Source: a virus
Virus record (IMG/VR): IMGVR_UViG_3300046170_000289
Reading direction: 5' to 3' (one strand)
Length of the DNA stretch: 64,000 bases
In this document: piece after piece, positions 1 to 64,000 of the stretch
Layout of the letters: each line of letters opens with the position of its first letter
Position numbering within the stretch: the stretch's first letter is position 1
The notes under the pieces: generated by a model
Seen by the model: the letters and a program-made list of their open reading frames with translations, nothing else
Told to the model about the DNA's origin: nothing
Databases searched by the model: none
Translations under genes and position numbers: made by a program

Positions 1-219
1 TCCGCTAATTTCCAAGAAGAATTTTGATTGATCACTGGGTGTATTCTCGTAGATGGATGAATCACCATAAGTTTTATGATCTTTATAACCTACCATACGA
101 CCTTTTGTATTTTGGATAGCACCCATCATAGCAATGATGAGGAAGATCGCAGGTGGACCGATGATGAGAGCACCACCGATAACATAGTAAGTGAGCAATT
201 CGATTAGGTCAGTAGACAT
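1..219 (-). CDS. Hypothetical membrane protein, 3' end runs off the window
   Basis: Hand translation MSTDLIELLTYYVIGGALIIGPPAIFLIIAMMGAIQNTKGRMVGYKDH..., one hydrophobic helix; not in ORF track. Confidence 0.55.
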   Translation of the reverse strand, partial: MSTDLIELLTYYVIGGALIIGPPAIFLIIAMMGAIQNTKGRMVGYKDHKTYGDSSIYENTPSDQSKFFLEISG

Positions 220-244
220 AAAACTTCACATGATAAGAAAAGAA

Positions 245-266
245 AAAGGGGTCCGTAGACCCCTTT
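245..266 (-). terminator. Intrinsic terminator after psbA
   Basis: Hairpin AGGGGTC-loop-GACCCCT followed by a T-run on the minus strand. Confidence 0.8.
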
Positions 267-285
267 GATTAGATTGTAACTAGAC

Positions 286-1362
286 TCAACCGATAGCGGG
301 AGCGGTGAGTGCCACGGGAGTGGACTCTGCTGCTGCCAGATCGAGAGGGAAGTTATGAGCGTTACGCTCGTGCATGACTTCCATACCAAGACCAGCGCGG
401 TTAAGCACGTCTGCCCAGGTAGGGAGGACACGACCATTGTTGTCCAAGATGGACTGGTTGAAGTTGAAACCGTTGAGGTTGAATGCCATGGTGCTTACGC
501 CCAGTGCAGTAAACCAGATTCCGACAACAGGCCATGCGGCAAGGAAGAAGTGAAGACTTCTGCTGTTGTTGAAGGAAGCGTATTGGAAGATCAAACGACC
601 AAAGTAACCATGAGCGGCGACGATGTTGTAAGTCTCTTCCTCTTGTCCAAACTTGTAACCATAGTTTTGTGACTCAGATTCAGTCGTCTCACGGACGAGT
701 GAAGAAGTAACAAGACTACCATGCATTGCCGAGAAGAGTGACCCACCGAAGACACCTGCTACTCCCAACATGTGGAAGGGGTGCATAAGGATGTTGTGCT
801 CTGCTTGGAATACAAGCATGTAGTTGAATGTACCAGAGATGCCAAGTGGCATTGCGTCAGAGAAAGAACCTTGACCGAAAGGATAGACCAGGAAGACTGC
901 GGATGCTGCTGCAACAGGTGCAGAGTATGCAACACAGATCCAAGGACGCATCCCAAGACGGTAAGACAATTCCCATTCACGTCCCATGTAGGCAAAGATG
1001 CCGATCAGGAAGTGGAAGATTACCAATTGGAAAGGACCACCGTTATACAACCACTCATCGAGTGAAGCTGCTTCCCAGATGGGGTAGAAGTGAAGACCAA
1101 TTGCGTTGGAGGATGGGACAACAGCACCAGAGATGATGTTGTTACCATACATGAGTGAACCTGCTACGGGCTCACGGATGCCGTCGATATCGACGGGAGG
1201 TGCCGCTACGAAAGCGATCACGAAGCAGATGGTTGCCGCCAACAGAGTTGGGATCATCAGCACACCAAACCAACCGACATAGAGACGGTTGTTTGTGGAA
1301 GTTACCCACTCGCAGAAGTTATCCCACGCGGAGGTAGTTTGTTGCCTTGAAAGAGTTGACAT
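286..1362 (-). CDS. psbA: Photosystem II D1 protein
   Basis: 358 aa, canonical D1 sequence ([36 protein letters not shown]); uninterrupted; GREWE gives the Glu130 high-light type. Confidence 0.99.
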
Positions 1363-1505
1363 TGAAATTTAGGGTAGGTAAGAGTGCAGGGAAACACTGA
1401 TATGATATTCCTGTGACACCCTCAGTCACAGGTATTAAGGACTGTTATTTAATGACGCTGTTTAGTCCTGGTGAGGCGTCAAGTGTGTCGTTGTGTAACG
1501 ACCGT
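1363..1505 (-). promoter_or_regulatory. Structured psbA 5' leader (PhotoRC-like candidate)
   Basis: Hairpins GTCGTT/AACGAC, TGACGC/GCGTCA and CCTGTGAC/GTCACAGG between promoter and ATG. Confidence 0.5.
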
Positions 1506-1508
1506 CCT

Positions 1509-1537
1509 ACTATATATGGTTTTCAACACCTTGTCAA
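1509..1537 (-). promoter_or_regulatory. Sigma70-type promoter of psbA
   Basis: TTGACA-N17-TATAGT on the minus strand. Confidence 0.8.
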
Positions 1538-3006
1538 GAATAATCGAAGGTGGACTCTAGGAAAACTGACATAGGAGGACATGACTCGGCATATTGTAGC
1601 ACACGTTGGTGCCTGATTGCCCACTCATCGACCTTGCGACGAGCAACAAGCTCTGGATACTTGAAGTATTCATTGAGTCGCTTGTTGACTGTAGTATAAC
1701 CAGATCCTGCAAGGATGTAAAGGACCTGAGTCTCCCCATGATTGACGGGTTCGTTGCCATTCATAATAAACTGAATGACTTCATGGGTGTTGCCTGTGAG
1801 ATCATACTCAACCTCATTGCTGACGTGATTCCAGAAGGGTGTGTCACGACGGCGACTGTAGTAATAGTGTGCCTCTACAAACTCACGCCATCCGTCCATA
1901 TGCTCAGTGAGATTATGGTTGAAGCGATCACGCTGGAATTGTCCAGGCAGAGGTGCCTCCCGCAGGAGGTCCATGAGAGCAAGGATGCCATGGTGTGTGT
2001 TGAAGAGACTTGTAGATTCTAGCGGCTCGATGAATCCAAATGAGAGTCCGATGGACACACAGTTACCTGTCCATGCCCTCTCGTGTCTGCCATTCTCAAA
2101 CTTGATCAGGCGAGCGTCATCGTATCCAAATTCTTTACGGGCATCCTCTTCGCTCTGAAACTTTGAGCAGAATACATATCCCCTGCTGAGGAAGTCATAG
2201 GTAGGGATGGTCCACTGCCAACCAGCAGTCATTGCTTTGGCGTTGGTGTAGGGGACCATCTCGGTCTCACGATTGGTGTAGTCAGTCTTAACTACAAGTG
2301 CGCTGTCAGTTACAATTGAATCGTAGGGTTGCCACTTGCTAAGCGCCCCTCCGACAACTGCTTGCTGCCCACTACAGTCGATAAAGAGATCACCAAAAAC
2401 CTTTTCTCCCCCAAGTTTGTATGGTCCACCTGTGACCACGACGTGCTCGACGTTCCTTCCTTTAGTAGCAACAGACTTAACTGTGCTATTAACCACCTTA
2501 AGATTTTTGCAGAAGGTCTTTCTGAGAAAGTCGGAGAAGGCTGCTCCGTTAATATGGAATGATCTGTCTTTAGCGAGGTCATATGGGTTTAAGATATCTT
2601 TATTCAGGGGGAGTCGTCCTGCCTCTGCTACTGCCGTGAATGGCATGAAGGTGTGTGCGAAAGGTGGAAGATTCTCTGGATGAAATGCTTTAGCGAGCAT
2701 CCACTCCTGAAATTTTATACGTTGGTTAACTGTTTGTCCATTAGGATAGTGAAATACTTCACCCTCGTTTACGAAACCATCAAACCTTGAAGAGGATTTG
2801 TATGTTGCTCGTGCTGCAGGGAGAAATACTTCATCAGTGATCCCCATGTATGAGAGATACTGATTGATGTGTGGCGTAGTGCTCTCTCCCACACCGATGG
2901 CATCACCACCATTGATCATAGTGATGTCCCAGTCTGGGAAAGTTTTACAAAAAGCAGCGGCAGTCATCCAACCAGATGTCCCGCCACCGACAATCACAAT
3001 ACGCAT
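1534..3006 (-). CDS. Flavin-dependent (tryptophan halogenase family) halogenase
   Basis: N-terminal GGGTSG FAD motif, GVGEST, ATYK, WQWTIP, FIEPLEST. Confidence 0.9.
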   Translation of the reverse strand: MRIVIVGGGTSGWMTAAAFCKTFPDWDITMINGGDAIGVGESTTPHINQYLSYMGITDEVFLPAARATYKSSSRFDGFVNEGEVFHYPNGQTVNQRIKFQEWMLAKAFHPENLPPFAHTFMPFTAVAEAGRLPLNKDILNPYDLAKDRSFHINGAAFSDFLRKTFCKNLKVVNSTVKSVATKGRNVEHVVVTGGPYKLGGEKVFGDLFIDCSGQQAVVGGALSKWQPYDSIVTDSALVVKTDYTNRETEMVPYTNAKAMTAGWQWTIPTYDFLSRGYVFCSKFQSEEDARKEFGYDDARLIKFENGRHERAWTGNCVSIGLSFGFIEPLESTSLFNTHHGILALMDLLREAPLPGQFQRDRFNHNLTEHMDGWREFVEAHYYYSRRRDTPFWNHVSNEVEYDLTGNTHEVIQFIMNGNEPVNHGETQVLYILAGSGYTTVNKRLNEYFKYPELVARRKVDEWAIRHQRVLQYAESCPPMSVFLESTFDYS

Positions 3007-3007
3007 G

Positions 3008-3154
3008 TTACTTTTTCTTTAGTGTCTTTTTAATTAGTTTAGCATACAAAACTTCCTCTGGTGTATACCAAGTGGGATGTTTCTTTGCTCCTTTAATTAG
3101 TTTCTTTACTGCTTTCTTTGTTGATAGTGGTTTCTTTGGATCCTGGTCCTGCAT
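3008..3154 (-). CDS. Small basic hypothetical protein (48 aa)
   Basis: Hand translation MQDQDPKKPLSTKKAVKKLIKGAKKHPTWYTPEEVLYAKLIKKTLKKK, stop abuts the halogenase start. Confidence 0.65.
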   Translation of the reverse strand: MQDQDPKKPLSTKKAVKKLIKGAKKHPTWYTPEEVLYAKLIKKTLKKK

Positions 3155-3407
3155 TTATGTTTTGCCATATTGAAAATTCTTTGAAGAGATTCTTGCCAAC
3201 AAAAGCATAAAGATCACCACCGTGATCTGCTAATTCTTTTTCTAATTCTTCTTGCGACGTTGGGATAGTCATCAACCCATTCGACACATAGTAGTGACAG
3301 AACTCATACACTTCTCTATTTATAGGGATTTCCTGATGAATGAATGCAGTCAAGCAGATCTGTCTCTCTGCCATCTTGCCATCGTCATAACGCCAGTCAT
3401 CAATCAT
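3093..3407 (-). CDS. Hypothetical protein
   Basis: 104-aa ORF in operon context. Confidence 0.65.
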   Translation of the reverse strand: MIDDWRYDDGKMAERQICLTAFIHQEIPINREVYEFCHYYVSNGLMTIPTSQEELEKELADHGGDLYAFVGKNLFKEFSIWQNINAGPGSKETTINKESSKETN

Positions 3408-3559
3408 TGAGCGATCATCCTGAATTCTTTTTTAGTTTGGAATACTTCTTGCCCTGTTTGACACAGGTGCAAGAGGAATTGAGCCTTGTGTATGGATAGG
3501 TTTGAGTAGTTTTTTAACTTGACCCAGTTACCATCCCAGTAAAACTCTAAGCAATACAT
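3404..3559 (-). CDS. Small hypothetical protein (51 aa)
   Basis: Hand translation MYCLEFYWDGNWVKLKNYSNLS...; ATGA overlap with the downstream ORF. Confidence 0.55.
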   Translation of the reverse strand: MYCLEFYWDGNWVKLKNYSNLSIHKAQFLLHLCQTGQEVFQTKKEFRMIAQ

Positions 3560-3562
3560 GAC

Positions 3563-4159
3563 TCATGCATCCAACCTGAGTTTATTTAGATAGTCCCAAG
3601 CATACACTTCGCGGTTGCCTTTGATGCCCCAACCTAACCAACGATAAGCAGGTTGCATATAGTCTGCAATGCTTAGTCCATTCGCTTGGAAGTATGGAAG
3701 TTGGCGCTGAAATATATTCTCGTTAACCATGTAACGAAGTTGGCAGTCGAATGTGGAGGGATCACACTCAAACTTAGTGGCAAATTTACCGAGGTTGACG
3801 TAGCGGTTTACGCTGGTCCACTGAATGATGCCATAACCACCCCGATAACAATCGTGGTAAGGAACTCTAGCACCTCCCTCGCATATATTGGCAGTGAAAT
3901 TAGACTCCTGTCTAATGTTGCCAAGAATTGTAGCAATAGCATTTTTGTCTGTGATATTTACTGATGGTGTTTGTAAATATGCTACGACCTGTGTTTCTTC
4001 TGGAGTGCAGTCAACGCACTGGTATGTTGTTGGTATCACCTCCTCCGCTGCTGGCATGTCTAGGAATTCGGGATCCCGAAGTCCTGATGCAACCATATCC
4101 TTAGGGTTGCTACATGCGATGAGGAAGGGAGCGGCAATAAATGCTGCTTTCTTGATCAT
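3563..4159 (-). CDS. Lipoprotein with phage-tail-lysozyme-like muralytic domain
   Basis: Lipobox LIAC at residue 16; NAIATILGNIRQES and GGYGIIQWT motifs. Confidence 0.7.
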   Translation of the reverse strand: MIKKAAFIAAPFLIACSNPKDMVASGLRDPEFLDMPAAEEVIPTTYQCVDCTPEETQVVAYLQTPSVNITDKNAIATILGNIRQESNFTANICEGGARVPYHDCYRGGYGIIQWTSVNRYVNLGKFATKFECDPSTFDCQLRYMVNENIFQRQLPYFQANGLSIADYMQPAYRWLGWGIKGNREVYAWDYLNKLRLDA

Positions 4160-4204
4160 TGTATGTCATCCAATAGAAAAGGGTGCTGCTGTCAGCACCC
4201 CAGT

Positions 4205-4232
4205 ATCATAGCGTATTTAGTGTGGTTGTCAA
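4205..4232 (-). promoter_or_regulatory. Sigma70-type promoter with an embedded late-like CTAAATA
   Basis: TTGACA-N16-TATGAT, spacer contains CTAAATA. Confidence 0.6.
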
Positions 4233-4366
4233 GAGGTTGGGTTGTAAGCAGGCATCATCATGCCACCACCGCCTTCGTCATCATCGTCCTCGTAGTCTGC
4301 TAGGAGCAGCAGGATTGCGAGAGGAGTGAGACAGAAGGCAATCGTCTGGACTACCTCTATACTCAT
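4229..4366 (-). CDS. Small membrane protein with acidic tail
   Basis: MSIEVVQTIAFCLTPLAILLLLADYEDDDDEGGGG...; TAATG coupling to the upstream hli. Confidence 0.6.
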   Translation of the reverse strand: MSIEVVQTIAFCLTPLAILLLLADYEDDDDEGGGGMMMPAYNPTS

Positions 4367-4473
4367 TACCAAATACCTGGGATAATTTGTCCCGTGACGG
4401 CATAGGTGCCAATTGCTGCGACGATACCGATCATCGCTGCCCATCCGTTGAATCTTTCTGCTTCAGGTGTCAT
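4366..4473 (-). CDS. hli: High-light-inducible protein, short form (35 aa)
   Basis: Hand translation MTPEAERFNGWAAMIGIVAAIGTYAVTGQIIPGIW, with ExxNGxxAM chlorophyll-binding motif; missed by ORF track. Confidence 0.92.
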   Translation of the reverse strand: MTPEAERFNGWAAMIGIVAAIGTYAVTGQIIPGIW

Positions 4474-4474
4474 C

Positions 4475-4693
4475 TTACCACACTCCGAAGAAGAGTTTGC
4501 CAGTGAAGGCATAGGACAGGAATGCAGATACGATGCCGAGCATTGCTAGGCGACCGTTGAGTTTCTCTGCGGACTCGTTGTGAGTTTCGTAAACGTCAGA
4601 TTGCATGGCTTCTTTTACTTTGGGGTCGATGTACATTTGGGGCTCGGTGGCATACATGTTAGTGCGTCCACCGTCTTCGATTGTAACAGTCAT
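4475..4693 (-). CDS. hli: High-light-inducible protein, long form
   Basis: AEKLNGRLAMLG motif plus N-terminal EDGGRTNMYATEP. Confidence 0.92.
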   Translation of the reverse strand: MTVTIEDGGRTNMYATEPQMYIDPKVKEAMQSDVYETHNESAEKLNGRLAMLGIVSAFLSYAFTGKLFFGVW

Positions 4694-4702
4694 TTGTTAA
4701 GG

Positions 4703-4747
4703 TATGTTACTTCTTGTAACTATATATAACATTTCTTAACTTGTCAA
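4703..4747 (-). promoter_or_regulatory. Sigma70 promoter of hli operon with HLR1-like direct repeat
   Basis: TTGACA-N17-TATAGT, overlapped by GTTACAAG-AA-GTAACATA. Confidence 0.7.
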
Positions 4748-4765
4748 GCCCCCTTGGGCAGATCC

Positions 4766-5107
4766 TTAAGAAAATGTGATGACATCCTGACCACCGATCA
4801 CTCCACCGAGGTCTACAGGTTGTGCTGCTTGGTCACCGTAGGCACTAAAGGTGATGTGATCACTGCCCTCACCACCAACGATACCAGTGTCAATGTTTTG
4901 GAAGTCATAGTTATCATTGAGATAGATCGGACTGCTAGGGAATTCGATCTGTGGCACGTCCTCTGCACATGCTTCAGTGATGGTCTGTAGACCATTGTAG
5001 TGACGCCACAACTCACTCAGGTGACTACGGTTGAAGTTGGGGTCGTCGATCGCACTGTGCAGTGCTTTCTTGAGTGCTTCTGTTGCTGCTGTCAATTCTG
5101 CTTTCAT
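4766..5107 (-). CDS. Hypothetical protein
   Basis: ORF; start moved to MKAELTAA, which follows the upstream gene. Confidence 0.6.
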   Translation of the reverse strand: MKAELTAATEALKKALHSAIDDPNFNRSHLSELWRHYNGLQTITEACAEDVPQIEFPSSPIYLNDNYDFQNIDTGIVGGEGSDHITFSAYGDQAAQPVDLGGVIGGQDVITFS

Positions 5108-5270
5108 AATTCCAGTGACGGATAACTCCGCTGACGATAAAACAATTGGTGACAAGATAGGATACAAAAATGCAGGTACGAATACCTGCAATGTAATTAT
5201 CGTAGGGTCCTGTCTTGTCATCAGAGAATGACCCTAGGGAATACTTCCATATATCGACTAACTTCTTCAC
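5025..5270 (-). CDS. Small hypothetical membrane protein
   Basis: ORF with a hydrophobic segment; ATGA overlap with the upstream gene. Confidence 0.55.
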   Translation of the reverse strand: MKKLVDIWKYSLGSFSDDKTGPYDNYIAGIRTCIFVSYLVTNCFIVSGVIRHWNYESRIDSSNRSTQESTAQCDRRPQLQP

Positions 5271-5797
5271 CGTTGGAATACAATGTTGAATGATAAACTT
5301 AGTCGATCATGGTCTGAAGTATTTGTTTTGATACCATGAGTGAGGTATCCAGGAAACAATACCATACTACCCTGAATAGGTTGTATGTCATGATAGTTTC
5401 TTGCTTGAGACCAGACGCTAGTGGTTGCTGCTAGTGCAGGATTCATGAAGTAAAGGTTACCCTCGTCTCCATTAGTCTTGTAATAGTATACACCAGACAT
5501 GTCAGAGTGACCATGCTGGTGTGCAACAGCATACTGACCAGGCTCTAACCTAGTCATCCATGATGCAGTGATACGAAAATCATCACGTCCTGTGTAATTC
5601 ATGATGTGATCTGCAATCTCTCTACCAAGACTATCAGGTATAATGGTCTTGGAAAATGTTTTATCAGAGATGAAATGAGTATCCCATAGGTTTTCCCATT
5701 CAATACTCGCCTCTACATCAGAGAGATCACTCTGAATTACATCATAGTTGGATACCTTCTCAAGGTATATCCTAGTGGGAAACAGATCTAGAAACAT
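5267..5797 (-). CDS. 2OG-Fe(II) oxygenase (TIGR02466-like)
   Basis: HQHGH..MSGVYY, LFPGYLTHG, RLSLSFN. Confidence 0.85.
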   Translation of the reverse strand: MFLDLFPTRIYLEKVSNYDVIQSDLSDVEASIEWENLWDTHFISDKTFSKTIIPDSLGREIADHIMNYTGRDDFRITASWMTRLEPGQYAVAHQHGHSDMSGVYYYKTNGDEGNLYFMNPALAATTSVWSQARNYHDIQPIQGSMVLFPGYLTHGIKTNTSDHDRLSLSFNIVFQR

Positions 5798-6023
5798 TTT
5801 CTTTTACATAGCAAGGCACACCAGCTGGGTCTAACCATTTGGCATACTCAAAGTCTTCAATAGCAAGAAGCAACTGATCACCATTATCAAAGAGATAGAT
5901 GTCAGAATACTTCTTAGTATACTCGTCTGCTTTTTGCAAACGATAGTCAGGTTTACCATTCAATTCAATGATACCCCTCTGCACATAGCGATATGGAAAC
6001 CGCTCGTGAATGACTGTGGTCAT
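5772..6023 (-). CDS. Hypothetical protein
   Basis: 83-aa ORF coupled to its neighbours. Confidence 0.65.
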   Translation of the reverse strand: MTTVIHERFPYRYVQRGIIELNGKPDYRLQKADEYTKKYSDIYLFDNGDQLLLAIEDFEYAKWLDPAGVPCYVKENVSRSVSH

Positions 6024-6190
6024 GGTCGTCTGAGTGTCTTCAGATATGATAGCACATCCTCACGGATCCACAACAGTTCGTGGTAGCATTTCTCGGAATG
6101 AGCACATGCCCTTAGACCTGGGTCTGGAGCGTAGACACTCTCGATAAAAATATCTAGTCCCCGATTCCACTTTTCGTCTTGCGTTTGCAT
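6020..6190 (-). CDS. Small hypothetical protein (56 aa)
   Basis: Hand translation MQTQDEKWNRGLDIFIESVYAPD...; AAGGAG RBS and ATGA overlap. Confidence 0.7.
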   Translation of the reverse strand: MQTQDEKWNRGLDIFIESVYAPDPGLRACAHSEKCYHELLWIREDVLSYLKTLRRP

Positions 6191-6198
6191 GTAACTCC

Positions 6199-6822
6199 TT
6201 AGGTAAAACTAAACCAACCTGTAATGATCTTCTTCTCTTCTGTATCAGACACCCTACCACGATGGTGGAATGTCCAATCTGCTGGCCAGATCACAGTGTA
6301 TCCACGCTGCGCTGGGACATACTTCTGTTGGTGATACCATTCAGTGCCACCATCAGGGACATCATTTAGATATGTCATGAAGACTAAATGACGGTAGGTG
6401 TTTCCAGGCAGAGCATTAGACCTTTCGGTATGCCACTGCTTGAATCCACCGCCTTTAGGATACCACTGCATAGACAGTGGTTCCTTTACTTGGAATCGTG
6501 AGGTCTCTGAGAATGGAAACCTCTCCAAGTATTGATTGAGCACGCCTTGAAGTGCCTTCAGGTAGTTAACCACTTCGGGGCAAGACAATTGATGGGGGAT
6601 GAGCAGATCGAGAGAGTCTTTATAACTCTTATCAACTGTTACATCTCCCTGTCGCATGACCATTCCCTCATGAAACTCCAAGACGTTTTGTTTATGCCAG
6701 AAATCTTCAAGTCCCGTCACAACGGATTCATCAATAAAGTTACCCCAGATAAAGTCATTACACTCATCATTAAGTGGGGTGCAGACGCGACCTTTATAAA
6801 TTACGATTTCTTCTTTAAGCAT
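6199..6822 (-). CDS. 2OG-Fe(II) oxygenase (prolyl-hydroxylase-like)
   Basis: WHTE, FMTYLND..GGTE, WTFHHRG, KKIITGW. Confidence 0.85.
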   Translation of the reverse strand: MLKEEIVIYKGRVCTPLNDECNDFIWGNFIDESVVTGLEDFWHKQNVLEFHEGMVMRQGDVTVDKSYKDSLDLLIPHQLSCPEVVNYLKALQGVLNQYLERFPFSETSRFQVKEPLSMQWYPKGGGFKQWHTERSNALPGNTYRHLVFMTYLNDVPDGGTEWYHQQKYVPAQRGYTVIWPADWTFHHRGRVSDTEEKKIITGWFSFT

Positions 6823-6845
6823 AAGTATCCCGACCAGGGTAAAGT

Positions 6846-7070
6846 TTAGGTCATTTCCAAGACGCCATCGGCAATCATGTTATCAATGAGAATCGTATAG
6901 TCCTCCTCTACATCTAGTCCCCAAAAGTGGACGTGACGTGCGCTCTTATCACTATAAAAACGACAGAGTGCTTGGAAGAGGGGTGGATACTCTATGTCAA
7001 GGGCAATGTTACCATTGACAGTATCCTTCAGGATTTGCATTGAATCTGCAAAGCGATCTCTAACAGTCAT
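6846..7070 (-). CDS. Hypothetical protein
   Basis: 74-aa ORF with GGAG RBS. Confidence 0.65.
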   Translation of the reverse strand: MTVRDRFADSMQILKDTVNGNIALDIEYPPLFQALCRFYSDKSARHVHFWGLDVEEDYTILIDNMIADGVLEMT

Positions 7071-7112
7071 GACTGACTCCTATGTGGTTTTCCGACTTGC
7101 ACCGAAGTGCAA

Positions 7113-7186
7113 CGATCCAGGTTGGATTCGAACCAACGACCGACTGCTTAGAAGGCAGTTGCTCTATTCCACTGAGCTACTGGACC
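7113..7186 (-). tRNA. tRNA-Arg(UCU), CCA not encoded
   Basis: GGTCCAG acceptor, TAGCTCAGTGG D arm, ACTGC-CTTCTAA-GCAGT anticodon arm, GTTCGAATC T loop. Confidence 0.95.
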
Positions 7187-7191
7187 GAGGG

Positions 7192-7782
7192 TTAAGCAGG
7201 AATACGCACTATAGGATCGCCTTCCCACATAGTCCTCTTAACCTTGTCAACTTTACCTCGTATGTTAAACGAGACAATGGTGCGTGATTTGTCAGACTCA
7301 TTGGGTAGTGCCTCATGTGCAATGGTTGCTGGAAAGATAACCATGTCCCCTTCATTAACAGGTGGGATGAAGGTCTGTAACCTACCACTCCAAGGGTTAT
7401 TGAAAGGTGAGATGAATTGCGTGGCTTGATGGACTTTAGGATCAAAGTCCACATACATTACTGCTGACCATCCACTGTGTCCATGATTGTGTAGACCGTG
7501 CTTCTGACCTTTGTATGATGTTTGACACCACATGTCAGTAAACTCGATGCGTCTACGCTCAGTAAACTCAGCAAGGTATGGCTCGATGATAGCAATCACC
7601 GTGTCAGCATAAGCAGGCAGCAACTTCTCATCCTGATGGAAGAAGTCAGTATACTGCTCGCCGTTAGATTCTAGATGCTCTTGCCCAAAGATGGGGAGAG
7701 CATTCATAATCCTTTCTTTATTCTGTTTCCAATTCTGTATTTCATAGTGTGCAATCGGAATAGAAAATAAAGAATGAATCAT
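7192..7782 (-). CDS. 2OG-Fe(II) oxygenase (TIGR02466-like)
   Basis: HNHGHSGWSAV, IFPATIAHE, RTIVSFN. Confidence 0.85.
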   Translation of the reverse strand: MIHSLFSIPIAHYEIQNWKQNKERIMNALPIFGQEHLESNGEQYTDFFHQDEKLLPAYADTVIAIIEPYLAEFTERRRIEFTDMWCQTSYKGQKHGLHNHGHSGWSAVMYVDFDPKVHQATQFISPFNNPWSGRLQTFIPPVNEGDMVIFPATIAHEALPNESDKSRTIVSFNIRGKVDKVKRTMWEGDPIVRIPA

Positions 7783-7928
7783 GCTGTTTCAGATTGTTGT
7801 TTGATCTTCTCTGCGAGGACTTGACCCCGTAGGTGATCTCCTGCTGCTAAGGCTTCGTGTAATTGATCCACTAGAAATTCGATTGTATAATTAATCTCAT
7901 CAATCTCCTCAAGAAATTGATCTTCCAT
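7779..7928 (-). CDS. Small acidic hypothetical protein (49 aa)
   Basis: Hand translation MEDQFLEEIDEINYTIEFLVDQLHEA...; AAGGAG RBS. Confidence 0.65.
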   Translation of the reverse strand: MEDQFLEEIDEINYTIEFLVDQLHEALAAGDHLRGQVLAEKIKQQSETA

Positions 7929-7955
7929 GATGGGTCTCCGCTCCTTAACTTGCTA

Positions 7956-7985
7956 ATTATATATGCTCGATAGGTCAGGTGTCAA
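7956..7985 (-). promoter_or_regulatory. Sigma70-type promoter
   Basis: TTGACA-N18-TATAAT. Confidence 0.65.
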
Positions 7986-8313
7986 CCCCGAAATGTTTGA
8001 TAAACCATTCGGCATCCACTACCACTAGAGGTTGCTTCCTGTTTTTCTTCATAAAAAGAATAGGTTCGTGATCTCCTGAGTTGGCACATGCCTGATCGTA
8101 AGCATCGTAGACATTTAATTTCTCTACATTCTTACACTCAATACTAAAAGGAAACTTCTTCCTAGCATCTCGTGCCATGATAAGATCTTCTCCACCAGCA
8201 CCCATGCTGCGAGACTCAATGTCCTCTGGGTGGACATCTCTATGCTCAATGAGCATATCTCTCACCCACTTCTGGAAGTTTCTACCCTTTGCTTTCGCAC
8301 TCTGTGGTTTCAT
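7975..8313 (-). CDS. PD-(D/E)xK nuclease, Holliday-junction-resolvase-like
   Basis: KGRNFQ..VRD, GGEDL, FSIECK motif arrangement. Confidence 0.7.
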   Translation of the reverse strand: MKPQSAKAKGRNFQKWVRDMLIEHRDVHPEDIESRSMGAGGEDLIMARDARKKFPFSIECKNVEKLNVYDAYDQACANSGDHEPILFMKKNRKQPLVVVDAEWFIKHFGVDT

Positions 8314-8477
8314 CTTCCTTCTCGCTCATCGAGTGCCTCGTGAATGATTTCCTTCAACTCGATACGCTCTTGTGGTGTGAAGATTGTCCGCTTGGGTACG
8401 ACAAGAGGAGGATACTCACGTTGTGGGATCGCTGGTCCTTTACCAGGCAATGACATACCCTGAGTATCAATCTTCAT
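8310..8477 (-). CDS. Hypothetical protein
   Basis: ORF, likely start MKIDTQG. Confidence 0.55.
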   Translation of the reverse strand: MKIDTQGMSLPGKGPAIPQREYPPLVVPKRTIFTPQERIELKEIIHEALDEREGR

Positions 8478-8682
8478 CTTCTTCTGTCTCCTTCTTAAAT
8501 CCAAACGGTGCAACCTTATCTTCCTCCAGTCTCAACTTGAGTGCAACAGCACCCAGAGACTCCATTACTTTGAGGATGTCTTCGGTCTTAGCATCACCGC
8601 CCAATTCTTTGGCAACATACCAATACTTTTCCCAGAAAGTATCGCCTGCCTTTTTGTAATCATCTAGTGTTAGTAGTTTCAT
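8467..8682 (-). CDS. Hypothetical protein
   Basis: 71-aa ORF coupled to its neighbours. Confidence 0.7.
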   Translation of the reverse strand: MKLLTLDDYKKAGDTFWEKYWYVAKELGGDAKTEDILKVMESLGAVALKLRLEEDKVAPFGFKKETEEDED

Positions 8683-8867
8683 CAGTCTGCATAACCATCA
8701 TCATCGTCACTATATCTATATCCCAAACGCTCTGCCTGGTTGGGAGGAAACCATGGTTTGTCAGGCACGGGTTTGTATGCATCAGGATCTTCTTTGATAG
8801 CATCCTCTAGGGAGATTGCTAGGAGTTTAAGATTGTGTGCAATCAGTTTTACTTTCTCGTGATTCAT
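8682..8867 (-). CDS. Hypothetical protein
   Basis: 61-aa ORF. Confidence 0.65.
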   Translation of the reverse strand: MNHEKVKLIAHNLKLLAISLEDAIKEDPDAYKPVPDKPWFPPNQAERLGYRYSDDDDGYAD

Positions 8868-8888
8868 AGATGTAAAAGAATATTAAAA

Positions 8889-8908
8889 AAGAGGGGTCAC
8901 CCCCTCTT
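8889..8908 (-). terminator. Intrinsic terminator after DUF4278 gene
   Basis: AAGAGGGG-loop-CCCCTCTT followed by TTTT. Confidence 0.85.
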
Positions 8909-8916
8909 TACTTAGG

Positions 8917-9084
8917 TCACTTGCTGTAGGTCTGCCCACGGTAGCAGAAAGTCCCATGGGACTCAGTGCTTTCCACACAACGTGTGTCATACTTAACACC
9001 ACGGTATGAGGTGTGAGTAATCTGTGCGTCATGCAAGGCAGATGCCTTGTGGATTTGCTTGCGAATGAGGTTAAGTGTGTTCAT
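8917..9084 (-). CDS. DUF4278-family small protein (55 aa)
   Basis: MNTLNLIRKQ...SYRGVKY...CYRGQTY, two YRG motifs; GAGGA RBS. Confidence 0.75.
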   Translation of the reverse strand: MNTLNLIRKQIHKASALHDAQITHTSYRGVKYDTRCVESTESHGTFCYRGQTYSK

Positions 9085-9118
9085 GAGTATGTCCTCTGAA
9101 GTTAGGGTTTTTAATCCC

Positions 9119-9303
9119 CGTTCCTTCAGCCGTTTTCGTCCCAATACCACTCACATTCTGGTGCTGATTCCTTTAAGGTATCGACCAACTCGATCTTAAC
9201 TTGATTGCTAAGATTCTGATTGCTCTCAATCTTCAGCATGATAGCGTCAGTCTGAGTGCAGGTGAGTGTTGAATAGAATAATAGTTCTAGCATGGGATGA
9301 ACG
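9119..9303 (-). ncRNA. Glutamine-riboswitch-like aptamer copy 2, with ORF-sized P2 loop
   Basis: CGTTCATCCC ... GGGACGAAAACGGCTGAAGGAACG; same flanks as copy 1, about 150 nt between the P2 strands. Confidence 0.5.
9126..9293 (-). CDS. Small hypothetical protein (55 aa) nested in aptamer copy 2
   Basis: Hand translation MLELLFYSTLTCTQTDAIMLKIESNQNLSNQVKIELVDTLKESAPECEWYWDENG; GGAG RBS; missed by ORF track. Confidence 0.7.
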   Translation of the reverse strand: MLELLFYSTLTCTQTDAIMLKIESNQNLSNQVKIELVDTLKESAPECEWYWDENG

Positions 9304-9306
9304 CTC

Positions 9307-9358
9307 CGTTCCGCGACTTACTTGCGTCCAAAAGGATATAGAGTCCCTTGGATGAACG
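9307..9358 (-). ncRNA. Glutamine-riboswitch-like aptamer copy 1 (Downstream-peptide type)
   Basis: CGTTCA-TCC[hairpin]GGA-CGCA-AGTAAGTCGC-GGAACG; P1 CGTTC/GAACG. Confidence 0.65.
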
Positions 9359-9383
9359 TATGGTCATGATAACATGACATGAC

Positions 9384-9391
9384 TATTTATG
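9384..9391 (-). promoter_or_regulatory. Late-type promoter upstream of the aptamers
   Basis: CATAAATA, one mismatch from T4 TATAAATA; a second GATAAATA at 9401-9408. Confidence 0.55.
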
Positions 9392-9399
9392 CAAGTCCC

Positions 9400-9603
9400 T
9401 TATTTATCACGTTTCTTTTTACGACGATTGAGTTTATAAGGGGTGTTGCTAATGGGCTTGGTATTCTTTAAGTCCTTCTTGAGTTTCTTCAAGAAAGATA
9501 AGTGGTCCCTTATACCATGTATCGGGGTCTTCGGAATACCAGTCGATTGTGTCTCGTTTGTATAAAGGGACCTCGCTTGTCTCTTCCAATTTCTTCTCGG
9601 CAT
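9400..9603 (-). CDS. Basic hypothetical protein
   Basis: 67-aa ORF filling the gap after nrdB; competing frames exist. Confidence 0.45.
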   Translation of the reverse strand: MPRRNWKRQARSLYTNETQSTGIPKTPIHGIRDHLSFLKKLKKDLKNTKPISNTPYKLNRRKKKRDK

Positions 9604-9653
9604 TGTGATGTGTACCTGGATACACCTTGGGTATCCGTATCCATGTTGTAATT

Positions 9654-10790
9654 TTATAGCTTAAACCCGCTAAAAGTTTCCGCACTAACATCCTGCTTGA
9701 TTCCTCCGACGACATAGGATTCAATCTCAGTTTCCTGAGGGGCATTTTGTTGACCCTTGCTATTTAGCCAGTGCTCTGTCCAAGGCAGAGGATTGTTTTT
9801 AGCAGGGATGTCGAAGGCAGGTGCTAGACCGATTGCTTTCATACGACGATTAGCAATCCACTCAACGTATTGAGAAAGGAGACGCTCGTTAAGACCGATC
9901 ATGCTACCATTCTCAAACAAATATTTTGCCCACTCTTTCTCTTGGGATACTGCGTCAAGAAACATCTGACGCACTGTCTCCTCTTCTTCCTTGATGATCT
10001 CTTGCATCTCAGGATCGTCACCCTTCTTCCACTTGTAGAGGATCTTCTGGGTCAACGCGAGATGTTGCGACTCATCCCTGGCAATAAGGGAGATAATTTT
10101 TGCAGAACCTTCCATGAGTTTAAGTTCACCAAAAGCAAAACTGCAAGCAAAAGAAACATAAAACCGTATACCTTCAAGGATGTTAACATTAGCGACCGCC
10201 AGATAAAGTTTACGCTTGACATCCCTCATAGTCCATTGGGCAGTGGGGGAATCTTGCCAAGTTCCTTTCCACATGTTACTGAGTGACCACTCAGTTGCTA
10301 CCTCAATGAAGTCATTGTATGCTTTGCATACTGCAGTAGCACGGTCAAGGATCTTGTCGTTGTCTAATACCGCATCGAAGACTTCTGATGGGTCTGCGTA
10401 TACGTTTTTGATGATATGAGTATAGGAGCGGGAGTGAATCTGCTCCATGAATTCCCATACTCCCATGCATCCTTCCAACTCTGGAAGACTACAGTAAGGT
10501 GAGAATGCCATGCCAGGACCCCGCCCTTGCACAGAGTCCAGAAGGATCTGATACTTAAGATTGCTGGTGTAGATATGTTTTTGTTGCTCATTCAGTGTCT
10601 TGTAATCGGCACGGTCCTTCTGTAGAGATACCTCTTCAGGTCTCCAGAAGTAACCGAGTTGTGTCTGTGTTAATTTATCGAAGTCAGGATACTTGTATTC
10701 ATCGTAGCGTTGCATCCCTAGGGGTGCTCCGAAAAACATCGGTTGTTTTTTGGTGTCCACTTTCTTATCGTTGAAAACAGTCAATCCCAT
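9654..10790 (-). CDS. nrdB: Ribonucleotide reductase class Ia beta subunit
   Basis: FWRPEEV, EQIHSRSY, LEGIRFY, DESQH, PQETEIESY; start set at MGLTVF. Confidence 0.97.
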   Translation of the reverse strand: MGLTVFNDKKVDTKKQPMFFGAPLGMQRYDEYKYPDFDKLTQTQLGYFWRPEEVSLQKDRADYKTLNEQQKHIYTSNLKYQILLDSVQGRGPGMAFSPYCSLPELEGCMGVWEFMEQIHSRSYTHIIKNVYADPSEVFDAVLDNDKILDRATAVCKAYNDFIEVATEWSLSNMWKGTWQDSPTAQWTMRDVKRKLYLAVANVNILEGIRFYVSFACSFAFGELKLMEGSAKIISLIARDESQHLALTQKILYKWKKGDDPEMQEIIKEEEETVRQMFLDAVSQEKEWAKYLFENGSMIGLNERLLSQYVEWIANRRMKAIGLAPAFDIPAKNNPLPWTEHWLNSKGQQNAPQETEIESYVVGGIKQDVSAETFSGFKL

Positions 10791-10948
10791 TTTGGCTCCC
10801 TTGGATTCGTGCATGTACCGTAATTGTAAACATAATTTAGAAATGCATTGATCCTTGGAGCAACCTCCAGTGATGTGCAGCAATCAATGTAGGACTCGAA
10901 GTCTTCCTGCAAGTCCTTACATAGTGTAATCGTAACTTCTTTAGACAT
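10781..10948 (-). CDS. Small hypothetical protein between nrdA and nrdB
   Basis: MSKEVTITLCKDLQEDF..., overlaps both neighbours by a few nt. Confidence 0.6.
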   Translation of the reverse strand: MSKEVTITLCKDLQEDFESYIDCCTSLEVAPRINAFLNYVYNYGTCTNPREPKWD

Positions 10949-13262
10949 TACAAGCGTCGCATTCAGACTCGTCGCTTGCATCAATCTCTGCTAGGAGATT
11001 GTTTAACTTATCTGTGGTCTCATCAACCCACCCAATTGAATGAGCAGGCTCATCGACATCCTTCTTAGCATCATAGGTATTCTGATAATAAGATGTCTTC
11101 CAACCATACTTGTAAGTCATCAGTAGATCTTGTGCCATAACGGATACAGGCACTTCGTTGTTGTCGAATTTCTCTGGGTTATAAGACCAGTTGCCAGAGA
11201 TGGCTTGGTCAAAGAATTTCTGCATGACTGCAACAATCTCAACGTATCCTTTGTTGGATTGCATTTCCCATAGGAGAGTGTAATTATTTTTTAGTGTATT
11301 GTATTGAGGGACAATCTGCTTAAGAGGTCCTTTCTTTGATTTCTTAATGGACAAGTAGTCTCTAGGCGGCTCGATTCCATTGGTTGCGTTTGACACAACG
11401 GAGCTGCTCTCCGAAGGCATTTGTGCGGACAGAGTGCTGTGCCTGAGTCCGTATTCATCGATATCTTGCCTAAGAGTATCCCAATCATACTTGTATTCTG
11501 GTGCTACTAGGTCATCTACATCCTTCTTATATGTATCGATTGGAAGAAGTCCATCGGAATACTTTGTGCGATGGAATGCTTCACATGCTCCACGCTCTTC
11601 AGCAAGTTTGTTAGATGCTTTGAGCAGGTAGTATTGGAATGCTTCCGTCAACTCATGGACGAGTTTCAATGCACCTTTGTCATCATAATGCTCGCCATGC
11701 TTAGCAAGGTAGTGTGCTAGTCCAATGTATCCGATGCCCAGAGAGCGACGTGCCAGGGTGCTACGTTGAGCAGCAGCGACTGGATACTCCTGGTAGTCAA
11801 TCAACTCCTCCAGACCCCTCACAGAGAGGTCACAGAGGTCTTCCATCTCATCTAGGGACTTCAGTTTACCCACGTTGATAGCAGAGAGAATGCACAGAGC
11901 AATCTCACCACCACGATCATCAATGTGATTGATAGGATCAGTAGGCAGAGTGATCTCCTGACAGAGGTTACTCATATTCACCTTGTCCTTGAAGGAGGAG
12001 TGACTATTACAGTGGTCGATATTCATGATGTAGATACGACCTGTCTCTGCTCTCTCCTTTAGTAGATCAAGGAAGAGTTGTTGGGCAGAGATGGTGAGTC
12101 TAGGGATTGACTGATCCCTCTCGTAACTACAATACAGATCGTCAAACTCATCAGTGCCGAAAGCGTCATACAACCCAGGGACATCATGAGGACTAAAAAG
12201 CGAAACCTCTCCGTTTCCGATGAATCTTTCATAAAATAGTTTGCTAATTTGGACTGAGTAATCAAGTTTCCTTACCCTGTTATCTTCAGTGCCCTTGTTA
12301 TTCTTAAGGACAATGATATCTTCTATTTCTTTGTGCCAAATGGGGAAGTGGACTGTTGCGCTTCCACCTCGGACGCCATTTTGAGTGCAGCATCTGACAG
12401 TTGCTTCAAACTTTTTGAGAAATGGAACAACGCCTGTGTGCTGAACTTCACCGCCCCTGATTTTACTGTTGATGCCACGGATTCTTCCAGCATTAATACC
12501 GATGCCAGCCCTTTGAGCAACATAGTAACCGATAGCCATGTCACTACTAAAAATGCTATCGATGGTGTCATCAGCATCCACAAGAACACAGCTTGCAAAT
12601 TGTCGAAGTGGAGTCCGCACTCCTGCCATGATGGGCGTTGGGATGTTGATCCTGTGCTTCGAGATTGCGTTGTAGTATCGTCTGACATAATCGAGTCTTG
12701 TCTCTTTGGGGTATGTTTGGAAGAGAGTTGCTGCAATCATGATGTACATCTGTTGGGGTGTCTCATACACCTCACCAGACGACCGATCCTGCACGAGGTA
12801 TTTATCAACCACCTGCCTTAGACCAGCGTATGTAAACAAATAGTCACGGTCATGATCGATGAAGGATTCAATCTGATCCCACTCATCATCTGTGTATGCT
12901 TTGAGGATGGACTTATCGTAGACGCCACGCTCAATGCAGTCCCATACATGCTCCTGAATATGAGGACGCAAGTCTGGGTGTCCATTATACACTTGCTTAC
13001 GAAGACCAAACAGGAGCAGACGTGCTGCTACAAACTGATAGTTTGGTGCATCCAATGTAATCAAATCATTAGCAGAGCGCACAAGGATCTCTTGAATGTC
13101 ACTCGTCTTAATGCCATCAAATAGTTGCAGGTTAGCATTCATTTCGATTGCTGACTCTGACACACCAGCAAGTCCTCTGCAAGCGTGCTCTACCATTTCA
13201 TGGATTTTACTAAGGTGGATCTCTTCCACCTGTCCGTTGCGTTTGACAACTGTGTTGCTCAT
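10941..13262 (-). CDS. nrdA: Ribonucleotide reductase class Ia alpha subunit
   Basis: ATP cone VVKRNG, PTPIM, SNLCQEI, TSYY; no intein or intron. Confidence 0.98.
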   Translation of the reverse strand: MSNTVVKRNGQVEEIHLSKIHEMVEHACRGLAGVSESAIEMNANLQLFDGIKTSDIQEILVRSANDLITLDAPNYQFVAARLLLFGLRKQVYNGHPDLRPHIQEHVWDCIERGVYDKSILKAYTDDEWDQIESFIDHDRDYLFTYAGLRQVVDKYLVQDRSSGEVYETPQQMYIMIAATLFQTYPKETRLDYVRRYYNAISKHRINIPTPIMAGVRTPLRQFASCVLVDADDTIDSIFSSDMAIGYYVAQRAGIGINAGRIRGINSKIRGGEVQHTGVVPFLKKFEATVRCCTQNGVRGGSATVHFPIWHKEIEDIIVLKNNKGTEDNRVRKLDYSVQISKLFYERFIGNGEVSLFSPHDVPGLYDAFGTDEFDDLYCSYERDQSIPRLTISAQQLFLDLLKERAETGRIYIMNIDHCNSHSSFKDKVNMSNLCQEITLPTDPINHIDDRGGEIALCILSAINVGKLKSLDEMEDLCDLSVRGLEELIDYQEYPVAAAQRSTLARRSLGIGYIGLAHYLAKHGEHYDDKGALKLVHELTEAFQYYLLKASNKLAEERGACEAFHRTKYSDGLLPIDTYKKDVDDLVAPEYKYDWDTLRQDIDEYGLRHSTLSAQMPSESSSVVSNATNGIEPPRDYLSIKKSKKGPLKQIVPQYNTLKNNYTLLWEMQSNKGYVEIVAVMQKFFDQAISGNWSYNPEKFDNNEVPVSVMAQDLLMTYKYGWKTSYYQNTYDAKKDVDEPAHSIGWVDETTDKLNNLLAEIDASDESECDACNV

Positions 13263-14251
13263 ACCTTTTTCCAATCTGTAAGTTGTACCTTTGCTGTTAA
13301 TCCTGAAAAGGTGTTGCTTTTTATTATAGCAGAAGGGTCAAGTCCTGCCAACACCATGTCATTTATGTCTTTTTCTTTTACTGACTTCGGCCAGATTACT
13401 ACTGCCTCGCCGCTTCCAATTGCCGCATCAATCCTAGACACGATCTGTCGATTTCTTGGCTCGTTGTCGAAGACCCAGACCCTATGTGGATAAGGAAGAG
13501 TGCGGTGGTCAACATCGCTGCCACACATAGCAACAGATTGCTTAATGAAAGTACTGTCGAATGGTCCTTCTGTGACATACACTGTCTCCTTAGGGTTTAC
13601 TTGGTCTTGTCCGAATAGTTTGAGTTGATCCTCAAACATCACGGTGATGTATCGTAGCGTAGAAGTTGCTGCCATAGATCTACCCTGAATGCCAAACCAA
13701 TTACCGTCCTTGTCAATGAGAGGGATAATAATTCTAGGTCTGTCATTCTGTAGGTTATCAAATGTCTGGCGTTGCGTATTAACCCACCTCTTAAACTTGT
13801 CAACATAGAAGAATCTACCCAGTTGATCTTCTGGGATTCTTCTATCGAGGAGATACTTCTTGGCGGGGTGCGTTGTATTTAGCTCGCTGATCGGAGTGAG
13901 ATCTGTCACTTTGTTAGCAAACTTTGGCTTTGCACCTTTGTATTGAGGAGCAGGTGTGTGCCTACCTTTACCAGTCATCCCCTGCTTATATTTCTCCATG
14001 ATGTATTCATCATGAAGGTCCACCGCATTGTCCTTTAGAAAATTAGACAGCGATCTACCCATGCCACAGTTGTGACACTTGAAAATGTATTCAGTCTTCT
14101 TCAGAAAAAAATAACCCCGTGCCTTATTCTTATGCTTCTGTGAATCACCACAGTAAGGGCAGCGGAAGTTATAAAGTCCAGACTTGACGTGTTTGTATTT
14201 CTCTAGCCTAGTGCTGAGGAGTCTGATGTATTTGTCATCGACGTAATCCAT
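13259..14251 (-). CDS. 61: DNA primase (T4 gp61-like)
   Basis: Zn finger RCPYCGDS...CHNCG, VTEGPFDS TOPRIM. Confidence 0.95.
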   Translation of the reverse strand: MDYVDDKYIRLLSTRLEKYKHVKSGLYNFRCPYCGDSQKHKNKARGYFFLKKTEYIFKCHNCGMGRSLSNFLKDNAVDLHDEYIMEKYKQGMTGKGRHTPAPQYKGAKPKFANKVTDLTPISELNTTHPAKKYLLDRRIPEDQLGRFFYVDKFKRWVNTQRQTFDNLQNDRPRIIIPLIDKDGNWFGIQGRSMAATSTLRYITVMFEDQLKLFGQDQVNPKETVYVTEGPFDSTFIKQSVAMCGSDVDHRTLPYPHRVWVFDNEPRNRQIVSRIDAAIGSGEAVVIWPKSVKEKDINDMVLAGLDPSAIIKSNTFSGLTAKVQLTDWKKV

Positions 14252-14634
14252 GCAGGGGAGTCCACTGCAGGTAGCATAGCAGAAGGATCGCCAGGTGTCA
14301 ATGACCTAAGCACTGCTTGACCTGGGACACTGACGAGGAAAGAGATTACAGCGAGTCCACCGAAGATGGTCCACATCTTTTTCTCCATCATCCTAAGTCT
14401 ATCATCTACCAAACGAATGTCTCTCTCACAACCTTTCTTGATTGTGTCACATTCTTTAGTTAGATCTGAATGAAGTCTGTCCACTTTCTCGAATAGAATA
14501 CCATCTACTTCACTCTGTGTGGATAACTTCTCGTTATGCACAGCAAGTAACTGACCCATTTTGACACTGTTGTCTTGCAGTGAGTCAACTACCTTTTCTA
14601 ATCGCTCTAGAATTGCTGAGTTAATGTCTGCCAT
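14203..14634 (-). CDS. Coiled-coil protein with C-terminal TM helix
   Basis: 143-aa ORF; heptad-like region then WTIFGGLAVISFLV. Confidence 0.7.
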   Translation of the reverse strand: MADINSAILERLEKVVDSLQDNSVKMGQLLAVHNEKLSTQSEVDGILFEKVDRLHSDLTKECDTIKKGCERDIRLVDDRLRMMEKKMWTIFGGLAVISFLVSVPGQAVLRSLTPGDPSAMLPAVDSPAWITSMTNTSDSSALG

Positions 14635-15023
14635 TATTCTGCTCTTAATGCTGCTTGTCGTTTCTTCCAGTAAAACTGGATTACATCATTAGGATATAGA
14701 CGTTTGACATCTAACTTCTTAAAGTTTTCTGGTCGATAGATCTTACGAAGCTCTATCTTCAGTTGTGCCTGGGACTTACTATACAATACATACTGCTCTG
14801 CTCCATCATACGAGATGAGGAATGGTAGGTATGAAGTATCTTTCTGTGCTCCCTCAGTTGCTAACATGTCAGACTGAGAGATTGTGTAGCGACGACGCTT
14901 CTTAGGTTTCTTCTTCGACCCTCCTAGGAGAGGAGTGAAACCAGCATTGGGTCCAGTAGCATCAGCAGTATTGCTGAAACCACCATCGCCTGCGCTCATT
15001 GTTGGTGCGTCTTCATTCATCAC
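14634..15023 (-). CDS. Hypothetical protein
   Basis: 129-aa ORF coupled to its neighbours. Confidence 0.7.
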   Translation of the reverse strand: MMNEDAPTMSAGDGGFSNTADATGPNAGFTPLLGGSKKKPKKRRRYTISQSDMLATEGAQKDTSYLPFLISYDGAEQYVLYSKSQAQLKIELRKIYRPENFKKLDVKRLYPNDVIQFYWKKRQAALRAE

Positions 15024-15391
15024 AGATCTTCTAGTAATTCTTTTACGTCGTTATCGATATCAACAAGGTCAAGACATCCAGCAGGGATCTGTGGATATCT
15101 ATTCAGATATACAAGAAAGGTCTTTATGAGAGACCAATATTCTCTTTCTAGTTTATACATTAGTAGCGGGATCGTCCCGTCACCGAATACATTAAACAGA
15201 ATGATGAGATGATTCAGTATCAAATTGACACGGAGGACACCAGTCTTCAAATACCTCTTGAGTAATCTCTTAAGGTATTTGAATTTCTTCATGTCCTCCA
15301 TAAAATCATCCACGGTTACTGACTGTGGATTATCATAATGCTGAATAGCAAACATCAAATAGTTTTTTTCATTAAGTAAATCAAAGTGCAT
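15020..15391 (-). CDS. Conserved T4-like cyanophage hypothetical protein
   Basis: MHFDLLNEKNYLMFAIQHYDNPQ...KYLKRLL. Confidence 0.75.
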   Translation of the reverse strand: MHFDLLNEKNYLMFAIQHYDNPQSVTVDDFMEDMKKFKYLKRLLKRYLKTGVLRVNLILNHLIILFNVFGDGTIPLLMYKLEREYWSLIKTFLVYLNRYPQIPAGCLDLVDIDNDVKELLEDL

Positions 15392-15410
15392 TATGTAAAA
15401 AAGTCAGTTA

Positions 15411-16235
15411 TCAAGACCCGAAGGTCACAGTTGCAGCACCATCAGTGATCACTTCTTCTGTGCCACCTGCTGAGGTAATCTTGACGCGATACTTGTAACC
15501 GTCCAGAGCGTCGCTAGCGAGGCCACTGTAAGCAAGAGTTGCGGTCGTGAAGTCTGCATAGGTGATACCTGTGTCAAGTCCAGCAGTGATGTTAGTCCAC
15601 TTCTTGGTAGAGCTAGCAGTCTGACGTTGCCAGACATAAGCAAGTGCTCCAGGTGTTCCTGTGGTAGAAGTGCTGAGCGTAAATGTGCCAGCGCCAGAGG
15701 AAGAAGTAGAAGCAGCAGGTTGTGCAGTAACAGTTACAGCAGATGCAACATCAGCAACGATGGTGTCATCAGCGTCGTCACCAGCAGCACCAGCAGTAGC
15801 ATGGACGAATGCAATGCACTCAGCCTTATGCTTGGTGTCTCCAGCAGCGGTGGTGTATGTGCGATACTGCCACCAACCAGGACCAGTGATACCGCGAGAC
15901 TTATTCTCAGCGAGTGACATCTCAGTGGTGTCAACAAATACGAGATCGTATGAGTTGCTATCGCCACCTTTGATTACATACTCAGCAACCGCTTTAGGTG
16001 CAGTCCTACGGACAGCGCCAGCGAGTGCAGCAGCAGTGCTACCTGCGTATGCTTTGTGCAATTCGATTGCAGTAGTGCTAGTAACTTCTTTAACGATGTA
16101 TGCAACGTTAGAGAGCTCTAGAATGTCGCCCACGACGACAGTATCCGCAGCGTTTTTCGTAACAGTGGCGTCACCATTGGTGACCGCTACATTGTTGGCG
16201 AAGGTTGCGGCATCAATTTTTCCAAATACAGCCAT
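15411..16235 (-). CDS. Putative virion protein with C-terminal Ig-like domain
   Basis: Ala/Thr-rich; VTAQP...YVWQ...DGYKYRVKIT pattern; late promoter upstream. Confidence 0.7.
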   Translation of the reverse strand: MAVFGKIDAATFANNVAVTNGDATVTKNAADTVVVGDILELSNVAYIVKEVTSTTAIELHKAYAGSTAAALAGAVRRTAPKAVAEYVIKGGDSNSYDLVFVDTTEMSLAENKSRGITGPGWWQYRTYTTAAGDTKHKAECIAFVHATAGAAGDDADDTIVADVASAVTVTAQPAASTSSSGAGTFTLSTSTTGTPGALAYVWQRQTASSTKKWTNITAGLDTGITYADFTTATLAYSGLASDALDGYKYRVKITSAGGTEEVITDGAATVTFGS

Positions 16236-16269
16236 TGTTTCTCCGTGTATGAAGATTATTCCTATAAGT

Positions 16270-16277
16270 TATTTATA
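16270..16277 (-). promoter_or_regulatory. T4 late promoter
   Basis: Exact TATAAATA. Confidence 0.75.
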
Positions 16278-16278
16278 G

Positions 16279-16455
16279 CTATTCTTCTTTCTGAAACAGA
16301 AGCGACTCCACAACGTCCACAGCCTTGTCATCCAACTTGTTGTCAGTTGTAGACACCAGTGAGCGCAGCACGTCCACGATAAAGTGACGCACTTCGTCTT
16401 TACCGAGTAGTCCGATAATTGTTTTCTTTGCTAGGGGTAGGAAAATTGCCCACAT
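16279..16455 (-). CDS. Small hypothetical protein (58 aa)
   Basis: Hand translation MWAIFLPLAKKTIIGLLGKDEV...TTDNKLDDKAV. Confidence 0.7.
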   Translation of the reverse strand: MWAIFLPLAKKTIIGLLGKDEVRHFIVDVLRSLVSTTDNKLDDKAVDVVESLLFQKEE

Positions 16456-16492
16456 AGATCAGTCCTCGTAGGTTACTGATCTATATATGTGT

Positions 16493-16882
16493 TTACTTCC
16501 CGCCTGCCTTCTTTCTATCGAAATCGATAGTAGCTTGCATCATCTTCGCCTTCATGCGCTCCTTGGCAGCCTTCTTAGCAGCGTCGTCTGCTACGTTGTC
16601 AGCTTTAGGTGCAGCAGCAGGGGGATCGCATTCTTCTTTCTTGACATCCTGACCAGGCTCATACCATTTGCCGTCGCCGTCAGAGTCTTGCCAACGCTTG
16701 CCTGCTTTCGCAGCTTTGATGTGTTTGTCTTTCTTTTTGGCAGCTTCCTTGAGTGCTTCCACACTACTAAGGATTCTACTTCTCAAATGTTCAGACATAA
16801 GGTCCTCTTTTCTTGGATTGATGGTGACATTTCCTTTTTTGGTTGTCTTCAGAGATGTTTCTTTATGACCGATAGGCTTCAT
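16493..16882 (-). CDS. Lys/Ala-rich hypothetical protein, possible internal head protein
   Basis: Low complexity; TATAAATA at 16941-16948 upstream. Confidence 0.65.
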   Translation of the reverse strand: MKPIGHKETSLKTTKKGNVTINPRKEDLMSEHLRSRILSSVEALKEAAKKKDKHIKAAKAGKRWQDSDGDGKWYEPGQDVKKEECDPPAAAPKADNVADDAAKKAAKERMKAKMMQATIDFDRKKAGGK

Positions 16883-17754
16883 TCCATCTCCCCCATCTTT
16901 TGCAATTCCGCTTCAGTAAACAATCCTGAGTCGGATAGTTTATTTATAAAGTCCTCATTCTTTGCTTTGAGGTTTGCTTTACGCATTTGCAATTCTGCGC
17001 GACCGCCCTTGTCCATTCTACCTTGTGCCTTTGGTTTCTTAGAACCACCTGCAGGTTGTGGACCAGCACCACCATCATCAACTCTTCTACCATGAGAGTA
17101 CTTTGCACCACTCCCTTTAGAATCACCAGAGACCATCTTGCCACCCTGTGAGCGACCGTCCTGATACTCTTTCTCACTCTGTCCGTGCTTACCTTTATAG
17201 AGCTCTGTCACGTCTTCTTCTTTGACACAGTTAGGGACATCTTTGCCGCCCTTCTTCTTAGTGCCACTTGCTTTGTATCCGTCCCAACACTTGCTAGCAC
17301 CCACATTCTTGCGTGCTTGCTTGAGACCTTCAAGCATTTCTTGATGGAGATCATCGATATCAATACCGACCACTTCTTCTTTAGTGGTCACACCGAGGTC
17401 AGCAGCATCTCTCGCTGACTTCTCACCTTTCTTACCGACAACAATGTAGCGACCGTCTGCCTTCTTACCAGTGATGAGCATAGAGTCACCACCTGATTGG
17501 ACAACACGACCAACATTTCGATCATCCTTATACTCTGCCTTCTTCTTGGAGACAGTGTTACGATCAACTTTGAATCCTGCATAGCCTTCAATTGTAGGCT
17601 CGTAAGCATCGAATGCTTCCATCACTTTCATGACACCTGTGTGGAGTCTCTGTGATTTGGGAAGAGTATCTTCTTCGATTGCCTTGAGGATATATGCCTG
17701 CTCAGTGGGATTGTAATCCATGAGTGCCGCAGACACCAGCATTTCTAACGTCAT
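16879..17754 (-). CDS. Lys/Gly-rich hypothetical protein, possible internal head protein
   Basis: 291 aa, KEE motifs; CTAAATA upstream. Confidence 0.7.
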   Translation of the reverse strand: MTLEMLVSAALMDYNPTEQAYILKAIEEDTLPKSQRLHTGVMKVMEAFDAYEPTIEGYAGFKVDRNTVSKKKAEYKDDRNVGRVVQSGGDSMLITGKKADGRYIVVGKKGEKSARDAADLGVTTKEEVVGIDIDDLHQEMLEGLKQARKNVGASKCWDGYKASGTKKKGGKDVPNCVKEEDVTELYKGKHGQSEKEYQDGRSQGGKMVSGDSKGSGAKYSHGRRVDDGGAGPQPAGGSKKPKAQGRMDKGGRAELQMRKANLKAKNEDFINKLSDSGLFTEAELQKMGEME

Positions 17755-17784
17755 GTTTCTAAACCGAAATGAATTTCGCTAATA

Positions 17785-18900
17785 CTATTTAGTTTGAGCA
17801 GATTTTCTGAAATCTGTGAATTTAATTGTCTTCTGACCAGGGGTCATGTCCTGAAGTGCTTGACGATAGCGATCAGTCCCTGCTTTCCAGGTGTTACCAC
17901 TGCCATCATCGGCACTGTAGTTACTCTGATCCTTAGTGGTGTCAGCAGCAACCTCTTGTGCATGACTAAGATCATCTGGTCCTAGTTGTGCAACTTCAGT
18001 GATGTGTTGTAACCAGCAGCGATGCTCACCACCCCAACCATCACGCATGATGATGTAGTTAGTGCCACGATGAGCAACCTTACCACGGATACCACTGTCA
18101 TCATGCTCTACAATTGCACCCACCTTGTAGATGTGGTTGAGCATATAGTGATCACGGAAGGCATCGAAGTCAAGTTTAGGAGCGTATGACCACACAGATT
18201 CGTGGACAGACTCACCCTTCTTACCCTTCTTCGCTTTAGGTGGAGGTGTCATCCCTTGGATAACATCACCCATCAGTTTCTTAGAGTCCTTGTATCCACC
18301 AGTCCCAAGATGGAATGATTCGTGATCTCCCCCTTGGGCATGTTTCCGCATTGCTGATGCTGACAGATTTTCGATAGGGTCATCACTATCAGTAGCACGA
18401 GCACCTGCAGACTTAATGTTAATAGACTTGAAGTCATAGTGCATACCATTATATTTGTTAGCAAGAGTTTCAAACTCTTTCACACGGTCATCTCCGACCA
18501 CCATAGTGACATGCTCATGTCCCTCATCATGGAGGTCACGAAGAATGTCAAAGATATTTCTATGTGCTTCGTTGTTTTGGATAGCATCCTTGTGCCCCTT
18601 AAACATCTTACGCATATGATCCACCTTCTGATGTGCAGTCAGTGGATTCTTCTTATGATCTTGTGATCTAGAAGGGTAGATACGATAGTTACCTGAGTCA
18701 CCACCATGTGCCTTGACTGCATCAAGGAGTTTACCATGACCAGCATGGGGTGGGTTAAACCTACCGAAGGTGATAGCAACATGCTTATCATCTAACTTTG
18801 CTTGGGCAGCAGGAGACTTCCCCTTATTAGAAGTGGAAGGTTTCTTAGCAGCAGGCTTTGCTGCAGCTGCTGCCTCCCTGATAAATTGAATAAATCTCAT
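17785..18900 (-). CDS. HIGH-superfamily nucleotidyl (cytidylyl) transferase-like protein
   Basis: TFGRFNPPHAGH, VVGDDRV, SASAMR; start MRFIQFIRE with ATGA overlap. Confidence 0.85.
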   Translation of the reverse strand: MRFIQFIREAAAAAKPAAKKPSTSNKGKSPAAQAKLDDKHVAITFGRFNPPHAGHGKLLDAVKAHGGDSGNYRIYPSRSQDHKKNPLTAHQKVDHMRKMFKGHKDAIQNNEAHRNIFDILRDLHDEGHEHVTMVVGDDRVKEFETLANKYNGMHYDFKSINIKSAGARATDSDDPIENLSASAMRKHAQGGDHESFHLGTGGYKDSKKLMGDVIQGMTPPPKAKKGKKGESVHESVWSYAPKLDFDAFRDHYMLNHIYKVGAIVEHDDSGIRGKVAHRGTNYIIMRDGWGGEHRCWLQHITEVAQLGPDDLSHAQEVAADTTKDQSNYSADDGSGNTWKAGTDRYRQALQDMTPGQKTIKFTDFRKSAQTK

Positions 18901-20096
18901 TTGCCCCAATCTTTTGCGACGGTGAAGTTTGCTCGTGAAAACTCTAGACGATCAACAAGTTTGATTGCTTGTCCATCCATGATTGCTACAAATCCTTCTG
19001 GACTTGTGACACGGTATCCTTTCTCGTCTTCCAAGAAAGTACCCACGCCTTCAATCTTTGTAAGTTTATTTATCACTTGCTCTTTTGCAGCGATAAGGTC
19101 CTTGAATCCAGTAAATGTATGGATCATTACAGACTTATTATTATTTAGGTAAGCGAGAGCGTCTACCTTACGACGCTTCCACTCTTCCTGTGACTTCTCA
19201 GTCTTTTTCTTCTTGATCTCATCGTCATATTTCTTGGTCACAAAGTTAACATAACCAGTAGCAATGCCCTCTGCAGAGGGGACAGTGCCACCACGAATGA
19301 CTTGGTTGAAGTAGATCTTGAAGAGAGCAGGAGGTGCAAAGGTCTGTGGTCCACCTGCCTTCTGGATCTCATCTAGAAACTTCTTACCCTTAGCAAGACT
19401 ACGCTGTGCCTTACCGATAGTGCCATTGAGTTTGCTGATCTCACCTGGTGCAAGGTTTGCAATGCCATTGGTATTCTGGAAGGTGGAGGAGAAGACTGCA
19501 ACGTCTTTGACACCCTGCATACCAGATACATCAACACCGAAACCAGCACTCATATCACCAATGGAGGATCCACTGTAGGAGGTGTGGAATACAATGCCCA
19601 ACTTAGACTTAGCAACCTTAGCACCTAACTCAGAGTGCTTAGGAATCACATAGGTAATGGTGTTAGGTTTGAAGTTGTAGCATGGTTGACCACGCATGGC
19701 GATGACGTTAGGTCTCTTGGTATAGAGAAGGTCACCCTGCACAACACCTTTGATAGGAAGTTTCTTTAACTCCTTGAGGCACTGCTTCAGGATGTCAGCG
19801 ATTGCACCACCAGGATAGTGGAAGTCAATAAACTCATCAGTGTAACAAATCTTAGGAGCAGTCTTATTGAAGACTGACTTGGTGCCAACGAAAAACTCTC
19901 CTGTCTCAGGATCTGTGCCGCAAATGATAGCAGGAGCACCGTCCCACTTCACAGTCACCTTGGTGTTGTTGCCACCCTTACCTGTGGTGAGCATGTCACG
20001 AAGAGACTCTAGGAATCTAACAGCGTTGGTAGCGCCAGCAGATCCTTGGTTGAAGATGTCGTCTTCTAGGTGCTCTAGGTGTGTGTTTTTTGCCAT
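18897..20096 (-). CDS. Conserved T4-like protein (MAKNTHLEHLED family)
   Basis: 399 aa; VKWDGAPAI, SPEGFVA, KLVDRLEFS. Confidence 0.8.
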   Translation of the reverse strand: MAKNTHLEHLEDDIFNQGSAGATNAVRFLESLRDMLTTGKGGNNTKVTVKWDGAPAIICGTDPETGEFFVGTKSVFNKTAPKICYTDEFIDFHYPGGAIADILKQCLKELKKLPIKGVVQGDLLYTKRPNVIAMRGQPCYNFKPNTITYVIPKHSELGAKVAKSKLGIVFHTSYSGSSIGDMSAGFGVDVSGMQGVKDVAVFSSTFQNTNGIANLAPGEISKLNGTIGKAQRSLAKGKKFLDEIQKAGGPQTFAPPALFKIYFNQVIRGGTVPSAEGIATGYVNFVTKKYDDEIKKKKTEKSQEEWKRRKVDALAYLNNNKSVMIHTFTGFKDLIAAKEQVINKLTKIEGVGTFLEDEKGYRVTSPEGFVAIMDGQAIKLVDRLEFSRANFTVAKDWGK

Positions 20097-20102
20097 GGTC
20101 TT

Positions 20103-20150
20103 ATTATAGGGCAGAATGGGGGCAACGTCAGGGTAGAGTGGACACTTATA
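20103..20150 (-). promoter_or_regulatory. Sigma70-like promoter with upstream conserved box
   Basis: TATAAGTGTCCACTCTACCC then CTGACG-N17-TATAAT. Confidence 0.55.
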
Positions 20151-20934
20151 AACCTGGCTTCAGCAGGAAGTTAGCATCCTTGTCTAGGTCATGACTGCTC
20201 TTACCGAGTCCTGTTATCTTGATTGCCATCAGGAATGACCACCTTGCATTGGATGAAGAGTTAGTCTTAATACGAATCCTAATACTACTCTCTCTTACAG
20301 AGGAAGAGAATCGTGGACATCCATATCCCTCAGGATCTCTTCCCATATAAAATAATCCTTTACCCTTCACCTGTATATAATAAGTATTCTTTGAGTTATA
20401 ATACTTCTCTACTTCTTGTGCTGCTGCTGATCCCTTTGCTAGAAACTTATCTGGAAATCTTTTAAGATCTAATTTGTGTGCTGCCTTACGTTGATCAAGT
20501 GATGAGCTACTACTCAACGTAAACTTAGCAGGTATATTTTTTTGTGGTTGCCAATGAGAATTCGCTTCTCTTATGATGCCATAGGACTCGGCAATACCAA
20601 TCATTGTCTTTGCTGCTTCTTTCTGAGCAGACGCTTTATTCTTGTCAATGGTAAATTGCATTGACGAAGTATCAAAATCAAAATTCATTTGAGCGAAGTC
20701 GGCAGACAACTTCTCTTTCAACTCAAACTTAATTATCTGATTTTTATATGTGGGTGTCAATTCCAAGTCTGCCTTGGCACTATCTGCTCCTGCAGGATCA
20801 GACACAGTAAAACCTTCCTCTCTCAACTTCTTAATGAGATCCAATTCATACTGGAATCCAGCATTCATCTTTATCTCTTGTGGAGAGGGACCGTCCCCAT
20901 CGTATAATGGCTCTGTGTCGATCTTCTTCGGCAT
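20146..20934 (-). CDS. Hypothetical protein, possible PD-(D/E)xK nuclease fold
   Basis: ADLEL...KFELK spacing; AT-rich. Confidence 0.6.
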   Translation of the reverse strand: MPKKIDTEPLYDGDGPSPQEIKMNAGFQYELDLIKKLREEGFTVSDPAGADSAKADLELTPTYKNQIIKFELKEKLSADFAQMNFDFDTSSMQFTIDKNKASAQKEAAKTMIGIAESYGIIREANSHWQPQKNIPAKFTLSSSSSLDQRKAAHKLDLKRFPDKFLAKGSAAAQEVEKYYNSKNTYYIQVKGKGLFYMGRDPEGYGCPRFSSSVRESSIRIRIKTNSSSNARWSFLMAIKITGLGKSSHDLDKDANFLLKPGL

Positions 20935-20960
20935 TAGATAGAGAAATTCTACCTAACTAT

Positions 20961-21197
20961 TTAGTCAGGTGCTTTAGAAGGGATCCATGGGTCACGAGTT
21001 TTGTTTTTGATAACAATGAAGGCATCCTTATTATACTTACGATGCCCTTTAGGTGATGACCACTTCTTATTGTAACCTTCAGGTTGATCGATACCAGAGA
21101 CAACAGTGCCTCCAATCTCGATCGCAATGTCATCATGTCTTACATCCCACCCAAGAGTTTGCATGGTCTCCCAGAAATCTTCTTGTGTAAACCTCAT
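20961..21197 (-). CDS. Hypothetical protein
   Basis: 78-aa ORF. Confidence 0.65.
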   Translation of the reverse strand: MRFTQEDFWETMQTLGWDVRHDDIAIEIGGTVVSGIDQPEGYNKKWSSPKGHRKYNKDAFIVIKNKTRDPWIPSKAPD

Positions 21198-21312
21198 CGT
21201 CCAAACCTCTGATCCATTTTAAGTTTAATGTAATACATTCCCAACAACCAAACGGAGAAGAGAAATCCTTCCCCGTAACTCATGGTATTCCATGCGTGGA
21301 CTGCGCTATCCA

Positions 21313-21969
21313 TTAGATATCTCCAGGAGCACGATTCTCACTGTAGTTAACATCAAACATACCCTCAGGGTAACGTGCTGCCAGTTTCAGTGTGTTGATA
21401 TAGATGATCTCATCAAGTCGCATGTCCAGTGCCATGGCAGCATTGGCAACATACCACATGATATCACCCAACTCTTTCTGCAGGTGCTCTTTGTTAGCAG
21501 TGTCCCAAGGTTTGCCTTGGAATTTAATCTTCTTAACGATCTCCATAAACTCTCCACCCTCTGCACAGATACCTGCAGCAGCAGTGTCAAGACGCTCAAT
21601 GTTACAACCTGCTTTGTGCAACTCAGTGAGTCGCTCCATGTAAGAAACGTAGTCCTTACTAGCAGGAGAAGTAACACGATCTACAAAACTGCAATAGCGA
21701 TCAAGATCCACTTCAAACTTTTCTTTACCACCCCCCGCTGCAGCGGCAGCAGCTTTCTTCTCTGCTGCTTTCTTCTTGGTCTTGGGTGCAACAACGTCTT
21801 CGTTGTTAAGCATCTCCTCAGGGGTCTTGGGAGTAGCGTCAGCGACCTGTTGAGCACGTTGACGCTCGTCTTCAATCTTCTCTTGGGCATCACCAGAGAT
21901 TTTCTCTGCTTGATTTTCCAACTCATAATTAGGGTCACCACTTTGGGTGAAATTGTTAGGGTCGCTCAT
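21313..21969 (-). CDS. mazG: MazG-like NTP pyrophosphohydrolase with N-terminal extension
   Basis: AEGGEFMEIVKK and KELGDIMWY motifs. Confidence 0.9.
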   Translation of the reverse strand: MSDPNNFTQSGDPNYELENQAEKISGDAQEKIEDERQRAQQVADATPKTPEEMLNNEDVVAPKTKKKAAEKKAAAAAAGGGKEKFEVDLDRYCSFVDRVTSPASKDYVSYMERLTELHKAGCNIERLDTAAAGICAEGGEFMEIVKKIKFQGKPWDTANKEHLQKELGDIMWYVANAAMALDMRLDEIIYINTLKLAARYPEGMFDVNYSENRAPGDI

Positions 21970-23342
21970 ACTTTGAATCCGTCAAAACTTTTTTTAGTAT
22001 CGGTGAATGCATCCTCACTGATGTCACCAGCATCAATGATGTTGTCCTGGGCGGACTGGTCACAATCATACAGCCTCATCTTCGCCCTGTCAATACCTAC
22101 AACGAATCGCTTGAATACTGTGGGATCATTGTATCTATTTTTAAGTTGCTTGACCATGATCTGACCAAGTTGCTCCATCTCTTCTGTGGATATAAGCGCG
22201 ACCATAAGGTCAGCAGTAGCAGGCAGTCCAAAAGACTCACTGGTATCAGTAATATCCACATCAGAATTTCCATAGCCGCTTCGTGTAGTTTGGGTAGCAG
22301 AGACAATAGGGACATTCAACTTGCCAGCGAGTCCTCTAAGCTCCTCTGCGATAGACTTAACATATGTATAGGAGTTGACAATAGTCCCCTTGTATCGTGA
22401 GGATGCACAGATATTCAGGTAGTCAACGAATACAATGTCAGGATGGAAACCTTTCTTGAGTGACAATTCATTCAAGAGTGCCTCAAAGTGTCCCACATGT
22501 GCAGACGCTGTGGGATACTCTTTGATAACCAACCGACCTTGTGTCTTCTTCTTAAGAGAGTCTACCTTCTTGGTATACCTCTCTTTAGTAAGCATGGGAT
22601 CACTCAGTTGTTGGATCGGGATGTCCAGAAGGTTGGCGTCAATTCGCTCAGCAATCTTCTCCTCTGCCATCTCAAGTGTAATGTAGAGTACGTTCCTCCC
22701 CTGCAGGAGACTGGCACTAGCGCAGTGGCACATGAATAGAGACTTCCCGACGCCCGTACCAGCAAGTGCGATGTTGAGAGTCTTATTAGGCAGCCCACCT
22801 TTTGTAATTTTGTTAAAATAGTCGATGTCAAAGGGAATCTTCTCCTCTTTCCTGTGGTAAAAGTCGTAACGGTCTGATGCATCGGAGATGTAATCGTGAC
22901 CTACATGATCATCAAAACAGACGCCCAATGCCTCAGACATAATGCTGGGGATGGCGTCCTTTGTCCTAGTCTTATCTTGTCCATCAGCAATCTTAACCGA
23001 CTCCATGAGAGCGAGGTAGACTGCCCTTTCCTTACACCACTTCTCAGTGGTCTCCATCAACCATTCATCATTGTAAGTATCACGATCTAGGTTATCAAGG
23101 AAGGTTTCAATCTCCTTGTAAGTGTCTTCCGTGATGTCACGTCGCTGCTCAATCTCAATCTTTAGAGCGTTAGGCTCTGGATTGATATCATACTCACTGA
23201 TGTATTCCTGAATCGTCTGAAACAACAGACGGTTAGTAAACATATCGAAGTATTCATCCTTAATGAAAGGCAAAACCTTTCGACAGTAATCTTCCTCAAG
23301 GATAAGTTTACTGAGTGCAATCTCTTCGATCTTTAGGCTCAT
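21966..23342 (-). CDS. 41: Replicative helicase (T4 gp41)
   Basis: AGTGVGKS Walker A, IVFVDYL, ESFGLPATAD. Confidence 0.97.
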   Translation of the reverse strand: MSLKIEEIALSKLILEEDYCRKVLPFIKDEYFDMFTNRLLFQTIQEYISEYDINPEPNALKIEIEQRRDITEDTYKEIETFLDNLDRDTYNDEWLMETTEKWCKERAVYLALMESVKIADGQDKTRTKDAIPSIMSEALGVCFDDHVGHDYISDASDRYDFYHRKEEKIPFDIDYFNKITKGGLPNKTLNIALAGTGVGKSLFMCHCASASLLQGRNVLYITLEMAEEKIAERIDANLLDIPIQQLSDPMLTKERYTKKVDSLKKKTQGRLVIKEYPTASAHVGHFEALLNELSLKKGFHPDIVFVDYLNICASSRYKGTIVNSYTYVKSIAEELRGLAGKLNVPIVSATQTTRSGYGNSDVDITDTSESFGLPATADLMVALISTEEMEQLGQIMVKQLKNRYNDPTVFKRFVVGIDRAKMRLYDCDQSAQDNIIDAGDISEDAFTDTKKSFDGFKV

Positions 23343-23899
23343 TGATAATGTAGATAGGTGGTCAATTCATACTTGTCATTACTGATAGGAGCGTTGTCCG
23401 AGTAAGGAAACGTCCACCCAGGTGGATATAATACCACATCACCTTGCTGTGGTTTAATTTTGAGTCCGACTTGAGGAAATTCCATTTCGCCTCCCTCCTC
23501 AACATCGTTAAGGAAGAATTTGTATGCTAGGAATCTCTTAGCAGAGTCAGCATCACCAACGTCGATATGTAAACCGAAGTTATCTCCAGTCTCGACATTG
23601 TATTTATTCAATTTGATCTGCTCCAGGTTATTCTTTGCTGCCCAGAATTTCTCGCAGTCCAATTCCTTCATGTATTCATGTGCAGACCACTGAATGATAG
23701 GCACAATCTGTTGTTGGATTGCATTCCACTCGTGATCTCCCTGGTCTGCCAGGTAAGAAACATTGATGATGTTATATTGAGGGATGCCATCATCCCATCT
23801 CATCATCTTGTCACAAGCGTCAGCCTTGATGACTGTGTGACGGCACACGTTTGGATCAAGCACCTTAGGATAGATTTTAATCCACTCCTTATGCTCCAT
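23339..23899 (-). CDS. 2OG-Fe(II) oxygenase-like protein, distal His replaced by Tyr
   Basis: [23 protein letters not shown]. Confidence 0.8.
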
Positions 23900-24902
23900 A
23901 GGAAAACTCCTGCTCTGCTGCTTTGTCAAGTTTCATCATCACTTCGGGGGTGAAGTATTTTTCAGGGTCAGAAAGAATAGACTTAGGATAGACAGAAGAC
24001 TCACCAAACTTGATACGATTACCGACCCGTTGGAAGACTCCATACTTCTCACCCAACTCCAGTAGTCCGAAATAGCGGTCAAGTCCACGCTCGTCGTAAT
24101 AAAGTCTGGTTTCAACGTCGGCATTCTCCTTACTCAGACGCGACTTAGCAGTCTTTGCCTTGATAATGTTTCCAATGACTTCCTTACCATCCTTCTCCTT
24201 CTTCTTGCTGAGATAGATGATTGTAGATGCAGCATACTTGAGTCCACTGCCTCCACCCATTTCTTTTGTAGGGACATAAGATCCAATAACATCGTAAGTG
24301 TGGTTAGTAACGATCATAGGCACGTTTGCTTTGCCCAGTTTAAGGGTGAGCACACGGAAGATAGACTTAACTACCTGTGCCCGTGACATATCGCGGGTCT
24401 CTTTACCCGCCTCGGTGTCCTCAATCTCCTTAGAGGTCGAGAGCATACCCAGAGAGTCTAGCACAAACATCATGGGTTGGCGAGACTCTTCAGGCATCTG
24501 TAGATACTTATCAATGATCTTGATTGCCTGCTGCCTAAACTCCTGCACTGTTGTAACAGGGACAATAACCATACGCTTAGAGTCAATCTTGCGTGACTCA
24601 ATCATATTCTTACTGATAGCAGACTCAGATTCAAAATAGATTACACCTGCGTCAGGATCCATGTCAAGAAAATGCTTGACAATGCCAAGGCAATAGAAAG
24701 TCTTACCAGTTGAAGACTCGCCTGCCAGAGCTGTAATCTTATTGGACGGGATGCCACCATAGATCGATCCAGATACCAGTGCATTAAAAATATAACTGCC
24801 AGTATCAATGTAAGAGGTGGTATCACCTGCTGCAACTCCGTCTGAAACCAGACCAGCGTATTCATTATCGATCTCCTTTACGATATCGGAAAGAAAATTC
24901 AC
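23889..24902 (-). CDS. uvsX: RecA-like recombinase
   Basis: [24 protein letters not shown]; GTG start overlapping gp43 stop. Confidence 0.95.
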
Positions 24903-27406
24903 GACCACAATGCCTCCAGGGTGTTTACTTTTTCGGGTTTCCAACCAATGGTGTCTAAGATCACAGTCAAAGGGTCAAGAAACGACTTCTTAAACTGTAA
25001 GTCATAGTCTATGCTTTTGTCAAGTCCAAACTCGGTTGGAAGAGTCTGGAAGAATGAGATCACATTCTCGTTGATCTTGTTTGGTGTCCTCAGCATCACA
25101 TACTTGATCTTCTCACCCTCTTGGATGATGGGATACTTGTGTGCGAGTTTTCTCTTCTTGATGTAGAAGTTATACAGCAGTGCTCCTCGCACATGCATGG
25201 GACATCCCTTGCCATAGATGGTAGCAGGTGACGAATTCTTTGCCACGTTGTTACATCCACGGGGGAATGCGATCTCTTCTACAGGCATCGCTTCAAACTT
25301 CTTACGGAAGTCAGCGATAAACTTCTGCAACTCATCCTCTGTGCCATTCATGATGACCTTCAGAGCGTCCTTAATTGCAGTGCGACAGGGTGCAGGGGTG
25401 GAAGACTTAACTGCCTCAATGCCGTTGATCTTAAGTTTAGGTGTCTTGTATCGGACACCCTCAGAGTCAAACACATTGAGGATATATCTTTTCTTAGCAG
25501 TCCAGATGCCACGGTTAGCGATATTCTCTCGCTTCATAAACATCTTCTGGTCATATGCATTTACATAGGACGCCAACGCTTCATAAGAATTTCCAATATA
25601 CTTCTCAAATTCCACTTCACACACCTTGTTAAGGAACCCAACAATACTCTCATCGCTCGCCTCTCTGCCCTTGAATACCTCGTGTACAAAAGGACCCAGA
25701 TTGAGATAGATGGAATCAGTATCAGCAGCAATAACGTAGTCAACATCAGTAGTCCTCAATATTTTATTAAGGTAAGCATTCATTTTGTTTTGAATCCATC
25801 GGATGCTTACCTGTCCCGATAGAGTAATCGCTTCAGCGTTTGCCAAAGAGTAGTATCGGAAGTATTGGTTTCCGATGGCTCCATAGGCGGAGTTGAGTTG
25901 GATTTTTCTTGCCATTTGGATGTTGTTGAATTTGGACACATCCTTTTGTAATGCCAAGGTTTCTGCAGGTGTGGTGGCATCTTCGAGATTTTGCTTAGCG
26001 GCAAGCATTCTCTTCTTGTAAATGGTTCTTTCATCGTAGATTCTCTGCATCATTTGTGGAAGGAAACCAAGAATATCTTTACGATATTGAGCGCCATTGG
26101 CACACACACAACCTTCTCCCTCGAAGACTACTTCTTGATTAAGTATTCGATCAACTGTAACCGTTGGGTGTCGTTCATCCAGGAGCGTCTCGGGGGAGAT
26201 GTTATACTGCATAATAAGATGAGGATAGAGAGAGTTAAGGTCAAAAGAGACCACCCAATCATAGCTTCCTGGTATCGGTTCTTTAACATATGCCCCCGCA
26301 TACTTGTCATCCTTCTTAGTAGTTAGGCGAGGTGGCACCACAATGTTGCGTCCCTTAAGATCATTGTAGATCAGGGTATCCCACATGCGGACCTGAGAAT
26401 ATACATCCTCAAGGTTTACCTTAGCGTCATACGCCATGGTAACTGCCAACTCGATTAACTTCATCTTATCTTCCAACATGTCAACCAGATTCACGTCATG
26501 GATGTTGTATTCCACGAAGCGTTGCCAGTCTGACGTATAGAAATCCTTGAAGTTTTCAAACTCCGAGTGGTCCAACTTCTTATCACCCAACTCAACCATA
26601 GCGATATGGTCTAGGCGATAGGATTCCTGGTTAGTGTAAGTGAATTTCTTATAGAGATCTAGGTAATCAAGGATCGCTACACCAGTGATTTCATACGCTA
26701 TATTGGTGCGTCCCATCATCTTGATCTCTCTGTCAATGACCCTATTCCAGGGGGACAAAGACTTCTTCCACTTCTCACCTAGCACCCGCTCGATACGACG
26801 ACAGATGTAAGGGATGTCATACAGGTTGTTATTCCATCCAGTAATGATATCAGGGGTATTCTGATTCCACCATGAGTGAAAGTCCTGTAGCATCTCTTGC
26901 TCTGTCCAGAAGACTCGGTATTCAATACCCTCAGGAGGTACAAACTCTCTGGTCCCCCAGGTGATTGTCTCCTTGGTATTGAAATTCTTCATCGTAATAC
27001 AAAGCATCTCCTCAGCAGATGCTTCAACGTCTGGGAATCCATTCTCACAGGCAACCTCAATATCAATTGTCCAGATCTTCATCTTGGACATATCATAATC
27101 AATTTCACCCTTCCATTTTTGAGCGATGTGTTGGTAAACAAACCGCTCGTATCCATGGACTTCCAGACCCGATGCGCCCTCATACTGTTTGATAAACTCC
27201 CGTGCTTCACGAGCGCCATCAAACTGCTTAGGGAAAGCATAACGACCATCCAGTGTCTTAAACTTACTTGTCTTCTGTTGTGCGTTAGGCACTAGAAACA
27301 AAGTAGGGCGAGACTTCTCCCGATACTGCACGGGGTCTCCGTGCTCGTAACCTCGGATGAGAATGTCATCGCCCAGTAGACAGACACTTGTATAAAAATC
27401 ACTCAT
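24899..27406 (-). CDS. 43: Family B DNA polymerase (T4 gp43)
   Basis: DIEV exonuclease, [23 protein letters not shown]. Confidence 0.98.
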
Positions 27407-27644
27407 TAACTGCTTTCTGGTATGCTGCCAGCACTGCGGGTGCAGGATCCAGTATAGACATAATATCCGTAGATGTCAAGAAGAGGAATCGTTGGTCAGT
27501 GTGGAGAGGATACACTTGCACAGTGCCATCCGACTCAATCACATGTGAATCTTCCAGTAGGAGACTGGGTTCTTCATCCATCTCAGTCAGTTTACCAACT
27601 AGGTATGTGTTTGGATGATGTTTAAGAATTAAAACTTTGATCAT
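27399..27644 (-). CDS. Hypothetical protein
   Basis: 81-aa ORF coupled to its neighbours. Confidence 0.7.
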   Translation of the reverse strand: MIKVLILKHHPNTYLVGKLTEMDEEPSLLLEDSHVIESDGTVQVYPLHTDQRFLFLTSTDIMSILDPAPAVLAAYQKAVNE

Positions 27645-28033
27645 AGATCTCGTGCGGTGTCATCCTGCTCGTCAAAGTATACACTCATGCCAGCAGGTTT
27701 ATGGGATTTAAGTATGGCCTTGTAACTTTCGGTGACGTTTTCGTGGGGATCACCAAGACTCACAACTGACATTACAGATACGATGTTGTTACCCACAGTC
27801 AATGGAGACCATGGAAACAGTTTGATCTGCACGTCAGAGAGGTCCATCTCGTCAGGGACAGTTTCTTCTCCCTGAAATTCAAACATCTTGTCTGCTGGTT
27901 GCTCAATCACCACTGAGTATGGTTGAGTAAACTGATACGCGAGAGGCAGAGTGTGGTCTTCGGATGCCCTGACTTCTTTAACGTCAGCGATTACGTCCTC
28001 GCCGCTTTGCATTCTTGCGATTTTTACGCTCAT
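27641..28033 (-). CDS. Hypothetical protein, Sm-like candidate
   Basis: KIARMQSGEDVIA motif shared with 36445-36735. Confidence 0.7.
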   Translation of the reverse strand: MSVKIARMQSGEDVIADVKEVRASEDHTLPLAYQFTQPYSVVIEQPADKMFEFQGEETVPDEMDLSDVQIKLFPWSPLTVGNNIVSVMSVVSLGDPHENVTESYKAILKSHKPAGMSVYFDEQDDTARDL

Positions 28034-28226
28034 AATCTTTTTCCATTAGTTGTTCGTAAGTGCCTTGCACCATGTCTTGAAAGGCACGGCGAGCAGAGAT
28101 GTTTTTCTCCTCTGCAAGGACATGGACATACTGCATAAACGTTTCCATCTGATCAGGTGGCACGTCTAGAGTAAGTGTTTCGCTCTTCTCTGTGTATGCT
28201 GTACACAGGTTAACATACATATTCAT
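27984..28226 (-). CDS. Hypothetical protein
   Basis: ORF, likely start MNMYVNLC. Confidence 0.6.
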   Translation of the reverse strand: MNMYVNLCTAYTEKSETLTLDVPPDQMETFMQYVHVLAEEKNISARRAFQDMVQGTYEQLMEKDYERKNRKNAKRRGRNR

Positions 28227-28245
28227 TAAAATCAACTCCAAACAA

Positions 28246-28269
28246 AAAGAGACCCCGTGAGGTCTCTTT
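28246..28269 (-). terminator. Intrinsic terminator after petF
   Basis: AAAGAGACC-loop-GGTCTCTTT plus T-run. Confidence 0.8.
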
Positions 28270-28287
28270 GGTTGTGTATTATATAGG

Positions 28288-28575
28288 TCAGTAAAGATAC
28301 TCTTCTTGCTCTGCAAGGATCACTACATCAGATGTAGGATATGAGACACAAGTAAGTAGGAATCCTGCTGCTAGTTGATCGTCATCAAGGAAGGATTGAT
28401 CCTCCTGATTCACTGTGCCTGACTCAATCTTACCTGCACAAGTGCTACATGCACCTGCTCTACAGGAGTATGGCATATCTGCTCCTGCTTCTTCTGCTGC
28501 GTCTAGAATATATGTGTCACCGTCACATTCAAAAGTTGTTTCGGTCCCGTCTGTTTGCTTGATAGTTACGTTCAT
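28288..28575 (-). CDS. petF: Plant-type [2Fe-2S] ferredoxin
   Basis: [14 protein letters not shown] and LLTCVSYP. Confidence 0.97.
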
Positions 28576-28604
28576 GTGTAGTAAGTCACTAACCCCAGTA
28601 TATA

Positions 28605-28820
28605 TCAATAATCCTCACTGTAACTTCTGCAGATCTTTTTGTTTTCATCTGAAGACCTACACCATTGCCTGACATATGAATCTGCATCCTGATCCATGGA
28701 GAAGTGGGCATGGTTGTGAAGGATCCCGATCATAATCAGGACCCCCACCATCATAAGATTAGCGTGTGTCGCTGGGTGCATCACTGCTGCTTTCAGGTAG
28801 TGCAGTATTTTGGATGTCAT
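28605..28820 (-). CDS. Small membrane protein
   Basis: Hydrophobic helix, C-terminal Cys pair. Confidence 0.65.
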
Positions 28821-29247
28821 ATACCTTGAGTTTCTGGTGGTCAGGGATGATCTTCTGTAATTCTACCACGAGCATTCCATTTGTGAAGCTGACTGTGCCA
28901 ACTTCGACATCATCTGACAGGTTGAAACCTCTTGCGAAGGACCGAGATGCCACGCCCCTGTGGACATACTCCTCCTCGTTTGCCTTCGCCGCCCTTGACT
29001 TGACGATCAGGACATTGGTTTCTGTCGTTACCTCAATGTCTTCTGGTGACCATCCAGCTAGTGCTACTTCGATCCTCCACTTAATATTTGATTCCTTAAC
29101 AATATTGTAGGGAGGATACTGACCGCCTGGTGATCCTACTCCATAGGAATGTAAGCGGTAAAATAGGTCGTCAAAACCTACTGAAAATCTTTGTGACGCA
29201 TCAAAAATTGCGTCGATGTCTTTCGACGTGAACTTAGTAATGTCCAT
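28759..29247 (-). CDS. hsp20: Small heat shock protein
   Basis: YPPYNI, EVALAGW, HRGVASRSF, NGMLVVEL. Confidence 0.93.
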   Translation of the reverse strand: MDITKFTSKDIDAIFDASQRFSVGFDDLFYRLHSYGVGSPGGQYPPYNIVKESNIKWRIEVALAGWSPEDIEVTTETNVLIVKSRAAKANEEEYVHRGVASRSFARGFNLSDDVEVGTVSFTNGMLVVELQKIIPDHQKLKVYDIQNTALPESSSDAPSDTR

Positions 29248-29306
29248 AGCTCCTTATAAAGCGAGTGGTAATGTGTGGTCCCCGAAGGCAACCAAATTTA
29301 TTTATA
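29248..29306 (-). promoter_or_regulatory. Late promoter and structured leader of hsp20
   Basis: TATAAATA at 29299-29306; cUUCGg hairpin; AAGGAG RBS. Confidence 0.6.
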
Positions 29307-29346
29307 AAATTAAGGCGTGTGGTTTACCGTAAACATATTCATCTTG

Positions 29347-29353
29347 CTAAATA
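29347..29353 (+). promoter_or_regulatory. Late-like promoter for the plus-strand cassette
   Basis: CTAAATA 27 nt before the ATG. Confidence 0.55.
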
Positions 29354-29379
29354 GGCTTAGCACTATACAATCGATGGAA

Positions 29380-29877
29380 ATGAGAAAATCTCTGCTCCCT
29401 ATCGTTATGCTTTTGATGACAGCGGGTGCCGCCCAAGCAGGTGGTCTCGTTACTAAACATGCTTCCAGTGTGCAATTGAATGTTGATGCGGCAAGGTCTA
29501 CTGTCTCCAGAGTTGGTAATTCTTACGCAATTTCAGGTAGTGGAATTAATACTACCGACGGTACAACTGCTGGTACTGTCTCAGCAGGCACGATCACCTC
29601 AGGTGTGATGGCACCAGGCACTATTGCAGCGACACAGCACACAGACGGCAATGCATTCAGCTATAGCCAATCGTTTACTCAAGGTGATGCTATTTCAACA
29701 AGCGCACCGACTGTAGGCACTGTGGGTAACTTCTCTAGTCAGACTTCCTACACTGCTGGCTCGAAAGACAGCCTTGCAGGTACTGTCTTGACCAGTGGTG
29801 CTCTTACCGTGACAGCTGGTGGAGCTGGCACATCGGCAACGGGACAATTCGTTTCTGAGATTACTGTCATTGACTGA
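29380..29877 (+). CDS. Exported Gly/Thr/Ser-rich protein
   Basis: Sec-type signal MRKSLLPIVMLLMTAGAAQA. Confidence 0.8.
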   Translation: MRKSLLPIVMLLMTAGAAQAGGLVTKHASSVQLNVDAARSTVSRVGNSYAISGSGINTTDGTTAGTVSAGTITSGVMAPGTIAATQHTDGNAFSYSQSFTQGDAISTSAPTVGTVGNFSSQTSYTAGSKDSLAGTVLTSGALTVTAGGAGTSATGQFVSEITVID

Positions 29878-29885
29878 GGTTAAGG

Positions 29886-30332
29886 ATGACCCATTCTGGA
29901 AAGACAATCTTATGGTCTGTGATGTGTGTGGTGGGTGCAAGTGCCATACTTGCTCCTGCCCAGGCGGTCCCCGTGGTCCCCAACTTCACCCAGGGCTCAA
30001 TGACGAGCCACACGGAGACGACCAGTAAGGTAACAGAAACCATAAACAGCATGGACTATAACACGGGGTATCAATACTCCGTGACTGGATCAGGAGTTAC
30101 CGCTTCAGGTAACCTAAATCCTGGCACAGGTACAAACAATGTAACTATTGATGGAGTGACTTCTTCATGGACAACGCCGACGAGCAAACCAGCGTTTACA
30201 CAAACGACACCAGGCGCAGCGTTTCAATTCACGGAAACTCTGAGCGGACCAGGGTTGACTCAGCAGACAATTATTCAAAGGGTGACAGAGGTCACCAGCG
30301 TAACCGATACTACAAGTATCTTTACCCAGTAA
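29886..30332 (+). CDS. Exported Thr-rich protein
   Basis: Signal ending APAQA, then VPVVPNFTQGS. Confidence 0.8.
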   Translation: MTHSGKTILWSVMCVVGASAILAPAQAVPVVPNFTQGSMTSHTETTSKVTETINSMDYNTGYQYSVTGSGVTASGNLNPGTGTNNVTIDGVTSSWTTPTSKPAFTQTTPGAAFQFTETLSGPGLTQQTIIQRVTEVTSVTDTTSIFTQ

Positions 30333-31165
30333 TAGCACTGTTTATAGCAGCACCAGTCAACGCCGAAACAGTTGGTGGTGTATCAGCAACAGCATCTCCA
30401 ATCGCGAATAGCTCTGGCTCAGTGACGAACCAAGCTATTCAGGTTTTGCAGGGTCCATATATTACTAACACCTATGGCAACGGTATTAGTTGTCAAGGAC
30501 CCACAATGAATTTCACTCCCTATGTGACAGGCAGTGCGTCAGCATCTAAACCATATGAGCCATACTATATGGATCCTGTGTATGACATGCGTGACCTTGA
30601 TGAGGACGGTTCTCTTGACAATCCAGGGGATATTCTCTACCACGTCCCTACTAGGACTGGACAGAAGGATAACTACAGTTTGGGTATAGGTTTCTCTGCC
30701 ACATGGTCTAGACCATTGGATAAGAAACTACAAGAGCAATGCAAAGAAGCAGCTGCTGCTAACATCAACATGATGAATCAGCTAACTGCTAATAAAAGAT
30801 TAGATTTTGAGATCGCGAGACTTAAAAATTGTGGTACTTTGTTGAAGGAAGGTATTCGCTTTGCACCTGGCACACAGTATGCTTCTATCTGTGCTGATGT
30901 CCAAGTGCAGAATGTGAATGTCTTAAAGAATCACACTCATACTATTCCTTCCCCTTCAGTTTCCGAATCGCGTGTGAGCGAATCCGCTGCTGATCTCGGC
31001 GGAACATTACAGATTCAATCGGAGACTTCTTCCCCCGTATCGCAGCAATCTTCTTCATTACCTTCTTCACAGTCGGCTTCACCACTTTCAGAATTAGATC
31101 GGCAAGCGGTTTTGAAAGCAGTGCAGCAGTCGTTGCAACGACAGCAATCGATGCAGTTGCCGTAA
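30167..31165 (+). CDS. Exported protein, start uncertain
   Basis: Signal-like YLYPVIALFIAAPVNA-ETVGG, several Cys; the only ATG lies 166 nt inside the previous gene. Confidence 0.7.
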   Translation: MDNADEQTSVYTNDTRRSVSIHGNSERTRVDSADNYSKGDRGHQRNRYYKYLYPVIALFIAAPVNAETVGGVSATASPIANSSGSVTNQAIQVLQGPYITNTYGNGISCQGPTMNFTPYVTGSASASKPYEPYYMDPVYDMRDLDEDGSLDNPGDILYHVPTRTGQKDNYSLGIGFSATWSRPLDKKLQEQCKEAAAANINMMNQLTANKRLDFEIARLKNCGTLLKEGIRFAPGTQYASICADVQVQNVNVLKNHTHTIPSPSVSESRVSESAADLGGTLQIQSETSSPVSQQSSSLPSSQSASPLSELDRQAVLKAVQQSLQRQQSMQLP

Positions 31166-31724
31166 CAGCGCCAGCACTAGGGAGATTACCTATAACTTGA
31201 TCAGGAATGGATAGTTTATCTGTTATCTGTATACATTCCTTACCAACCAGTCGATACTCAGTGACCTTCTTGTCACCCTTGATGTGTCCGACTGGTTCTT
31301 TTAATGCTTGTGTCTCTGTAGGACAGTCCACCTTAGCGGTGCTTACACTCGTGTCCTTAGGGATCTCTGGTGTGTCAACCTCTGGTTGCTCAGGAGATTT
31401 TACTGGTGGGACTGGAGTGTCATACTCAAAGTCCATCTTATTTGTATCGTAGTCAAGAGGATTGAAGGACGGCATACCAGCATCGCAGTATGTTACCAGT
31501 CCATTCTCATCATCTACACCTACAGTATTAGAATTATTATTTGATTCGTGTGCCTCTACACATCCAGGCACGTCCACGATGGGCACACCCACCTGCTCTG
31601 TGATAGGGACACTAGGTGGGACTGCTGTTGGGGGATTTACAATCCAGTCACGGACCTCAGAAATACGAACATTCCCAATATCGATACTTCTAATACCGAT
31701 ATCAATATCAGGAATGTCAGGCAT
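30942..31724 (-). CDS. Pro-rich membrane-anchored protein
   Basis: PDIPDIDI N-terminus, Cys pairs, C-terminal TM helix and basic tail. Confidence 0.75.
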   Translation of the reverse strand: MPDIPDIDIGIRSIDIGNVRISEVRDWIVNPPTAVPPSVPITEQVGVPIVDVPGCVEAHESNNNSNTVGVDDENGLVTYCDAGMPSFNPLDYDTNKMDFEYDTPVPPVKSPEQPEVDTPEIPKDTSVSTAKVDCPTETQALKEPVGHIKGDKKVTEYRLVGKECIQITDKLSIPDQVIGNLPSAGAVTATASIAVVATTAALLSKPLADLILKVVKPTVKKVMKKIAAIRGKKSPIESVMFRRDQQRIRSHAIRKLKGKE

Positions 31725-32223
31725 AAGTCACTACCAATACAACACGACGACCCTCTTCAGGCATAACATGACAGTGCGGTCCCTCAAATAGACACGCAGT
31801 ATCTTCTACTGGATCTGAATAATCATCTCCTGCAATGGTGGCACCACCAGCGTCAGTCAAATATATGATGACGTTTTTATGTGGGAAGGGATGATCTTCA
31901 TGCACCTCACTAATCTTAGGGTGGGATGGATGTGCATCAATAGCATTTGCATTCATCCTCAAGAGATAGTTGAATCCTATATCCTCATTGGATTGACAGA
32001 TCTGAGTGAAGACAACTTGGAATAACTCCAGGTGTTGACATTCTTTTACTGGGAATCCGAAAACTTCAGGTCTCTGTAAGAAAGTATGACTATGAAAATA
32101 GAATGAATCTAACTTATTTTGAGTCCTATACCAAGGGAAAAACTCACCTAACACCGTAGACTTCAGTCTAAGATAATCGGAAGTCTTAGGAACAACTAAC
32201 TCTTTCATAATAAAAATTAACAA
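31717..32223 (-). CDS. 2OG-Fe(II) oxygenase-like protein
   Basis: HEDH, VIIYL..AGGAT, PHCH, RRVVLV. Confidence 0.7.
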   Translation of the reverse strand: MLIFIMKELVVPKTSDYLRLKSTVLGEFFPWYRTQNKLDSFYFHSHTFLQRPEVFGFPVKECQHLELFQVVFTQICQSNEDIGFNYLLRMNANAIDAHPSHPKISEVHEDHPFPHKNVIIYLTDAGGATIAGDDYSDPVEDTACLFEGPHCHVMPEEGRRVVLVVTYA

Positions 32224-32798
32224 TCATTAAATACTGATCCCACTTGTGATCCTAGAGAAGACCCTGCCTTCTGTCCTAACAGCAGTGCCCAACCACCTGC
32301 CAACCAACCAACGTAAGGGATGCCAGCGAGAGCAGGCACAGCGACACCAGCAGCGATAGCACTACCTGCCATTGCACCTTGAGATCGTGCTCCAGCGTCC
32401 GCGATCAAACACTCTGCGCTTACACCCCCGATCTTTCCCTCTTCACCTATTTCACCCCCTCCGATGTTGCGGGTGCCATCCATAGTATATTGATCACTAC
32501 GAAACTCATTACGTTTCTCAGTGCCACCACCAAACATTCCACGCTTCTCCTTGTCGAGAGTCAGAGATCTCTGAGACTCTAGGATAGCAGGGTCGTTTGC
32601 TTTGTATTCAATACTATAACCATCCTTACCTGCTTTGATGCTGTAGGATGAGTAGTCACCACGAGGAATGTTGATCGTAGGCACCTGAGGAATCTCAGGT
32701 TGCTTCGGCCTGTGGATCACATAACCCAGTAAACCAACGTGTGCGACAGCGAATAGACCGCCAACCGCTGCTGCTGCGATCTTTAGTTTACTATTCAT
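32217..32798 (-). CDS. Membrane protein with glycine-zipper-like C-terminus
   Basis: N-terminal TM; GAMAGSAIAAG...AGSSLGSQVG. Confidence 0.75.
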   Translation of the reverse strand: MNSKLKIAAAAVGGLFAVAHVGLLGYVIHRPKQPEIPQVPTINIPRGDYSSYSIKAGKDGYSIEYKANDPAILESQRSLTLDKEKRGMFGGGTEKRNEFRSDQYTMDGTRNIGGGEIGEEGKIGGVSAECLIADAGARSQGAMAGSAIAAGVAVPALAGIPYVGWLAGGWALLLGQKAGSSLGSQVGSVFNDC

Positions 32799-33028
32799 GG
32801 GAATGATGGGATAGATGCACCTCCAGTCGCCTTAGGCAACTCAGGTACCGCGTTATCAATCATGCCTGGTAGAGCACCAGCGATTGCTTCTGTTGCTGCT
32901 GCAGCAACTTTACCCATGAGAGCAGCAGAAAGTGCATCCTTCTGGGTATACACATACACACCACCACCAACGATGGATGCAGTCCCAAGGAATGAAAGGA
33001 CTGCCATAGCATTAATTAACTTTTGCAT
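32795..33028 (-). CDS. Small membrane protein
   Basis: MQKLINAMAVLSFLG... Confidence 0.7.
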   Translation of the reverse strand: MQKLINAMAVLSFLGTASIVGGGVYVYTQKDALSAALMGKVAAAATEAIAGALPGMIDNAVPELPKATGGASIPSFP

Positions 33029-33314
33029 TGTTTTCCTCCTGTTTTCCGATTGACGGGGCTTTCTTTGGAGCACTACCATTACCACCACTCTTCGCTGGGC
33101 TGAGTCCGAAGGCAGCTAACGAGCCACTGAAGACTGAGGCTATGAAGGTAGGGTCGAAGTCTAGAATTTTCTGTCCATTAGGTAGTCGGACATAGCTGAA
33201 TGTGAGTAGGGATGCGGACCAGATAAGGACCGTCACCTTCACCAAATTACCAAGTACTTCACTTTTGTCTTCATCACGATCATTCTCAGTTTCAGCAGGT
33301 TTCGTGTCTGCCAT
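33012..33314 (-). CDS. Two-TM membrane protein
   Basis: Two hydrophobic segments, FDPTFIASVFSG. Confidence 0.7.
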   Translation of the reverse strand: MADTKPAETENDRDEDKSEVLGNLVKVTVLIWSASLLTFSYVRLPNGQKILDFDPTFIASVFSGSLAAFGLSPAKSGGNGSAPKKAPSIGKQEENNAKVN

Positions 33315-33320
33315 ATGATC

Positions 33321-33743
33321 TTATACCTCTGCAGGTTGTTTTTTCTTTCCAATATTATATTTGGACTCAAGAGTCCATTCACCTTTGTCCTTGAAGGACA
33401 AAACCTTGATTTGATTTAGGGGAGCAAGCTCTCCTACCTCTTCTTCGCGAGCAATAGCAATCAGACCCCAGTCTGATAACAGTTTTGCAATGCGACTTCT
33501 ACGCTCGATATCATTCGTGGTGATGTTCGTTGGTTTACCATCCAACGCAAACAACTCCTTGAAGTGTACGACGTAATACTTACCACGTTTGTGGAGAATG
33601 TGACAAGACTGATACAGTTTGCGCTCTTTCCTTGACGCAACACCAATACGGGTGAGGGTTTCTCTTACCTTGAGAAAATCGTCGGGTTCTTTAAGCGTCA
33701 CTTCGAGCATCATGTCTTGAGACCATTGGATCTCATCGCTCAT
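33321..33743 (-). CDS. regA: Translational repressor
   Basis: DFLKVRETLTRIG, LYQSCHILHK, HFKELF. Confidence 0.95.
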   Translation of the reverse strand: MSDEIQWSQDMMLEVTLKEPDDFLKVRETLTRIGVASRKERKLYQSCHILHKRGKYYVVHFKELFALDGKPTNITTNDIERRSRIAKLLSDWGLIAIAREEEVGELAPLNQIKVLSFKDKGEWTLESKYNIGKKKQPAEV

Positions 33744-34132
33744 TTCTTACCTCCAGTATTCAATTTAGATGCAATAATTTTTAGCTGGTCCTGGGTTAGA
33801 ATCTTTAGCGCCGCTTGTGCTTTCTCAGTGTTGTAACCATAGTATTTTTTAACTAGGTCAAGATCACCGTCCTTTATCTTCTTGTCCCACGGGGAAAATC
33901 TCTTGGACTTCCTCACACTATATAGGAAATATTGATATTGTAAGTCACTGTCTAAATTCTGACACGCATTCATCTCATTTGCGTGCATCAACGTGTCGAT
34001 GTGGTGCATCATACACTTGTTGATAACGTATGCTGGATACTTCTTCATGGCAATAGGATCCTCTGAGAGATCCCCTTGCTTTAGGTTGATACTGTTGAGG
34101 TAATCTTTGAGAGGAATGTCATACTGTTTCAT
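33740..34132 (-). CDS. 62: Clamp loader small subunit (T4 gp62)
   Basis: YPAYVINK, QYQYF, VKKYYGY; position between gp44 and regA. Confidence 0.9.
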   Translation of the reverse strand: MKQYDIPLKDYLNSINLKQGDLSEDPIAMKKYPAYVINKCMMHHIDTLMHANEMNACQNLDSDLQYQYFLYSVRKSKRFSPWDKKIKDGDLDLVKKYYGYNTEKAQAALKILTQDQLKIIASKLNTGGKK

Positions 34133-34964
34133 AGAGGGATGCCAGAGGAGTGGATTCAGTGAAGTTGGTAACTAACAATTCAGTCTTGAGTTTATTATCT
34201 GGACGGTGCTTCATACCATAGGTGATACGAAACTCTTCTTGATTGAAGTCCTTGTATGCTTCTTTCAACTCATCGTCAATGTTATATGTAACCAACCAGT
34301 TGTGAGGACATACCTTACAGTCTTCTACAAACTGAGTGTGATTAAAATTCTTATGCATCTCGGCATTAGTGCCGTAGAGATATGTGTTGATCTTGTATGG
34401 GGGATCTAGGAAGACGAATGTATTACTCAACCCTTCCTCTTGATTCATTACGGTTGCGTAATCTAGGTTAGTGATACGCCAGTGCTGAATGATCTTAGAG
34501 ATACTCTTCAGGTGATTAGCACCACGGGTGGTGAAGTTTTGATTAGATGCTGTCTTAGAGAAGGAAGAGTTTTCAGTCAACCCGCTATAGCTACACTTAT
34601 TAAGAATCCAAAAGAGCACAGCTTGGCGAAAAGTATCTGCGTTGGAAATCTCTGCTTTAGCAGAGACGAATAACTCTTTCGCTTTTTCTTCCGTGCTGTT
34701 TTCGACTTTGATATTGTAGAGAGTATCCGATAACTCATCGCCACGCTCTTGGAGCATCTTCCAAAAACTGTAGAGGTAGACATACTTATCATTAATCCAT
34801 ACAGGAATATCAGGATACTTCTGAGAGAATAGCAGTGCTACACTCCCACCACCCACGAAGGGCTCACGAAATTCATTGATCTCACTTGGGAATTTCTCAA
34901 GCAACATCTTTGCTACCCTTGATTTACCACCAGGATAACGGAGTGGAGTTTTCAAATACTTCAT
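34119..34964 (-). CDS. dam: DNA adenine methyltransferase (Dam-like)
   Basis: LRYPGGKS, EPFVGGGS, FLDPPY. Confidence 0.93.
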   Translation of the reverse strand: MKYLKTPLRYPGGKSRVAKMLLEKFPSEINEFREPFVGGGSVALLFSQKYPDIPVWINDKYVYLYSFWKMLQERGDELSDTLYNIKVENSTEEKAKELFVSAKAEISNADTFRQAVLFWILNKCSYSGLTENSSFSKTASNQNFTTRGANHLKSISKIIQHWRITNLDYATVMNQEEGLSNTFVFLDPPYKINTYLYGTNAEMHKNFNHTQFVEDCKVCPHNWLVTYNIDDELKEAYKDFNQEEFRITYGMKHRPDNKLKTELLVTNFTESTPLASLYETV

Positions 34965-35605
34965 TGTATAGAGACGTGTAGTTGTGGCATATCAAATGGA
35001 CCAATATTCACCTTACCACATGGGAATACGTTGAATGAAATAGTCCAACGGTCATAGTTTTCTAGTTGACGACCTGAGTAGTGTCGTAACCAGGAGGGAA
35101 AGAGAATAAGTTTATTCTCCTCTGCAATTAATTTTTCATTGATACCAGAATCTCTCTCCATCATATCACCTTGGAAGACATCTAGTGTATCAGATGTGCG
35201 AGGTGTTACAGGATCCTCAAAGAAGGTAGGAGCACCAGGAGTGAGGTAATAGACAGCACTCAGATAGGACATTGGATGCCTGTGTAAGGGGTGCCCATAC
35301 CCACTTCCAGCAGGTGCATGGTTAAACCACATAGAAGAGATCTCTAGACCGTCACAGTATAGTTTGTAGGCATACCTATACTCTGCCAGACAGTCCCAGA
35401 AGAATTGCCTCAACTCTGTGATAGGACCCTCTTCTACCTTATGTAGATCAGGACGTGATGTGATGACACCTTCAGGAAAGTTAGACTGCTGTGCAGGATA
35501 ACCCTCCATGGATTCAATCACACGTTGGTTAAGAGTCTTATCTGGTTGTTGATATGTCCTGCACACGACAGGAAACATATGTAATTCAGTCCCTTGCATA
35601 GTCAC
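34961..35605 (-). CDS. 2OG-Fe(II) oxygenase (TIGR02466-like)
   Basis: HRHPMSYLSAVYY, LFPSWLRH, RWTISFN. Confidence 0.85.
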   Translation of the reverse strand: MTMQGTELHMFPVVCRTYQQPDKTLNQRVIESMEGYPAQQSNFPEGVITSRPDLHKVEEGPITELRQFFWDCLAEYRYAYKLYCDGLEISSMWFNHAPAGSGYGHPLHRHPMSYLSAVYYLTPGAPTFFEDPVTPRTSDTLDVFQGDMMERDSGINEKLIAEENKLILFPSWLRHYSGRQLENYDRWTISFNVFPCGKVNIGPFDMPQLHVSIQ

Positions 35606-36251
35606 TAAGTTTCAACGGTCCAAGATCATCATTCCATGATTCCACTTTAACTTTACTCATGGGTTTACCAAACCCACCACTGTTAATTCCACCATCAGGA
35701 TAGGTGTTGAAGGCAATAGAATACCTATCAACGTCATCACGGTTGGGTAGACTAGCATGAATCATGTAACTAGGAAATACAATCAACCCACCTGGACCAC
35801 CATGGAATGCCAACTCTTGAGCGATGTTGCCATCTAGGTGGAAAGATGCCCACTCCCTCTGGAAGAGGGGGTCAACAAAGATTGTAGGAGCACCTTTAGT
35901 GAGGTAGAAGATACCACTCAGATAAGACATAGGATGTCTGTGAGCGTCATGGTGATGACCAGATTCTGCTAGAGATTTGTTTGCCCATGCTTTGTTGACT
36001 GCAAGACGATCACAATCGTAACCAGAATCAAAGTGTACAGTGTCTATACACTCTTGAAACCACGCCATGAGTGGTTTGAATACTTCCCTACGATGAATGT
36101 CATCGCTTGTCTTAACACCTGTAGGTTCGTTGTACGCTTTATACTCCAGATCTTTTACAAGACCCAGAGTAGTATCAACTAGAAATTGATCACAACGAAA
36201 CTCATAACACTGGATGGGAAAGAAGTTATGTTGCTCGTAGTTTTGTCTCAC
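35586..36251 (-). CDS. 2OG-Fe(II) oxygenase (TIGR02466-like), tandem paralog
   Basis: HRHPMSYLSGIFY, VFPSYMIH, RYSIAFN. Confidence 0.85.
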   Translation of the reverse strand: MRQNYEQHNFFPIQCYEFRCDQFLVDTTLGLVKDLEYKAYNEPTGVKTSDDIHRREVFKPLMAWFQECIDTVHFDSGYDCDRLAVNKAWANKSLAESGHHHDAHRHPMSYLSGIFYLTKGAPTIFVDPLFQREWASFHLDGNIAQELAFHGGPGGLIVFPSYMIHASLPNRDDVDRYSIAFNTYPDGGINSGGFGKPMSKVKVESWNDDLGPLKLSDYARD

Positions 36252-36448
36252 ATGTAGCCCTCATATGGATTTGGTTTGACTTCAAGCATCACACCGTTAA
36301 CCTTATTAATTAGGTCTTCCAAAGAGTAATGCAACTTACGGTATCCACTACCAACATAGATCTGACCTAGCAGCACAGAGACAGTAGCAACTCCCCAGAA
36401 GACATAATAAAATTTGGACTTAACTTGTGCTCTCCTTTTCTCAATCAT
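36248..36448 (-). CDS. Small membrane protein
   Basis: 66 aa, one TM helix. Confidence 0.65.
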   Translation of the reverse strand: MIEKRRAQVKSKFYYVFWGVATVSVLLGQIYVGSGYRKLHYSLEDLINKVNGVMLEVKPNPYEGYM

Positions 36449-36735
36449 AGCACCAACTTCTTGTTAGGGGTTTCAATGATACTAAACATTTGCTCAAACT
36501 GTTTTACGATATCCTCTTGAGTGTCAAGAGGACCGAAGACAATGTAGTCTTTGGGGACAGTTACAGGTGCATTACGTCCATTTAGGAGTGGTGCCCATGG
36601 AGCAAACCCAAGTCTGCCTTCCCCACTAGGGATAGCGACAATAGGATTACAGAAGGTGAGACTATCTTCAGTCTCTTCGATCAGGTCTGCAACGACATCT
36701 TCGCCAGACCGCATACGGATTAGTTTTACATTCAT
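36445..36735 (-). CDS. Hypothetical protein, Sm-like candidate
   Basis: KLIRMRSGEDVVA motif. Confidence 0.75.
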   Translation of the reverse strand: MNVKLIRMRSGEDVVADLIEETEDSLTFCNPIVAIPSGEGRLGFAPWAPLLNGRNAPVTVPKDYIVFGPLDTQEDIVKQFEQMFSIIETPNKKLVL

Positions 36736-37679
36736 TTGAATTCACATCTCATCATTAACTCAGTCAGGAATGCCACCATGTTGATCTCTTGGTCAACAAC
36801 GAAAGCAGACTTATACTGATACTCAGAGATGACCAGCACTGCTTCAGGAATGGACTTTGGTTGGACATGGTTGTAGAGGTTGTCATAGATCTTTCGCATA
36901 ATAGAAATAGGCTCGTTGTCCATATTCTGAGTCACCCACTTCTTCATGTTGGTAAACTCTTTGGCGCGAATATATCCTACGAGGTTGGTAATGTTGATGT
37001 CATTAGAGACACCAAGGATACCTGTATCAATCTTCCCAGAAGAAGAATACCGTTGCAACTCATTGAGTGTGCGACGGAAGTCAGGGAAGTGTTTCTGGAC
37101 TACCTCAGCGACAACCTTTGGCTCATAGTTGACGCCTTCACTATCTAGGATAGTTTTAACACGGTTGAAGAATGCTCCTGCTAGTGCTTGCTTCTCCTTA
37201 CCCTTGAGTGCGAAGTCAACAACGGAGCACCGTGAGTGCAGAGGAGAGATGATCTTATTCTTGTAGTTACAAGTAAAGATGAATCTACAATTCTTTTGAA
37301 ACTCCTCAATGCAAGCACGAAGAAGCATCTGCACATCAGGTGTGGTGTTATCTGCCTCATCAATAATGATGACCTTATGCTTAGCAGTAGAGGTCAAAGA
37401 GACTGTAGAGGCATACACTTTTGCCTGGTTACGTACGGTATCGAGGAAACGACCTTCGTCAGATCCGTTGATAACCAGACAGTCTGCACCTAACTCCTTA
37501 CACAGTGCCTTAGCGATAGTGGTTTTACCAACACCAGCAGACCCTGAGAGTAAGAGATTAGGGATCTCACCCTGATCCAGAAAACCTTGAAAGATTTCCT
37601 TGGTGTTTCCTGGTAGAATGCACTCCTCAATAGTCTGAGGACGATACTTTTCTACCCAGAGAAACAGTTTGTTTTGCAT
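36732..37679 (-). CDS. 44: Clamp loader large subunit (T4 gp44)
   Basis: WVEKYRP, GSAGVGKTT, IIIDEAD, SRC. Confidence 0.97.
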   Translation of the reverse strand: MQNKLFLWVEKYRPQTIEECILPGNTKEIFQGFLDQGEIPNLLLSGSAGVGKTTIAKALCKELGADCLVINGSDEGRFLDTVRNQAKVYASTVSLTSTAKHKVIIIDEADNTTPDVQMLLRACIEEFQKNCRFIFTCNYKNKIISPLHSRCSVVDFALKGKEKQALAGAFFNRVKTILDSEGVNYEPKVVAEVVQKHFPDFRRTLNELQRYSSSGKIDTGILGVSNDINITNLVGYIRAKEFTNMKKWVTQNMDNEPISIMRKIYDNLYNHVQPKSIPEAVLVISEYQYKSAFVVDQEINMVAFLTELMMRCEFK

Positions 37680-37681
37680 AA

Positions 37682-38398
37682 TCAGGGCTCGAGTGCGATG
37701 AAGTAGTTGAGTGAGGAGTTGGAGAGACTAGAGAAGTTAGCAATGTTGCGTCGTGAGAGACACACATGGTAACTACCAGGAAGGAGTTTGAGATTCTCAA
37801 CCTTGAAACAGTAGCAGAATGTCATACGCTCAACTGTCATCTTACCTGGGTCACTAAAGGTTACTTTCTTCAGTGGCAGGGAGAAGACATTAGAGGTGTC
37901 ATTCTTCTTGTCCTTCACACAGATACTATACTCACCTTCATATCCATAGATGCAGAGGTCTTCCACACCATAGACTTTAGATGCCTGCATCAGTTGCTCC
38001 AGGTCCTGCTGTGGCAGGTCAAAGAACAATTCAGGATCAGGGAGATCAGGATTAAACTCAGGGACTCTACCGATGATCTCAGGGTCACTGTAGTAGAAGG
38101 TAGTCTTACCCTTAGTGTCCTCATCATAGATCACAACCTTCTTGTTATCAGGGAAGAAGAGAGTGGGAGATTTGAAGAGGGACAGGGCACCGAGGAAGAG
38201 TGGCAGGTCATAGATTGCCATCTGCTCAGGAAATCCTTCACGGATGTCGCTTGCAGCGATGATATTCTTATTAACTGACATCGTTTCTACAAACTTACCA
38301 GGATCAATAAGAATAGACTTGTTGATAGCACTGAAATTGCGGAGCAAATCAATGGTTTGCTTGCTCAATTTAACAGTTTGTCTTGCTTCGGGTTGCAT
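37682..38398 (-). CDS. 45: Sliding clamp (T4 gp45); in this sequence in frame with the upstream ORF
   Basis: KLSKQTIDLLRNFSAINKSIL, IYDLPLFL, YFIALE. Confidence 0.9.
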   Translation of the reverse strand: MQPEARQTVKLSKQTIDLLRNFSAINKSILIDPGKFVETMSVNKNIIAASDIREGFPEQMAIYDLPLFLGALSLFKSPTLFFPDNKKVVIYDEDTKGKTTFYYSDPEIIGRVPEFNPDLPDPELFFDLPQQDLEQLMQASKVYGVEDLCIYGYEGEYSICVKDKKNDTSNVFSLPLKKVTFSDPGKMTVERMTFCYCFKVENLKLLPGSYHVCLSRRNIANFSSLSNSSLNYFIALEP

Positions 38399-38400
38399 AA

Positions 38401-38692
38401 TTACTGGGGGTAAGTTTCGTTTGATTGCCGACTGGTCACTGAAGTGAATCAGCAACACAGCATAGTGTAGCACTTTCATGAGGTCACGTCTAGCAGTGCC
38501 TTTCTTGTCATAGCGAGAAGCATACTTTAGGATGTTACTCCTGCAGAATGCTTCAGCGTCACCACAAGCATTGATGAGATCAAGGGTCTGGACACCTTCA
38601 CCATTACCACTGGAATAGTGCTGCTGATAGGTGGAGCAGATGTAGTCTTTCAACTCCTTGATGATCTCATCTTCGTTATACTTGTTTGCCAT
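38401..38692 (-). CDS. DUF3310-like (T7 gp1.7-like nucleotide kinase) domain; reads through into gp45
   Basis: QHY...TLDLI...AFCRSNILKYASRYDKKG...DLMKVLHY; its expected TAA at 38401-38403 is one base out of frame. Confidence 0.7.
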
Positions 38693-38720
38693 AATAAACA
38701 GAGATTATCTATAAAGGATA

Positions 38721-39803
38721 TCAGAGATTGAGGGGATTGTCAACAGAGATGTCAACGTCAGCATCAATCTTATCATACAATTCGATGAATGATTGCTTGG
38801 TCTCATCATCGAAACGGTTGAGGCACACCTTGATTGCCTTCACACGGTCAGAGAAGATGCTGTAAGCACGGATGATGTGGACAAGACGACGGGTGGAGAT
38901 CACCTCATCGACACCACCATCCTTGAAAGTCTTACGGATGATGTCTGCCCATGCAACTAGATTCTTGATGTAGTCATCGTCGCAGCAATCCAACTCAGAG
39001 CAGTAGTTATTGAGCATCTTGGTCTCAATAGAAGGAGCAGGATAGTCTTGCTCGAAGGTCACAGGGAAACGCTCAAGGAATGCCTCATTGAGCACGTTGG
39101 TGCCGATGAAACGACCGTCATCGCTACCCTTACCCTTGGTGTTAGCAGTGGCAAAGATGTTGAATCCAGGTGCAGGTGTGACCTGACGACCAATCTTCTT
39201 AAGGAAGACACCTTTACCTTCTAGAATTGACTGCAGGCAGAGGATTTTGTTGGATGCGAGATCGATCTCGTCCAGTAGGAGCACTGCTCCACGCTCAAGG
39301 GCTTCAATAACTGGTCCATTGTGCCATACAGTATTGCCATCGACAAGACGGAAACCGCCAATAAGATCGTCTTCATCAGTTTCAACAGTAATGTTTACAC
39401 GGACTAACTCACGTCCGAGTTGGGCACATGCTTGCTCGACTCCAAGCGTTTTGCCGTTTCCAGATAGTCCAGTAATAAAAGTTGGGTAGAAAATCTTGGA
39501 TTTAATAATCTTCTTAAGATCTGTAGCGTTGCCAAAGGGCACATAGTTACCATCCTTAGAGGGAATGAGTGACTCGCTTGCCTTCACGACAGTCTCCAGT
39601 TGCTGACGGACTTCCTGCACAGACAGATTCCACTTGCCGATACCTGACTTGTAATCAAGGAGACGCTTCTTGACAGTTGCGAAGGAGCAAGAGAAGTGCT
39701 CAGCAGCACCAAGCAATTCTGTGGTGCCGACCTGCTCGCCGTGCTTGCTTTGAAGGTAGTCAACGATTTGATCGGTGGTCACAGGGTGTGGTGCGAAAGT
39801 CAT
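38721..39803 (-). CDS. MoxR/CobS-like AAA+ ATPase
   Basis: GLSGNGKT, LLLDEID, ATANTKG, AFLERF. Confidence 0.9.
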   Translation of the reverse strand: MTFAPHPVTTDQIVDYLQSKHGEQVGTTELLGAAEHFSCSFATVKKRLLDYKSGIGKWNLSVQEVRQQLETVVKASESLIPSKDGNYVPFGNATDLKKIIKSKIFYPTFITGLSGNGKTLGVEQACAQLGRELVRVNITVETDEDDLIGGFRLVDGNTVWHNGPVIEALERGAVLLLDEIDLASNKILCLQSILEGKGVFLKKIGRQVTPAPGFNIFATANTKGKGSDDGRFIGTNVLNEAFLERFPVTFEQDYPAPSIETKMLNNYCSELDCCDDDYIKNLVAWADIIRKTFKDGGVDEVISTRRLVHIIRAYSIFSDRVKAIKVCLNRFDDETKQSFIELYDKIDADVDISVDNPLNL

Positions 39804-39828
39804 GTGTTTCTTTGTTGTGTATACAGTT

Positions 39829-39870
39829 ATTATACACAGGCTGTGGTCGAGTGGTAGTCCACCCAGGACG
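39829..39870 (-). promoter_or_regulatory. Putative promoter for the AAA+ gene
   Basis: Extended TGTGTATAAT -10; weak -35. Confidence 0.45.
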
Positions 39871-40366
39871 GTTTGCGATCTGGCACACGCAGGTAGTTGG
39901 TCGCAACCCACGGTTTACTTGCCACATACCGTTGGTATGCAGTGATTGTGTCTATGTCTTCGTCATACTTCCATTCATCAGGCATAGCACGAGCGAAGGG
40001 AGTGTGGTCATCAGGACAACCATGCTGGTATGTGAGTGCAGCAAGAGTGATTGTCGGTTGACATGCATGTCTTTTACCGTATCTATATGTATACTCCTCA
40101 CACAGAGAAATACCATGCTGCATCAACCATTGGATGTTGTCATCAGACTGTGCCACCCACTTGGTGCAAGGGTGATTACGAAATGCACCCTTCTCGGTAG
40201 CATAAGGGGTCCCATCTTTCTTCAAGACAGGACCCTCATTGAGATACCACTTACTGAATACAATAGCGAGCATCTGACAACACTCTAGTGGCATCTTGAC
40301 GATGTGTTTGTCTGGCAGCATAGTCGCTGCCAAGACAGGATCATCATCTACTGCAAAGATATTCAT
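39830..40366 (-). CDS. Pyrimidine-dimer DNA glycosylase (DenV-like family)
   Basis: MNIF..D.DP..AA..L.DKH.VKM.LE..QML, NHPCTKW. Confidence 0.75.
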   Translation of the reverse strand: MNIFAVDDDPVLAATMLPDKHIVKMPLECCQMLAIVFSKWYLNEGPVLKKDGTPYATEKGAFRNHPCTKWVAQSDDNIQWLMQHGISLCEEYTYRYGKRHACQPTITLAALTYQHGCPDDHTPFARAMPDEWKYDEDIDTITAYQRYVASKPWVATNYLRVPDRKPSWVDYHSTTACV

Positions 40367-42480
40367 GCAATTTGATTGATAAAGGACGAGAGGATTTTCT
40401 TGTTGTTGGTCTTTGCCTTGAGAGTCTTCTTGAAGGCACGAGTGATCTGTGCCTTGGACGCATCCTCCTCTACATCAAACTCTACATCTTCATTCAACTT
40501 GTTACTCTGAATTAGAAACAATTCTTGATAACCCATCATTGGGGCAGAGGTTGACTTGTGCTTCTTGAATACATCAGCAGCACTCTTCCTCTCACCTACA
40601 GTGAGACTGTTGAAGTTTTGGATGATGTAGTTGATGTCACGGGTGCTACCAAGACGGAATCCAGTGAAGTTACACTGTGGGAAACGACCCTTCATGTAAC
40701 GCAAGAGAGTTTCAGTCATGTAGTTGCCCCACTGTGGTGAGTTGTAAGTGCGACCCGTCTTGCGGCAACGAATAGCAGACTGTGAAGGCATTGCAGAGCG
40801 ATGAATCTTACCGTCATAGGTAGACTTCACCCAGCATCCAGACCAGTTGCTCTCACCATCAGTCAAGATAGAGACGTGGCACTTCTCAACACCGTGCTTA
40901 GCAGAGAATGCAGGAATCAGAGTCTGTAGACACATAATTGCCTCATTCAGAGGGGTGCCACCAAGCATAAGGTGAGGGGGGATGCAGTCAGGGACAGGAC
41001 GCTCAGCGAATGGATTGCGGTTGCCGTAGCGTTGCTCATACATCTGAGAGACACGGTAAAGATCCCTTGCATAACGGTCAAAAGTGCTGTTATTAAGGTC
41101 ACCGTTGAGGAATTCTACAAGGTGGAAGTGCTTGGCAACATAGAAGTCATTCTCCTTACCAAGTTGCTCCTCATAGTCACGAAACTCAGCGTATGATGCG
41201 TCACTTACGAAGGCATACACACTGAATGGGATGCCAGACTTGCGACAGAAGAAGCACAGCGACAGCAGTTGCTTGAATGTGTCGTGAATAATCTCTGCCA
41301 TGGACCCAGACCAGTCTAGAAGGAAGATCAGACCGTGATTCTTGCCATCAGGGCGGATTGTAACCTTCTTAAAGAGGTCTTCATTATAAAGATACTGGTG
41401 AAGTTTAGCAGTGTCAAGCACACCTGTCTTAGAGATAGACTCGCGAGCATGTGCTGCTGCAGACTTCTTCATCTCAAACTCTTTCTGAAGATATGACACC
41501 TCACGGTTGCAATCTTTCTTGAAATTGTTGTAGTTTTGATCTGCAACAGTCCAGTCAAGCACACTGTCTGGGAATCCAGGTTGCTTATACTCAGACCAGT
41601 ATGACTGTGCTATGTCATTGACCAGTTTAGGGTCAACAATGACGTGCTTAAGGTCAACATTAGGGATCTCAAGATACCTAGTCTCATTGTGAGTGTTTTC
41701 AGTTGCAATGTCCTGCAGTGCCTCTGACAGAGACTGATCAGTCATTGCTTCTTCACTCCCACGGTTGAATGAAGGAGTGTCAAGGTCTGCATCTTGCTGT
41801 CCTTGATCAGAATCACTCTCTTGCTCCTCACCGTCATCACTTTCAGATGTAGGTTGCTCATCTTGTGCCTGCTGCTGGTCACTACCACCACCAGAATTGT
41901 TGTCTACTTCAGGAATATTAGCAATCTTTTGCTGATCTGCTTCTGCTTGCTCAAACTCTTTGATAGCGACAGCAGCATCGATAGCATCTTGGAAAGACTC
42001 TGCCTCACCTACTGCATCGCGAAGAGGAATCTCTTCAGGAGTGAAGGGCATGAAGGCATTTGCACCCAATTTGTAGTAAAGATTGATGCGATCGATCAGT
42101 TTAAGAGTCTCAGTGTTGATCTCCTTGACGCTGAAGAAATCATCCTCATGAAGTTGCTTGTATCCACCGTAGAAATCCTTGGAAATACCTGCAAATTTAC
42201 GTTTCATTAGTTTCTCAATGCGAGCATCCTCGGTCACATTGACATAAGACTTAGGGCAAGGAAGGTTGTCCAGAAGGTCACCGTCTGGAGTGAAGAGGGC
42301 GTGTCCTACTTCGTGTGCTACCAGCAGATTGAAGACAATTTCCTTAGCATTCCAGATAGGGAGGGTCAAGATTCTCTTATGCACATCGAAGGATGCTGTG
42401 CTGACTGCCCTGTGCTCGACGACGAGGTTTTCAGTGGCGAGGAGTTTGGCGAGAGTGCCTTTGACTTCTTGTACGGTCAT
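40363..42480 (-). CDS. Metallopeptidase-like plus VWA domain protein
   Basis: HEVGH zinc motif, EDARIE, acidic linker, DWSGS MIDAS, GGTPL, LTDGE. Confidence 0.85.
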   Translation of the reverse strand: MTVQEVKGTLAKLLATENLVVEHRAVSTASFDVHKRILTLPIWNAKEIVFNLLVAHEVGHALFTPDGDLLDNLPCPKSYVNVTEDARIEKLMKRKFAGISKDFYGGYKQLHEDDFFSVKEINTETLKLIDRINLYYKLGANAFMPFTPEEIPLRDAVGEAESFQDAIDAAVAIKEFEQAEADQQKIANIPEVDNNSGGGSDQQQAQDEQPTSESDDGEEQESDSDQGQQDADLDTPSFNRGSEEAMTDQSLSEALQDIATENTHNETRYLEIPNVDLKHVIVDPKLVNDIAQSYWSEYKQPGFPDSVLDWTVADQNYNNFKKDCNREVSYLQKEFEMKKSAAAHARESISKTGVLDTAKLHQYLYNEDLFKKVTIRPDGKNHGLIFLLDWSGSMAEIIHDTFKQLLSLCFFCRKSGIPFSVYAFVSDASYAEFRDYEEQLGKENDFYVAKHFHLVEFLNGDLNNSTFDRYARDLYRVSQMYEQRYGNRNPFAERPVPDCIPPHLMLGGTPLNEAIMCLQTLIPAFSAKHGVEKCHVSILTDGESNWSGCWVKSTYDGKIHRSAMPSQSAIRCRKTGRTYNSPQWGNYMTETLLRYMKGRFPQCNFTGFRLGSTRDINYIIQNFNSLTVGERKSAADVFKKHKSTSAPMMGYQELFLIQSNKLNEDVEFDVEEDASKAQITRAFKKTLKAKTNNKKILSSFINQIA

Positions 42481-42501
42481 GCTTTCTTTGTGTATGCATC
42501 T

Positions 42502-42550
42502 ATTATACACACCCACAAGGACCCCGAAAGGGGTAGGGTGCCACTTTATA
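42502..42550 (-). promoter_or_regulatory. Promoter with upstream conserved box
   Basis: TATAAAGTGGCACCCTACCC-N23-TATAAT. Confidence 0.55.
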
Positions 42551-44261
42551 GACTGTCCTGCTTCATGGTGCTGAAGTCTCCGATCTTGTCGAAGGTAACC
42601 ACGGAATCAAACTTGTCCAGAAGGATGTCACCCTTGTGACTGATCACAAATAGGTTAGTCCTGTCGTCCATACCCCTCAAAATCTTCATCAATTCGTCTG
42701 TAGCAGCAGTATCAAGGGAAGAATCGAATACCTCGTCAAGGATGAGGAGATTGGTCGATGCAGAGTTTTTCATCTTGGCAATGTCACGCCAGCAAAACAG
42801 CAAAGATAGGTCAATTTTCTGCTTTTCACCCTCTGAAAACGATGCATAAGAGAATACATCACGGTAACGAGACTTGATGACTTCATTGAATTCTTCATCC
42901 AATGTGAAGTTGACAAAGAAGTCCATGGACTGCAGATATTTATTGATTAAACTGTTAAAAATAGGCACAAATTTGCTGATAACCTTACTCTTAATACCAC
43001 TGTCTCTGAGGAGAGTGGATACGATTTTCAGGTTGTCAAACTCCTTACTAACATCAGCACAACGCTCAATATTTTCAGAGAATTCTGCCTCATATTCGTC
43101 TAATTTTACCCTTTCTGCATCAATATCTGGAGTCTCTTTGTTGACCTCAGTCATGATGTTTTCATTCTCTTTAAGCAGTCGTGAGACCTGCTTATCAATG
43201 TTTAGATTATCGCTCTGCAACTCAATAATTGACTGTCCATAACCCTTTAGACTACGCAGTTTGTCATAGAGAATGCCCACCTGCTCATCGATCTTTTTAT
43301 AACCATCATTGTACTTGACACGACGTGACTCAGCGTCCACCAGTTGACGATGTTTGTGCTCTTCTTCTAGTGTTTGATCACATGTTGGGCACTTATCATG
43401 CTTGGTATAAAACTTATGATCTTTCTCTGCCTTGTTTTTATTCTGCTCGATCTTAGATCGCATGTCACGGAGACTTTCATACTTCTCCTGCACGTCAGCC
43501 TGACTACTAACACTCTGTGCTAGCACACTCATGGAGTGATCATTCTCTTGCTTGCGTGTATTCAAACTTACTATATTATCTTCGTTGTTATTAAACTTTT
43601 GGTGCAAACTTTTAATAACACCATCCTGTAATTCAGTAAGTTTATGAATGGATGCACGTTGGTGATTTAATTTTGTCTCACAAATCTCCAACACATGCTT
43701 ACATGATGTGAAATTCTCCTTATTATCCTTGACTCTATCCTTCAGGATAGTATTCATCTTGGAGAAGATTTTGATGTCCAGCAGGTCTTCTACTACCTCT
43801 CTCCTATGGGTAGCAGGAAGTTGCATGAAGGGCACAAAAGTGCTGCTACCTAGGATAACAACCTGGGTAAATGACTTATAGTTAAACTTAAGGATGCTCT
43901 GCTCAAGATACTTCTGGTAGTCCTTCTGAGCAGCATCTTGATCAAGCAGTTGTCCGTTTCTAAGGACCTTAAAAACGACTGGTTTCATGCCTCTGATGAC
44001 ATGATAGTTTACTTGACCAATAGAAAACTCAACCTCTACACAGCACTCTTTCTCATTGACGCTGTTGATCAGTTGAGACTTATTAATTTTACGAAATGGT
44101 TTATTAAATAGCACAAAGCACAGGGCATCTAACATAGTAGACTTACCTGCGCCGTTAGACCCGATAACAAGTTGCGACTTGGATTCGTTGAGAGTCATTT
44201 CCGTAAAGGTATTACCTGTGCTAAGGAAATTCTTCCAACGAATCTTTTCAAATACGATCAT
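42546..44261 (-). CDS. 46: Recombination endonuclease ATPase subunit (T4 gp46)
   Basis: GSNGAGKST, CPTC zinc hook, FSEGE, LDEVFD. Confidence 0.96.
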   Translation of the reverse strand: MIVFEKIRWKNFLSTGNTFTEMTLNESKSQLVIGSNGAGKSTMLDALCFVLFNKPFRKINKSQLINSVNEKECCVEVEFSIGQVNYHVIRGMKPVVFKVLRNGQLLDQDAAQKDYQKYLEQSILKFNYKSFTQVVILGSSTFVPFMQLPATHRREVVEDLLDIKIFSKMNTILKDRVKDNKENFTSCKHVLEICETKLNHQRASIHKLTELQDGVIKSLHQKFNNNEDNIVSLNTRKQENDHSMSVLAQSVSSQADVQEKYESLRDMRSKIEQNKNKAEKDHKFYTKHDKCPTCDQTLEEEHKHRQLVDAESRRVKYNDGYKKIDEQVGILYDKLRSLKGYGQSIIELQSDNLNIDKQVSRLLKENENIMTEVNKETPDIDAERVKLDEYEAEFSENIERCADVSKEFDNLKIVSTLLRDSGIKSKVISKFVPIFNSLINKYLQSMDFFVNFTLDEEFNEVIKSRYRDVFSYASFSEGEKQKIDLSLLFCWRDIAKMKNSASTNLLILDEVFDSSLDTAATDELMKILRGMDDRTNLFVISHKGDILLDKFDSVVTFDKIGDFSTMKQDSL

Positions 44262-44521
44262 TTATCTTGTGGTGGCGGGATAACAAATTCGTCAGTGCCA
44301 ATAACGGTGAAGCGATACCCGTATTGGCGACAGTTTTCTTTGACGGTATCTTCGTCTACCTCAGAGACCGTAAGATCACGAGGGTATTCATCTGCTTTCA
44401 ATAATACATAATAGCGTTCGGCGTCGTCCTTGTCAACAAATAACTGGACTACCCTCTCTACTGCTTCATCATCTCTAACAGCATATACTCCACCTGATTT
44501 ATTGTCAGTCAGGACAAACAT
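44258..44521 (-). CDS. Hypothetical protein
   Basis: 87-aa ORF between gp47 and gp46. Confidence 0.7.
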   Translation of the reverse strand: MFVLTDNKSGGVYAVRDDEAVERVVQLFVDKDDAERYYVLLKADEYPRDLTVSEVDEDTVKENCRQYGYRFTVIGTDEFVIPPPQDK

Positions 44522-45546
44522 TAGACCTCCAACGCTTCTACATATAGGGACTTTAAGATACCAAAGATCTCGTCGTGGTTTTTATACTCCGAGACGCACG
44601 ATTCTAGGATAGAAAGGGTATCTTCGACCTCAATCTCTTCATCAATTTCACCCAACTCCTGAGTCATGTCTTCGACAATCTTCAGGTCGGCCAGGTCAAC
44701 CTGCTGAAGTTTCCTTACACACCGATCAAACTTAACTTGATCCTTCTTATCGCCTACGACAAGTTTAACATATGTCCCTTCCAACTGTGGGAAGGTAGAG
44801 ACATCGATGTCATCAGTATAGTAGACTTTACTGAAGGTATTATAGGGATTTGCAATGAATTCCATTGACAAATCATCTGTATTTAGGACGTGGAATCCAC
44901 GATCAAACCCATAATCATTCCAGTATAGTTGATAAGGGTTGCCAAGGTAATGAATAGGACCCTGCTGACTCTTCATGTGGTAGTGACCAGAGCATGTCAA
45001 GTCAAACTTCTCGAATGGAGAGCGGTCAATACCATGGTCCATCTTAAGACCAGGGATAACCTCAAACCCATTCAACTCAAGGTGTCCTAGGCATACAGAT
45101 GCTTTAGAGGACTTGACCTTCTTCATGATATGCTCCTGGTTTTCAGGGCAGATCCATGGTAGAAGAAGGAAACTCCTACTACCAAACTTCTTAGCAGTAG
45201 GCTCTGTAATGACTTCGATGTTGTTGTAGTCACCTAGCAACAGATCAGGTGAGTTGACCTTGATCGTATTCTTATAATAGATGTCATGATTACCCACCAG
45301 CATGGACATACGAATGCCACGCTCAGCAAGAGGATCAAACCACATCTCTCGTGCTGCTTCTAGTGAATTAAAATTCACATACTTCCGACGATCAAAGGTA
45401 TCACCTAGGCACAAGACCTGAGTAATACCTTCTTTATCGATATATGGAAGCACTACATCACGATAAAACTTTCTATAAAGTTTTTGAAAGAATTGATTGT
45501 CATTCCTTACACCAAAGTGTTGATCAGTTATCAGTAGAATTTTCAT
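44521..45546 (-). CDS. 47: Recombination endonuclease nuclease subunit (T4 gp47)
   Basis: TDQHFG, LGDTFD, VGNHD, SGHYH. Confidence 0.96.
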   Translation of the reverse strand: MKILLITDQHFGVRNDNQFFQKLYRKFYRDVVLPYIDKEGITQVLCLGDTFDRRKYVNFNSLEAAREMWFDPLAERGIRMSMLVGNHDIYYKNTIKVNSPDLLLGDYNNIEVITEPTAKKFGSRSFLLLPWICPENQEHIMKKVKSSKASVCLGHLELNGFEVIPGLKMDHGIDRSPFEKFDLTCSGHYHMKSQQGPIHYLGNPYQLYWNDYGFDRGFHVLNTDDLSMEFIANPYNTFSKVYYTDDIDVSTFPQLEGTYVKLVVGDKKDQVKFDRCVRKLQQVDLADLKIVEDMTQELGEIDEEIEVEDTLSILESCVSEYKNHDEIFGILKSLYVEALEV

Positions 45547-45670
45547 TCTTCTTTCCATTCTCTAGAGCACGAAGGCGTTTCCGCCAATAACCACGGTCAT
45601 TACTATCACGGCAAGGGTTGTCCCTTTCTTGTGTGTCGTGAAGATCTTGATTTCCGTCCTTTGATGCCAT
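45524..45670 (-). CDS. Small hypothetical protein
   Basis: MASKDGNQDLHD..., TAATG coupling. Confidence 0.5.
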   Translation of the reverse strand: MASKDGNQDLHDTQERDNPCRDSNDRGYWRKRLRALENGKKNENSTDN

Positions 45671-45963
45671 TACAATTTTACTCCTACGGTGCTGTTTACT
45701 GTGCGTGTGTATAAGTGAAGAGTGTCCTCTTGGAGACACTTGAGATGCCATCTGGTGGTCTTAAGAATGCCTTCTTCAGTTGCACCAGTGAGGAAGTTTG
45801 CCCCTAGGGGATTCTTCAGCACACTGGTATAGAGACCAAAGCGGGTCTTCTTGATGTAGAAGGCATCATCAATCCATTCGACATCCTCGGGGATGTCCTT
45901 CTCGATTGTGGGATTAGATCCCAGCGATGTGGCAAGGGTGGACTTCTTGGTTTCCGTTGGCAT
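45670..45963 (-). CDS. Hypothetical protein
   Basis: MPTETKKS...WIDDAFYIKKTRFG. Confidence 0.7.
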   Translation of the reverse strand: MPTETKKSTLATSLGSNPTIEKDIPEDVEWIDDAFYIKKTRFGLYTSVLKNPLGANFLTGATEEGILKTTRWHLKCLQEDTLHLYTRTVNSTVGVKL

Positions 45964-45967
45964 GAAG

Positions 45968-46444
45968 TTAGTTACGCATGTTGGTTTCAATGCGACTCTT
46001 GATGGAATTCATATCAGAGTGATTGTCGTTGTCATCAGAGTGGAAGACTTGATCGTAACCATTCTTCTCGATGAGTTTATCACGGATATCCATCTGACGC
46101 TTTTCCTTAGCAATTCGTCGCAAAAATGCATAGTATACGATTTGCGTGAAATATGCAAATGGATTCTTGCTCTTAGCGGGATCGAAGTTATCGATGTATT
46201 GGACACAATTCTCTACACCATCGGAGATCATATCCTCCTTATACATGTAGTTAATAAAGTTGGGTCTATATGACAGGTGGGTGGCAATCTTCAAGAAGCA
46301 ATCCCCTAGGTAGTGAGTGATCCTAGGTTTAGGTCTGTCTTGTAGCTTGGCAGTCTCAACTGCTTCTCGATACTTGACGATCTCCACAAGAAACTTTTTA
46401 TTGTCAACGTAATGTTGTTTTTTCTTAGGAGGCATTACAGTCAT
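45968..46444 (-). CDS. 55: Late transcription sigma factor (T4 gp55)
   Basis: HYVDNK, KIATHLSYRPNF, NPFAYFTQI. Confidence 0.95.
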   Translation of the reverse strand: MTVMPPKKKQHYVDNKKFLVEIVKYREAVETAKLQDRPKPRITHYLGDCFLKIATHLSYRPNFINYMYKEDMISDGVENCVQYIDNFDPAKSKNPFAYFTQIVYYAFLRRIAKEKRQMDIRDKLIEKNGYDQVFHSDDNDNHSDMNSIKSRIETNMRN

Positions 46445-46466
46445 ATTTAATTTTTCTCACAAATGC

Positions 46467-46495
46467 ATTATAAAGGTTTGTGTCCTAGAAGTCAA
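46467..46495 (-). promoter_or_regulatory. Sigma70 promoter of gp55
   Basis: TTGACT-N17-TATAAT. Confidence 0.8.
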
Positions 46496-46497
46496 GC

Positions 46498-46526
46498 TTG
46501 ACAACTCTAAGAATAATCATTATACT
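46498..46526 (+). promoter_or_regulatory. Divergent sigma70 promoter firing antisense
   Basis: TTGACA-N17-TATACT on the plus strand. Confidence 0.7.
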
Positions 46527-46552
46527 CAACCATGTAAGGGTTGGAAACAATA

Positions 46553-46981
46553 CTACTTAGAGTTCTTCCACTGATCCTCTAGTCTCTTTCTCATTTCTGA
46601 GACTTTACCGACTAGACCCATGTTTTCATTCATGGGGACTCCTGGGTCCTGATCATCTTCTAGTTTGCCGTCTTTCCTCCACCACATTTTGTACATCATG
46701 ATTGCCTCGGTGGACATCGGGGCGATGGTCATGATATCTGGCTCTTGGATAATATAAAATTCTTCATCTGACCATAACATCCACTTAGTAAAACCTGCTG
46801 CTAGACCCATCTCACCATCGGGTTTCTCTATAGGGGTGAGAGTAGGTGACAGAGGGTCAGACACATACACCATTGTGCAGTTGTCTTCATTCGTGGCGAT
46901 CATGGTTCCCATAACTTCTTCACCAGACACCAACTTGACGATGCCGTAGAATTCGTTGTCGTGACGGATGTAGTTAATCAT
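46553..46981 (-). CDS. Conserved hypothetical protein, Sm-like candidate
   Basis: IVKLVSGEEVMG motif. Confidence 0.75.
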   Translation of the reverse strand: MINYIRHDNEFYGIVKLVSGEEVMGTMIATNEDNCTMVYVSDPLSPTLTPIEKPDGEMGLAAGFTKWMLWSDEEFYIIQEPDIMTIAPMSTEAIMMYKMWWRKDGKLEDDQDPGVPMNENMGLVGKVSEMRKRLEDQWKNSK

Positions 46982-48438
46982 TGTCGTAAATTTACCTTAG
47001 TGATTTCATAATCAAATTTCTCTTCATCATAGATTTTCAATCTTTCTATGAGGTGTCGGAGAGTATAGTTGTGCCTGTTACCTCGGGAGCAGTCATCAGC
47101 AATGTCATACAACACTGCTTGTGCTTTGTTATCCCCCTTACGCAAGACACGTCCAATAGACTGGAGGTTTCTTACTCGTGATTTAGATGGACTCGCAAAG
47201 ATTACATTATGTAGGTTGCGAATGTTGATGCCTGTAGAGAATGTGCCGTAAGATGCAAGGATGATTGCATCGGTTTCCTGCTCACAGATCTTGCGAGCCT
47301 CTTCTCTTTCAACAGCATCGACACCACCATGGATAAAAAAGATCTTACGATCTTTACTCACCTTAGTATTTAGCATCTCCCATAGAGGGTCACCGTGCTT
47401 CTCGATGTAGTTGAATAGGATGAGTGTATTGCCACCTATGTCTTCTGCTAGGTTACAAATTAGGTTATTTCTCTTGGGATGTGATACTATATAATCCATC
47501 TCTTGCTGATAGGAATCGAATGGCACATGTCCATGCTGCAACAACAGACATTTTACTTTCAGTGGTGTCAGCTGTCCCTTTTTCATTAGATCGACAGTTG
47601 TGGTCACCCTATCACAGCGTCCGAATAGACCCTCCAGCACCAACTGATGACTATACATACCGTCTAATGTACCAGTCAACCCGATACGATAGCGTGCATC
47701 GTGACATTTATTCAGAATACCTGTCAGACTCTTCGCCTTATACAGGTGTGCTTCATCGCCAATGATTACATCAAATCTTTCAAAGAATTTCTTGGGCTCT
47801 TTGTATATGCTTTGCCATGTAGAGATGACTACAGGTGCTTCTACATACCTCTCCTGTCCACCCATGATCTGATGCACATACCCATCTGCATTCCACCCGT
47901 AGTCTTTGAAGTCTTGCGTTAATTGGGAGACTAGAGAGACTGTAGGCACGATGATTAGGATCTCTCGCTCCGCCTTGAGATGCCAGCGGACCAGACCATA
48001 AATGATCAGCGATTTTCCAGATCCTGTAGGCGAGAGTAGTAACTTGCGACGCTGCTTAATTGCCGTGAAAAGTGCTTTGAGTTGGTAGTCGCGAATCTTA
48101 AATGGCAATCCCAGAGATCTAACAAAAGACGCCACTGATTCTGGTGATACATAATCTTCTTCCTCGTTAGGTATGCCAAAATACTTGCTATCTTTGATAG
48201 CATATTCGTATCCCTTCTGGTCGAGATACTCTAAAAGGTAATCGTATAGACCAACATAGATCTCTCCTGTCCCTGGAGAGTACAATCTGATCTTACCGTC
48301 CCATACTTTCTTTCTATACTGTGGCATGAATTTAGCACCAGGCACTTCAAACTGGAAGTGCTCGCTTAATTCTTTATGGATGTGTTGCTCGCCTTCGACT
48401 TTGAGAAAAACTTCGTTCTTCTTCTCGATAGTAATCAT
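46978..48438 (-). CDS. uvsW: SF2 helicase
   Basis: SPTGSGKS, GDEAH, GLTGT, QSIGRVLR. Confidence 0.96.
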   Translation of the reverse strand: MITIEKKNEVFLKVEGEQHIHKELSEHFQFEVPGAKFMPQYRKKVWDGKIRLYSPGTGEIYVGLYDYLLEYLDQKGYEYAIKDSKYFGIPNEEEDYVSPESVASFVRSLGLPFKIRDYQLKALFTAIKQRRKLLLSPTGSGKSLIIYGLVRWHLKAEREILIIVPTVSLVSQLTQDFKDYGWNADGYVHQIMGGQERYVEAPVVISTWQSIYKEPKKFFERFDVIIGDEAHLYKAKSLTGILNKCHDARYRIGLTGTLDGMYSHQLVLEGLFGRCDRVTTTVDLMKKGQLTPLKVKCLLLQHGHVPFDSYQQEMDYIVSHPKRNNLICNLAEDIGGNTLILFNYIEKHGDPLWEMLNTKVSKDRKIFFIHGGVDAVEREEARKICEQETDAIILASYGTFSTGINIRNLHNVIFASPSKSRVRNLQSIGRVLRKGDNKAQAVLYDIADDCSRGNRHNYTLRHLIERLKIYDEEKFDYEITKVNLRQ

Positions 48439-48878
48439 CTGATTCCATAATACTTCACGATTTCGATAGTATTCTTGATAGCAAATCCACGACTGTCGAT
48501 CTGTTTAAGTATCCTATCAATACAATTTATACAAGTTTCAAGATAGTCTATTTTTTGCTGTGCTCTAGTGAGATCTGGGTCACTATCAATGTACACATTG
48601 AGGTCACCCTTTAACACCTTGAGTGCAAATGGTTTCTCTTTGTAGACTGTGGCAGGTGCTTTACCAGAATAGTATTCAAACTTCTCGCGCAGTAATACCT
48701 TGCGCTTTACCTCTGCTTCTGATAGCATCAGTTTGAATTGATTAATAAATTGCAAATACTTTGCATGGAGTCTGGGTGTTTCCATACTGTCGTTTGCCAA
48801 CAGCTCAGGTAACTCCCTGTGATCAAAGAATCTTTCAGAATCCTTTGCCCACATCTCCTCAATTTTGTCTAGATTCAT
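48435..48878 (-). CDS. uvsY: Recombination mediator
   Basis: LHAKY, EYYSGK, IKNTIE; position next to uvsW. Confidence 0.9.
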   Translation of the reverse strand: MNLDKIEEMWAKDSERFFDHRELPELLANDSMETPRLHAKYLQFINQFKLMLSEAEVKRKVLLREKFEYYSGKAPATVYKEKPFALKVLKGDLNVYIDSDPDLTRAQQKIDYLETCINCIDRILKQIDSRGFAIKNTIEIVKYYGIR

Positions 48879-49432
48879 TAAGTAAGTCGCTTATCACGGG
48901 TGTAGTTGACGGTATCCTGTATCTCAAAGCGCATGTAGTTGAAGGTAACTTGCGCCATGGCATACTCTGTGCCATCTATTGTAGCATTAAATTCTAGTGC
49001 ATTCAACCCAGTAGGAATCAGACCCTCAAACTGGACGTTGAAATTCATTTTGAAGTTACTGTTGAGCACTGACAACGTTGCGTCAGCATACAGGTCATCA
49101 TTACCAAAGAGTGCGACCATCTTGTTTCTAAAGTCACGTCTCTCTATAGTATCGTTTGGTGTGCCGAGAGCACGGATCCAGTTGTGCATGATCATATAGT
49201 TAGTCATGTCCTCATCTACAAGGAATGACAACGTAAAAGGATCGTACGTCATAAAACCCTCCAGAGGTAGTGCTCTGTAGGGTGTAGGTTGCTGTTGGAT
49301 ACCTAATGTGATCTGTGGGATATTCGCAGACTGTGCAAAGTATGCGACCTTAGGATACTTGGCAAGAGTAAACCTAAACCCAATAGGTGACAGGAAATTC
49401 CTGTTTTCAATTTGTTTATTCCACGTTGCCAT
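48878..49432 (-). CDS. 3: Tail completion protein (T4 gp3)
   Basis: NRNFLSPIGF, SANIP, FLVDEDMTNY. Confidence 0.9.
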   Translation of the reverse strand: MATWNKQIENRNFLSPIGFRFTLAKYPKVAYFAQSANIPQITLGIQQQPTPYRALPLEGFMTYDPFTLSFLVDEDMTNYMIMHNWIRALGTPNDTIERRDFRNKMVALFGNDDLYADATLSVLNSNFKMNFNVQFEGLIPTGLNALEFNATIDGTEYAMAQVTFNYMRFEIQDTVNYTRDKRLT

Positions 49433-49456
49433 GTGTCTTAGGATATCTTGTCCTAG

Positions 49457-49464
49457 TATTTATA
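49457..49464 (-). promoter_or_regulatory. T4 late promoter
   Basis: Exact TATAAATA before gp3. Confidence 0.75.
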
Positions 49465-49669
49465 GCAAAGTATGTATATCTAACCAAGGGAATACGGGCT
49501 CTATGACTCCAATAAGTCGAAGCAGACCCTCAGCAAAAAGTGCAAGAACAATCCAGCCAACAATGACTGAGATAATTGAAGCATTACGATTATGTCGTCG
49601 TATTGCATCATCGATCATCTCCTTGCATTTTTCCTCCGTAATGTAGTGTGATGGTTTAATCTCTGCCAT
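49460..49669 (-). CDS. Small membrane protein
   Basis: MAEIKPSHY...DAIRRHNRNASIIS plus TM helix. Confidence 0.65.
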   Translation of the reverse strand: MAEIKPSHYITEEKCKEMIDDAIRRHNRNASIISVIVGWIVLALFAEGLLRLIGVIEPVFPWLDIHTLL

Positions 49670-49790
49670 CCTCATCGTTCCTAGTCCAGAAGTCTTCCCA
49701 GTCTTTGGCATCACCTTCTGTGATATTCTTAGACTTTTCTCCACGCTCTTTGGCGTCAAGGAAGTCATCGATGAAGTCGAGGTCTTTCAT
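49656..49790 (-). CDS. Small acidic protein (44 aa)
   Basis: Hand translation MKDLDFIDDFLDAKERGEK... Confidence 0.55.
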   Translation of the reverse strand: MKDLDFIDDFLDAKERGEKSKNITEGDAKDWEDFWTRNDEDGRD

Positions 49791-49951
49791 TCTGAATACT
49801 CTTGTAGATGTTCAAGTACTTTGTTGAGTGTGTGATGAGCACCATCGTGCCACTCACCATTCTCATGCTCATACTTACCATTATATAGCTCTGTCTTCAG
49901 CTTGTATATCTTGGCAAGGAGATCAACCTTTCGCATTCTAGCCCTAGGCAT
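49787..49951 (-). CDS. Small hypothetical protein (54 aa)
   Basis: Hand translation MPRARMRKVDLLAKIYKLK...; GAGG RBS. Confidence 0.6.
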   Translation of the reverse strand: MPRARMRKVDLLAKIYKLKTELYNGKYEHENGEWHDGAHHTLNKVLEHLQEYSE

Positions 49952-49983
49952 GTTACCCTCACATTATACAGGTATTTAACAAG

Positions 49984-50006
49984 AAAGCACCCGCTGAGGG
50001 TGCTTT
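49984..50006 (-). terminator. Intrinsic terminator
   Basis: AAAGCACCC-loop-GGGTGCTTT. Confidence 0.75.
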
Positions 50007-50031
50007 TATAGGGTTTACTGTTAGGACATTC

Positions 50032-50190
50032 TCATATAAGCAACTCCTTACAGATTTTTTTACAGGATGTATGATTTGAGATATCGCACTCAATTAAACA
50101 TTCATAGTAATCATTCAAGCTTTCCTCCTCTACAGTTTCCTGAAAGTGTCTCCACTCATTGAGTTGATTTCTTGATGTCAGATTGTGCAT
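50032..50190 (-). CDS. Small four-Cys protein (52 aa)
   Basis: Hand translation MHNLTSRNQLNEWRHFQETVEEESLNDYYECLIECDISNHTSCKKICKELLI. Confidence 0.65.
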   Translation of the reverse strand: MHNLTSRNQLNEWRHFQETVEEESLNDYYECLIECDISNHTSCKKICKELLI

Positions 50191-50337
50191 TTACCATACC
50201 TAGAAACAATTAAATTTTCATAATCAAGAAAGGTTTGGGTCCATTTGATCCTCCGATCTGCTACTACTACTTATGTTTGTTTTGATATCGTAACTAAGTT
50301 TCCTTACTTTTTAACGTAACTATACAGAGACAAAAAA

Positions 50338-50357
50338 AGAGACCCCGTAGGGTCTCT
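50338..50357 (-). terminator. Intrinsic terminator after gp23
   Basis: AGAGACCC-loop-GGGTCTCT followed by T7. Confidence 0.85.
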
Positions 50358-50377
50358 GTGAAGATTGTGATCTCTGA

Positions 50378-51739
50378 TCACATGAGGTTAGTAACCTTAA
50401 CACGTCTGTAGTAACGGTTAGCGTTAGCGGTGAGAGCACCTTGACCTTGAGTAAGACCTTCAGCGAATGGGTTAGCGACCATTCCGTAACGAGTCTTAAA
50501 TCCAATTTTTGGTTGGAAGGTATCAGGACCCACAGCGCGGACCATCTGGAGGGGCACATAAGGGCAGTAGAAGAGACCTGCGTCATAAGCACTGCTACCT
50601 TTGTAACCAGCCACATAGAAGTGAGCATCGGAAACGTTGGCAGAGTAAGGATCGACGTAGACCTTAATACGACCGTTGAGCGTACCAGCAAGGGTGCTGC
50701 TGTTGTCGTCGGGCAGCAGGTTGCTGTTACCAGACAGAGCAGGGGTGTAATCAAGCACACCAGCCATAGACAGGGCGGAAGCAACGTCTGCAGAGCAGAT
50801 GAGGATGTTGCCCTTTCCTCTACGAGTCTCGTGCCCGATAGCATTCATGTCTCTCTCAATTTGGAAGAGAAGACCTTTGAATTTCTCAACAGACCAGCGA
50901 CCGTTGGAGTCAACGTCGAGGTCAAACACACCTGCAGTTGCAGTGTTGTTCTGAGCGCCAGGACGAGCAATCTTGTAAACAGTACGGACAACCTCACGGT
51001 TGATCTCTGCCAGCACTTCAGTGCTGAGGATGTTTGCAAGCTCGCTTTCGGCATCCAGACCATGGACTGCCTTAAGGTCCTGAGCAAGCTCAAGACTGTA
51101 TTCTGCTTTCAGAGCTCTTGACTTCGCAGTAACGGTGACTTTCTCGATCGAGAAACCCATTTCGTTGAAGTGGTTAGAAGCGCCATCACCCAGTGCTTCA
51201 GACTGAGCAGTGGTCATACCTTGACCACCGATGGTGTACTGACCAGCACCATCAGCAAGCAGACCAGGATTAGATCCAGTCTGAGTGTTAGATGCAAGAC
51301 CGTTTGCGCTATTCTCGGAAGAATGCTCGGAGTTGACTTCGTTGAAGAAAGTCTCAACACCACTGTTAGCGATGTCTCTGTTGGTGCCCGTTGTGGAGCG
51401 CATTGCAAAGATCAGTCCAGTAGGACCAGTCATTGGTTGCACGCCGCAGATGTCATAAGCAATAAGCTTAGGCATGGAGCGTCTGATGAGGCTGATCAGC
51501 ACAGGGTCGAAACCTGCAACAGGACCAGTGGCAGTGCTGCCACCTGAGAAGCCAGTGCCGCCCAAGGAGTTAGTAGGAGCTGCTTCTGTTACCAGACCGC
51601 GCTCTTCCTTGAGGAATTTTTCTTGGTTCTCCAAGAGGACAGAGGTAACCGCCTTTCTGTAGGTATCCTTAATAGGATCGAGCTCATTGTGCTCAAGAAT
51701 GGGGTTCCACTTTTCCTGGAGTGATTCTGCGTTAAACAT
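50378..51739 (-). CDS. 23: Major capsid protein (T4 gp23)
   Basis: LISLIRR, GVQPMTGPTGLIFAMR, AKSRALKAEY, PKIGFKTRYG. Confidence 0.98.
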   Translation of the reverse strand: MFNAESLQEKWNPILEHNELDPIKDTYRKAVTSVLLENQEKFLKEERGLVTEAAPTNSLGGTGFSGGSTATGPVAGFDPVLISLIRRSMPKLIAYDICGVQPMTGPTGLIFAMRSTTGTNRDIANSGVETFFNEVNSEHSSENSANGLASNTQTGSNPGLLADGAGQYTIGGQGMTTAQSEALGDGASNHFNEMGFSIEKVTVTAKSRALKAEYSLELAQDLKAVHGLDAESELANILSTEVLAEINREVVRTVYKIARPGAQNNTATAGVFDLDVDSNGRWSVEKFKGLLFQIERDMNAIGHETRRGKGNILICSADVASALSMAGVLDYTPALSGNSNLLPDDNSSTLAGTLNGRIKVYVDPYSANVSDAHFYVAGYKGSSAYDAGLFYCPYVPLQMVRAVGPDTFQPKIGFKTRYGMVANPFAEGLTQGQGALTANANRYYRRVKVTNLM

Positions 51740-51770
51740 TTTAGACTCTTAGGTTAAATGAAAGGGTAAA

Positions 51771-52805
51771 TTACTTGTTCCAGCGAGAAATCGCTTGGGC
51801 ATATGCTGCCATAGCGTCTCCAACAGGAGCATTCTCAACTTCAACATCCTCAGTGACAGTAGTCGCTTCAGGTTTGGTAGAGAAATACGATTCACGGAGG
51901 GTAGAGACCTTCGCACGGAAAGACTCTTCATTTTCAAACTCAACAGCTTCCGCCAGGGATACAATCTTCTCGCGTTGAGCGAGCGATAGTCCCTCAGCGA
52001 TCTCTGTCACAATCCCATTCTTGATATAGGTGCCGACGCTCTTATTAAGCTCGACATTTTCTTCAATAGACTCGTTGAGTTTTGTTTCCATTACATCGAG
52101 TTGTGCCTGAATTTCTTCGACGACATCAACTTTTTCTTCGGGGAGATCAATATAGTTCTCCACGAAAACTTGCTTGAGACCTGTAAGCATGGACTCAGCC
52201 ATTTCGGTTTTGATACCTTGCTCAATGGCGAGCTCATTCTTAGTCATCCATTGACCAACCGCATAAGTCAGATACTCATCGACTTTTTCTGCGAGGTCGG
52301 ACTTAACAGACTCAATTTCTTCTTCAAGGACTTTAGCGTAGTCCTCGTGCATACGCTCCAACTCTTCGTTGATGCGAGATACGACTGCTGCTTCAAAGAT
52401 AGTCTTTGCTTTTTCTTTGAATTCTTCAGTCAACTCTTCACCTTCGGTAAGAGCTGCAACATCAGCAGACAGATCGACTTCGATCACAGTCTCCTGAGGC
52501 TCTTCAGCAATCACATCGCCCTCGGGCTCGTGACCTGCCTTCACATCACCCTTAGCAGCAAATTCTGCTTTAGCGCCAGAGGCGTCAGAGGGTTTGGTTG
52601 TGGGTGCAGCAGCATTTCCACCAGCAACAGTTTTATACTTATTGCTGTCATCCGTGGGCTTGCTATTCTGTGGGGTTGGACCACCGAGATCTTGTACTCC
52701 AGCGAGACTACTACCGTCAGCGCCCAGTTTGGGCTGTGGTTCGGCAGGTTTTGCGCCAGCGGTTACACTCGATTCATCCAGAGTTGTTTCAATCTCTTGT
52801 GACAT
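51771..52805 (-). CDS. 22: Prohead core scaffold (T4 gp22)
   Basis: Acidic coiled coil, IFEAAV, LRESYF; position. Confidence 0.92.
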   Translation of the reverse strand: MSQEIETTLDESSVTAGAKPAEPQPKLGADGSSLAGVQDLGGPTPQNSKPTDDSNKYKTVAGGNAAAPTTKPSDASGAKAEFAAKGDVKAGHEPEGDVIAEEPQETVIEVDLSADVAALTEGEELTEEFKEKAKTIFEAAVVSRINEELERMHEDYAKVLEEEIESVKSDLAEKVDEYLTYAVGQWMTKNELAIEQGIKTEMAESMLTGLKQVFVENYIDLPEEKVDVVEEIQAQLDVMETKLNESIEENVELNKSVGTYIKNGIVTEIAEGLSLAQREKIVSLAEAVEFENEESFRAKVSTLRESYFSTKPEATTVTEDVEVENAPVGDAMAAYAQAISRWNK

Positions 52806-52845
52806 TTTGTCTCCTGGTTTACAAACGTGCGATATTTGCTATAGT

Positions 52846-52853
52846 TATTTATA
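52846..52853 (-). promoter_or_regulatory. T4 late promoter
   Basis: Exact TATAAATA. Confidence 0.75.
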
Positions 52854-52855
52854 GA

Positions 52856-53503
52856 TTAAAGATTTTTGATGAAGGAGTGAAACGCGGAAAGTTTCAATTC
52901 ATCCAACTGATTACGGTGTGCGTTATCAATTCTCTCTTTAATCTGCTCGATTCTTTGCTCTTGGATTGCGCCTCCAGCATAGACCCACTCTTTTCCTTCC
53001 ATAATCCCGTTGACAAAAGCGTCAGGGGCAGAAGGATCTGCGACGATATCGGCAGCAGTGGCGAGCATAAAGTCATCAGCGACGACTTTGATACCACCTT
53101 CTTCCTTAATAGATCCAAGACCTCTGGAAGATACACCTAGTTTTACACCTTCGTCAAGAAGATTCTTCGCGATGTTACCCATAGGAGTATCGAGAAGTCT
53201 TGCCTTACCTACGAAGTTGTTACCCTCTCTTTGCAGAGAAGTGATAAGGTGAGACACGCGGTCAAGGTTAATAGTAGGACCATCGGGATGACCCAACTCA
53301 CCTAGTGCGCGACCTTTGGTAATGTATTGCTCGTTGTATTTAGCAACTTCCCTTTGTAGGGTTTCTGCACGATACATACGACCATTTCTGTTTTTGATTT
53401 CACCCTGCAAGAAAACGCCTTCGATAAAGTGACGCTTCGCGCCATTCTTACCTTCGACGATTGTTACCTTGGCGGATTCAATCTCCTCCCTGATTAGTCT
53501 CAT
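52856..53503 (-). CDS. 21: Prohead protease (T4 gp21)
   Basis: ALGELGHP, VSH, GVSSRGLG, DIVADPSAP. Confidence 0.96.
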   Translation of the reverse strand: MRLIREEIESAKVTIVEGKNGAKRHFIEGVFLQGEIKNRNGRMYRAETLQREVAKYNEQYITKGRALGELGHPDGPTINLDRVSHLITSLQREGNNFVGKARLLDTPMGNIAKNLLDEGVKLGVSSRGLGSIKEEGGIKVVADDFMLATAADIVADPSAPDAFVNGIMEGKEWVYAGGAIQEQRIEQIKERIDNAHRNQLDELKLSAFHSFIKNL

Positions 53504-53726
53504 CTGTCGTTTCCTCTGGTGGTGTATCAGTTACTTCGGTCTCTGCAGATGCTTCGACTTCAGGTGTTTCCTCGGGCTCCTTAAACATGGAGGATCCGAT
53601 TTCTTGTTTCTTTGCGTCAATTTGATCAACCGCTACTACTTTCATAGCAGAATCAACGTAGTCTGACAGATCTTTTTGACCTGCAAACAATGCGTTGACG
53701 ATCTCAAGCGCGGATTGGGTTGGCAT
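53478..53726 (-). CDS. Small acidic prohead core protein (gp67/68 position)
   Basis: Position between gp20 and gp21; acidic tail. Confidence 0.65.
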   Translation of the reverse strand: MPTQSALEIVNALFAGQKDLSDYVDSAMKVVAVDQIDAKKQEIGSSMFKEPEETPEVEASAETEVTDTPPEETTDETNQGGD

Positions 53727-53752
53727 AATTATTTAGAATTCAGTAATACTAT

Positions 53753-55387
53753 TTAGAAATCTCCTTTTTTACGATCCGCAGGATCGATTCCCTGCTGCGC
53801 GTATTGATCCATAGCTTGTTGCTGAGGGTCAACTGGCTCAGGTTGGAGGGACATTGCCATTTGCTCGACTTCCATTTGTGGCATTGTCATTGGGTCGATG
53901 ACCTTACCATCCGCAATCTCTCTTTCCATATCCTTATCAATGTCCTTAAACAAAGCATCAGGTTGCTTCAAGATCTGACGGCGCATGTATTCCAGCGAGA
54001 AGTATTTACCCACGAATGGGTCCATCTGCTGCAGAAGTGCCATACGAGCATTCATAATCTCCTGCTCTTTCAGCTCGGAGAAGTAGTTGTCTGCAATGAA
54101 ATCATATTGAATGTGCTCTTTAGCATCATCCCACTCTTCAGGTGTGAAGACACCTTTCAGAATAAGTTGAGTCTTGAGCAGATCATTAAACAGATCGCCA
54201 AACTTCTTGCGGAGTCTAACGACGAATTTTTGAAACTTAACTTCATCGCGAGTGATCTCTGCAGACCTACCAACGTTGAAAGAAGAGTCAGATTCCAGAC
54301 GTGACTCAGGCACATTCAGTGACCTGTAAAGTTTCTTCTGGAAATACTTTACGTCCTCAAGCTCTCCAAGATTTTGTCCACCTGGGAGCGTAGTGATTTC
54401 AGTACCTCGTCCACCCTCACGTCTTGGGAGCCAGAAGTCTTCGAGCATCGACATGAATTTCTTGTCGTCTCTGATTTCGCCTGTGTCTGCATTGTATACA
54501 AGTTTGTTTCTGTAGCGAGACATCACCTCACGGAGGTATTGCTCAGCTTTCTGTTTGGGTAGATTACCCACGTCAATATAGAAAATTCTACGCTCAGGAG
54601 CGCGAGACAATCTATAGATGACCAAGGAATCCTCAATCATTCTCAGCTGATTGAGTGCCTTAATTGCTTTATGTAGGTGCGACAACACATAGTTGCGCTG
54701 CATATCAAGTTGTCCTGAGTGGGCAAAACAAATTGCGTCAGGTGCAATCTTGATTCCATTATTTTCGTAACCGCGTAGACCCTTAGGAGCGTAAATATAA
54801 TACTCGATTGCCTTAGGAATCAGCACGTTAACCTGTGGATCTGCAGGTGAAATGCGATCCTTGGGTTTATCATACTCGATAACTTTTTTGATTTTGCGAG
54901 GATCAATATACCTCAACTCTGTAATCCCTTCCTTGGGATTATCAGGGTTAATCATCTTATGGTAGAAGAGGCGACCATCAATATACCATCTACGGAAGAT
55001 GTCATATGCCTTTCTATCAAAATCGAGGAGTGACAGTACGTTGTCAAACTCCTCGCGGATGCGTGTCTTCAAAGCATCAGACACTTTAAGATTAGAAAGC
55101 TCAATATCAACAGGGTGATCGTCAAGATCTCCAGCGATTGCCTCATTCACAATGTCATTAATTGCTGCATCCGCTTCTGGATGCAAAGACATTTCACGAT
55201 ACCGACCGATAAGATCGACATCGCTCGACTTGTTTGCCGAGTCTCCCAGATCAACATACTGACCAAAATGTCCACCAGCAGCAATGGGTTGCGCCGCGTC
55301 GTCATTGTCCTTATGCACGAAAGAAGGACCCTTCGCAGAGCCCTTACCTTTCTTTCGATCTAGGGAATAACCAAATAGTTGTGACAT
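53753..55387 (-). CDS. 20: Portal protein (T4 gp20)
   Basis: WYIDGR, YRLSRAPERRIFYIDVG, EDFWLPRREGGRGTE. Confidence 0.98.
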   Translation of the reverse strand: MSQLFGYSLDRKKGKGSAKGPSFVHKDNDDAAQPIAAGGHFGQYVDLGDSANKSSDVDLIGRYREMSLHPEADAAINDIVNEAIAGDLDDHPVDIELSNLKVSDALKTRIREEFDNVLSLLDFDRKAYDIFRRWYIDGRLFYHKMINPDNPKEGITELRYIDPRKIKKVIEYDKPKDRISPADPQVNVLIPKAIEYYIYAPKGLRGYENNGIKIAPDAICFAHSGQLDMQRNYVLSHLHKAIKALNQLRMIEDSLVIYRLSRAPERRIFYIDVGNLPKQKAEQYLREVMSRYRNKLVYNADTGEIRDDKKFMSMLEDFWLPRREGGRGTEITTLPGGQNLGELEDVKYFQKKLYRSLNVPESRLESDSSFNVGRSAEITRDEVKFQKFVVRLRKKFGDLFNDLLKTQLILKGVFTPEEWDDAKEHIQYDFIADNYFSELKEQEIMNARMALLQQMDPFVGKYFSLEYMRRQILKQPDALFKDIDKDMEREIADGKVIDPMTMPQMEVEQMAMSLQPEPVDPQQQAMDQYAQQGIDPADRKKGDF

Positions 55388-55412
55388 TCAACTGTCCCTA
55401 TACATTATCAAT

Positions 55413-55420
55413 TATTTATA
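55413..55420 (-). promoter_or_regulatory. T4 late promoter
   Basis: Exact TATAAATA. Confidence 0.75.
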
Positions 55421-55430
55421 CGCGACGAAA

Positions 55431-56108
55431 TCACGCATCAACAGTATTACCAGCGTTGTTATCGTTGGCGTATGTCCAGTACTGGACCTGGAATTCAACA
55501 GTATACTCTTCAGGAGTATCGTTGCTATCCCATGCAAGGTCGATTGCACTGATGTTTGAGGGCCAGATGCCAACAAACTGATACGATCTAACAACTCCAC
55601 CCTGTCTATCATACTGACGCACAAGTGCGCTAGACTGATATTCAGCGATGGTCTTAGGTGTCTGCAGGTTTTGCTGAAGGTTTTGGATCTTAGTAGACCA
55701 CTCTTCAAACTTAGAGCGCAGTGCAAATCCTTTGTCGTTAAGGACAGTAACTGTCCAAGGCTCAAAGGTTCTGTCGCCAGCGATCTTGAGTGTCCTACCT
55801 CTGTAAGGAACCTCGATCACACCCACTGTAGAAGCAGGAATGTTTGCTGCCTTCACAAGGAAGGTTGCGAGAGATCCAGATGAGGCAGATGATCCTGCCT
55901 GGGAAGCACCAGCAGTTTCCTGCTGACGCTTTTCTTGAGATCCAGGTGTGGCACCCGATGCGGGCGTGCCCTCATCGACGATGCCTGGGAAACCAATTTC
56001 CACTTGGAAAAGGTTGGGGCGGGCTAGGTCCCCGATTCTGTTTCTGAAGTCAAGGATTGGTGCATTGACCATCTTGCCTTCTGTCTGCCCTGGGTATTTG
56101 TCAGCCAT
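55431..56108 (-). CDS. 19: Tail tube protein (T4 gp19)
   Basis: ARPNLFQV, IAGDRTFEPW, GIWPSNIS. Confidence 0.95.
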   Translation of the reverse strand: MADKYPGQTEGKMVNAPILDFRNRIGDLARPNLFQVEIGFPGIVDEGTPASGATPGSQEKRQQETAGASQAGSSASSGSLATFLVKAANIPASTVGVIEVPYRGRTLKIAGDRTFEPWTVTVLNDKGFALRSKFEEWSTKIQNLQQNLQTPKTIAEYQSSALVRQYDRQGGVVRSYQFVGIWPSNISAIDLAWDSNDTPEEYTVEFQVQYWTYANDNNAGNTVDA

Positions 56109-56159
56109 TTTGGTGAAGTACTCCGATGTTTATGTAATGGGGGTTAGATGGTTAGATGA

Positions 56160-57760
56160 TCAGGAGACGAGCTCGGTGAAGCTTGCGCCAGTCCTTGTTG
56201 CCGTGAAGGTCAAGGTGATGAAGTTGATGGATCTTGTGGGTTTCACAAAGATCTCAGCGTAGAATTCACCACGGTCGATTGCTTCCGCAGGGTTGTTGGT
56301 GCCATCACAGACAACCAGGAAGTCAACAATACCACGACGTGATTGGACAGATCTCAGATAAGGCTCAACGATGTTCTTGAATTGTTGGCGAGTAAACTCA
56401 TCATTCAATTCAAAGAGTTGAGTCTTAGCAGCGTTGCTAATCGCTTCTTCGATAACGAGGAAGAGACGGCGGACGTTGATTCTGTCGAAAGCAGACTGAT
56501 AACCCAGTGCAGTCTTATCTCCGAAGAGGACCATACCCTGACCAGGGAATGCGACGATAGGGTTAACTCTTGCTGCATAGAGAAGATCTCTATGATCCTT
56601 CAGAGGAGAGTAAGCAAGTTTGATGCTGTTTCTCAAGTTACCACGGTTGAAACCAGCGGGTGAGAACCAAGGCTCTTGATTAAGAGTCGTGCTGAGGACC
56701 AGACCTGCCATGTCACCGTTACAAGGGATGTAGCGATAGACATCGTTATACTTGTCGTAGATATACTTGTAGTTGTTATCGAAGACAGTGTAGGAGGAAG
56801 ATCCGAGTTGATCGAAGTACTCGATTGTGCGAGACACGATTTGTGGGACCGAAGGTTGTCCGACAATATCACCTCTATATGGCGAGATGAAAGCGATACA
56901 ATCCTTACGAGCATCTGCAATGCCGATGATGTGCTGTGCCTTAGCAACAGTATCATTGAGACTATTCATGCCAGGACCCATCAAGATGTAGTCAATCTGG
57001 ACAGTCTCTGCGTCATTGAAGAGTGTGTATGCACCCAAGATGTTAGGACGTGAGATGGTATAACCATCAACGCCACCTTGGAGAGAGTAGCGCAGTGTTG
57101 CGCGACCCTTTGTGCCAACCAGAGGCACAGCGAGGGGGTTGAGACCAGTTGGGTCATCAAGGTTGTTGAGGGAGTTGTCAGACTTAATCAGGTCAAACTC
57201 TCTGTTAACACCACTAAGACCGAAACTACCAGAAGTGTTAGTGTCGCGATCATAGATGTTGTTAACTTCATGCGATCCCCAATACAGGAATTGCGAGAAT
57301 TGCTTAACAACATTCTTGTAGTAGATGTTATCACCCTGAGGAGACTTGGCGTCAGTTGCCTTAGATACGTTGAGGTGCTTCTCAAGGAGAGCGCCAGGAG
57401 TACCAGTCAGTTTGCCGTCACCGTCAAGGACCAGGATGTGCATCAGGTCATTGTAACCGCCTCTGTCTTCCACCCATGCGGATGTAGTAGGACGAGGAGC
57501 GATGTTGGACCATCTCTGATTCACCCCATAAAGGCGGGTGTCGTAGTCATTCTCCACTGCTGCGATCAACACAGAAGCGGCGTTTGCGTCAGAGACATTC
57601 TGGTTTGCTTGGAAGATAGGAGATCCAGGATTGAGAGAAACTCTCAACTCTCTACGGATTGCCTCAACAGTAGCAGCGTCGCCAGTTGCACTACCAGGAG
57701 AGTTGCTGTTGTTTGCCAACTCAGAAATGGTATCACCAACTTCCAGCACGTCAGCGGAGG
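56160..57760 (-). CDS. 18: Tail sheath protein (T4 gp18), C-terminal part, out of frame with the N-terminal part
   Basis: RKDCIAFISP, PWFSPAG, FDRINVRRLF, KPTRSINFI. Confidence 0.9.
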
Positions 57761-58932
57761 AAGGAATCGATAGCGATTTCAAGTTTACGAGTCTCAGGAT
57801 CGTAAGCAACAACGCGACCAGTAACACCACCACTAACAGCAGTGATGTAGTTGTCCTTCTCGAAGGATCCAATCAGAGTAGCGTCGTCAACAACAGTTAC
57901 GATAGTATCGTAGTTGTAAACCTTACCGTAGATGTTAGCAGCAGAGTATGCAACTTCAGCACCGTTAGTGAATTGCCACTCAGTGCTAGTAGGTTGTGCC
58001 AAAGACAACACCTGATCAGCACCAGCGTCGGTCATCACCACGCGGATGGAGTTACCGTGGAGACCAGCAGATTTTGCTGCCCACTTCCAGTTGTTTGCTG
58101 CGTTTTCAACGTTGGTCTCATACTCGTCATCATTCTTGATGAGGGGAGCAGTGATACCAGTTGCAGTGGTCTCGTTGATCTCAGTCTTCTGTGCTGTAAC
58201 CAGTTGCAGAGAGACAGTAGATCCATCGGTGTGTGCAGCAGCAGTAGTGCCGAGCAGACCGCGAGTCACGTTAAGGTTGTCACCAGAAACACCAGTGATT
58301 TGCATGATCTCATCATCAACTCTGATGTATGAGTTCGTGCCACCACCAAGAGTAGATGCAGAGGTCACAGTCAGAGTGCCGTCTGCGTCAGTGAAGGTAG
58401 ATCCTTCATTAATAGTAGAGGATGTGCCAGCAGGCTCAATCAAAGTGATTGGAGCAGCAGCAGCGTGAGATGCAGCAGATGTTGCGAGTTGACCACGAAG
58501 CACGGTAACGTCGTTACCAGAAACTGCTTGGATAGTCAGCAATTCTGCGTCCACCAGGAGCAGATCGTTAACGTCCAGATCAGTTGCTGAAGCGACAGTA
58601 AGTGTCGTGTCAGTGCTGCTAAAAGTTGCAACGATAAACTGTGCAGTATCGATTGCGTTCTTAAGTGAGTCATTCATTGCGCGGACCACCTTCACGGTGC
58701 CGCCATACAGCAGGAATTGTGCTGCAGTGAACCAGTATTCGTAGTTGTACTCGTTTGGTTTGCCAAAGACCGAGAGGAGCTCACGCTCGCTCGTGATCTG
58801 AGTCATTGCCTCAACGGGTCCTTTTTCAAAGGAGCCGACAATAGCAGCAACATTATCAACTGTTGCGTTGGCTACTGAGGTAAGGTCTCTTTCAAGTACA
58901 ACAACCCCTGGTGAAAGTTGTGTTGATGCCAT
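57751..58932 (-). CDS. 18: Tail sheath protein (T4 gp18), N-terminal part
   Basis: MASTQLSPGVVVLERD, FEKGP, FLLYGG; ends prematurely at DSFLR*. Confidence 0.9.
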   Translation of the reverse strand: MASTQLSPGVVVLERDLTSVANATVDNVAAIVGSFEKGPVEAMTQITSERELLSVFGKPNEYNYEYWFTAAQFLLYGGTVKVVRAMNDSLKNAIDTAQFIVATFSSTDTTLTVASATDLDVNDLLLVDAELLTIQAVSGNDVTVLRGQLATSAASHAAAAPITLIEPAGTSSTINEGSTFTDADGTLTVTSASTLGGGTNSYIRVDDEIMQITGVSGDNLNVTRGLLGTTAAAHTDGSTVSLQLVTAQKTEINETTATGITAPLIKNDDEYETNVENAANNWKWAAKSAGLHGNSIRVVMTDAGADQVLSLAQPTSTEWQFTNGAEVAYSAANIYGKVYNYDTIVTVVDDATLIGSFEKDNYITAVSGGVTGRVVAYDPETRKLEIAIDSFLR

Positions 58933-58971
58933 TAGATTCTCCTGATTAGATTCCTAGTCGGATGCTGAAAC

Positions 58972-58978
58972 TATTTAG
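58972..58978 (-). promoter_or_regulatory. Late-type promoter
   Basis: CTAAATA before gp18. Confidence 0.6.
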
Positions 58979-59014
58979 AATAACGTGGTTTTTCAGAGGG
59001 TAAACACGACGAAA

Positions 59015-59242
59015 TCACCAGTCAGGATACTCAGTAACCCACTTCTTTTTCTTCTTCCTATTGGCAGCATTACGCTTTACCTGACACTGTTTGCAGGTAT
59101 AAGAATACGCTGAGACATTCTTGCCTCTATCAGGTCTAGTCTTGTAGAAATGATCTACCAGTGACAGGGTGCGAAGACATTTACGACACTGCCTATCTAC
59201 AAATAGAAACTCTTCTAGGTCTAGGTTGTCTTCAAAGTCCAT
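59015..59242 (-). CDS. Small zinc-finger protein
   Basis: CRKC...CKQC. Confidence 0.7.
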   Translation of the reverse strand: MDFEDNLDLEEFLFVDRQCRKCLRTLSLVDHFYKTRPDRGKNVSAYSYTCKQCQVKRNAANRKKKKKWVTEYPDW

Positions 59243-59403
59243 TCTTTTACCAACCGCTCAACTTGTTTCTTGTCGCATCCACAAGGAGCATTATTGAGAC
59301 ATCTAATGATTAACTCAGTATCGCTAATTGGTGGTCTAATTGTAAACCCATGCTTATCAAGCTTGGGCATCTCCTCATCTATATCAGAAATAAATTCACT
59401 CAT
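59221..59403 (-). CDS. Small hypothetical protein
   Basis: ATGA overlap with the gp17 stop. Confidence 0.55.
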   Translation of the reverse strand: MSEFISDIDEEMPKLDKHGFTIRPPISDTELIIRCLNNAPCGCDKKQVERLVKEWTLKTT

Positions 59404-61067
59404 CGATAATCCCACATATAAGACATGTCACCATACTCAGCAATAGATTCTCTTTCTGCATTATGCCATGTCTGCCCTTGTGGATCGACGATTACTTCTT
59501 CTTGAAGACCATCATCCATAAAACCAAACGGTGCCATATCTGCTTCAATCGCTTCCTTCTGCTCCAGATACATTCGCGTCCTGACATCGCTGTCATGCAA
59601 CTCTCTGAAGTAGTCTGTGGTCGCTAACCAAGAGAATATGACCAAACACATGGAGAGGTCATCATTACATCCTTCTTCGGCTTCCCATGCCTGTCCCTTC
59701 TGGATGAATGTAGTTAACTCAGCAATAATATCATAGTCGTTAAAGATGAGTTTGTCATCCTCAATCAACTGTTTCATGTTTGCACACCCAGTCTTCTTGA
59801 CTGTGGTGGACATCTTGACACCTAGTTGCACCTTAGACCCAGAGAATCCTTGTCCTACAACCTGCCCAGCACGTCCACGCATGGATGACATCAGGAGGTT
59901 GTCATACTCTAGATCAAACTGCATAATATCTGCTACCTGTCCACCGATATCATTAACTTCAATCAAGGTATAGGCATGATTGTAACTCGTGACTACCTGA
60001 TGAATGATATTAGGGAAGAGTAATGGTTTGATTTTATTGTTTCTATACTTCGCTACTAACTTATACGGGATCGTAGTGGTATCAAAGACACAGAATGCTG
60101 AGTAATCTTTAGTTATACCACGAGCAACGTCCACCGTGCATACATAGGTATGTTCAGGTTTAGGCTCTTCATACACATCTAGTCCTTGATTGGACTTCAC
60201 AGGATCATCGTATACCAAAGTTTTTAGTTTGGATGATGTAATGAGAGTGTTAACCGAACCCAAGAATTCACATTCAAATTCCTGGTTAAACTGCTCTTCA
60301 GATGTGTTACGAATGGTCTGCTCTTTCCATGCAGCATCCCTACCAGGCACCTCAGACCAGTGGACTTCTGTAGTAGTGTATTCATTCTTGCCCTTCTCTG
60401 CATCATGCCAGAGTTTGTAAAACATATTCATCCCCTTGGGCGTGGAGATGATGATTACTTTGGTAGACTTACCAGAAGAAATAGTAGGATAGACAGAACT
60501 AAAAAACTCGTCAGCAATATGCGTTGGTATAAAGGCGAATTCATCCAGAAATATGATGTTAAAAGACATACCACGGACGGCAGAAGCTGAAGTAGAAGCA
60601 GCCATAATCTTGCTTCCGTTTTCCAATTCGAGACTGCCCCTATTCCAGTTGACGACACCTTGTTGGAGCCAGTTTGGGAGGTTTTCATAAGATAGTTGCA
60701 AACGTTGTAACATCTCTCTTGCCGTAGCTGCCTTGTTAGCAAGGATTGCCACGTTAACATTGTCGTTAAAGATAATATACCAAAGCAGATACGCAGTAAC
60801 AACAGTTGATTTACCTGACTGTCGTGGTAGTTTTGCTATATTAAATCTATTTGCATGAAATCTTTCTACCATCGACTCCTGGAAGTCGTACAATTCAAAT
60901 GGAATCAGACCACGATCCAGCGAGATGATTTGGATGTAGTTTTTAATGAAGTAGACAGGATCCTTGGAGCACTTGATAAACTCTGCCACCTGATCATCGG
61001 TGAAGCTCTGTGCTACGTTAGCCCTCTTTAGGTTAGGATTACCTAGATAGATCTCATTTTGGCTCAT
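59400..61067 (-). CDS. 17: Terminase large subunit (T4 gp17)
   Basis: RQSGKST, FLDEFAF, DVARG, DDLSM. Confidence 0.98.
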   Translation of the reverse strand: MSQNEIYLGNPNLKRANVAQSFTDDQVAEFIKCSKDPVYFIKNYIQIISLDRGLIPFELYDFQESMVERFHANRFNIAKLPRQSGKSTVVTAYLLWYIIFNDNVNVAILANKAATAREMLQRLQLSYENLPNWLQQGVVNWNRGSLELENGSKIMAASTSASAVRGMSFNIIFLDEFAFIPTHIADEFFSSVYPTISSGKSTKVIIISTPKGMNMFYKLWHDAEKGKNEYTTTEVHWSEVPGRDAAWKEQTIRNTSEEQFNQEFECEFLGSVNTLITSSKLKTLVYDDPVKSNQGLDVYEEPKPEHTYVCTVDVARGITKDYSAFCVFDTTTIPYKLVAKYRNNKIKPLLFPNIIHQVVTSYNHAYTLIEVNDIGGQVADIMQFDLEYDNLLMSSMRGRAGQVVGQGFSGSKVQLGVKMSTTVKKTGCANMKQLIEDDKLIFNDYDIIAELTTFIQKGQAWEAEEGCNDDLSMCLVIFSWLATTDYFRELHDSDVRTRMYLEQKEAIEADMAPFGFMDDGLQEEVIVDPQGQTWHNAERESIAEYGDMSYMWDYR

Positions 61068-61662
61068 AAGGGAATGGTCTCCTGTTTTTTTCTTGTCCTA
61101 CTGCATGTGCTTCAACAACCTCTTCCTGTCCTGGACAGAATTGAAAGACTGCACTAAACCTAGCAGCAACAGGACAGTGCCTTGTCGGTGCTTTACCTCC
61201 ATGAGGGACTAATCCTGGGAATACTACAACCCTTCCTGGTTTAGGAATGACTGTATCTGTAATCCTGTCGCCATTCATGAAGATGGTCTCACCGCCCCAC
61301 TCAGGTATCCATGCCCTATTAGTGTAGACAAGGAAACTGAGTGCATCTAATCCTTCCCCATCACAGTGGACAGCAGGACTATCACCAAAACGGAAAGCAT
61401 TATAAACGACTCTGTGAAATGAAGGAATGGGAATCCCAGCCCGAAGAAATGCATGGTTTATACAAAAGTAATCAAACTCCCCATAGTTGGGGTAGTCGAT
61501 CGCTCTTCCTAAAGAATAAGTGGAAAGGTTATCGTCTGGCGCGTTATCAAAGATAAGTTGCCATCCGTCAAAGTGGGTGAAGTATGTATCCATATAAAGG
61601 ATCTCTTCATCTGTGAAGAGATCATCAATGACCATCACCTGATCATATTTAACAATATCCAT
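61054..61662 (-). CDS. 2OG-Fe(II) oxygenase
   Basis: HCD, WGGET, PHGG, RFS. Confidence 0.85.
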   Translation of the reverse strand: MDIVKYDQVMVIDDLFTDEEILYMDTYFTHFDGWQLIFDNAPDDNLSTYSLGRAIDYPNYGEFDYFCINHAFLRAGIPIPSFHRVVYNAFRFGDSPAVHCDGEGLDALSFLVYTNRAWIPEWGGETIFMNGDRITDTVIPKPGRVVVFPGLVPHGGKAPTRHCPVAARFSAVFQFCPGQEEVVEAHAVGQEKNRRPFPYEPK

Positions 61663-62123
61663 TACTCCACCAACGTGCCGTGCGCCCTCCTGATCTCTTT
61701 AAGTGCCTCTAGATTCATATCCTTAGTGCCACCATCATATGCGTGAGCATATCCTTCTGTAATCATTTGCTCGTTGAGAGACACGTCTCCGTCCCCAATG
61801 TAAAGCCAACCAAGAAGACGCCCATATTTGCCAACCCCACCAACAAGTTCAGTCCTAACAGACAACTCATCATCACCAGCGATAGTCGATTCCAGTTTCT
61901 CTTTGAGCCAGTTGGTTGCGTCGATTCCAAGTGCTTTCTCCGCTAGGTTTTTCGTCCTTTTTTCTGGCGTATCAACGCCTGCAACTCTAACTCTTTCTTT
62001 CTTGTATAAATCAAACCCGAGGTCAATAGTGACATCGATAGTATCACCATCAAGGACACGGTTGATCTCCGTCACTCGGAAGTTGTAGCAGCTCTTCCTG
62101 CTCGGTGGTGTCATTGCTCCCAT
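61662..62123 (-). CDS. Staphylococcal-nuclease (SNase)-like protein
   Basis: VLDGDTI, RVAGVDTPE, KYGRLLG, LNEQMITEGYA. Confidence 0.88.
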   Translation of the reverse strand: MGAMTPPSRKSCYNFRVTEINRVLDGDTIDVTIDLGFDLYKKERVRVAGVDTPEKRTKNLAEKALGIDATNWLKEKLESTIAGDDELSVRTELVGGVGKYGRLLGWLYIGDGDVSLNEQMITEGYAHAYDGGTKDMNLEALKEIRRAHGTLVE

Positions 62124-62259
62124 CTTTTAACTCTGCAAATGCTATTCTTAATATGTATACGACCGCATACAATGCCATGCCAAGTGCCATTATCACCATA
62201 ATGATTACCGACCACACAGGATCGTTAGCATTATCTAAGGGACGCAATAGTAAATTCAT
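62050..62259 (-). CDS. Small membrane protein
   Basis: One TM helix. Confidence 0.55.
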   Translation of the reverse strand: MNLLLRPLDNANDPVWSVIIMVIMALGMALYAVVYILRIAFAELKDGSNDTTEQEELLQLPSDGDQPCP

Positions 62260-62333
62260 TTCTTAACTGGTAGAGTTAACTCCATACCAATGGTAAGTAG
62301 CAGTATAAAAACAAAAACAAACAATGCACTCAT
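62256..62333 (-). CDS. Very small membrane peptide (25 aa)
   Basis: MSALFVFVFILLLTIGMELTLPVKK, ATGA overlaps at both ends. Confidence 0.5.
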   Translation of the reverse strand: MSALFVFVFILLLTIGMELTLPVKK

Positions 62334-62476
62334 GGGTTTTTCGGGTCAATGCCTAATTCTAAAAGATACTGTGTCCACCAGTCTGGATCCCTCTTGCACT
62401 TCCAATCGGGTACTGGTAAATTATGAAGCGAATACCATTCGTTAATCGCTTCATCTATAGTCTGTGCGATCTCCAT
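62330..62476 (-). CDS. Small hypothetical protein
   Basis: MEIAQTIDEAINEW...DPDWW. Confidence 0.6.
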   Translation of the reverse strand: MEIAQTIDEAINEWYSLHNLPVPDWKCKRDPDWWTQYLLELGIDPKNP

Positions 62477-62657
62477 ATTCCTCTTCCTCTTCGTCAACAT
62501 CAGCATATGCATCTGCCACGAAGGGTCCTCGTTTGCGTAAAGGTTCTCGTCTGACATAATCAGTTTCAGCATTTACGGCGGACATCCAGACTGCAACCTT
62601 CATCATAATGAATATGATTCCCACAGGGGCTAAACATAATAGAAGTTTTGCATTCAT
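62451..62657 (-). CDS. Small membrane protein
   Basis: N-terminal TM, acidic tail. Confidence 0.6.
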   Translation of the reverse strand: MNAKLLLCLAPVGIIFIMMKVAVWMSAVNAETDYVRREPLRKRGPFVADAYADVDEEEEEYGDRTDYR

Positions 62658-62872
62658 TCATCGACATCCATGTAGCGAAATTTGTAATCTAATACTGCTT
62701 TATATAGTTCATCTCTCAATATGCGTAAGTGCTCTTGCTCCTCATAGGGACGAGCAGGAGCACCTGGCCATAGTCTAATTGTTTCTTTCACACAATGGTA
62801 GAGAAGATAAATGTCTTCAATACTCCATTCATATCCAAAAGTACCCTCGTTATCCTGCGGGTCATATTCCAT
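62654..62872 (-). CDS. Small hypothetical protein
   Basis: EDIYLLYHCV...WPGAPARP. Confidence 0.65.
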   Translation of the reverse strand: MEYDPQDNEGTFGYEWSIEDIYLLYHCVKETIRLWPGAPARPYEEQEHLRILRDELYKAVLDYKFRYMDVDE

Positions 62873-63026
62873 GTTTTTTTGTAAATGGTTCCCAGTGCTC
62901 CCAACCATATTTATGTACAGCCCACATACCTATGATAGGGACAAAGACTAGAATGGTTGCGAGGAATCCTAATCCGTATGGGTTGTTTAATACAACCCCA
63001 CAGAATCTAGCAAAGTGTAAAAGCAT
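62862..63026 (-). CDS. Small membrane protein (54 aa)
   Basis: Hand translation MLLHFARFCGVVLNNPYGLG...WEHWEPF; TAATG coupling. Confidence 0.6.
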   Translation of the reverse strand: MLLHFARFCGVVLNNPYGLGFLATILVFVPIIGMWAVHKYGWEHWEPFTKKHGI

Positions 63027-63226
63027 TAGAGGAAATACTTCGATAGGATGTCTATACGCTCTTGCTCGTGAGCGATAATGTCTAGTTGATCTTGAATAGC
63101 AGCGAGCACATCAGGGTGCTCACCAATACCTACGGGATTCTTGAGGTAGATCTCAATGTTGAGTCGTGCCTTTTCAATGTTACCTTCTGCATCGATGCGA
63201 AGTGCTTTAAGAATTTCGTTTCTCAT
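63026..63226 (-). CDS. Conserved small hypothetical protein
   Basis: NPVGIGEHPDV motif. Confidence 0.75.
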   Translation of the reverse strand: MRNEILKALRIDAEGNIEKARLNIEIYLKNPVGIGEHPDVLAAIQDQLDIIAHEQERIDILSKYFL

Positions 63227-63235
63227 AATTAATTT

Positions 63236-63331
63236 TTAATGATAGTAGGCATTTTCTAATCCCCATGTAACAGAATACACTACTACGGAGATAATTGCAA
63301 TGGACTGGAGTGCTAACCCAACTTTTTCCAT
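63236..63331 (-). CDS. Very small membrane peptide (31 aa)
   Basis: MEKVGLALQSIAIISVVVYSVTWGLENAYYH. Confidence 0.45.
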   Translation of the reverse strand: MEKVGLALQSIAIISVVVYSVTWGLENAYYH

Positions 63332-63439
63332 GGATCGTCGTTGTGCAGGCAAGAATTCGGATGTACCCACCCTTTATTTAATTCTTTTATCCTTTCCCTT
63401 AGTATGTTATTTTCGAGTTTCAACATATAGATTTGATTC

Positions 63440-63679
63440 TTAAGTTTCTCGATCGGTGTCATAACGGTTCTTCCAAATCTCCAGAAAATACCTATCTACT
63501 TGATAGAGGTCAGCAGTAGGTGGTGGTAATCTATCTATGTCTTCAGACCAACACCTACATATATCTCGCATTTCTAAAGTAATACCGTCAGGTCGAAACA
63601 TCCTCCCGAAGGAGGACATTGCAAAGGCGAAACGCATTCTAATGCGCTGTGCCATTTCCTGAGTAGGCGTCAGTTTCAT
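63440..63679 (-). CDS. Hypothetical protein
   Basis: Likely start MKLTPTQE after a GAGG RBS. Confidence 0.6.
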   Translation of the reverse strand: MKLTPTQEMAQRIRMRFAFAMSSFGRMFRPDGITLEMRDICRCWSEDIDRLPPPTADLYQVDRYFLEIWKNRYDTDRET

Positions 63680-63766
63680 AATAGTTATTTTCACCTCTTC
63701 TGTACCCGTAATATGCGGTGGCACATACAAAGGGTAGTGATCCGAAAAGTAGGACATGGGCTAGTG

Positions 63767-64000
63767 TCATCTTACGTTGTGTCCTCCAAACATATACCTC
63801 ATTCCATTAAGGATCTTGTTTGCATATTTCGCTAGTCCACGGGAAGCGAATCTCTCGTATAGTGCTGCAGATAGGACAGGAGCGGGTACCCCAAGATCCA
63901 CAGCAGCGTGGACAGTCCAACGACCTTCACCAGAGTCTGATACACCTCCATCGAATTTGCTAAGCTCTGGATCGCCTCGTAATACATCAGCGGTAAGATC
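63767..64000 (-). CDS. gnd: 6-phosphogluconate dehydrogenase, C-terminal fragment (5' end outside the window)
   Basis: Hand translation VSDSGEGRWTVHAAVDLGVPAPVLSAALYERFASRG...MRYMFGGH. Confidence 0.93.
   Translation of the reverse strand, partial: DLTADVLRGDPELSKFDGGVSDSGEGRWTVHAAVDLGVPAPVLSAALYERFASRGLAKYANKILNGMRYMFGGHNVR

Follow-up and report, generated by a model that had tools for sequence, protein, structure and literature searches.

A probable nested double-core glutamine riboswitch with a gene enclosed in an aptamer stem in a cyanophage genome

The locus considered here raises the question of what becomes of an aptamer when a whole gene lies within one of its stem-loops, i.e., whether the sequences that flank the gene still belong together as RNA and, if so, which of the strands pair with each other. 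It lies in a 64,000-nt stretch of viral DNA (IMG/VR record IMGVR_UViG_3300046170_000289), hereafter called the window, and the initial annotation described it as two side-by-side copies of a glutamine-riboswitch-like aptamer, the second of which holds a complete ORF. The comparison with relatives points instead to a double-core glutamine riboswitch in which one core is folded within the other, a reading that we consider probable (roughly 70%). The best DNA matches of the window are to Kyanoviridae and it carries nrdA and nrdB genes. A PhotoRC-II RNA (RF01717) at position 1397-1493 (48.9 bits, cutoff 39) and a tRNA at position 7113-7186 (69.7 bits), both on the minus strand, fit a T4-like cyanophage.

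On the minus strand a promoter-like site is followed by a structured leader starting with CGUUC (9358), a 55-codon ORF, a 41-nt spacer, a DUF4278-like gene and a terminator. The units of this arrangement are:

9366-9394, minus strand: putative promoter TTGCAT-N17-TATCAT (regular-expression match)
9126-9293, minus strand: nested 55-codon gene, cyanophage cluster T4-GC 430, PHROG 504 (ORF and homology)
8917-9084, minus strand: DUF4278-like (IF17-like) 55-codon gene with two YRG motifs (Pfam PF14105, PHROG 545)
8886-8909, minus strand: intrinsic terminator that closes the two-gene unit, with a 9-10-pair stem and a T run after it

All elements of the initial annotation were found on the minus strand in the places that it had given. 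Copy 1 consists of CGUUC (9358-9354), a hairpin, GGACGCA and a GGAACG that ends at 9307. Three nucleotides further on starts CGUUCAUCCC (9303-9294), which is directly followed by the ATG of the nested gene at 9293, while the 3' half of copy 2 is GGGACGAAAACGGCUGAAGGAACG (9142-9119). The ribosome-binding motif of the nested gene, GGAG, is found at 9307-9304. The promoter had been described as late-type, and the corresponding CATAAATA is indeed present at 9391-9384, but it sits within the spacer of the sigma-70-like TTGCAT-N17-TATCAT. A sigma-70 promoter scan gave no site up to the threshold of the tool, TTGCAT-N17-TATCAT scoring below it. In relatives the promoter is much clearer, TTGAC(T/A)-N17-TATAAT, and ends about 7 nt ahead of CGUUC. 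The promoter region of the window contains no NtcA box.

The enclosed ORF, which had been placed as a whole within the stem-loop of the aptamer, turned out to be a real and conserved gene. A tblastn search with its protein gave at least 305 phage records, and the element is also found on several hundred metagenomic viral contigs. The median dN/dS is 0.205 (281 sequence pairs), and the length of the gene shifts in whole codons, from 53 to 55 in protein-anchored loci and up to 63 in a wider, pattern-anchored sample, bar two frame-variant loci. Divergence of the protein goes so far that it can barely be aligned, yet the RNA flanks stay unchanged; no Pfam family and no informative neighbour in a protein atlas was found for it. 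The stop codon (TGA at 9128-9126 in the window) is away from its usual place in CU(G/A)AAG in 2 of 204 loci (L120 and L197), both with an intact RNA motif; in L120, read-through extends the nested ORF to 69 codons.

The 5' half-site and the 3' half-site lie on either side of a homologous ORF in each of the 12 annotated phage genomes that were fetched, and on either side of the nested ORF in 91 of the 93 protein-anchored loci with enough sequence; 164 unique cores were found in total. The resemblance of the half-sites is thus not due to chance. Selection on the RNA is seen at the end of the gene, where the last four codons (D-A-N/H-D) encode GGGA-CGCA-linker-CGACU in relatives. Among 67 unique ORFs collected by protein similarity, synonymous differences amounted to 0 of 1047 in these codons and 2948 of 10265 (29%) in the gene body, and the last four codons are therefore constrained as RNA. 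The non-coding AGGAACGG past the stop codon is invariant, and variation is limited to the linker between CGCA and CU(G/A)AAG. Known glutamine aptamers have a variable linker at the same place, with CGCA and GGAACGG fixed (PMC6698751). The 5' strand ahead of the AUG occurs only as UCCC, UCCU, or UCUC, each of which pairs with the fixed GGGA if G-U pairs are allowed. In L120, finally, the reading frame through the motif differs and the motif is intact. The flanks of copy 2 might have been conserved merely through the protein, as the initial annotation had considered; the absence of synonymous change and the motif kept out of frame argue against this.

The same data bear on the idea that the element is an evolutionary relic, i.e., that an old aptamer was interrupted by a gene and that the flanks are now kept for the amino acids W-D-A-N-D and for translation start, with no long-range pairing left. 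It would fit with the overlap of the 3' half with coding sequence and the location of the 5' half in the initiation region of the nested gene. It accounts neither for the lack of synonymous variation in the W-D-A-N-D codons, nor for the invariance of non-coding sequence past the stop, the out-of-frame motif, and the covariation between distant partners described below, and we find it very improbable.

The assignment of the flanks to the glutamine aptamers was upheld, in that both half-sites are homologous to halves of such aptamers. The Rfam search proposed along with it detected no glutamine aptamer in the window at gathering thresholds; run permissively, it returned copy 1 as a specific, sub-threshold match both to RF01704 (Glutamine-II; 9361-9300, 23.2 bits, cutoff 33) and to RF01739 (Glutamine; 9360-9303, 22.1 bits, cutoff 35). 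The 12 annotated relatives are likewise sub-threshold, with best scores of 30.4 and 28.8 bits, and RF01704 gave 28.8-32.1 bits in the best relatives, also below its cutoff. In place of an edited sequence, use was made of natural compact relatives, which have a short (tetraloop) hairpin where the gene would be. Their second unit, which likewise precedes a DUF4278-type gene at the corresponding place, passes the RF01739 cutoff, with 40.3 bits in L276 and 36.4 bits in L250. The window falls below this threshold because the model is unable to span a gene-sized insertion. The traits of RF01739, i.e., a CGUUC/GAACG P1, a P2 hairpin, and the conserved pocket nucleotides, are all present in the window; GAAGGAACG is an exact match to the RF01739 consensus and AGUA (9322-9319) fits it. 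The CGUUC/GGAACG pseudoknot typical of RF01704 does not occur in the supported fold, where this helix is nested. A 3-bp CGC/GCG P2-like stem in copy 1, taken from the RF01704 alignment, was rejected, as the spacer from GGAACGG to the second CGUUC varies without keeping the stem.

Two registers can be drawn for these strands. In the side-by-side arrangement each copy closes its own P1 (9358-9354/9311-9307 and 9303-9299/9123-9119) and the gene lies in the stem-loop of the second aptamer. In the nested register the features are:

9354-9358, minus strand: 5' strand of outer P1, CGUUC, partner 9119-9123 (inner pair CG:112, UG:4, none unpaired, in 117 sequences)
9327-9352, minus strand: outer P2 hairpin, UCCAAGGGA...UCCUUUUGGA (closing pairs covary strongly)
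9319-9326, minus strand: outer linking strand CGCA and loop-E half AGUA (CGCA invariant in alignment A2)
9314-9318, minus strand: 5' strand of P3, AGUCG, partner CGGCU at 9128-9132, with one U-G pair in this phage (compensatory variants)
9298-9312, minus strand: inner P1 hairpin, G-GAACG-G, loop AG, CGUUC-A (GC:112, CG:5, none unpaired)
9293-9297, minus strand: 5' strand of inner P2, UCCCA, including the A of the AUG, partner UGGGA at 9139-9143 (pairing conserved across loci)
9133-9143, minus strand: 3' strand of inner P2, UGGGA, with linking strand CGAA and an AA junction, all within the coding end of the nested gene (W-D-E-N)
9118-9132, minus strand: 3' strand of P3, CGGCU, with loop-E half GAA and G-GAACG-G (3' strand of outer P1 and linchpin G 9118)

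In this fold C 9324 pairs with G 9118 as the outer linchpin, the GGAG of the nested gene falls in the end and loop of the inner P1 hairpin, and the nested stop codon straddles the boundary between P3 and loop E, the GAA being 9127-9125. The inner core, which lies inside P3, repeats the ligand-pocket nucleotides of the outer core but in permuted order. The closing pairs of outer P2 occur as UA/AU/CG/GC and CG/UA/AU/GC, and every one of the 167 unique loci has an inner P2 of at least five contiguous pairs, always including the A of the AUG.

The sequence of the window is compatible with both folds, and the topology thus rests on the relatives; neither does the energy model separate the two (-71.5 kcal/mol nested, -71.0 kcal/mol tandem). 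The registers were compared on an alignment of 117 sequences (A2). All tandem pairs can form in 112 of these, each unit is aligned contiguously by Rfam, and tandem glnA RNAs are known (PMC2864571). In compact relatives the contiguous second aptamer, which passes the cutoff, is aligned as a normal stand-alone aptamer, so that a tandem conformer is physically possible. The remaining five sequences, which come from different backgrounds, are however informative. They have CAACG as the first 3' strand and CGUUG as the second 5' strand, a swap that breaks both tandem P1 helices, leaving 10 cells unpaired, and keeps every pair of the nested fold (GC:112, CG:5). The linchpin gives the same answer. 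The first linking strand is CGGA in 10 of 44 unique compact double cores, and all 10 have a C past the distal GAACG, with G retained past the proximal GAACG and CGCA retained as second linking strand. With this CGGA...C pattern (G,G,C,C) the linchpin pairs of these 10 unique sequences are intact in the nested and broken in the tandem register. Moreover, the linker of copy 1 pairs and covaries with the linker of copy 2, which constitutes P3; next to the majority AGUCG/CGACU the compensated pairs AGUCA/UGACU, AGACU/AGUCU, and GGACGG/CCGCCC are found, and U-A, A-U, and G-C are all seen as closing pair. Side-by-side aptamers leave this linker-linker covariation without a reason, and they give each unit only half a loop E, as AGUA belongs to one copy and GAA to the other; the two halves come together beside P3 in the nested register only. 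One lineage has one or two C-A mismatches in P3 and a few variants weaken it. Together the P1 swap, P3, the linchpin, and the split loop E argue for the nested fold, and the tandem pairing put forward initially is unlikely. The covariation among relatives that had been suggested as a check was thus present for CGUUC/GAACG in the nested register and failed in the tandem one, and UCCC/GGGA varied only in a G-U compatible way.

It is also conceivable that both registers are used. The four P1 strands could be interchangeable, shifting the RNA between a tandem and a nested state, with glutamine bound by the outer core only and with the inner hairpin and the gene-closing stem serving mainly as expression platform of the nested gene. 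Most sequences have identical P1 strands, and the outer linking strand and linchpin are kept in 116-117 of 117 sequences, the inner ones in 113. The window itself is without the inner linchpin pair, its inner linking strand being CGAA where the family consensus is CGCA, and the C-to-A change resulting in A-G where the family has C:G. CGAA occurs in only 3 of 164 unique cores, but it is shared with the near relative L279 and is therefore no sequencing error, and glutamine binding by the inner pocket in this phage may be weak or absent. Against such strand exchange as a general explanation stands the invariance of the inner CGCA at synonymous sites, which is hard to explain unless it is part of a pocket, and variants in which the tandem register is lost survive in nature in several backgrounds. 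We rate this exchange as about as doubtful as fixed side-by-side aptamers, and the nested double core remains the preferred reading.

The gene that follows had been named as a DUF4278 gene. It is DUF4278-like, with a PF14105 score slightly below the cutoff (24.4 bits, cutoff 25.3, E = 3.7e-5) and a match to PHROG 545 with E = 9e-35. Ahead of it an alternative pairing was found:

9096-9129, minus strand: alternative "OFF" helix, CUGAAG at 9129-9124 with CUUCAG at 9101-9096 (covariation)

The OFF helix holds the nested stop codon, encloses a small hairpin GGG...CCC (9118-9105), and adjoins the ribosome-binding motif GAGG (9096-9093) of the DUF4278-like gene. In relatives CUU(C/U)AG is likewise directly 5' of this motif or overlaps it. 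Of 167 unique loci, 144 can form all six pairs and 155 carry a Shine-Dalgarno-like motif at the 3' end of the helix. The two strands follow each other, in that relatives with a TAA stop always have CUUUAG (26 sequences) and those with a TGA stop have CUUCAG (25) or CUUUAG (8), an A-C mismatch never being seen in either. The segment CU-GAA-G is needed for P3, loop E, and outer P1, which makes the OFF helix and the cores mutually exclusive. For the outer core this exclusion suggests a glutamine ON switch, in line with the role of glutamine aptamers as ON switches for IF17 and DUF4278 genes (PMC6212724). The predicted fold of the window RNA with the OFF helix (-75.8 kcal/mol) lies about 4 kcal/mol below either aptamer fold, as would be expected of a switch whose cost has to be covered by ligand and tertiary contacts.

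The cassette varies considerably among relatives. In some the outer P2 loop also holds an ORF, so that hairpin or gene occurs in all four outer/inner combinations. The outer coding sequence of loci of the L240, L250, L292, L125, and L010 type ends in ...C..(Y/F)..GRK-stop, where GGA-CGC-AAG-UAA corresponds to the P2 3' strand, CGCA, and AGUA, with the stop codon in AAGUAA. It follows from this ending that the stop codons of both enclosed ORFs lie in the two loop-E strands. An extra conserved module of about 35 nt is present between GGAACGG and CUUCAG in L014, L047, L049, L062, L063, L074, L090, L099, and L288, i.e., in the spacer ahead of the DUF4278 gene; it consists of AAAACGGAUCC, a covarying hairpin and GAGAAGGUU, and gave no match to an Rfam family (L010 scanned). 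In L057 (840-1475) the nested gene is followed by a 211-amino acid ORF that has an HNH-like motif and replaces the usual spacer and DUF4278 start, with another CGTTCATCCC ahead of it, which suggests the insertion of a homing endonuclease in a riboswitch. In L030 (600-700) an insertion of about 100 nt separates the first GGAACGG from the second CGUUCA, CGUUCAUCCC still being directly before the AUG.

The cassette is also found outside Kyanoviridae, as Synechococcus phage S-SKS1 (L011, genus Llyrvirus) has it as a whole, with leader, nested gene and short YRG gene, suggesting that it moves as a unit. Some contigs with the element are filed as cellular, i.e., L278 (a Nonlabens xiamenensis assembly, 188 kb), L249 (a Synechococcus MAG), and L292 (a Prochlorococcus SAG), the last two about 190 kb long. 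Their size is that of cyanomyovirus genomes, and infected cells, mis-binning, or contamination probably account for phage genomes being filed in this way. The scan of prokaryote genomes gave no sign of a host chromosomal copy; real matches were only on short or phage-genome-sized SAG/MAG contigs, and the other matches look like chance.

From the anatomy of the RNA we infer glutamine binding, ON switching, a block of initiation, and unfolding by ribosomes. At low glutamine the CUGAAG/CUUCAG helix would form beside the ribosome-binding site of the IF17-like gene and reduce its translation. Glutamine would stabilize the cores, bar the OFF helix and turn the IF17-like gene on, as in the ON switches of gifB leaders. 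The inner core, once folded, would bury the GGAG and AUG of the nested gene. Conversely, a ribosome on the nested gene that terminates at the stop codon within the core would have to unfold both cores, and it is therefore proposed that translation and glutamine sensing compete on one RNA. That translation of the nested ORF competes with aptamer folding had been suggested already, and may reasonably be inferred from the layout. The ON/OFF logic might be more complex, since ribosomes that terminate in the OFF helix could open this as well. Kinetically, a stem that spans 165 translated nucleotides is hard to keep closed. Splitting a glutamine-II aptamer into two RNA strands does not abolish glutamine binding (PMC6698751), which makes long-range assembly physically plausible. 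It is tempting to speculate, at somewhat less than even odds, that an aptamer helix closes across a translated gene, that two interlocked glutamine pockets share P3, that each ribosome terminating on an enclosed gene, with the stop codon in a loop-E strand, resets the sensor, and that glutamine level and translation rate together set a reciprocal expression of the nested and IF17-like proteins.

Cyanophage glutamine aptamers are already known (PMC9964418). A survey of riboswitch distribution counted only two in cyanophage genomes and concluded that riboswitches are seldom used by phages (PMC5473149). In the literature searched, largely open-access, neither a nested double core nor a gene within an aptamer was found described. 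Curated models miss the element because of its nested fold and the gene-sized insertions that split it, and the at least 305 deposited cyanophage records found here, compared to the two counted (PMC5473149), reveal a blind spot of such surveys. If the interlocked reading is true, riboswitches are common in cyanophages and not rare. It would also extend the limits of known aptamers to a stem over 165 translated nucleotides and a permuted core in P3, offer a direct system for studying ribosome traffic against ligand sensing on one mRNA, and suggest that phages control nitrogen assimilation of the host by way of an IF17-like factor whose expression follows the glutamine level.

A close known relative is the glnA type I aptamer (RF01739), as in the Synechocystis gifB (IF17) leader (PMC6212724). 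The outer core is like it in having the CGUUC/GAACG P1, the P2 hairpin, the linking strand with a long-range linchpin pair, loop E (AGUA/GAA), and P3; both precede a DUF4278/IF17-like gene, and in both, as proposed for the leader (PMC6212724), ligand binding would melt a helix that occludes the Shine-Dalgarno sequence. The phage P3, on the other hand, does not end in a small hairpin but holds a second, permuted core and a 165-nt gene; the linchpin pair in this phage is C:G, as in type II, and the window scores under the Rfam cutoff. With Glutamine-II (Downstream-peptide, RF01704) of Prochlorococcus and Synechococcus (PMC6698751) it shares the pocket nucleotides CGUUC, CGCA, and GGAACGG, a pair of the C19:G41 type, and a helix that flanks GGAACGG directly ahead of the start of a short DUF4278 gene; it is the Glutamine-II aptamer that can be built from two separate strands (PMC6698751). 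The phage CGUUC/GAACG helix, in contrast, is nested and forms no pseudoknot, and the phage element has two cores, with a gene in one stem-loop.

Two ligand-binding cores within one leader are the hallmark of tandem riboswitches. The glycine riboswitch is such a tandem arrangement. Tandem glnA RNAs (PMC2864571) also have two cores per leader, with a sharper response as a possible consequence. The phage cores, however, would be threaded one within the other and share P3.

Leader ORFs provide the last comparison. In Salmonella mgtA/mgtL, a short leader ORF is present whose translation competes with RNA folding. In mycobacterial riboswitch leaders with translated uORFs, short-ORF translation is reported to compete with RNA folding as well (bioRxiv 10.1101/2022.06.01.494293). 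These leader ORFs, like mgtL, encode short regulatory peptides and lie in the expression platform, whereas the phage ORF is a conserved protein gene of 53-63 codons in the stem of an aptamer, with its stop codon in the core.
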